A stretch of DNA of 64,000 nucleotides from Escherichia coli (GTDB lineage Bacteria > Pseudomonadota > Gammaproteobacteria > Enterobacterales > Enterobacteriaceae), in NCBI RefSeq assembly GCF_003334255.1, contig NZ_QOWU01000021.1; one strand, 5' to 3'. Under the pieces are notes generated by a model that saw nothing but the letters and a program-made list of their open reading frames with translations, made no database searches and was not told the origin of the DNA. The number at the start of each line of letters is the position of its first letter. Within the stretch, counting starts at the first letter, position 1. Below, one piece after another: positions 1 through 64,000 of the stretch. A program made the position numbers and the translations under genes.

Positions 1-62
1 AATCGGTGGAGCTGCATGACAAAGTCATCGGGCATTATCTGAACATAAAACACTATCAATAA
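1..62 (+). CDS. 3' end of an upstream gene (partial), ending ...SVELHDKVIGHYLNIKHYQ*; by synteny probably the MtlR-like yggD, but not recognised from sequence
   Basis: Open frame from window edge to TAA at 60-62, same frame as yggC; assignment by position only. Confidence 0.35.
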   Translation, partial: SVELHDKVIGHYLNIKHYQ

Positions 63-134
63 GTTGGAGTCATTACCGGGCTGAAGATACAGGCACAGTA
101 CCAGAACGAAGAGATTGAAAATGTACATAAACCG

Positions 135-767
135 TTGCTGCACATGTTGGCGGCCTTACAGACGGTAAATCCGCAGCGGCGTACGGTGGTTTTTCTTTGC
201 GCTCCGCCGGGGACGGGTAAATCAACCCTAACCACCTTCTGGGAATATCTCGCGCAACAAGACCCGGAACTGCCCGCTATTCAGACGCTCCCGATGGATG
301 GTTTTCACCATTACAATAGCTGGCTGGATGCGCATCAATTGCGCCCCTTCAAAGGCGCATCAGAGACATTTGACGTTGCGAAACTGACGGAAAATCTGCG
401 CCAGGTCGTGGAAGGGGATTGTACGTGGCCGCAGTACGATCGACAAAAGCATGATCCTGTTGAAGATGCGTTGCACGTTACCGCACCACTCGTCATCGTC
501 GAAGGAAACTGGTTGTTACTGGATGATGAAAAGTGGCTGGAGTTGGCATCTTTCTGCGATTTTTCTATTTTTATTCATGCACCTGCTCAAATTCTGCGGG
601 AGCGCTTGATTAGTCGTAAAATTGCGGGAGGATTAACGCGGCAAGTAGCCGAAGCATTTTATGCCCGCACCGATGGCCCCAATGTCGAGCGTGTGCTGAT
701 GAATAGCCGTCAGGCCAATCTGATAGTAGAGATGACTGAAGAAGGCCGGTATCACTTCACAAGCTGA
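135..767 (+). CDS. yggC: P-loop kinase-like protein YggC (uridine kinase/PRK family)
   Basis: ORF with Walker A motif CAPPGTGKST; start uncertain (TTG at 135 or ATG at 144), no ATG/GTG between upstream in-frame stop and 135. Confidence 0.8.
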   Translation: MLHMLAALQTVNPQRRTVVFLCAPPGTGKSTLTTFWEYLAQQDPELPAIQTLPMDGFHHYNSWLDAHQLRPFKGASETFDVAKLTENLRQVVEGDCTWPQYDRQKHDPVEDALHVTAPLVIVEGNWLLLDDEKWLELASFCDFSIFIHAPAQILRERLISRKIAGGLTRQVAEAFYARTDGPNVERVLMNSRQANLIVEMTEEGRYHFTS

Positions 768-1051
768 CAATTTATTCCAGTTATTGTAGGGTTATTATTA
801 CGCCAGCCTGGAATAAAGCTTCCCACAAAAGGGGATAAAAGTGTGATGTGAGTCAGATAAATGTCTTCTTCGGCTGGACAAACATTCCTTTTATTCCACG
901 TTTCGCTTATCCTAGCTGAAGCGTTTCAGTCGATTAAATGTTCGACAATTAACCAATCAGTCGCAGTTTGCGACAGGTAAGGTTTCCCCGGACGATTTGC
1001 TGGATTACTCTGTCTGGCAAATTTGCTCAGGGAAAACCTTGCAGGAGATCT

Positions 1052-2071
1052 ATGACCGTACGCGTAGCGATAAATGGCTTCGGTCGCATCGGGCGTAATG
1101 TGGTTCGTGCTTTGTATGAATCCGGACGCCGGGCGGAAATTACCGTGGTGGCAATCAACGAACTGGCGGATGCTGCGGGCATGGCGCATTTGTTGAAATA
1201 TGACACCAGCCATGGCCGTTTTGCATGGGAAGTACGACAGGAACGCGATCAACTTTTTGTTGGTGATGACGCCATCCGCGTATTGCATGAACGTTCACTG
1301 CAATCGCTCCCCTGGCGTGAACTTGGCGTTGATGTAGTCCTCGACTGCACCGGCGTATATGGCTCCCGCGAGCATGGCGAAGCGCATATTGCCGCCGGGG
1401 CCAAAAAAGTGCTCTTTTCACATCCTGGCAGTAACGATCTCGACGCGACCGTTGTTTACGGCGTCAATCAGGATCAACTTCGTGCGGAACACCGCATCGT
1501 TTCTAACGCTTCCTGTACCACGAATTGCATAATTCCCGTCATCAAATTGTTAGATGATGCGTACGGTATTGAGTCCGGCACTGTGACCACAATTCACTCC
1601 GCCATGCACGATCAACAGGTTATTGATGCATACCATCCTGACCTGCGTCGCACCCGGGCAGCCAGCCAGTCGATCATTCCGGTCGATACTAAACTGGCCG
1701 CCGGTATCACACGATTTTTTCCGCAATTTAACGATCGCTTTGAAGCGATTGCGGTACGTGTGCCAACCATAAATGTGACGGCAATCGATTTAAGCGTGAC
1801 GGTGAAGAAACCTGTAAAAGCCAATGAAGTCAACCTGTTGCTGCAAAAAGCAGCACAAGGTGCATTTCATGGTATAGTTGACTATACGGAATTGCCGTTG
1901 GTCTCTGTAGATTTTAACCACGATCCGCACAGTGCCATTGTCGATGGCACCCAAACCCGGGTCAGTGGCGCACACCTGATCAAAACGTTGGTCTGGTGCG
2001 ATAACGAATGGGGCTTTGCTAACCGAATGCTCGACACGACGTTAGCTATGGCTACTGTTGCTTTCAGGTAA
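1052..2071 (+). CDS. epd: D-erythrose-4-phosphate dehydrogenase
   Basis: Translation [17 protein letters not shown]..., GAPDH-family; ATG at 1052 inside longer ORF 968..2071; followed by pgk and fbaA as in the epd-pgk-fbaA operon. Confidence 0.95.
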
Positions 2072-2120
2072 GACGCAAGCAGCGTCTGCAAAACTTTTAG
2101 AATCAACGAGAGGATTCACC

Positions 2121-3284
2121 ATGTCTGTAATTAAGATGACCGATCTGGATCTTGCTGGGAAACGTGTATTTATCCGTGCGGATCTGAACGTACCAGTAAA
2201 AGACGGGAAAGTAACCAGCGACGCGCGTATCCGTGCTTCTCTGCCGACCATCGAACTGGCCCTGAAACAAGGCGCAAAAGTGATGGTAACTTCCCACCTG
2301 GGTCGTCCTACCGAAGGCGAGTACAACGAAGAATTCTCTCTGCTGCCGGTTGTTAACTACCTGAAAGACAAACTGTCTAACCCGGTTCGTCTGGTTAAAG
2401 ATTACCTCGACGGCGTTGACGTTGCTGAAGGTGAACTGGTTGTTCTGGAAAACGTTCGCTTCAACAAAGGCGAGAAGAAAGACGACGAAACCCTGTCCAA
2501 AAAATACGCTGCACTGTGTGACGTGTTCGTAATGGACGCATTCGGTACTGCTCACCGCGCGCAGGCTTCTACTCACGGTATCGGTAAATTCGCTGACGTT
2601 GCGTGCGCAGGCCCGCTGCTGGCAGCTGAACTGGACGCGCTGGGTAAAGCACTGAAAGAACCTGCTCGCCCGATGGTGGCTATCGTTGGTGGTTCTAAAG
2701 TATCTACCAAACTGACCGTTCTGGACTCCCTGTCTAAAATCGCTGACCAGCTGATTGTTGGTGGTGGTATCGCTAACACCTTTATCGCGGCACAAGGCCA
2801 CGATGTGGGTAAATCCCTGTACGAAGCTGACCTGGTTGACGAAGCTAAACGTCTGCTGACCACCTGCAACATCCCGGTTCCGTCTGATGTTCGCGTAGCA
2901 ACCGAGTTCTCTGAAACTGCACCGGCTACCCTGAAATCTGTTAACGATGTGAAAGCTGACGAGCAGATCCTGGATATCGGTGATGCTTCCGCTCAGGAAC
3001 TGGCTGAAATCCTGAAGAATGCGAAAACCATTCTGTGGAACGGTCCGGTTGGCGTGTTCGAATTCCCGAACTTCCGCAAAGGTACTGAAATCGTGGCTAA
3101 CGCTATCGCAGACAGCGAAGCGTTCTCCATCGCTGGCGGCGGCGACACTCTGGCAGCAATCGACCTGTTCGGCATTGCTGACAAAATCTCCTACATCTCC
3201 ACTGGCGGCGGCGCATTCCTCGAATTCGTGGAAGGTAAAGTACTGCCTGCAGTAGCGATGCTCGAAGAGCGCGCTAAGAAGTAA
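2121..3284 (+). CDS. pgk: phosphoglycerate kinase
   Basis: Translation [25 protein letters not shown]...; ATG at 2121 trimmed from ORF 2058..3284. Confidence 0.97.
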
Positions 3285-3498
3285 AAAATCACAGGGCAGG
3301 GAAACCTGCCCTTGTTTCAGCGCGCTTTTAGAGCACGCAATTTTTCATACTCTAAATAATTCGAGTTGCAGGAAGGCGACAAGAGAGTGAATCCCCAGGA
3401 GCTTACATAAGTAAGTGACTGGGGTGAGCGAACGCAGACGCAGCACATGCAACTTGAAGTATGACGAGTATAAGGCCCGACGATACAGGACAAGAGAC

Positions 3499-4578
3499 AT
3501 GTCTAAGATTTTTGATTTCGTAAAACCTGGCGTAATCACTGGTGATGACGTACAGAAAGTTTTCCAGGTAGCAAAAGAAAACAACTTCGCACTGCCAGCA
3601 GTAAACTGCGTCGGTACTGACTCCATCAACGCCGTACTGGAAACCGCTGCTAAAGTTAAAGCGCCGGTTATCGTTCAGTTCTCCAACGGTGGTGCTTCCT
3701 TTATCGCTGGTAAAGGCGTGAAATCTGACGTTCCGCAGGGTGCTGCTATCCTGGGCGCGATCTCTGGTGCGCATCACGTTCACCAGATGGCTGAACATTA
3801 TGGTGTTCCGGTTATCCTGCACACTGACCACTGCGCGAAGAAACTGCTGCCGTGGATCGACGGTCTGTTGGACGCGGGTGAAAAACACTTCGCAGCTACC
3901 GGTAAGCCGCTGTTCTCTTCTCACATGATCGACCTGTCTGAAGAATCTCTGCAAGAGAACATCGAAATCTGCTCTAAATACCTGGAGCGCATGTCCAAAA
4001 TCGGCATGACTCTGGAAATCGAACTGGGTTGCACCGGTGGTGAAGAAGACGGCGTGGACAACAGCCACATGGACGCTTCTGCACTGTACACCCAGCCGGA
4101 AGACGTTGATTACGCATACACCGAACTGAGCAAAATCAGCCCGCGTTTCACCATCGCAGCGTCCTTCGGTAACGTACACGGTGTTTACAAGCCGGGTAAC
4201 GTGGTTCTGACTCCGACCATCCTGCGTGATTCTCAGGAATATGTTTCCAAGAAACACAACCTGCCGCACAACAGCCTGAACTTCGTATTCCACGGTGGTT
4301 CCGGTTCTACTGCTCAGGAAATCAAAGACTCCGTAAGCTACGGCGTAGTAAAAATGAACATCGATACCGATACCCAATGGGCAACCTGGGAAGGCGTTCT
4401 GAACTACTACAAAGCGAACGAAGCTTATCTGCAGGGTCAGCTGGGTAACCCGAAAGGCGAAGATCAGCCGAACAAGAAATACTACGATCCGCGCGTATGG
4501 CTGCGTGCCGGTCAGACTTCGATGATCGCTCGTCTGGAGAAAGCATTCCAGGAACTGAACGCGATCGACGTTCTGTAA
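3499..4578 (+). CDS. fbaA: fructose-bisphosphate aldolase class II
   Basis: Translation MSKIFDFVKPGVITGDDVQKVF...; ATG at 3499 trimmed from ORF 3415..4578. Confidence 0.97.
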   Translation: MSKIFDFVKPGVITGDDVQKVFQVAKENNFALPAVNCVGTDSINAVLETAAKVKAPVIVQFSNGGASFIAGKGVKSDVPQGAAILGAISGAHHVHQMAEHYGVPVILHTDHCAKKLLPWIDGLLDAGEKHFAATGKPLFSSHMIDLSEESLQENIEICSKYLERMSKIGMTLEIELGCTGGEEDGVDNSHMDASALYTQPEDVDYAYTELSKISPRFTIAASFGNVHGVYKPGNVVLTPTILRDSQEYVSKKHNLPHNSLNFVFHGGSGSTAQEIKDSVSYGVVKMNIDTDTQWATWEGVLNYYKANEAYLQGQLGNPKGEDQPNKKYYDPRVWLRAGQTSMIARLEKAFQELNAIDVL

Positions 4579-4602
4579 GATATTCCTTTCTGCTTATCTC
4601 AA

Positions 4603-4627
4603 GGCCCGCTCTGCGGGTCTTTTTTTC
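4603..4627 (+). terminator. intrinsic terminator downstream of fbaA
   Basis: GC hairpin cccgc-tct-gcggg followed by run of 7 T. Confidence 0.75.
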
Positions 4628-4642
4628 GCCAAAAGCAAAATT

Positions 4643-4741
4643 GCCTGATGCGCTACGCTTATCAGGCCTACACGTATCCTGCAATATATTGAATTTGCAG
4701 GTTTTTGTAGGCCGGATAAGGCGTTCACGCCGCATCCGGCA
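4643..4741. repeat. REP pair (BIME) in fbaA-mscS intergenic region, flanked by ~35-bp direct repeats at 4604-4638 and 4771-4805
   Basis: gcctgatgcgctacgcttatcaggcctac and inverted gtaggccggataaggcgttcacgccgcatccggca are typical REP palindromes. Confidence 0.85.
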
Positions 4742-4935
4742 TGACAAAGCGCACATTGATATCTGTCTGAGCCCCGCTCTGCGGGGATTTTTTCGCCAAA
4801 AGCAAGGTGATTCAGATGAGAAATCTGTGATCTATTTGGCAAAATTATGCTTTATTGTTTACCCTTGTCAGACTGCCCGTCATAAGGCGGCGGAGTGTAT
4901 TTCTCCATTTTGAGTCAGTTGAAAAGGAATATTGA

Positions 4936-5796
<861 letters not shown>

Positions 5797-5805
5797 TCAA
5801 CGCTG

Positions 5806-5830
5806 AGGCCAGATAATACTCTCTGGCCTC
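5806..5830 (+). terminator. stem-loop after mscS (probable terminator)
   Basis: gaggccaga / tctggcctc inverted repeat followed by T-rich tctcttattagtttttct. Confidence 0.55.
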
Positions 5831-5934
5831 TCTCTTATTAGTTTTTCTGATTGCCAATTAATATTATCAATTTCCGCTAATAACAATCCCGCGATATAGT
5901 CTCTGCATCAGATACTTAATTCGGAATATCCAAC

Positions 5935-6570
5935 GTGTTTTCTTATTACTTTCAAGGTCTTGCACTTGGGGCGGCTATGATCCTACCGCTCGGTCCACAA
6001 AATGCTTTTGTGATGAATCAGGGCATACGTCGTCAGTACCACATTATGATTGCCTTACTTTGTGCTATCAGCGATTTGGTCCTGATTTGCGCCGGGATTT
6101 TTGGTGGCAGCGCGTTATTGATGCAGTCGCCGTGGTTGCTGGCGCTGGTCACCTGGGGCGGCGTAGCCTTCTTGCTGTGGTATGGTTTTGGCGCTTTTAA
6201 AACAGCAATGAGCAGTAATATTGAGTTAGCCAGCGCCGAAGTCATGAAGCAAGGCAGATGGAAAATTATCGCCACCATGTTGGCAGTGACCTGGCTGAAT
6301 CCGCATGTTTACCTGGATACTTTTGTTGTACTGGGCAGCCTTGGCGGGCAACTTGATGTGGAACCAAAACGCTGGTTTGCACTCGGGACAATTAGCGCCT
6401 CTTTCCTGTGGTTCTTTGGTCTGGCTCTTCTCGCAGCCTGGCTGGCACCGCGTCTGCGCACGGCAAAAGCACAGCGCATTATCAATCTGGTTGTGGGATG
6501 TGTTATGTGGTTTATTGCCTTGCAGCTGGCGAGAGACGGTATTGCTCATGCACAAGCCTTGTTCAGTTAG
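5935..6570 (+). CDS. argO: arginine exporter (LysE family)
   Basis: 211-aa membrane [26 protein letters not shown]..., GTG start; argP lies nearby. Confidence 0.93.
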
Positions 6571-6662
6571 GCGCTATCTGATGGAAAAATAAAACAGAGG
6601 CGCTAAGCTTGCCTCCAGAGGTCCTGAATTTTGGGCAAGTCAATTAACACGGAGAGACTAAC

Positions 6663-7403
6663 GTGAAGTTCAAAGTTATCGCCCTGGCGGCATTAATGGG
6701 TATTAGCGGGATGGCAGCGCAGGCTAACGAATTGCCGGATGGACCGCATATTGTCACCTCCGGTACGGCAAGCGTGGATGCGGTGCCAGACATTGCCACT
6801 CTTGCGATTGAAGTTAACGTGGCCGCGAAGGATGCCGCTACTGCCAAGAAACAGGCAGATGAGCGCGTCGCACAATACATTTCCTTCCTTGAACTCAATC
6901 AGATCGCGAAAAAAGATATCAGCTCAGCGAACTTACGCACCCAGCCAGATTATGATTATCAGGATGGTAAAAGTATCCTTAAAGGCTACCGCGCTGTGAG
7001 AACGGTGGAAGTCACGCTCCGTCAGTTAGACAAACTGAATTCCTTGCTGGATGGCGCGCTGAAGGCGGGTCTTAACGAAATTCGTTCTGTGTCGCTGGGC
7101 GTGGCGCAGCCGGATGCCTATAAAGACAAAGCGCGTAAGGCAGCGATTGATAACGCGATTCATCAGGCGCAGGAACTGGCGAACGGCTTTCATCGTAAAC
7201 TGGGGCCGGTATATAGCGTGCGCTACCATGTTTCCAACTATCAGCCCAGCCCAATGGTGCGGATGATGAAAGCCGATGCCGCGCCGGTGTCCGCCCAGGA
7301 AACTTACGAGCAGGCCGCTATTCAGTTTGATGATCAGGTCGATGTGGTCTTCCAGTTAGAACCTGTGGATCAACAACCCGCTAAAACACCTGCAGCACAA
7401 TAA
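6663..7403 (+). CDS. yggE: periplasmic SIMPL/DUF541 family protein YggE
   Basis: 246-aa ORF with signal peptide MKFKVIALAALMGISGMAAQA, GTG start. Confidence 0.9.
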   Translation: MKFKVIALAALMGISGMAAQANELPDGPHIVTSGTASVDAVPDIATLAIEVNVAAKDAATAKKQADERVAQYISFLELNQIAKKDISSANLRTQPDYDYQDGKSILKGYRAVRTVEVTLRQLDKLNSLLDGALKAGLNEIRSVSLGVAQPDAYKDKARKAAIDNAIHQAQELANGFHRKLGPVYSVRYHVSNYQPSPMVRMMKADAAPVSAQETYEQAAIQFDDQVDVVFQLEPVDQQPAKTPAAQ

Positions 7404-7569
7404 TATTTGTAGCCCGACGTATTCGTCGGGCTAATGCCTTTACCCGATATTGCCTCCTTTTTCTGTAATTTTCTGTAAAACCATGACGTAATCACCTATC
7501 TTTGCTCGCGGTTTCATCAAGGATAGGCTGACTGAAACGGTTAAGCGGACAAGGATGCGGGGGAGGGGG

Positions 7570-8466
7570 ATGGACATTTTTATTTCGAAAAAGATGCGCA
7601 ATTTCATTTTATTAGCGCAAACCAATAATATTGCCCGGGCGGCAGAAAAAATCCATATGACGGCTTCGCCATTTGGTAAAAGCATTGCCGCGCTGGAAGA
7701 ACAAATTGGCTATACGCTATTTACCCGCAAAGATAATAATATCAGCCTCAATAAAGCCGGACAGGAACTGTATCAAAAACTGTTCCCGGTTTATCAACGG
7801 CTTTCTGCGATTGATAATGAAATCCATAACTCAGGGCGTCGTTCACGAGAAATTGTGATTGGCATAGATAATACTTATCCGACAATTATTTTCGATCAGT
7901 TGATTAGTCTCGGAGATAAGTATGAAGGCGTGACCGCCCAGCCAGTTGAGTTCAGCGAAAATGGCGTTATCGATAATCTTTTTGACCGCCAGTTAGATTT
8001 TATTATCTCCCCACAGCATGTATCTGCACGAGTTCAGGAACTGGAAAACCTGACTATCAGTGAACTACCACCGCTGCGATTAGGCTTTCTCGTTTCTCGC
8101 CGTTATGAAGAGCGACAAGAGCAAGAGCTGCTTCAGGAGCTGCCCTGGCTACAAATGCGCTTTCAGAACCGGGCCAACTTCGAAGCAATGATTGATGCGA
8201 ATATGCGACCTTGTGGGATCAATCCAACCATTATTTATCGTCCCTACAGTTTTATGGCCAAAATCAGCGCCGTGGAGCGCGGACATTTTCTGACGGTGAT
8301 CCCGCATTTTGCCTGGCGACTGGTGAATCCGGCAACGCTGAAATATTTTGATGCACCGCACAGGCCGATGTATATGCAGGAATATCTTTATTCAATCAGA
8401 AATCATCGTTATACCGCCACGATGCTTCAGCATATTGCTGAAGATCGTGACGGGACGAGTCATTAA
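7570..8466 (+). CDS. ygfI: LysR-family transcriptional regulator YgfI
   Basis: ORF 7555..8466 trimmed to MDIFISKKMRNFILLAQTNNIARAAEKIHMTASPFGKSI (LysR-type HTH); stop overlaps convergent scpC stop. Confidence 0.88.
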   Translation: MDIFISKKMRNFILLAQTNNIARAAEKIHMTASPFGKSIAALEEQIGYTLFTRKDNNISLNKAGQELYQKLFPVYQRLSAIDNEIHNSGRRSREIVIGIDNTYPTIIFDQLISLGDKYEGVTAQPVEFSENGVIDNLFDRQLDFIISPQHVSARVQELENLTISELPPLRLGFLVSRRYEERQEQELLQELPWLQMRFQNRANFEAMIDANMRPCGINPTIIYRPYSFMAKISAVERGHFLTVIPHFAWRLVNPATLKYFDAPHRPMYMQEYLYSIRNHRYTATMLQHIAEDRDGTSH

Positions 8467-9941
8467 CCCAGCATCGAGCCGGTTGCAATTAAATTACGGT
8501 GTAAGTCGAAGACGTGGCTAAGATCGTGGTGAATATGTCCGCCAGGCGCATTTTCCAGATAGCGATGCAGATAATCCCGATACATAGGATGTGCACAATT
8601 ATCAATGATAGTGCGGGCGCGTTGAAGCGGGGAAAGACCGCGCAGATCGGCGATCCCTTGTTCGGTGATGATCACTTTGACGCTGTGTTCGCTGTGATCA
8701 ACATGGCTGCACATTGGCACGACGGTTGAGATCTTGCCTTCTTTAGCAATCGACGGGGCCATAAAGATCGACAGATACGCGTTGCGTTCAAAATCACCGC
8801 TGCCGCCGATGCCGTTCATCAGATCGACCCCGGCTACGTGTGTTGAGTTGGCATGCCCGTAAATATCAAACTCCAGGCCGACGTTCAGAGCGATGACGCC
8901 CAGACGACGGATGATTTCCGGGTTATTGGAAATCTCCTGCGGACGCAACACAATGCGGCTGGCAAAGTAATCCATATTGTCGTAAATCTTGCGCAGGGAA
9001 TCGGCCGAGATTGTCAGGCTGGAGGCGCTGGCCCCGCTGATTTTGCCGGTTTCCAGTAAATGCACCACCGATTCCTGTAGCACTTCCGAATACATCATAA
9101 ACGGAGGAATTACCGGGTTTTCCCCCAGACGCGCCATTACCGCATTATTGATATTGCCCACGCCACTTTGCAGCGGCAGAAATTCCGGCGGAATACGCCC
9201 ATGCGCCATTTCCTGCAATAAGAACGTGACCACGTTATCGGCAATCTGCTGGCACATGGGATTTTGCTTATCCAGCATATTACCGGCGTCGGGCAAGTTG
9301 GTTTCCACGACGGCGACAATCTTTTTCGGATCGATTTGCACATAGCGGGTACCGACGCGATCCATTGCATGGAAGATCGACACGCTATTGCGCCGCGGTG
9401 GCGCGCCAGGAATCACAATATCCGCCAGTTCTGCAACGCGCGGATCGTGATAGTGATTGAGTTCAATGATCACTTTCTTCGCCCGCAGCAGCCAGGTCGG
9501 CGCATTACCGATCCCGCTGGTTAACCAGACTCGACCATCCGGTGCCAGTGCCGATGCTTCAATGACGGCAACATCAATGTCGCCGAAGAAACCGTAATTG
9601 ACCATTTGCGCCACTTCGCTCAAATGCAGGTCAACGAAACTCACCGCGCCCTGATTGATCTTTTTACGTAAACCGGACGATGTTTGATATGGCGCACGCC
9701 AGGAAACAGCATCGGCGTCAGAAAGTACATCGTCAGCGGCGGCGCTGATTGACGCACCCGTCAGAAGGCGAATTTGATACGGCTTTTTGGCCTCATGCTG
9801 TTCGTTAGCTCTGCGGGCAATCGCGGTGGGTAGGGCTTTCGGCGAACCCGCCGGGGTAAAGCCGCTAAATGCCACCATGTCGTTATGCTGGATAATTTCT
9901 GCCGCTTCATTGGCGGTCATCCTTGTCCACTGAGTTTCCAT
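8463..9941 (-). CDS. scpC: propionyl-CoA:succinate CoA-transferase
   Basis: 492-aa ORF METQWTRMTANEAAEIIQHNDMVAFSGFTPAGSPK..., acetyl-CoA hydrolase/transferase family; last gene of sbm operon. Confidence 0.94.
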   Translation of the reverse strand: METQWTRMTANEAAEIIQHNDMVAFSGFTPAGSPKALPTAIARRANEQHEAKKPYQIRLLTGASISAAADDVLSDADAVSWRAPYQTSSGLRKKINQGAVSFVDLHLSEVAQMVNYGFFGDIDVAVIEASALAPDGRVWLTSGIGNAPTWLLRAKKVIIELNHYHDPRVAELADIVIPGAPPRRNSVSIFHAMDRVGTRYVQIDPKKIVAVVETNLPDAGNMLDKQNPMCQQIADNVVTFLLQEMAHGRIPPEFLPLQSGVGNINNAVMARLGENPVIPPFMMYSEVLQESVVHLLETGKISGASASSLTISADSLRKIYDNMDYFASRIVLRPQEISNNPEIIRRLGVIALNVGLEFDIYGHANSTHVAGVDLMNGIGGSGDFERNAYLSIFMAPSIAKEGKISTVVPMCSHVDHSEHSVKVIITEQGIADLRGLSPLQRARTIIDNCAHPMYRDYLHRYLENAPGGHIHHDLSHVFDLHRNLIATGSMLG

Positions 9942-9964
9942 TTTTACTCCTTCGTTCGCAGGGA

Positions 9965-10750
9965 TTAATGACCAACGAAATTAGGTTTACGTTTTTCGAG
10001 GAAAGCGTTCATCCCTTCCTGGTAATCTTCGCTGTCATACACCGCGCGGCGCATCCCCTGAATACGTTCAAATTCATCGGAGTTCATGGTGTGTGCTTCG
10101 CCCAGTACACGCAGCTCTTCTTTGATAACGGCAATGGCTAACGGCGCTTTCTCAGAGATGTGGTGCGCCATTTGTAAGGTGAAATCTTCCAGTTCTTCCA
10201 CTTCCACAACATGGTTGAGGATGCCGACAGCCAGCGCGCGCTGGGCGGTGATTGGCGAAGCGGTAAAAATCAGCTCTTTGACAATGTGGAAGCCCGCGTC
10301 GCGGGTCAGGTTGTGAATGCCGACCAGGTTATACGGGACGCCGAGGTTTACAGGCGTCATTGAGAAGGTTGAGGTACTGGCGGCGATGATCAGATCGGAA
10401 CTCATGATCATTTCAAATGCGCCACCCCAAACACTACCTTCCACCATCGAAATGATCGGTTTCGGGAATTTTTGGATCATGCGGGTGATTTGACGCAATG
10501 GATCATCATAGGAGAGCGGATCGCGACCGCCAGACGGCAGTTCGTGAATATCGTGACCTGCGGAGAAGACTTTGGATCCACTCGGTGCGCGCAAAATGAT
10601 ACAGCGAATTTCCGGCCGGTTGAGATCGCTTAACGCCTGCATAAGATCATCAATAAAGACTTTACTTAAGGCATTAAGTTTTCGGCCATAGTTAAACTCA
10701 ATGACCGCCACTTTGTTGATAGTGACAACGTTAACATACTGATAAGACAT
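9965..10750 (-). CDS. scpB: methylmalonyl-CoA decarboxylase (crotonase fold)
   Basis: ORF 9965..10792 trimmed to MSYQYVNVVTINKVAVIEFNYGRKLNAL... Confidence 0.92.
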   Translation of the reverse strand: MSYQYVNVVTINKVAVIEFNYGRKLNALSKVFIDDLMQALSDLNRPEIRCIILRAPSGSKVFSAGHDIHELPSGGRDPLSYDDPLRQITRMIQKFPKPIISMVEGSVWGGAFEMIMSSDLIIAASTSTFSMTPVNLGVPYNLVGIHNLTRDAGFHIVKELIFTASPITAQRALAVGILNHVVEVEELEDFTLQMAHHISEKAPLAIAVIKEELRVLGEAHTMNSDEFERIQGMRRAVYDSEDYQEGMNAFLEKRKPNFVGH

Positions 10751-10760
10751 AAAAATTCCT

Positions 10761-11756
10761 TTAATCAAAATATTGCGTCTGGATAAATTCACTGAGCTGC
10801 CGCAGGCCGGTGCGCGGTGAGAGCGTATTGTTTTTGACCGCTAAAAGCGTCTGGCGGTAATAGCGATCGAAATCTTCATTCGCGAACAGGTGATTCAGTA
10901 CTTCTTCTTCGGTCTGCTTACGCAGCCATTCCACCGATTGTTGTTGCCGCACTTGTTGTAAACGACCACTGGCAGTTAGCGCGGTTTTGAAGTCGATGAT
11001 GGCGTGCCAGATCTCATCGATTCCACGTTTTTCCAGTGCGCTACAAGTCAGAACCCGTGGCTGCCATTCGTCGTATTTACGTCGCAGAATATGCAGGGCA
11101 CTCTCGTACATATGCCGGGCAATGGCGACATTGGTATGGTTATCGCCATCGTCTTTGTTGATAACGATCAGATCAGCCACTTCCATCAGCCCTTTTTTAA
11201 TGCCCTGCAGATCATCGCCGCCACCGGCAATTTGCAACGAGATAAAACAGTCCACCATGCGGGCGACTTCTGTTTCCGACTGCCCGACGCCAACCGTTTC
11301 GACAATCACTACGTCATAACCCGCTGCTTCGCATAACAGCATTAATTCCCGCGCTCGCTGACTGGCACCGCCCAGATGACCGGAGGATGGTACCGGGCGA
11401 ATAAACGCCGCTTCGGCACGCGCCAGGTCATTCATGCGGGTTTTATCCCCGAGAATGCTACCGCCAGTGACCGGGCTGCTGGGATCGACCGCAATAACCG
11501 CGACCTTTAATCCCTCTCGAATCAACAACATGCCAAAGGCCTCAAGAAAGGTACTTTTCCCCGCGCCGGGGGTGCCGGTAACGCCCAGTCGCAGGGTGTT
11601 ACCGCAGTACGGCATAATGGCATCAAGCAGCTGCGTACTTAGTGCCTGATGACGCGGGTGACGGCTTTCCACCAGCGTCATGGCCTGGGCGAGTGTGGCA
11701 CGCTCACCCTGACGTAAGCGGCGAATACTTTCTGCCAGCGTGGCTTCATTAATCAT
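10761..11756 (-). CDS. argK: MeaB-like GTPase/methylmalonyl-CoA mutase accessory protein
   Basis: 331-aa ORF with P-loop [13 protein letters not shown]; overlaps scpA 3' end by 8 nt. Confidence 0.93.
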
Positions 11757-36636: not shown

Positions 36637-38370
36637 GTGAAACAACAGATACAACTTCGTCGCCGTGAAGTCGATGAAACGGCAGACTTGCCCGCTGAAT
36701 TGCCTCCCTTGCTGCGCCGTTTATACGCCAGCCGGGGAGTACGCAGTGCGCAAGAACTGGAACGCAGTGTTAAAGGTATGCTGCCCTGGCAGCAACTGAG
36801 CGGCGTCGAAAAGGCCGTTGAGATCCTTTACAACGCTTTTCGCGAAGGAACGCGGATTATTGTGGTCGGTGATTTCGACGCCGACGGCGCGACCAGCACG
36901 GCTCTAAGCGTGCTGGCGATGCGCTCGCTTGGTTGCAGCAATATCGACTACCTGGTACCAAACCGTTTCGAAGACGGTTACGGCTTAAGCCCGGAAGTGG
37001 TCGATCAGGCCCATGCCCGTGGCGCGCAGTTAATTGTCACGGTGGATAACGGTATTTCCTCCCATGCGGGGGTTGAGCACGCTCGCTCGTTGGGCATCCC
37101 GGTTATTGTTACCGATCACCATTTGCCAGGCGACACATTACCCGCAGCGGAAGCGATCATTAACCCTAACTTGCGCGACTGTAATTTCCCGTCGAAATCA
37201 CTGGCAGGCGTGGGTGTGGCGTTTTATCTGATGCTGGCGCTGCGCACCTTTTTGCGCGATCAGGGCTGGTTTGATGAGCGTAACATCGCAATTCCTAACC
37301 TGGCAGAACTGCTGGATCTGGTCGCGCTGGGGACAGTGGCGGACGTCGTGCCGCTGGACGCTAATAATCGCATTCTGACCTGGCAGGGGATGAGTCGCAT
37401 CCGAGCCGGAAAGTGCCGTCCGGGGATTAAAGCGCTGCTTGAAGTGGCAAACCGTGATGCACAAAAACTCGCCGCCAGCGATTTAGGTTTTGCGCTGGGG
37501 CCACGTCTCAATGCTGCCGGACGACTGGACGATATGTCCGTCGGTGTGGCGCTGTTGTTGTGCGACAACATCGGCGAAGCGCGCGTGCTGGCAAATGAAC
37601 TCGATGCGCTAAACCAGACGCGAAAAGAGATCGAACAAGGAATGCAAATTGAAGCCCTGACCCTGTGCGAGAAACTGGAGCGCAGCCGTGACACGCTACC
37701 CGGCGGGCTGGCAATGTATCACCCCGAATGGCATCAGGGCGTTGTCGGTATTCTGGCTTCGCGCATCAAAGAGCGTTTTCACCGTCCGGTTATCGCGTTT
37801 GCGCCAGCAGGTGACGGTACGCTGAAAGGTTCCGGTCGCTCCATTCAGGGGCTGCATATGCGTGATGCGCTGGAGCGATTAGACACACTCTACCCTGGCA
37901 TGATGCTGAAGTTTGGCGGTCATGCGATGGCGGCGGGTTTGTCGCTGGAAGAGGATAAATTCAAACTCTTTCAACAACGGTTTGGCGAACTGGTTACTGA
38001 GTGGCTGGACCCTTCGCTATTGCAAGGCGAAGTGGTATCAGACGGTCCGTTAAGCCCGGCCGAAATGACCATGGAAGTGGCGCAGCTGCTGCGCGATGCT
38101 GGCCCGTGGGGGCAGATGTTCCCGGAGCCGCTGTTTGACGGTCATTTCCGTCTGCTGCAACAGCGGCTGGTGGGCGAACGTCATTTGAAGGTGATGGTCG
38201 AACCGGTCGGCGGCGGTCCACTGCTGGATGGTATTGCTTTTAATGTCGATACCGCCCTCTGGCCGGATAACGGCGTGCGCGAAGTGCAACTGGCTTATAA
38301 GCTCGATATCAACGAGTTTCGCGGCAACCGCAGCCTGCAAATTATCATCGACAATATCTGGCCAATTTAG
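36637..38370 (+). CDS. recJ: ssDNA-specific 5'-3' exonuclease RecJ
   Basis: 577-aa ORF MKQQIQLRRREVDETADLPAELPPLLRRLYASRGV... with DHH motifs; GTG start. Confidence 0.96.
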   Translation: MKQQIQLRRREVDETADLPAELPPLLRRLYASRGVRSAQELERSVKGMLPWQQLSGVEKAVEILYNAFREGTRIIVVGDFDADGATSTALSVLAMRSLGCSNIDYLVPNRFEDGYGLSPEVVDQAHARGAQLIVTVDNGISSHAGVEHARSLGIPVIVTDHHLPGDTLPAAEAIINPNLRDCNFPSKSLAGVGVAFYLMLALRTFLRDQGWFDERNIAIPNLAELLDLVALGTVADVVPLDANNRILTWQGMSRIRAGKCRPGIKALLEVANRDAQKLAASDLGFALGPRLNAAGRLDDMSVGVALLLCDNIGEARVLANELDALNQTRKEIEQGMQIEALTLCEKLERSRDTLPGGLAMYHPEWHQGVVGILASRIKERFHRPVIAFAPAGDGTLKGSGRSIQGLHMRDALERLDTLYPGMMLKFGGHAMAAGLSLEEDKFKLFQQRFGELVTEWLDPSLLQGEVVSDGPLSPAEMTMEVAQLLRDAGPWGQMFPEPLFDGHFRLLQQRLVGERHLKVMVEPVGGGPLLDGIAFNVDTALWPDNGVREVQLAYKLDINEFRGNRSLQIIIDNIWPI

Positions 38371-38460
38371 CGTCATCTTCTCTATAAAAAAGAGCGTGGA
38401 TTGGGTACAATCCCGCTCTTATCACCGCATTTTGACTAGCTCAATAAAAGAAATCAGACC

Positions 38461-39559
38461 ATGTTTGAAATTAATCCGGTAAATAATCGCATTCAGGACC
38501 TCACGGAACGCTCCGACGTTCTTAGGGGGTATCTTTGACTACGACGCCAAGAAAGAGCGTCTGGAAGAAGTAAACGCCGAGCTGGAACAGCCGGATGTCT
38601 GGAACGAACCCGAACGCGCACAGGCGCTGGGTAAAGAGCGTTCCTCCCTCGAAGCCGTTGTCGACACCCTCGACCAAATGAAACAGGGGCTGGAAGATGT
38701 TTCTGGTCTGCTGGAACTGGCTGTAGAAGCTGACGACGAAGAAACCTTTAACGAAGCCGTTGCTGAACTCGACGCCCTGGAAGAAAAACTGGCGCAGCTT
38801 GAGTTCCGCCGTATGTTCTCTGGCGAATATGACAGCGCCGACTGCTACCTCGATATTCAGGCGGGGTCTGGCGGTACGGAAGCACAGGACTGGGCGAGCA
38901 TGCTTGAGCGTATGTATCTGCGCTGGGCAGAATCGCGTGGTTTCAAAACTGAAATCATCGAAGAGTCGGAAGGTGAAGTGGCGGGTATTAAATCCGTGAC
39001 GATCAAAATCTCCGGCGATTACGCTTACGGCTGGCTGCGTACAGAAACCGGCGTTCACCGCCTGGTGCGTAAAAGCCCGTTTGACTCCGGCGGTCGTCGC
39101 CACACGTCGTTCAGCTCCGCGTTTGTTTATCCGGAAGTTGATGATGATATTGATATCGAAATCAACCCGGCGGATCTGCGCATTGACGTTTATCGCGCGT
39201 CCGGCGCGGGCGGTCAGCACGTTAACCGTACCGAATCTGCGGTGCGTATTACCCACATCCCGACCGGGATCGTGACCCAGTGCCAGAACGACCGTTCCCA
39301 GCACAAGAACAAAGATCAGGCCATGAAGCAGATGAAAGCGAAGCTTTATGAACTGGAGATGCAGAAGAAAAATGCCGAGAAACAGGCGATGGAAGATAAC
39401 AAATCCGACATCGGCTGGGGCAGCCAGATTCGTTCTTATGTCCTTGATGACTCCCGCATTAAAGATCTGCGCACCGGGGTAGAAACCCGCAACACGCAGG
39501 CCGTGCTGGACGGCAGCCTGGATCAATTTATCGAAGCAAGTTTGAAAGCAGGGTTATGA
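38461..39559 (+). CDS. prfB: peptide chain release factor 2, expressed by programmed +1 ribosomal frameshift
   Basis: Frame 0 ATG 38461 ... CTT(38533-35) TGA(38536-38); +1 frame from GAC 38537 continues [18 protein letters not shown]... to stop 39559 (GGQ motif [11 protein letters not shown]); internal SD-like AGGGGG precedes CTT TGA C. Confidence 0.93.
38521..38539 (+). other. prfB: prfB +1 frameshift recoding site (SD-like AGGGGG + CUU UGA C)
   Basis: cttagggggtatctttgac; in-frame UGA at codon 26 with the downstream ORF in +1 frame. Confidence 0.92.
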
Positions 39560-39568
39560 GGAACCAAC

Positions 39569-41086
39569 ATGTCTGAACAACACGCACAGGGCGCTGACGC
39601 GGTAGTCGATCTTAACAATGAACTGAAAACGCGTCGTGAGAAGCTGGCGAACCTGCGCGAGCAGGGGATTGCCTTCCCGAACGATTTCCGTCGCGATCAT
39701 ACCTCTGACCAATTGCACGCAGAATTCGACGGCAAAGAGAACGAAGAACTGGAAGCGCTGAACATCGAAGTCGCCGTTGCTGGCCGCATGATGACCCGTC
39801 GTATTATGGGTAAAGCGTCTTTCGTTACCCTGCAGGACGTTGGCGGTCGCATTCAGCTGTACGTTGCCCGTGACGATCTCCCGGAAGGCGTTTATAACGA
39901 GCAGTTCAAAAAATGGGACCTCGGCGACATCCTCGGCGCGAAAGGTAAGCTGTTCAAAACCAAAACCGGCGAACTGTCTATCCACTGCACCGAGTTGCGT
40001 CTGCTGACCAAAGCACTGCGTCCGCTGCCGGATAAATTCCACGGCTTGCAGGATCAGGAAGCGCGCTATCGTCAGCGTTATCTCGATCTCATCTCCAACG
40101 ATGAATCCCGCAACACCTTTAAAGTGCGCTCGCAGATCCTCTCTGGTATTCGCCAGTTCATGGTGAACCGCGGCTTTATGGAAGTTGAAACGCCGATGAT
40201 GCAGGTGATCCCTGGCGGTGCCGCTGCGCGTCCGTTTATCACCCACCATAACGCGCTGGATCTCGACATGTACCTGCGTATCGCGCCGGAACTGTACCTC
40301 AAGCGTCTGGTGGTTGGTGGCTTCGAGCGTGTATTCGAAATCAACCGTAACTTCCGTAACGAAGGTATTTCCGTACGTCATAACCCAGAGTTCACCATGA
40401 TGGAACTCTACATGGCTTACGCAGATTACAAAGATCTGATCGAGCTGACCGAATCGCTGTTCCGTACTCTGGCACAGGATATTCTCGGTAAGACGGAAGT
40501 GACCTACGGCGACGTGACGCTGGACTTCGGTAAACCGTTCGAAAAACTGACCATGCGTGAAGCGATCAAGAAATATCGCCCGGAAACCGACATGGCGGAT
40601 CTGGACAACTTCGACTCTGCGAAAGCAATTGCTGAATCTATCGGCATCCACGTTGAGAAGAGCTGGGGTCTGGGCCGTATCGTTACCGAGATCTTCGAAG
40701 AAGTGGCAGAAGCACATCTGATTCAGCCGACCTTCATTACTGAATATCCGGCAGAAGTTTCTCCGCTGGCGCGTCGTAACGACGTTAACCCGGAAATCAC
40801 AGACCGCTTTGAGTTCTTCATTGGTGGTCGTGAAATCGGTAACGGCTTTAGCGAGCTGAATGACGCGGAAGATCAGGCGCAACGCTTCCTGGATCAGGTT
40901 GCCGCGAAAGACGCAGGTGACGACGAAGCGATGTTCTACGATGAAGATTACGTCACCGCACTGGAACATGGCTTACCGCCGACAGCAGGTCTGGGAATTG
41001 GTATCGACCGTATGGTAATGCTGTTCACCAACAGCCATACCATCCGCGACGTTATTCTGTTCCCGGCGATGCGTCCGGTAAAATAA
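39569..41086 (+). CDS. lysS: lysyl-tRNA synthetase (constitutive)
   Basis: 505-aa [36 protein letters not shown]...; class II aaRS; 9 nt after prfB stop. Confidence 0.96.
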
Positions 41087-41104
41087 GCATTACGTTATGC
41101 TCAC

Positions 41105-41133
41105 AACCCCGGCAAATGTCGGGGTTTTTTTAT
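41105..41133 (+). terminator. intrinsic terminator after lysS (overlaps idi 3' end)
   Basis: ccccggcaaatgtcgggg hairpin followed by 8 T. Confidence 0.85.
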
Positions 41134-41678
41134 TTAAGCTGGGTAAATGCAGATAATCGTTTTCTGGCTTCGCGATTTGTCGCCTGCATCACCATCCACG
41201 GACTGAACGCCCACGGCGTGGCATCAATACCGTGTAATACATCTGCTAAATCACACCATTGATAATCCATCACTTCATCATCATTGATCTGTAACGCACT
41301 AGTGGTGCGTGCGGCAAATACCGGACACACTTCATTTTCCACAATGCCACTCGGATCGGTGGCGCGGTAGCGAAAGTCAGGATAGATAGATTCAGGAGGC
41401 GTAATTTCCACGCCAAGCTCATAACGGCAACGGCGGATCACTGCGTCTTCGTTGCTTTCTCCCAGTTGTGGGTGCCCACAAACCGAGTTAGTCCACACGC
41501 CAGGCCATGCTTTTTTGCTCAGTGCGCGGCGGGTAACTAATAATTGTCCTTTGGCATTAAACAGCCAACTGGAGAACGCGAGATGTAAGCGGGTGTCTGC
41601 CGTGTGTGCGGCATACTTTTCCAGCGTACCCGTGGGAACTCCCTGTGCATTCAATAAAATGACGTGTTCCGTTTGCAT
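41130..41678 (-). CDS. idi: isopentenyl-diphosphate delta-isomerase (Nudix)
   Basis: 182-aa [43 protein letters not shown]... Confidence 0.95.
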
Positions 41679-41927
41679 AATTTCTCACATGTAATTCTGA
41701 TCACTCATCATTATAGATAATTGAAGAGTGAAATGATTAACCAAGTGAGCGTTTATCGACAACCGCCCGTTTTGAGCGGATGCCGACAGGTAAAAACCAT
41801 TTAAAAAAGTAGCATCATATATTTGAAGCGACTTTCAATGGCCATTGCAACACAGTCAGAAATGACAGGAATAGAGAGAGTAAAAAGCAACAACAGACTG
41901 AATATAGCGCGCATTAAAAAATTCATA

Positions 41928-43376
41928 TTATTCTCCATGCTCATTTTTCTTCAGCTTGCGCATCAGAAGCCACATACGTACTGTCCTGACTTTTAAATCT
42001 TTATCAGAGACGGATTCCTTCACCAGGTCAGCATGATGCTGATAGCCATTAAAGAAGACGTTCAGCACAACGGCGCTAAGGGTTGCGAGCATAATGCCGC
42101 TATGTAGCAGCGGTTGCAGTACGGCCGGTAACTTAGAAAAGAAATCGTGAGAGAGCGTCGGAGTCATGCCAACGCCGAGACTGATCGCCACAATATAGAG
42201 GTTGTAACGGTTGGTGGTGTAGTTACAGCGCGACAGAATTCGAATCCCTGTCGCCAGTACCATGCCGAACATCACTAGACCAGCGCCGCCCAGCACAAAT
42301 TGCGGAATGGAGGCTACCAGCACCGCCATTTTTGGCACCATGCCAAACAGGATTAATATAATTCCCGAAGAAATACACACCCAGCGGCTATGAACGCGCG
42401 TCACGCTAACCAGGCCAACGTTTTGAGAAAATGACGTGTGGGGGAAGCTGTTAAACGTGCCGCCTATCATTGTCCCTACGCCATCGACACGCAGCCCGCG
42501 AATAATATCGTGCGAAGAGAGTTTACGACCGACTATTTCACCCAGTGCCAGGAACATCCCCATCGACTCGATAAACACGATGATTAACACGGCAGTCATG
42601 GTCAGAATGGAAACGGGATCGAAAATCGGCATACCAAACGACATCGGCGTAACAATCGCAAACCATGAAGCATCATGTAGCCCGGATAAATTGACTTCAT
42701 TCATCATCCACGAAAGTAAAAAGCCAAATACAATCCCCAGTAATACGGCGACGTTGGACATAAATCCTTTCGCATAGCGAGTAATGAGCAAGATAAAAAT
42801 TAAGACGGCAAAGGAGATACCTAAATAAACGGGATTACCATATTGCGGATTCCCTTTACCTCCGGCGGCCCAGTCAATACCCACCTGAATGATGCTAAGC
42901 CCGATAGAAGTAATAACCACACCGGTAACCAGTGGCGGGAATAAAGGCATCAAGCGACCGATAAGTGGCGCTAATAATGTGGTGATAAAACCCGCGGCGA
43001 TAGTGGCACCAAATATCCCCAGCAGGCCGATATCCGGGTTCATCCCAATGGCTATCATTGGTGTTACAGCAGCAAAGGTCACCGACATAATCACCGGCAG
43101 GCGGATCCCCATAAAGCGGCCGATACCGATACATTGCAATAATGTGACGATCCCGCAGCAAAAGAGATCCGAGCTAATGAGCATCGCAATAGCTTCTTTT
43201 GAGAGGCCCAGTCGGTCACCAATCATAAGAGGAACAGCGACTGCACCTGCGTACATGACAAGGACGTGTTGCAGACCGAGTATGATCAGCTTTCCTGGTG
43301 ATAATATGCGGTCAACCTCATCAGTTGGGCGGTCTTGCCCAGAAGATGAGGGAAGTTGGGAATCTATGGCGCTCAT
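41928..43376 (-). CDS. uacT: uric acid permease (NCS2/NAT family)
   Basis: ORF 41928..43505 trimmed to MSAIDSQLPSSSGQDRPTDEVDRILSPGKLIILGLQHVL...; polytopic NAT-family transporter. Confidence 0.9.
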   Translation of the reverse strand: MSAIDSQLPSSSGQDRPTDEVDRILSPGKLIILGLQHVLVMYAGAVAVPLMIGDRLGLSKEAIAMLISSDLFCCGIVTLLQCIGIGRFMGIRLPVIMSVTFAAVTPMIAIGMNPDIGLLGIFGATIAAGFITTLLAPLIGRLMPLFPPLVTGVVITSIGLSIIQVGIDWAAGGKGNPQYGNPVYLGISFAVLIFILLITRYAKGFMSNVAVLLGIVFGFLLSWMMNEVNLSGLHDASWFAIVTPMSFGMPIFDPVSILTMTAVLIIVFIESMGMFLALGEIVGRKLSSHDIIRGLRVDGVGTMIGGTFNSFPHTSFSQNVGLVSVTRVHSRWVCISSGIILILFGMVPKMAVLVASIPQFVLGGAGLVMFGMVLATGIRILSRCNYTTNRYNLYIVAISLGVGMTPTLSHDFFSKLPAVLQPLLHSGIMLATLSAVVLNVFFNGYQHHADLVKESVSDKDLKVRTVRMWLLMRKLKKNEHGE

Positions 43377-43811
43377 CAGTGTTTCTCCTTTCGCCCGCCA
43401 GAGTAAAAAGCAACCGTTTACGTTAATGAAACTGTCTAAACACATGCTCGTGGAGTGCCAGTTTTTGCGAGGAAGGGGAGTTAGAGACAGGAATTGCGGA
43501 GGCAATCACATAATCGTGGTTAAACCACGAAAATGAGAAGAGAACCTGACAATGGAATTATCTGTAATTTTCTCATATTGATATTTCATTAATCATTCTG
43601 GCATGTCGCACTCTCGCATTTAATCGTTTTTATCTGGATAGCGCTCTTTTGATCGGCAATGTTGAAATAATGAAAGCGGCATAGATTGAGGGGCAATAAT
43701 TTGAACTCAGTCGCAAAATTATAATTAAAACGGTCATGCTACCTAATATATGCCCGTTTATTGCATCGCGAAATTTGAGAAGACATAACTCATTAAATGA
43801 AAGGGATGCAA

Positions 43812-45731
43812 ATGAATAAGTTTATTGCTGCTGAAGCTGCGGAATGTATAGGCTGTCATGCTTGTGAAATTGCCTGTGCGGTGGCACACAATCAAGAAAA
43901 CTGGCCGCTGAGTCACAGTGACTTTCGACCGCGTATCCACGTTGTAGGGAAAGGCCAGGCTGCGAATCCGGTGGCCTGCCATCACTGCAACAATGCCCCT
44001 TGCGTTACGGCTTGTCCGGTTAATGCTCTGACTTTCCAGTCCGATAGCGTACAACTGGACGAGCAAAAATGTATTGGTTGTAAAAGATGCGCAATCGCTT
44101 GCCCCTTTGGCGTCGTTGAGATGGTCGATACGATTGCGCAGAAATGCGACCTTTGTAACCAGCGCAGTTCCGGCACGCAAGCCTGTATTGAAGTTTGCCC
44201 AACACAGGCGTTACGACTGATGGACGATAAAGGGTTGCAGCAGATAAAGGTGGCCCGCCAGCGCAAAACGGCAGCAGGAAAAGCGTCATCAGACGCTCAG
44301 CCATCTCGCAGTGCAGCGTTGCTCCCCGTTAACTCGCGTAAAGGCGCAGATAAAATTTCAGCGAGTGAACGGAAAACCCACTTTGGCGAAATATATTGCG
44401 GGCTGGATCCACAACAAGCGACTTATGAGAGTGACCGCTGTGTTTATTGTGCCGAAAAAGCTAACTGCAACTGGCATTGCCCGCTGCATAACGCTATTCC
44501 GGATTACATCCGTCTGGTACAGGAAGGAAAGATTATTGAAGCGGCAGAACTTTGCCACCAGACCAGTTCCTTACCAGAAATTTGCGGCAGGGTATGTCCA
44601 CAGGACCGTCTTTGTGAAGGCGCATGTACTTTGAAAGATCACTCGGGCGCAGTCTCTATCGGTAATCTGGAACGCTACATCACCGATACCGCGCTGGCGA
44701 TGGGCTGGCGTCCCGATGTCAGCAAAGTTGTTCCCCGTAGCGAAAAAGTGGCGGTGATTGGCGCTGGGCCTGCAGGGTTAGGGTGTGCTGATATTCTGGC
44801 GCGCGCAGGAGTTCAGGTCGATGTCTTTGATCGCCATCCAGAAATTGGCGGTATGCTGACTTTTGGCATTCCTCCTTTCAAACTCGATAAAACGGTATTA
44901 AGCCAGCGGCGAGAGATATTCACCGCAATGGGAATCGACTTTCATCTTAACTGTGAAATTGGCCGCGATATTACCTTTAGCGATTTAACTTCTGAATATG
45001 ATGCAGTTTTCATCGGCGTGGGGACTTACGGGATGATGCGAGCAGATCTGCCGCATGAAGATGCGCCCGGTGTCATTCAGGCTCTACCGTTCCTGACTGC
45101 CCATACCCGCCAGCTCATGGGATTGCCGGAGTCTGAAGAGTATCCGCTGACGGACGTGGAAGGTAAGCGAGTCGTGGTATTGGGCGGTGGCGATACGACA
45201 ATGGATTGTTTGCGGACTTCCATCCGCCTCAATGCCGCCAGCGTGACCTGCGCGTATCGTCGTGATGAAGTCAGTATGCCGGGCTCGCGCAAAGAGGTGG
45301 TTAATGCGCGCGAGGAAGGTGTCGAGTTTCAGTTCAATGTTCAACCGCAATATATCGCTTGTGACGAAGATGGGCGTTTAACTGCGGTGGGCCTGATTCG
45401 TACCGCCATGGGTGAGCCGGGGCCGGATGGTCGCCGTCGTCCTCGTCCGGTAGCGGGTTCAGAGTTTGAATTGCCCGCCGATGTTCTGATTATGGCCTTT
45501 GGTTTCCAGGCGCATGCCATGCCGTGGTTGCAGGGCAGCGGAATTAAACTCGATAAATGGGGCCTGATTCAAACCGGTGACGTCGGGTATTTACCTACCC
45601 AGACGCATCTGAAAAAAGTCTTTGCTGGTGGTGATGCAGTTCATGGCGCGGATCTGGTTGTCACTGCAATGGCCGCAGGAAGGCAGGCGGCGCGCGATAT
45701 GTTAACTCTGTTTGATACGAAGGCATCGTGA
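43812..45731 (+). CDS. ygfT: Fe-S flavoprotein YgfT (N-terminal 4Fe-4S ferredoxin domains + GltD-like NAD(P)H oxidoreductase)
   Basis: ORF 43797..45731 trimmed to [24 protein letters not shown]...; CxxCxxCxxxCP motifs then [21 protein letters not shown] dinucleotide fold. Confidence 0.9.
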
Positions 45732-46219
45732 TGAAATCGTTAATTATCGTTAATCCGGCTGACTGTATTGGCTGCCGTACTTGTGAAGTAGCCTGTGTGG
45801 TCGCTCACCCTTCAGAACAGGAGTTGAATGCCGATGTCTTTTTACCCCGGCTGAAGGTACAGCGACTGGACAGCATCAGTGCGCCGGTGATGTGCCATCA
45901 GTGTGAAAACGCCCCTTGTGTTGGCGCTTGCCCCGTGGGGGCGCTGACGATGGGCGAGCAGGTGGTGCAGACCAATTCTGCCCGTTGTATTGGCTGTCAG
46001 AGTTGCGTCAGTGCGTGCCCGTTTGGAATGATCACCATTCAGTCGTTGCCGGGGGATACCCGACAACAAATTGTGAAATGCGATCTCTGTGAACAGCGGG
46101 AAGAGGGGCCAGCCTGCGTTGAATCTTGCCCAACACAGGCGCTGCAGTTGCTTACTGAAAGAGAACTCAGGCGAGTCCGCCAGCAGCGTATTGTTGCCAG
46201 CGGTGAGAATCCTCTCTGA
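45731..46219 (+). CDS. ygfS: 4Fe-4S ferredoxin-type protein YgfS
   Basis: [27 protein letters not shown]... four Cys clusters; start overlaps ygfT stop. Confidence 0.88.
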
Positions 46220-46254
46220 AAGAAATCTCCGCGCTGAAAGGCGCGGAGAATCTA

Positions 46255-47622
46255 TTAGATTGCCCAACCACCCGCGTAAAATGCGACCAGTGCGGCAGTA
46301 ATGATCACCGTACCAATATTCAGCTTTTGCCATTCGCGTGCAAAGACGCGGCCTACGACCAGTGTCACAAAGCCCAGCATAATACCGGTAACGATATTAC
46401 AAGTCAGAACGATGAACACGGCACACACCAGGCCAGCCATAGCGTCAATAAAATCATTGAAATCCAGCTTCGAGACGTTACTTAACATCAGCAAACCTAC
46501 GTACATCAGAGCGGGTGCAGTGGCGTAACCAGGGATCAAAAATGACAGCGGTGATAAAAACAGAATTAACAGGAATAACGCCCCCACTACGGTTGCGGTT
46601 AAACCTGTTTTACCCCCGGCGGCGGTTCCTGCCGCTGATTCGATATAAACCGCTGCGGGCGCTGCGCCCACCAGGCCGGAGAATATTGAACTTACTGAGT
46701 CACTGGTCAGGGCTTTGCCGCCGTTGATGATCTGGTTGTCTTTATCCAACAAATTCGCCTGACCGGCGACGGCACGGATGGTGCCAGTAGCGTCGAACAC
46801 TGCGGTCATCACCAATGCCAGTACACTCGGAAGTACAGTTGGCTGGAGTGCACCCATAATATCGAGGCTGAAAATCAGAGACTTACCATCTTCGCCAGTC
46901 AGGCTTGGCATCGCCACCAGACCGTGGTATTTCACCGCTGGGTCAAAGATTAAGCCGATGATCGAAATTGCAATAATCACCAACAAGATCCCGCCGGGTA
47001 CGCGACACTTCTCCAGGCCGAAGATGACCGCCAGCCCCAGCAAGCTCATCATCACCGGGAAGGAGGTAAACGCACCGAGCGCCACTGGCAAGCCTTCAAT
47101 CGGGTTTTTGATAACCATACCCACACCGTTAGCAGCAATCAGCAGCAGAAACAGCCCGATACCGATACCTGTACCGTGAGCGATACCCATCGGCAAATTA
47201 CGTAAGATCCAGGTACGCACACCGGTTACGGAAATGGCGGTGAAGATGACGCCCATCAGAAATACCGCGCCCAGTGCGACAGGAACGCTAATTTGTTGCC
47301 CGAGTACCAGACTGAATGCGGTAAACGCCGTCAAGGAAATCGCGCAACCAATCGCCATTGGCAAATTAGCCCATAATCCCATCAGCAACGAGCCGAAGCC
47401 CGCGACCAGACAGGTGGCAACAAACACAGCTGCGGGAGGAAAACCTGCTTTGCCCAGCATTCCCGGAACGACGATAACGGAATAAACCATGGCCAGAAAG
47501 GTCGTTAAGCCAGCCAGTACTTCCTGACGAACGGTACTGCCACGAGCGGTAATTTTAAAATAATTATCCAGCGCGCCCTGTGGCTTTGGTGCGTCCGGTG
47601 TTTGTAGGATGTCTCCAGACAT
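46255..47622 (-). CDS. ghxQ: guanine/hypoxanthine permease (NCS2 AzgA-like)
   Basis: 455-aa membrane [50 protein letters not shown]... Confidence 0.88.
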
Positions 47623-47657
47623 AATGATGTCCTCACGAGGATGTTAAAGTTTTATTA

Positions 47658-64000: not shown

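Follow-up and report, generated by a model that had tools for sequence, protein, structure and literature searches.

The window opens inside IS1 and continues into a yggC remnant

The DNA analysed here (the window; 64,000 nt of Escherichia coli sequence) makes up the initial 64 kb of a short-read contig broken inside the multicopy element IS1; over its first 3,767 nt that contig, QOWU01000021.1 (GCA_003334255.1), matches the window exactly, starting at position 1. Its opening 77 nt (1–77, plus strand) are the exact terminal 77 nt of the right end of an IS1A-type element rather than chromosomal backbone, and the element continues leftwards past the start of both window and contig. In megablast searches of 5,426 complete E. 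coli genomes with positions 1–800, and again with 1–400, the query divided at 77/78: positions 78–800 matched yggC, while 1–77 matched annotated IS1 transposase genes in thousands of replicons, both chromosomal and plasmid. The same 77 nt are identical to positions 692–768 of the complete 768-bp IS1A in strain CP8-3, and the IS1 right-end sequence (GGTAATGACTCCAACTTATTGATAGTG...) matched the minus strand of the window at 24–77 with 0 mismatches and had no match in 100 shuffles. On comparison of the two IS1 ends (IRL and IRR), the right terminal inverted repeat was assigned to 55–77 on the minus strand, where it reads GGTAATGACTCCAACTTATTGAT from the end inwards and terminates as ...GTCATTACC at position 77.

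The short reading frame at 3–62 (plus strand) translates into the C-terminal 19 codons of InsB or InsAB' (...SVELHDKVIGHYLNIKHYQ) plus the TAA at 60–62; it enters the right inverted repeat and ends there. A longer version of this frame on a sister contig (see below) matches PF03400 (DDE_Tnp_IS1), and the TAA is the normal insB stop, common to every IS1 copy. Read from position 3, the frame gives SVELHDKVIGHYLNIKHYQ* and then stays open as VGVITGLKIQAQYQNEEIENVHKPLLHML... until the yggC stop at 765–767. The original prediction, made from the letters of the window, had noted that this stop lies in the yggC frame, and translation bears that out. The upstream frame, however, had been taken for a neighbouring gene of yggC, and it is IS1 transposase (insB/insAB'), not fumE; the agreement between its frame and that of yggC is a coincidence with a 1-in-3 prior and is meaningless.

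Homology to yggC begins abruptly at position 78 in every alignment, so that the breakpoint lies at 77/78, immediately before codon 9 (GGG); codon 8 (AAT) is missing. IS1 is joined directly to GGGCTGAAG, whose first bases are those of codon 9, and the remnant (78–767, plus strand) comprises codons 9–237 and the stop at 765–767, with the P-loop GTGKST intact.

Other strains carry an uninterrupted fumE–yggC junction

Comparing this junction across strains, as had been proposed, resolved its origin: IS1 lies between the start and the body of the gene. In K-12-like strains, as in strain G1/2, the annotation gives intact yggC a length of 714 nt; its GTG start codon and the fumE stop overlap (GTGA; ...AAGGAATTAACGCCGTGAAAATTGAATTAACGGTGAATGGGCTGAAG...), and an AAGGA Shine-Dalgarno (SD) sequence ends 8 nt before the GTG and pairs with the anti-SD at −5.6 kcal/mol. 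Other strains thus do have a conventional start for yggC. Native yggC is presumably co-transcribed and translationally coupled with fumE. The window holds the same gene at the same locus; unlike the native arrangement, it lacks the overlapping stop and start, and with them the first 24 nt of yggC (codons 1–8, MKIELTVN), the native SD and the coupling to fumE.

Strain G1/2, which has an intact yggC, aligns with window positions 78–64000 with 4 mismatches and 0 gaps, in two gapless blocks (78–47415, 3 mismatches; 46515–64000, 1 mismatch). Colinearity begins at window position 78, equivalent to 2564 of the retrieved G1/2 locus, 24 nt downstream of the annotated GTG at 2540. Since the rest aligns without gaps, the IS1 end is the sole structural difference from G1/2 in 64 kb. 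Of the 5,426 complete E. coli genomes, 5,415 have the intact junction without interruption, as judged with a 300-nt probe that has the breakpoint at its middle, and the only genome in which the probe was split was that of strain PSS-10, an independent IS1B event described below. The window's own IS1/yggC junction was found in none of the 5,426 (megablast and probe). Strain CP8-3, which came up with 100% query coverage, was dismissed as a carrier: it has a separate IS1 insertion at the yggC 3′ end.

The same junction is found on six further contigs

Beyond the complete genomes, the identical junction, with 0 mismatches downstream, occurs on six further contigs: one from an isolate assembly (GCA_965136505.1), four from ENA metagenome assemblies and one from a Logan run assembly. 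The IS1 portion attached to the junction measures 27, 53, 53, 55, 118 and 134 nt on these sister contigs, and on all seven junction-bearing contigs (range 27–134 nt) the sequence ends inside the element. Several of these lengths seem to reflect the k-mer overlaps used in assembly: the contig with 118 nt, for instance, is named k119. The recurrence of the junction on six other contigs rules out a chimera and reveals one circulating clone; as the allele is present in several samples, it is at least tolerated.

Start codons and transcription signals at the junction

The 24 in-frame codons between the insB stop and the first canonical start (63–134) contain no ATG, GTG or TTG, which confirms the earlier observation that ATG and GTG are missing from the 72 nt after the stop and extends it to TTG. 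The first canonical in-frame codons are a TTG at 135–137 and an ATG at 144–146 (both plus strand), corresponding to codons 28 and 31 of intact YggC. SD strength was scored as the energy of the duplex that the 16S 3′ end forms with the 20 nt preceding each codon (background mean −2.35 kcal/mol); at +0.4 and +1.2 kcal/mol, respectively, against −5.6 for the native site, neither codon has an SD, in agreement with the initial reading. Clear initiation at ATG144 from a functional ribosome-binding site had been named as the outcome that would make the start unremarkable; no ribosome-binding site was found at ATG144. The sole SD-like motif upstream of the remnant is GGAG at 66–69 (plus strand, −5.9 kcal/mol), itself within the IS1 repeat, which overlaps a TTGGAG at 64–69 and precedes by 2 nt an ATT at 72–74, also inside the repeat, and by 11 nt a CTG at 81–83 (both plus strand).

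Public records disagree on where the remnant starts. By exact-sequence look-up we retrieved three products: a 231-aa protein from ATT72 (NCBI/PGAP; WP_054518531.1, 'MTGLKIQ...'), a 228-aa protein from CTG81 (other NCBI records) and a 207-aa protein from ATG144 (ENA and metagenome callers). The 210-aa product expected from TTG135 was not in the protein collection searched in this way. On the window's own contig, the gene is called at 72–767. None of the 231-, 228- and 207-aa records is flagged as a pseudogene, and one is named 'Pantothenate kinase'. This inconsistency arises because the IS1 junction sits at the contig end. The AUU start codons confirmed in E. coli are those of infC and pcnB only (10.1101/063800). 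The NCBI model of the present allele resembles these genes in beginning at ATT, but their AUU is conserved and experimentally confirmed, whereas ATT72 comes with any copy of the IS1 end and lies 2 nt from the SD-like motif. Both the PGAP start at ATT72 and the ATC start annotated in PSS-10 (below) seem to be gene models extended by homology as far as the first codon permitted after a stop, and not evidence that ribosomes initiate there.

As to transcription, a promoter and terminator consensus scan of positions 1–1100 found no sigma-70-like site at the junction. The IS1 repeat contains an outward −35, which forms a hybrid promoter only when a −10 lies at the right distance in the flanking DNA (PMC8764528, citing Prentki et al. 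1986). The passage of that article on outward promoters names no hexamer; our own candidate for a −35-like hexamer is TTGGAG at 64–69, 8 nt from the end of the element and facing yggC. Judged by eye, positions 86–93 offer at most 3/6 matches to TATAAT. The junction is thus like known IS1 hybrid promoters in having a −35-like hexamer in the repeat that faces yggC, and unlike them in having no acceptable −10 in the flank. Because the flank offers no acceptable −10 where one would be needed, activation of yggC by IS1 is not expected and, with the consensus scan empty at the junction, an IS1 hybrid promoter for yggC was dropped.

The break removes the first strand of an N-terminal hairpin

Intact YggC scores 500.9 bits against NF006742 (PRK09270.1-1, the YggC equivalog of a nucleoside/nucleotide kinase family; cut-off 402). 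The 207-aa remnant still reaches 437.3 bits, above the cut-off, yet covers profile positions 31–236 only. The P-loop GxGKS/T, DGFH, KG, EGN and R..K motifs all lie downstream of the break, as do the invariant columns (G55, K56, D82, F84, K100, G101 and others), and are retained. A Pfam scan of YggC returned sub-threshold P-loop matches only, and the nearest solved structure is PDB 3c8u, labelled fructokinase. YggC has been predicted to be a 'sugar/polyol kinase', as work in progress (PMC3223725), and our literature search on yggC turned up nothing beyond this passing functional prediction.

The N-terminus is itself conserved. Forty homologues of 35–53% identity share the consensus MxxxLxVNG....A.Y....I...F.PLL, with a conserved 'VNG' motif and with G9 and P27 present in at least 90% of them, and among the 2,632 relatives found in 1.84 billion cluster representatives (full HMMER) most of the distant ones align from query residues 1–6. 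The AlphaFold2 model of YggC (mean pLDDT 96.9) has strands at residues 2–7 and 10–15 and a helix at 18–38, all with pLDDT of at least 93; the helix leads into the P-loop strand at 44–49. In the window, the N-terminal beta-hairpin (MxxxLxVNG...), which sets this subfamily apart from its shorter relatives of 210–217 aa, has lost codons 1–8 and strand 2–7 with them. With the break at codon 9, the alignment and the AlphaFold2 model together indicate that the first hairpin strand is deleted. Natural relatives that have no such hairpin (NF006743, NF006744 and NF006746, 210–217 aa; PDB 3c8u, 208 aa) suggest that truncated YggC might still fold and work.

Two further IS1 events at yggC

Strain PSS-10 (NZ_AP027685.1) carries a 768-bp IS1B at 1769–2536 of the retrieved locus that adjoins the yggC 5′ end. 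Its junction, ...GCATCACC|AATGGGCTGAAG, lies 3 nt upstream of the window's breakpoint. Directly on the other side of IS1B lies tkt, the genes between tkt and yggC, including yggP, glpX and fumE, being deleted, and PGAP places the yggC start at an ATC within the IS1 repeat. The two alleles are alike in that IS1 adjoins the yggC 5′ end at points at most 3 nt apart and that a near-cognate start is annotated in the repeat. They differ in origin and structure: the PSS-10 event is independent and involves IS1B in the opposite orientation, with the left repeat facing yggC; its junction precedes AAT whereas that of the window precedes GGG; and it is PSS-10 that has the tkt–yggC region deleted.

A third independent IS1 in yggC was seen in CP8-3_Sichuan (NZ_CP053736.1), where an IS1A at 2185–2952, near the 3′ end of the gene, is flanked by a clean 9-bp target duplication, CACTTCACA; the yggC product of this strain is annotated as 735 nt, extended into the IS1 end.

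Known RNAs and repeats elsewhere in the window

Three known RNAs expected for the region were located: SIB RNA, the antitoxin of ibsC (17778–17928), 6S RNA (ssrS; 18577–18760) and the REP-derived naRNA4/CssrE (32271–32348). In addition, a strongly folding palindromic repeat of 125 nt (RNA fold z = −5.2) is present in two copies of ~87% identity, one in the fbaA–mscS spacer (4630–4754) and one in the yqeB–arcC spacer (62176–62301). It holds REP-type sequences (GCCGGATAAGGCG...CGCATCCGGC) and is an ordinary BIME/REP element; part of the copy at 4630–4754 is ES036/CssrF in Rfam.

Origin and likely effect of the allele

We consider it very probable that the window shows, from the edge of a contig, an IS1 that has inserted into yggC at its ninth codon in a single lineage of E. 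coli, and that the allele left behind is most likely null or strongly weakened. Two other origins of the junction can be put far behind this reading. An assembly chimera at the contig end, with yggC intact in the organism, would fit the position of the window, whose first letter is also the first of the contig and lies 77 nt inside a multicopy repeat, the kind of place where graph assemblers break; we give it very little credence, as the same junction, with different lengths of IS1 attached, stands on contigs from different isolates, metagenomes and assemblers, and the products encoded in several independent annotation records could not arise without it. Still less credible is a strain-specific nonsense mutation that split a longer ancestral frame. 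The original prediction had offered a strain-specific stop as one option, beside a TTG start and coupling, and of its options this came closest, in that the feature is indeed specific to a lineage; the stop is in frame with yggC, as this reading requires, but no mutation made it, for the sequence upstream of 78 is IS1, with no similarity to the fumE–yggC region, and every IS1 copy has the same TAA. The third competitor concerns the far side of the element, which would not be fumE–yggC' if IS1 had mediated a deletion or an inversion. This we hold to be unlikely, although clearly less so than the former two. PSS-10 shows that such an event has happened 3 nt away, with yggP, glpX and fumE among the genes lost between tkt and yggC; moreover, no left junction was found, and the window and its related contigs all end inside IS1. 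Nothing direct speaks against it, other than that simple insertion is the commoner result of IS1 transposition. A scan of JGI metagenome contigs for a left junction (yggC codons 1–8, a gap of 0–12 nt and the IS1 left repeat) had no match and is uninformative, because the right junction was equally unmatched there, the clone being missing from that collection. Our default reading is that of a simple IS1 insertion, which would have duplicated the 9 bp GGGCTGAAG; positions 78–86 (plus strand) would be the right copy of this target-site duplication, and the predicted left junction would read ...ACGGTGAATGGGCTGAAG|GGTGATGCTGCCAAC..., that is, yggC codons 1–11 followed by the IS1 left end, or, written otherwise, ...AATGGGCTGAAG|GGTGATGCTGCC....

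Whether the remnant still yields protein depends on what can start it. The window opens with the end of the transposase frame, its TAA and the right inverted repeat; yggC codon 9 comes directly after these, and the native signals (GTG and AAGGA SD) lie beyond IS1 or are lost. A working gene with an IS1-supplied start, in which GGAG serves ATT72 (231 aa) or CTG81 (228 aa), perhaps by reinitiation after insB, is in our judgement improbable. It gains from the anti-SD pairing of GGAG, as strong as that of the native SD, from NCBI records that hold exactly these two products, from the like annotation of PSS-10 and from the proven AUU starts of infC and pcnB (10.1101/063800). Yet AUU and CUG initiate at only ~1–2% of AUG (10.1101/063800), and the spacing is poor for ATT and long for CTG. 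Few ribosomes would reach the insB stop: synthesis of InsAB' depends on a rare programmed frameshift, and IS1 transposases in the retrieved records are annotated as 'programmed frameshift'. The lack of a promoter-like site, the polarity classically associated with IS1 insertions, and the loss of the first hairpin strand with the conserved V7–N8 weigh against this start as well. Rather more doubtful still is internal initiation at TTG135, the first option of the original prediction, or at ATG144, to give a YggC that is shorter at its N-terminus (210 or 207 aa). No other canonical start comes before these two in the open frame, and ENA and metagenome callers chose the latter; the 207-aa product keeps the P-loop and stays above the NF006742 cut-off, and natural relatives of 208–217 aa start at a point that corresponds roughly to residue 20. 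On the other side, both codons are without an SD, no promoter is evident, and the product would have lost the entire hairpin, P27, which is almost invariant, and helix 18–38 over its first half. Read-through of the insB stop to give an InsB–YggC fusion was considered and rejected.

A null or strongly weakened allele thus seems the best account of the remnant, because it has no evident promoter and no canonical start backed by an SD, and its first strand is lost; against this counts that NCBI records annotate it as an intact 231-aa protein, not as a pseudogene. At most, a trace of N-terminally altered YggC may be made, from ATT72 or CTG81 via GGAG, or from TTG135 or ATG144. The puzzle of how yggC is initiated disappears once the start of the window is recognised as an IS1 end. 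The event is of a known kind, insertional disruption by IS1, and the allele is already in public records. It resembles classical IS1 insertion mutations in its exact right end, the abrupt break in the gene and its standing as a rare, lineage-specific allele of a conserved locus. Classical IS1 mutations comprise a 768-bp element, a 9-bp duplication and polarity on downstream expression; here, these would follow from the one end that is visible.

For annotation, the case counsels caution in two respects. When a contig or window opens inside a repeat, its first gene may seem to have an exotic start, and automated pipelines have entered this one remnant into public records as three 'intact' proteins, of 231, 228 and 207 aa; the first two have near-cognate starts, that of the 231-aa protein lying in the IS1 repeat. 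For the biology of E. coli, the finding is minor: a further case of IS1 knocking out a gene that is non-essential and whose function is unknown, in one clone. There is a faint prospect that the IS1 right end acts as a portable initiation cassette (GGAG plus ATT or CTG, maybe by reinitiation) and sustains a functional, remodelled YggC at a low level; if so, the lineage would carry a re-wired yggC, not a dead gene. On the far more probable reading of a disrupted yggC, the lineage would provide a natural loss-of-function background for this gene beside the near-isogenic, intact strain G1/2.

Follow-up and report, generated by a model that had tools for sequence, protein, structure and literature searches.

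Probable integration of a BIME-1 element into the fbaA terminator with duplication of the hairpin, and matching footprints at other BIME-1 loci

The spacer between fbaA and mscS of Escherichia coli carries a BIME-1 element that very probably integrated into the fbaA terminator and duplicated its target, putatively by staggered cleavage at the feet of the terminator hairpin. The structure occupies positions 4602-4805 of the 64,000-nucleotide stretch of E. coli DNA analyzed here (the window). Alignments of flanks and alleles show the same hairpin-duplication footprint around most intact BIME-1 copies. The fbaA locus itself is an ordinary polymorphic BIME-1, and the interesting part is the footprint rule.

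No repeats in E. coli are more abundant than REP and BIME sequences. A 2026 preprint described their insertion mechanism as "not fully established" and their insertion as "semi-random" (10.64898/2026.03.23.713779). The footprints reported here define an element (by its terminal inverted repeats), a target (terminator stem-loops) and a duplication set by structure; such a duplication is not foreseen by the accepted IS200/IS605-like model. With element, target and duplication defined, the insertion mechanism is therefore directly testable. The footprints further account for the entry of such elements into 3' UTRs with termination left intact.

The duplicated hairpin and the element in the fbaA-mscS spacer

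The fbaA coding sequence (3499-4578, plus strand; 1080 nt in the RefSeq annotation of identical E. coli sequence) was taken from the list of open reading frames and ends with a TAA stop codon at 4576-4578. The downstream gene, mscS, lies at 4936-5796 on the same strand according to both the open reading frame list and RefSeq annotation. The 357-bp spacer between them (4579-4935) is 100% identical to that of E. coli K-12 and BL21. Downstream of the stop codon a G+C-rich stem-loop followed by a T-run occurs twice on the plus strand. Copy 1 of the direct repeat (4602-4638) is the original predicted intrinsic terminator of fbaA plus CGCCAAAAGCAA, with its stem-loop at 4601-4621 and its T-run extending to 4626. 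Copy 2 (4770-4805) is the duplicated predicted terminator, again with CGCCAAAAGCAA, having its stem-loop at 4772-4786 and its T-run at 4788-4793.

The original prediction, made from the letters of the window, was that the hairpin at 4604-4638 recurs almost exactly at 4771-4805, and both strings are indeed at these positions. A repeat search aligned 4602-4625 with 4770-4793 (24 nt, 88% identity) and 4621-4638 with 4788-4805 (18/18) at a spacing of 167-168. When joined, the two matches give a repeat of 37 versus 36 nt that differs by three substitutions and one T indel, all located in the hairpin part, whereas the 3' 18 nt of both copies are identical (TTTTTTCGCCAAAAGCAA). The Smith-Waterman score of left flank against right flank was 25.5, compared with a mean of 8.0 (sd 1.1) and a maximum of 12.5 for control pairs of mismatched flanks drawn from 28 loci.

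Both copies passed a scan for terminator-like structures, copy 1 with a 9-pair stem plus T-run (4601-4621) and copy 2 with six G-C pairs plus T-run (4772-4786), and their predicted fold energies were -14.3 and -11.8 kcal/mol, respectively. Two tandem terminator-like structures, as had been proposed, are thus predicted by scan and folding alike. Both look like complete terminators because the duplication takes in the T-run and CGCCAAAAGCAA in addition to the stem-loop. Two of the differences between the copies, G to C and T to G, convert a G·T pair of copy 1 to a C·G pair in copy 2. A hairpin-capping or "P-nucleotide" origin, in which a break in the loop is followed by fold-back synthesis, would make each copy a perfect self-complement of one arm. 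This origin was ruled out, since the G·T pair is kept in copy 1 and the same TCT loop is present in both copies.

The 132 nt between the hairpin copies consist of a Y REP, an L linker, a Z1 REP and a degenerate right-end motif, all given here on the plus strand. The Y-type REP, a palindromic unit at 4643-4671 with the 3' end CCTAC, matches the Y pattern with no mismatches and is predicted to form a hairpin of -13.2 kcal/mol (z = -4.5). The linker TGCAATATATTGAATTTGCA (4680-4699) was assigned by motif match and by Rfam family ES036; the ES036/CssrF match covers 4664-4706 on the minus strand with 47.3 bits versus a gathering score of 37.6. The L linker has been described as an IHF-binding motif (PMC3333891). 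The Z1-type REP (4706-4741) is inverse to the Y REP, begins with GTAGG at 4706, matches the Z1 pattern at 4711-4740 with no mismatches, gives a predicted hairpin of -20.9 kcal/mol (z = -3.9) and is also a partial match to Rfam naRNA4. The two REPs form an inverted repeat with arms that are 93% complementary. The right-end or "B" motif, TGACAAAGCGCACATTGATATCTGTCTG (4742-4769, 28 nt), corresponds to one arm of the terminal inverted repeat of the family; its alignment with the B consensus has a score of 15 of 30, and its assignment was also based on alignment with orthologous and other BIME-1 copies.

The segment has the traits of BIME-1: one Y and one Z1 REP in inverse orientation, an L linker and an extragenic location at the 3' end of a transcription unit. 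The allele in the window contains one such unit. The left-end motif is absent, and the 23 nt in its expected position are the T-run plus CGCCAAAAGCAA plus AATT. The earlier description of the intervening DNA as a REP pair can therefore be refined to a BIME-1 without its usual left-end motif. The predicted fold of the spacer RNA has five separate hairpins (z = -5.1), and an Rfam scan of the fbaA region gave no match to the RtT family.

A perfect 10-nt inverted repeat, ATATTCCTTT / AAAGGAATAT, was also seen at 4580-4589, just past the fbaA stop codon, and at 4923-4932, over the mscS ribosome-binding region. Its arms may pair across the entire spacer in a read-through transcript, and it may have arisen by chance. 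Elsewhere in the window, and as would be expected in this part of E. coli DNA, Rfam matches at gathering level were obtained on the minus strand for SIB RNA (17778-17928) and 6S RNA (ssrS; 18577-18760).

Empty sites and recurrence of the footprint

The filled fbaA allele was found in 3720 of 5426 complete E. coli genomes. Every other chromosomal match sampled from E. coli, where about 1700 genomes are without the full allele, spans exactly 167 bp less. Four sequenced empty alleles, which read ...CAAGGCCCGCTCTGCGGGTCTTTTTTTCGCCAAAAGCAAGGTGAT... and are 167 bp shorter, have no BIME and a single hairpin that matches copy 1 exactly; the empty alleles include that of the B2 strain UPEC 536, with its 190-bp spacer. 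The filled allele is thus the empty allele plus one 167-bp block composed of the element and one repeat copy. The original prediction had staked its case on such a single-hairpin, BIME-free site, and E. coli itself provides it.

The polarity of the change was assessed by a scan based on MscS that used one genome per species and returned 80 loci, with Salmonella, E. albertii and E. fergusonii not among them. The spacer is 158-218 bp in 50 of the 53 non-Escherichia Enterobacteriaceae loci in which fbaA and mscS are adjacent, and each of these spacers has one conserved GC hairpin plus T-run. The three larger spacers have unrelated insertions inside. The single terminator of these 50 species indicates that the empty state is ancestral and that the element arrived within Escherichia.

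Within Escherichia the fbaA site is found with zero, one and two units. In E. whittamii a single BIME precedes a second hairpin that has decayed, and Escherichia sp. E1V33 (contig L008, 1974-2500) has two BIMEs and three hairpins in tandem. None of 27 sampled full-coverage E. coli alleles was a two-unit allele, a count that is ambiguous in that matches may be joined. The atypical left junction CGCCAAAAGCAA|AATTGCCTGATG is common to E. coli, E. whittamii and Escherichia sp. E1V33, and by this sequence criterion indicates a single origin of the fbaA insertion. The interleaving of filled and empty states across Escherichia flank distances requires that precise losses, gains or transfers followed later. 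Integration took place either in an ancestor common to several Escherichia lineages or with later spread of the allele by homologous recombination. Strains thus differ in having one, two or three tandem hairpins between the highly expressed glycolytic gene fbaA and mscS, and the hairpin number may affect read-through and 3'-end stability.

The reverse history, in which the long allele is ancestral and the short allele a deletion, draws on some of the same data. Direct repeats around a palindromic element are classic substrates for precise deletion, unequal exchange is clear from the two-unit allele, and the interleaving of filled and empty states among Escherichia lineages also fits. Indeed, because the direct repeats recombine, as the E1V33 allele demonstrates, some of the empty sites in E. 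coli may once have been occupied and then have lost the element by precise deletion. However, all of the non-Escherichia genera examined have a single hairpin and no element, and we consider this history very improbable. The same low probability applies to its variant, in which the terminator was first duplicated in tandem and the BIME inserted later without duplication, a variant to which the comparison of other BIME-1 loci is pertinent.

The only other BIME-1 in the window lies in the yqeB-arcC spacer and is a complete 152-bp element (62165-62316, plus strand) in which motif scans found both end motifs (GAGACTGATGACAAAC...GACAATCTT). It is bracketed by two copies of a 28-nt stem-loop that differs from that of fbaA, the left copy at 62137-62164 and the right copy at 62317-62344 (both plus strand), which repeat comparison showed to be 28/28 identical at a spacing of 180. 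Of the 5426 E. coli genomes, 1649 carry this element; in the remaining alleles a single stem-loop is present and the length is less by exactly 180 bp.

An L-to-Z1 pattern was run against metagenome sequence, and the 108 usable instances that it returned represent 28 distinct loci. For each locus the 40-nt windows abutting the projected element ends were compared, with 756 mismatched pairs as controls. A direct repeat abutting the ends with a score of at least 9 was found at 13 of the 28 loci versus 1.2% of the controls, and a score of at least 11 at 8 loci versus none of the controls. Both end motifs were intact at 14 loci, about 11 of which have a clear duplication, one (cl15) a partial duplication and two (cl23 and cl25) none. 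About half of the sampled loci have no detectable duplication, and most of these have degraded end motifs. At the repeat-bearing loci the gap between repeat and element end was 0 to -1 nt. The repeats at typical loci are GC stem-loops specific to each locus, 16-28 nt in length, and their length tracks the size of the stem-loop. The stems are often conserved between copies while the loops differ, and one locus (cl17) shows a compensatory change. A structure-based scan of 1.59 Mb of sequence gave two further BIME-1 loci with hairpin duplication, L116 (23/23) and L211.

A REP-like cluster of the window at 32270-32445 has a 75-bit match to Rfam naRNA4 (32271-32348, minus strand) and a 34-nt direct repeat of a REP at a spacing of 119. 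Hairpin duplication was not found around this cluster (32271-32440), which is BIME-2-like or atypical.

Element-free alleles were compared at five loci, and every empty site had one hairpin. The ymdF-rutG site is filled in 1734 of 5426 genomes, and its empty allele is 174 bp shorter with one stem-loop. The metE-ysgA site is empty in all E. coli and filled on a related metagenome contig; the difference is ~171-173 bp, with one stem-loop when empty. At these two loci, at fbaA, at yqeB-arcC and in Buttiauxella (see below) the empty site contains exactly one repeat copy, as in a target-site duplication of the transposon type. None of the five had an element-free allele with two tandem hairpins, as prior tandem duplication of the terminator would require, and the layout of repeat plus element recurs at unrelated loci, each with its own hairpin. 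This recurrence requires a process that creates the duplication at insertion. The proposal with which we started, insertion accompanied by duplication of the target hairpin, is therefore supported: empty alleles exist, the single hairpin is ancestral, and the second BIME-1 of the window and many further loci repeat the architecture. The comparisons show that integration duplicates the whole stem-loop, that the element ends are precise and that the direct repeats later mediate loss and tandem gain.

Insertion point and putative mechanism

Intact BIME-1 copies are 152-153 bp in length. The consensus starts with GAGACTGATGACAAAC and ends with TTTGTCAACAATCTGA, and the ends are imperfect terminal inverted repeats, GAGACTGATGACAAA ... 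TTTGTCAACAATCTGA, formed by the outer end motifs. The 153-nt consensus is predicted to fold as one long hairpin of -57.2 kcal/mol. At typical loci the left stem-loop copy runs directly into GAGACTG..., and a T-run follows only the right copy. Hence the element lies between stem-loop and T-run, and the distal copy is the sole complete terminator. These junctions show that BIME-1 at typical loci becomes part of the 3' UTR of the upstream gene. Among the repeat-bearing loci, no fewer than nine have the T-run on the side of the B motif and one has it on the opposite side, an orientation bias that could reflect either mechanism or selection.

We infer the following cleavage scheme from the footprints. 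A hairpin or cruciform at the target would be recognized or extruded, and each strand would be cut once at a foot of the stem, leaving a staggered break with the whole stem-loop as overhang; handling of the target in this form would lead one to expect a stagger of stem-loop length. The element ends would then be joined and the gaps filled, such that the length of the duplication would be set by the structure and not by the enzyme. Once insertion has formed the direct repeats, these give rise to precise loss and tandem gain. A duplication of fixed length, which is typical of a transposase, was not observed, the repeats ranging from 16 to 28 nt at typical loci and reaching 37 nt at fbaA.

Candidate enzymes are the REP-associated Y1 transposase (RAYT/TnpA-REP), a transposase that recognizes the terminal inverted repeats, and a host structure-specific nuclease. 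In the vicinity of a REP, TnpA-REP cleaves single-stranded DNA at C^T, and its specificity is low (PMC3333891). The usual left junction (stem-C|T...) agrees with this preference, whereas the right junction of the yqeB-arcC copy, the youngest insertion, does not, and RAYT cleavage at C^T on both strands was therefore rejected as a complete explanation.

The fbaA repeat is atypical in that it is 37 nt long, includes the T-run and 12 further bases, and has no left-end motif beside it. At the left junction the target sequence GCCAAAAGCAA resembles the element sequence GACAAACGCAA. The long repeat might have arisen from a joint made at this microhomology, or from later conversion or unequal exchange.

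The same microhomology, with GACAAACGCAA belonging to the end motif of the element, would also be at home in replicative template switching, in which a fork stalls at the terminator hairpin and the nascent strand switches to a BIME-1 elsewhere, returns upstream and recopies the hairpin. Hairpins and REPs are known to stall polymerases, stalling at a BIME has been reported (PMC3333891), and a duplication of 16 to 37 nt that follows the hairpin is unlike the duplications fixed by enzymes. However, random switching should give ragged ends, whereas the ends of the element vary by no more than 1-2 nt across more than 13 loci and in three genera, the lengths are a uniform 152-153 bp, the ends form terminal inverted repeats, and junction homology is not visible at typical loci. 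Owing to the uniformity of the ends we regard template switching as the weaker explanation and as unlikely, and favor staggered cleavage at the hairpin feet.

Relatives of BIME-1 and known systems

Elements with BIME-1-like termini were also found beyond E. coli. In Citrobacter sp. 18056 (contig L047, 3386-3568) a 142-bp element downstream of mscS has BIME-1-like termini and no REPs inside. On each side stands a copy of the mscS terminator stem-loop, the two being perfect matches (21/21), and only the right one has the T-run behind it. This REP-less element suggests that the termini, not the REPs, may be the mobility determinant. In Buttiauxella agrestis (contig L035, 1744-2382) the DNA upstream of mscS contains a tandem array of 4.1 x 154 bp. 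Each unit is a 23-nt hairpin plus a 132-bp element with Buttiauxella-type REPs and BIME-1-like termini, and the array ends with a hairpin and T-run directly upstream of mscS. The units alternate between two variants, a sequence pattern that suggests duplication of a two-unit block. Five sister Buttiauxella species (L045, L048, L055, L059 and L064) have a single terminator and no element there.

A 185-bp element of the window that contains boxC (28619-28803) has termini similar to those of BIME-1 (TAGTCAGATGACAAAG ... TTTGTTAGCAATCTCA). It starts directly past a terminator hairpin and T-run (AAGGCGCTTCGGCGCCTTTTT, within window positions 28600-28803), and a second hairpin copy is absent to its right. 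A search of 1.59 Mb gave no autonomous element with BIME-1-like termini; two candidate terminus pairs were discarded as chance matches or adjacent genes.

Tentatively, BIME-1 and its relatives might constitute a MITE-like superfamily of ~130-185-bp elements across Enterobacteriaceae that is defined by its terminal inverted repeats (GAGACTGATGACAAA / TTTGTCAACAATCTGA) rather than by REPs, and that inserts specifically between terminator stem-loop and T-run via cleavage at both hairpin feet, with REP pairs, boxC or other sequence as cargo. We hold this broader reading to be possible although short of probable. If true, it would supply the long-sought insertion footprint of REP/BIME elements, explain how REPs occupy 3' UTRs without broken termination, and account for tandem arrays by re-insertion into regenerated hairpins or by unequal exchange.

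In the accessible literature, which does not include key papers of the 1990s such that an earlier description is possible, we found nothing on the terminator stem-loop as target, on structure-defined hairpin duplication, on shared terminal inverted repeats or on REP-less relatives. The BIME-1, RIP and RIB elements of E. coli (Gilson 1991; Bachellier 1994, 1997; Oppenheim 1993; Boccard & Prentki 1993) are summarized in PMC3333891 and PMC1187871, and presence or absence of BIME-1 among isolates is already recorded in the latter source, which cites Bachellier 1997. The fbaA copy resembles these elements in its order of Y REP, IHF-type L linker and Z1 REP, its extragenic 3' position and its presence/absence variation; unlike them, it has no left-end motif and lies between the two copies of a 37-nt duplication of the host terminator. 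BIME-1 has been described as occurring in single copies (PMC3333891), whereas two units stand in tandem in the orthologous allele of Escherichia sp. E1V33.

Naville and Gautheret (PMC2965389) had already pointed to a BIME-based "attenuator" upstream of mscS, and a remark in their paper prompted examination of the 178-bp tyrT repeats/rtT as a possible BIME-1 array. The tyrT-distal region of E. coli K-12 (rttR/tpr; contig L208, 905-1463) consists of 3.1 x 178 bp, and the 3' end of tRNA-Tyr is repeated at the end of every unit. The layout, an element plus a duplicated upstream 3' structure, is analogous to that of the Escherichia sp. E1V33 allele and the Buttiauxella array. However, these repeats are not BIME-1: they have no Y, L or Z1 motifs, their ends are different and their sequence is unrelated, and the fbaA region has no RtT match. 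The candidate was therefore rejected.

Group IIC introns are reported to insert after intrinsic terminators (Robart, Seo & Zimmerly 2007). They share with BIME-1 the use of a terminator stem-loop as DNA target and insertions that are kept harmless, but as retroelements they encode a protein within the intron and are not known to duplicate their target.

In the accepted model, REPs move by transposition of the IS200/IS605 type with a Y1 transposase, which makes no target duplication (PMC3333891; PMC2817692 for the lack of direct repeats). The BIME-1 consensus has the arrangement that characterizes a REPIN, two inverted REPs plus spacer that fold as one long hairpin, and with its GTAG-tagged REP it is akin to the REPIN/RAYT and IS200/IS605 systems (Nunvar 2010; Bertels & Rainey 2011; Ton-Hoang 2012). 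Terminators, with their stem-C|T-run boundary, would also offer sites for RAYT cleavage at C^T. However, flanking direct repeats are absent from IS200/IS605-type transposition, whereas repeats flank 13 of the 28 BIME-1 loci and are long, structure-defined duplications. A further difference from REPIN/RAYT is the Citrobacter element, which has BIME-1-like termini and the footprint but no REPs, and in which the termini may define mobility.

Terminal inverted repeats plus target-site duplications are the signature of bacterial MITEs such as Correia and ERIC/IRU (PMC3184786). BIME-1 shares with MITEs its short length, non-autonomous nature, terminal inverted repeats, flanking direct repeats, fold as a long hairpin and intergenic location. 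Classical MITEs, however, are flanked by a short duplication of fixed length, such as TA, that is set by a DDE transposase, whereas the BIME-1 duplication is 16-37 nt and comprises a whole stem-loop.

Follow-up and report, generated by a model that had tools for sequence, protein, structure and literature searches.

The 64-kb stretch of Escherichia coli DNA analyzed here (hereafter, the window) carries on its plus strand a gene identified from its predicted product as prfB, which encodes the class-I release factor 2 (RF2) and is flanked by recJ and lysS (Table 1). The stop codon of prfB and the start codon of lysS are separated by 9 nt, and a terminator-like hairpin with a T-run, the only such structure on the plus strand, lies after lysS at 41105–41126. 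The short gap and the position of this sole terminator 3' of lysS fit a co-transcription of prfB and lysS. A simple promoter scan of the region upstream of prfB revealed no match to the sigma-70 consensus; the sole match of the scan is located inside prfB, and since the match count was below the shuffle expectation, it is uninformative on transcription. Elsewhere in the window, four RNA families on the minus strand scored above the Rfam gathering score, including 6S/SsrS RNA (18577–18760, 139.8 bits), SIB RNA, the antitoxin of a small toxin pair (17778–17928, 133.8 bits), naRNA4 (32271–32348, 75 bits), and ES036 (4664–4706, 47.3 bits).

Table 1. Features of the prfB recoding locus and its neighboring genes (positions in the window).
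Feature	Position	Strand	Basis
recJ, upstream neighbor	36637..38370	+	NF008290 RecJ, 1192 bits; RefSeq agrees
prfB frame-0 segment, codons 1–25 (Met1–Leu25)	38461..38535	+	Aligns to residues 1–25 of solved E. coli RF2
Internal Shine-Dalgarno-like AGGGGG (Arg22 AGG, Gly23 GGG)	38524..38529	+	Anti-SD pairing, rare AGG
3-nt spacer TAT (Tyr24), predicted E-site codon at the moment of shift	38530..38532	+	Sequence
Slippery run CTT-T, predicted tRNA-Leu re-pairing CUU to UUU	38533..38536	+	Defined as slippery in PMC12421855
In-frame RF2-specific stop TGA (codon 26) and following C, weak termination context	38536..38539	+	Sequence; PMC12421855
prfB +1-frame segment, Asp26–Leu365, stop TGA 39557–39559	38537..39559	+	Frames, alignment, model score
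lysS, downstream neighbor	39569..41086	+	NF009101 lysine--tRNA ligase, 1110 bits

Read in frame 0 from the ATG at 38461, prfB contains 25 sense codons, the last being the CTT at 38533–38535. Codons 1–13 are ATG TTT GAA ATT AAT CCG GTA AAT AAT CGC ATT CAG GAC, and codons 14–26 are CTC ACG GAA CGC TCC GAC GTT CTT AGG GGG TAT CTT TGA, in which the final TGA (38536–38538) is a premature in-frame stop followed by a C at 38539. Three bases, TAT, separate the AGGGGG hexamer from the CTT. A scripted frame check found no stop in the +1 frame between 38483 and the TGA at 39557–39559. No ATG, GTG, or TTG occurs in this frame from 38483 until the ATG at 38678, and the mechanical ORF list accordingly gives only one ORF at the locus, of 293 aa (38678–39559). 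The features that mark membership among the +1 sites of prfB are present, namely a TGA near codon 26, CTTT, TGAC, and AGGGGG at a distance of 3 nt. The initial annotation had described a frame 0 of 25 codons from ATG 38461 to the UGA, an SD-like AGGGGG 3 nt upstream of CUU UGA C, a continuation of RF2 in the +1 frame to 39559, and an ORF track holding only the 293-aa downstream ORF. Every position in these statements is exact to the base, and the ORF list agrees with the last of them.

Joining 38461–38535 to 38537–39559 yields a product of 365 aa with the SPF motif at residue 205 and the GGQ motif at residue 250. The joined product aligned with residues 1–365 of crystallized E. coli RF2 (PDB 1gqe_A) with one substitution (E-value 8e-241) and likewise differed by one substitution from 1ml5_Z; both alignments were uninterrupted at residues 20–30, across the junction LRGYL|DYDAK. 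It scored 525.9 bits against the NCBIfam prfB model TIGR00020 (cut-off 370) and about 305 bits against the RF1 models, below their cut-offs. The translation and alignment of the joined segments had been proposed earlier as a check, and it gave the expected result of 365 aa, with the whole of residues 1–365 matched and one difference. The earlier assignment of the gene to prfB with the RF2 recoding site is borne out by the match to 1gqe_A, the TIGR00020 score, the canonical spacing of the elements, and the note carried by RefSeq records.

The same alignments bear on a reading of the locus as two genes, a 25-codon leader ORF and a shorter RF2 of 293 aa initiated at ATG 38678. Such an arrangement is what mechanical ORF finding returns, and at least 1000 contigs in public collections carry the 293-aa product under the name RF2. 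However, the 25 frame-0 codons encode residues 1–25 of the same crystallized RF2, and the 47 codons at 38537–38677, which are open in the +1 frame but contain no start codon, encode residues 26–72 of the full-length protein. A 293-aa product would also be without most of RF2 domain 1. The two-gene arrangement is therefore considered very improbable, and a single prfB gene read through a +1 frameshift is preferred.

As for the annotation of this single gene, RefSeq records with the same DNA present prfB as a two-piece CDS with the note "programmed frameshift," and the NCBIfam model TIGR00020 is typed as "exception." The exact 365-aa product was found on at least 500 contigs and includes the UniProt entry RF2_ECO27, and the exact 293-aa truncated product belongs to a cluster of 3,560 sequences in public protein collections. 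It had been anticipated that automated annotation would mis-call prfB. This applies to plain ORF callers, as the 293-aa entries demonstrate, but not to NCBI PGAP, which gives the correct two-piece CDS. The gene is correctly modelled as join(38461..38535, 38537..39559), and a plain ORF finder applied here would return an RF2 without residues 1–72, a truncation that is common among entries in public collections.

The motif AGGGGG-N3-CTTTGAC, with one mismatch allowed, matched once in the 64-kb window, compared with 0.07 matches expected, and a match was contained in seven of 100 shuffled sequences. By itself, the motif count in the window is thus only modestly above chance. The sole match coincides exactly with the frame change of the RF2 reading frame. 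Codon usage was referred to the 33 long ORFs of the window (15,234 codons), in which AGG makes up 1.2% of the Arg codons, GGG 12% of the Gly codons, and CTT 9% of the Leu codons; the joint codon-choice probability of AGG, GGG, and CTT at the site is 1.3e-4. Within prfB, AGG is used once among 25 Arg codons, and that once at the site. Of all positions in prfB, the stretch from 38523 is predicted to pair most strongly with the 16S anti-SD (−12.6 kcal/mol), the anti-SD being taken from the textbook 3' end of E. coli 16S rRNA, as the window is without an rRNA gene. The rare AGG, the codon-choice probability, and the strongest anti-SD pairing all count for selection at the nucleotide level at the site. 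A second internal SD-like hexamer in prfB, AGGTGA (38971–38976, plus strand), showed the next-strongest predicted anti-SD pairing (−11.6 kcal/mol); as it is followed by neither a slippery run nor a stop, it would be a pause site at most. An in-frame AGG GGG pair occurs in only one other long ORF of the window, at 7555–8466 (plus strand), and since the full motif matches only once in the window, this pair is not followed by CTTTGA.

Many E. coli chromosomes match the region 38380–39600 (1221 bases) with 100% identity. Exactly one copy of prfB, located between recJ and lysS, was found in each of 5,426 complete E. coli genomes with an identity of 95–100%. The 16-nt site was invariant in all five E. 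coli copies fetched, which include a copy of 98.4% identity, among the most divergent intact ones, and a lesioned copy of 96.7%. One of the 5,426 copies is on a record labelled as a plasmid and possibly represents a mislabelled replicon. In the complete genome of E. coli NIPH17_0036 (NZ_AP024561.1), about 26 nt are missing within prfB, in the part equivalent to 38801–38863 of the window; the programmed site is intact, but the annotation given is that of a pseudogene ("PCRF domain-containing protein; internal stop"). The gap in this essential gene represents either an assembly error or a lesion.

The K-12 prfB site is identical to that of the window (CTT AGG GGG TAT CTT TGA C, codons 21–26), and the gene has the same neighbors, recJ and lysS. 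Over the 1221-nt query, the K-12 record is 99.9% identical, with one difference that lies inside prfB away from the site. Base 39197 is G in the window, encoding Ala246, while it is A in K-12, encoding Thr246. Ala246 is the normal form of E. coli RF2 and terminates better, and Thr246 is a peculiarity of K-12 (PMC5373646). The window therefore derives from an E. coli other than K-12 that has the normal RF2 allele. The +1 site itself was described in K-12 prfB by Craigen and Caskey in 1986 (as cited in PMC5373646) and has been reviewed since (PMC12421855). It is very unlikely that the Ala246 allele moves the feedback set-point importantly beyond its measured effect, or that the released 25-residue peptide has a function of its own, and no finding of the present analysis speaks for either.

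To place the site beyond E. coli, species-representative genomes were scanned for TAGGGGG-N3-CTTTGAC with the spacer left free, which returned at least 120 loci, and for each match frame 0 was joined to the +1 frame and the product compared with the RF2 of the window. Among the 120 matches listed, 98 are RF2 homologs (97 by blastp and one by tblastn), 20 lie outside RF2 genes, and two loci have too little downstream DNA to judge. The RF2 homologs among the matches listed share amino acid identities of 25–98% (median 64%) with the window RF2, and in most of them the stop lies 24–30 codons from the first possible start. SPF and GGQ are both present in all 76 complete joined products among the matches listed. 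The carriers among the matches listed belong to many orders of Gammaproteobacteria, Bacilli, Clostridia, one Gemmatimonadetes, one Geobacteraceae, and others. The prfB sites of these bacteria share with the window the AGGGGG, the 3-nt spacer, the CTTTGA with C after it, and a position near codon 25. They differ in the spacer codon, which among the 97 RF2 matches listed is TAT in 47, TCT in 35, TAC in 12, and another triplet in three, with the window having the commonest form, TAT. The 20 non-RF2 matches listed were taken as chance occurrences and set aside; they have scattered spacers and occur, among other hosts, in Actinomycetota, Verrucomicrobia, Cyanobacteria, and an archaeon. As the motif was itself the selection criterion of the scan, the result gives the locations of the motif and not its prevalence. 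In a survey of 12,753 genomes, 8,164 (64%) were found to need the shift, and AGGGGG, the 3-nt spacing, CTTTGA, and the C after it were almost invariant (PMC12421855). One of the matched genes, prfB of Psychrobacillus sp. NEAU-3TGS (locus L052), has a second frame break beside an A-run (CCCAAAAATAATT) about 30 codons past the site, and tblastn finds RF2 residues 59–363 in another frame. This second break is probably a homopolymer error of the assembly.

A one-base sequencing or assembly error would look like a frame break in an essential gene, as would a real inactivating mutation that had turned prfB into a pseudogene, and errors of this kind are known in prfB records, as in the NIPH17_0036 and Psychrobacillus genes described above. 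However, every E. coli copy fetched shows this break together with an identical 16-nt site, the gene is kept as a single, highly similar copy in each complete genome of the species, and the break stands at the same place in the RF2 genes of 98 other species among the matches listed. The flanking SD-like, slippery, and TGA-C elements accompany it in every case, an arrangement that would not arise from random errors. An error or inactivation is thus exceedingly improbable as the source of the break.

The reading preferred here, with an estimated probability of about 98%, is that of a programmed site at which ribosomes on E. coli prfB shift by +1 as a means of autoregulation, and no observation made here speaks against it. 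The present analysis establishes which sequence elements are present and how they are spaced, what the joined product is, that the DNA is identical to E. coli prfB, and that the same site occurs in the RF2 genes of distant bacteria. The shifting itself, its frequency, and its dependence on the RF2 level rest on earlier published experiments with this identical sequence. A ribosome initiating at ATG 38461 would reach a state in which CUU (codon 25) occupies the P site and UGA the A site. UGA-C is a poor termination signal that is read by RF2 only. When RF2 is plentiful, termination at the UGA would release the 25-residue peptide, and when RF2 is scarce, the ribosome would wait at the UGA. Pairing of AGGGGG with the 16S anti-SD at an overly short spacing would then destabilize or displace the E-site tRNA and favor the slip, upon which the peptidyl-tRNA-Leu would move from CUU to UUU and GAC (Asp26) would enter the A site. 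Translation in the +1 frame would then yield the full 365-aa RF2. As a high RF2 level would lead to termination and a low level to the shift, RF2 would set the rate of its own synthesis. It has been described that RF2 termination at UGA-C competes with the +1 slip of tRNA-Leu, the internal SD helping the latter (PMC12421855). Ribosome profiling at the endogenous locus gave estimates of about 28% shifting for the K-12 allele and 21% for the Ala246 allele in the K-12 background, and deletion of RF3 in the K-12 RF2 background gave about 47% frameshifting (PMC5373646).

A downstream stimulatory structure was considered and rejected. The predicted fold of the downstream RNA (38536–38635, −30.4 kcal/mol, z-score −1.77) is unremarkable, as 11 of 200 shuffled sequences folded as well. 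An Rfam search of 38380–38700 at a permissive threshold returned only a chance-level match to asX6 (14.9 bits, E-value 4.1), and the absence of an Rfam family at the site reflects the content of the library and not the site. The unremarkable fold and the lack of an Rfam family fit a signal that acts via rRNA pairing and codon context and not through a folded element.

Transcriptional realignment at homopolymer runs is a known recoding route, and in principle transcriptional slippage or editing at the T-run might correct the frame at the mRNA level, with no ribosomal shift involved. This explanation, too, is exceedingly improbable, as the T-run is only three bases long (CTTTGA), far below the runs with known polymerase slippage, the anti-SD hexamer at a fixed 3-nt spacing, the RF2-specific stop, and the C after it are sensible only for a ribosome, and the drop in ribosome occupancy from the first to the second ORF of prfB, seen by ribosome profiling, responds to the release-factor genotype (PMC5373646).

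The locus, found here in an ordinary E. coli other than K-12, is the textbook recoding site of prfB and has already been fully described. prfB is a classic case of translational autoregulation by recoding, and its occurrence in this E. coli adds nothing new and matters only for annotation. Among recoding sites in E. coli, the −1 shift of dnaX is counted as one of the three established frameshifts (PMC5373646). Like prfB, dnaX is a chromosomal recoding site with an internal SD-like stimulator. It differs from prfB in the −1 direction, the heptamer A AAA AAG, and an SD located further upstream, and it needs a downstream hairpin and generates two products with no feedback control. The eukaryotic antizyme (OAZ) site also makes a +1 shift at an in-frame UGA and uses the shift as the sensor in a negative feedback loop. 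However, the OAZ site senses polyamine and not its own product acting as a release factor, and the gene families are unrelated. The stimulators differ as well: OAZ relies on a pseudoknot downstream and on further elements upstream, and pairing with rRNA plays no part.
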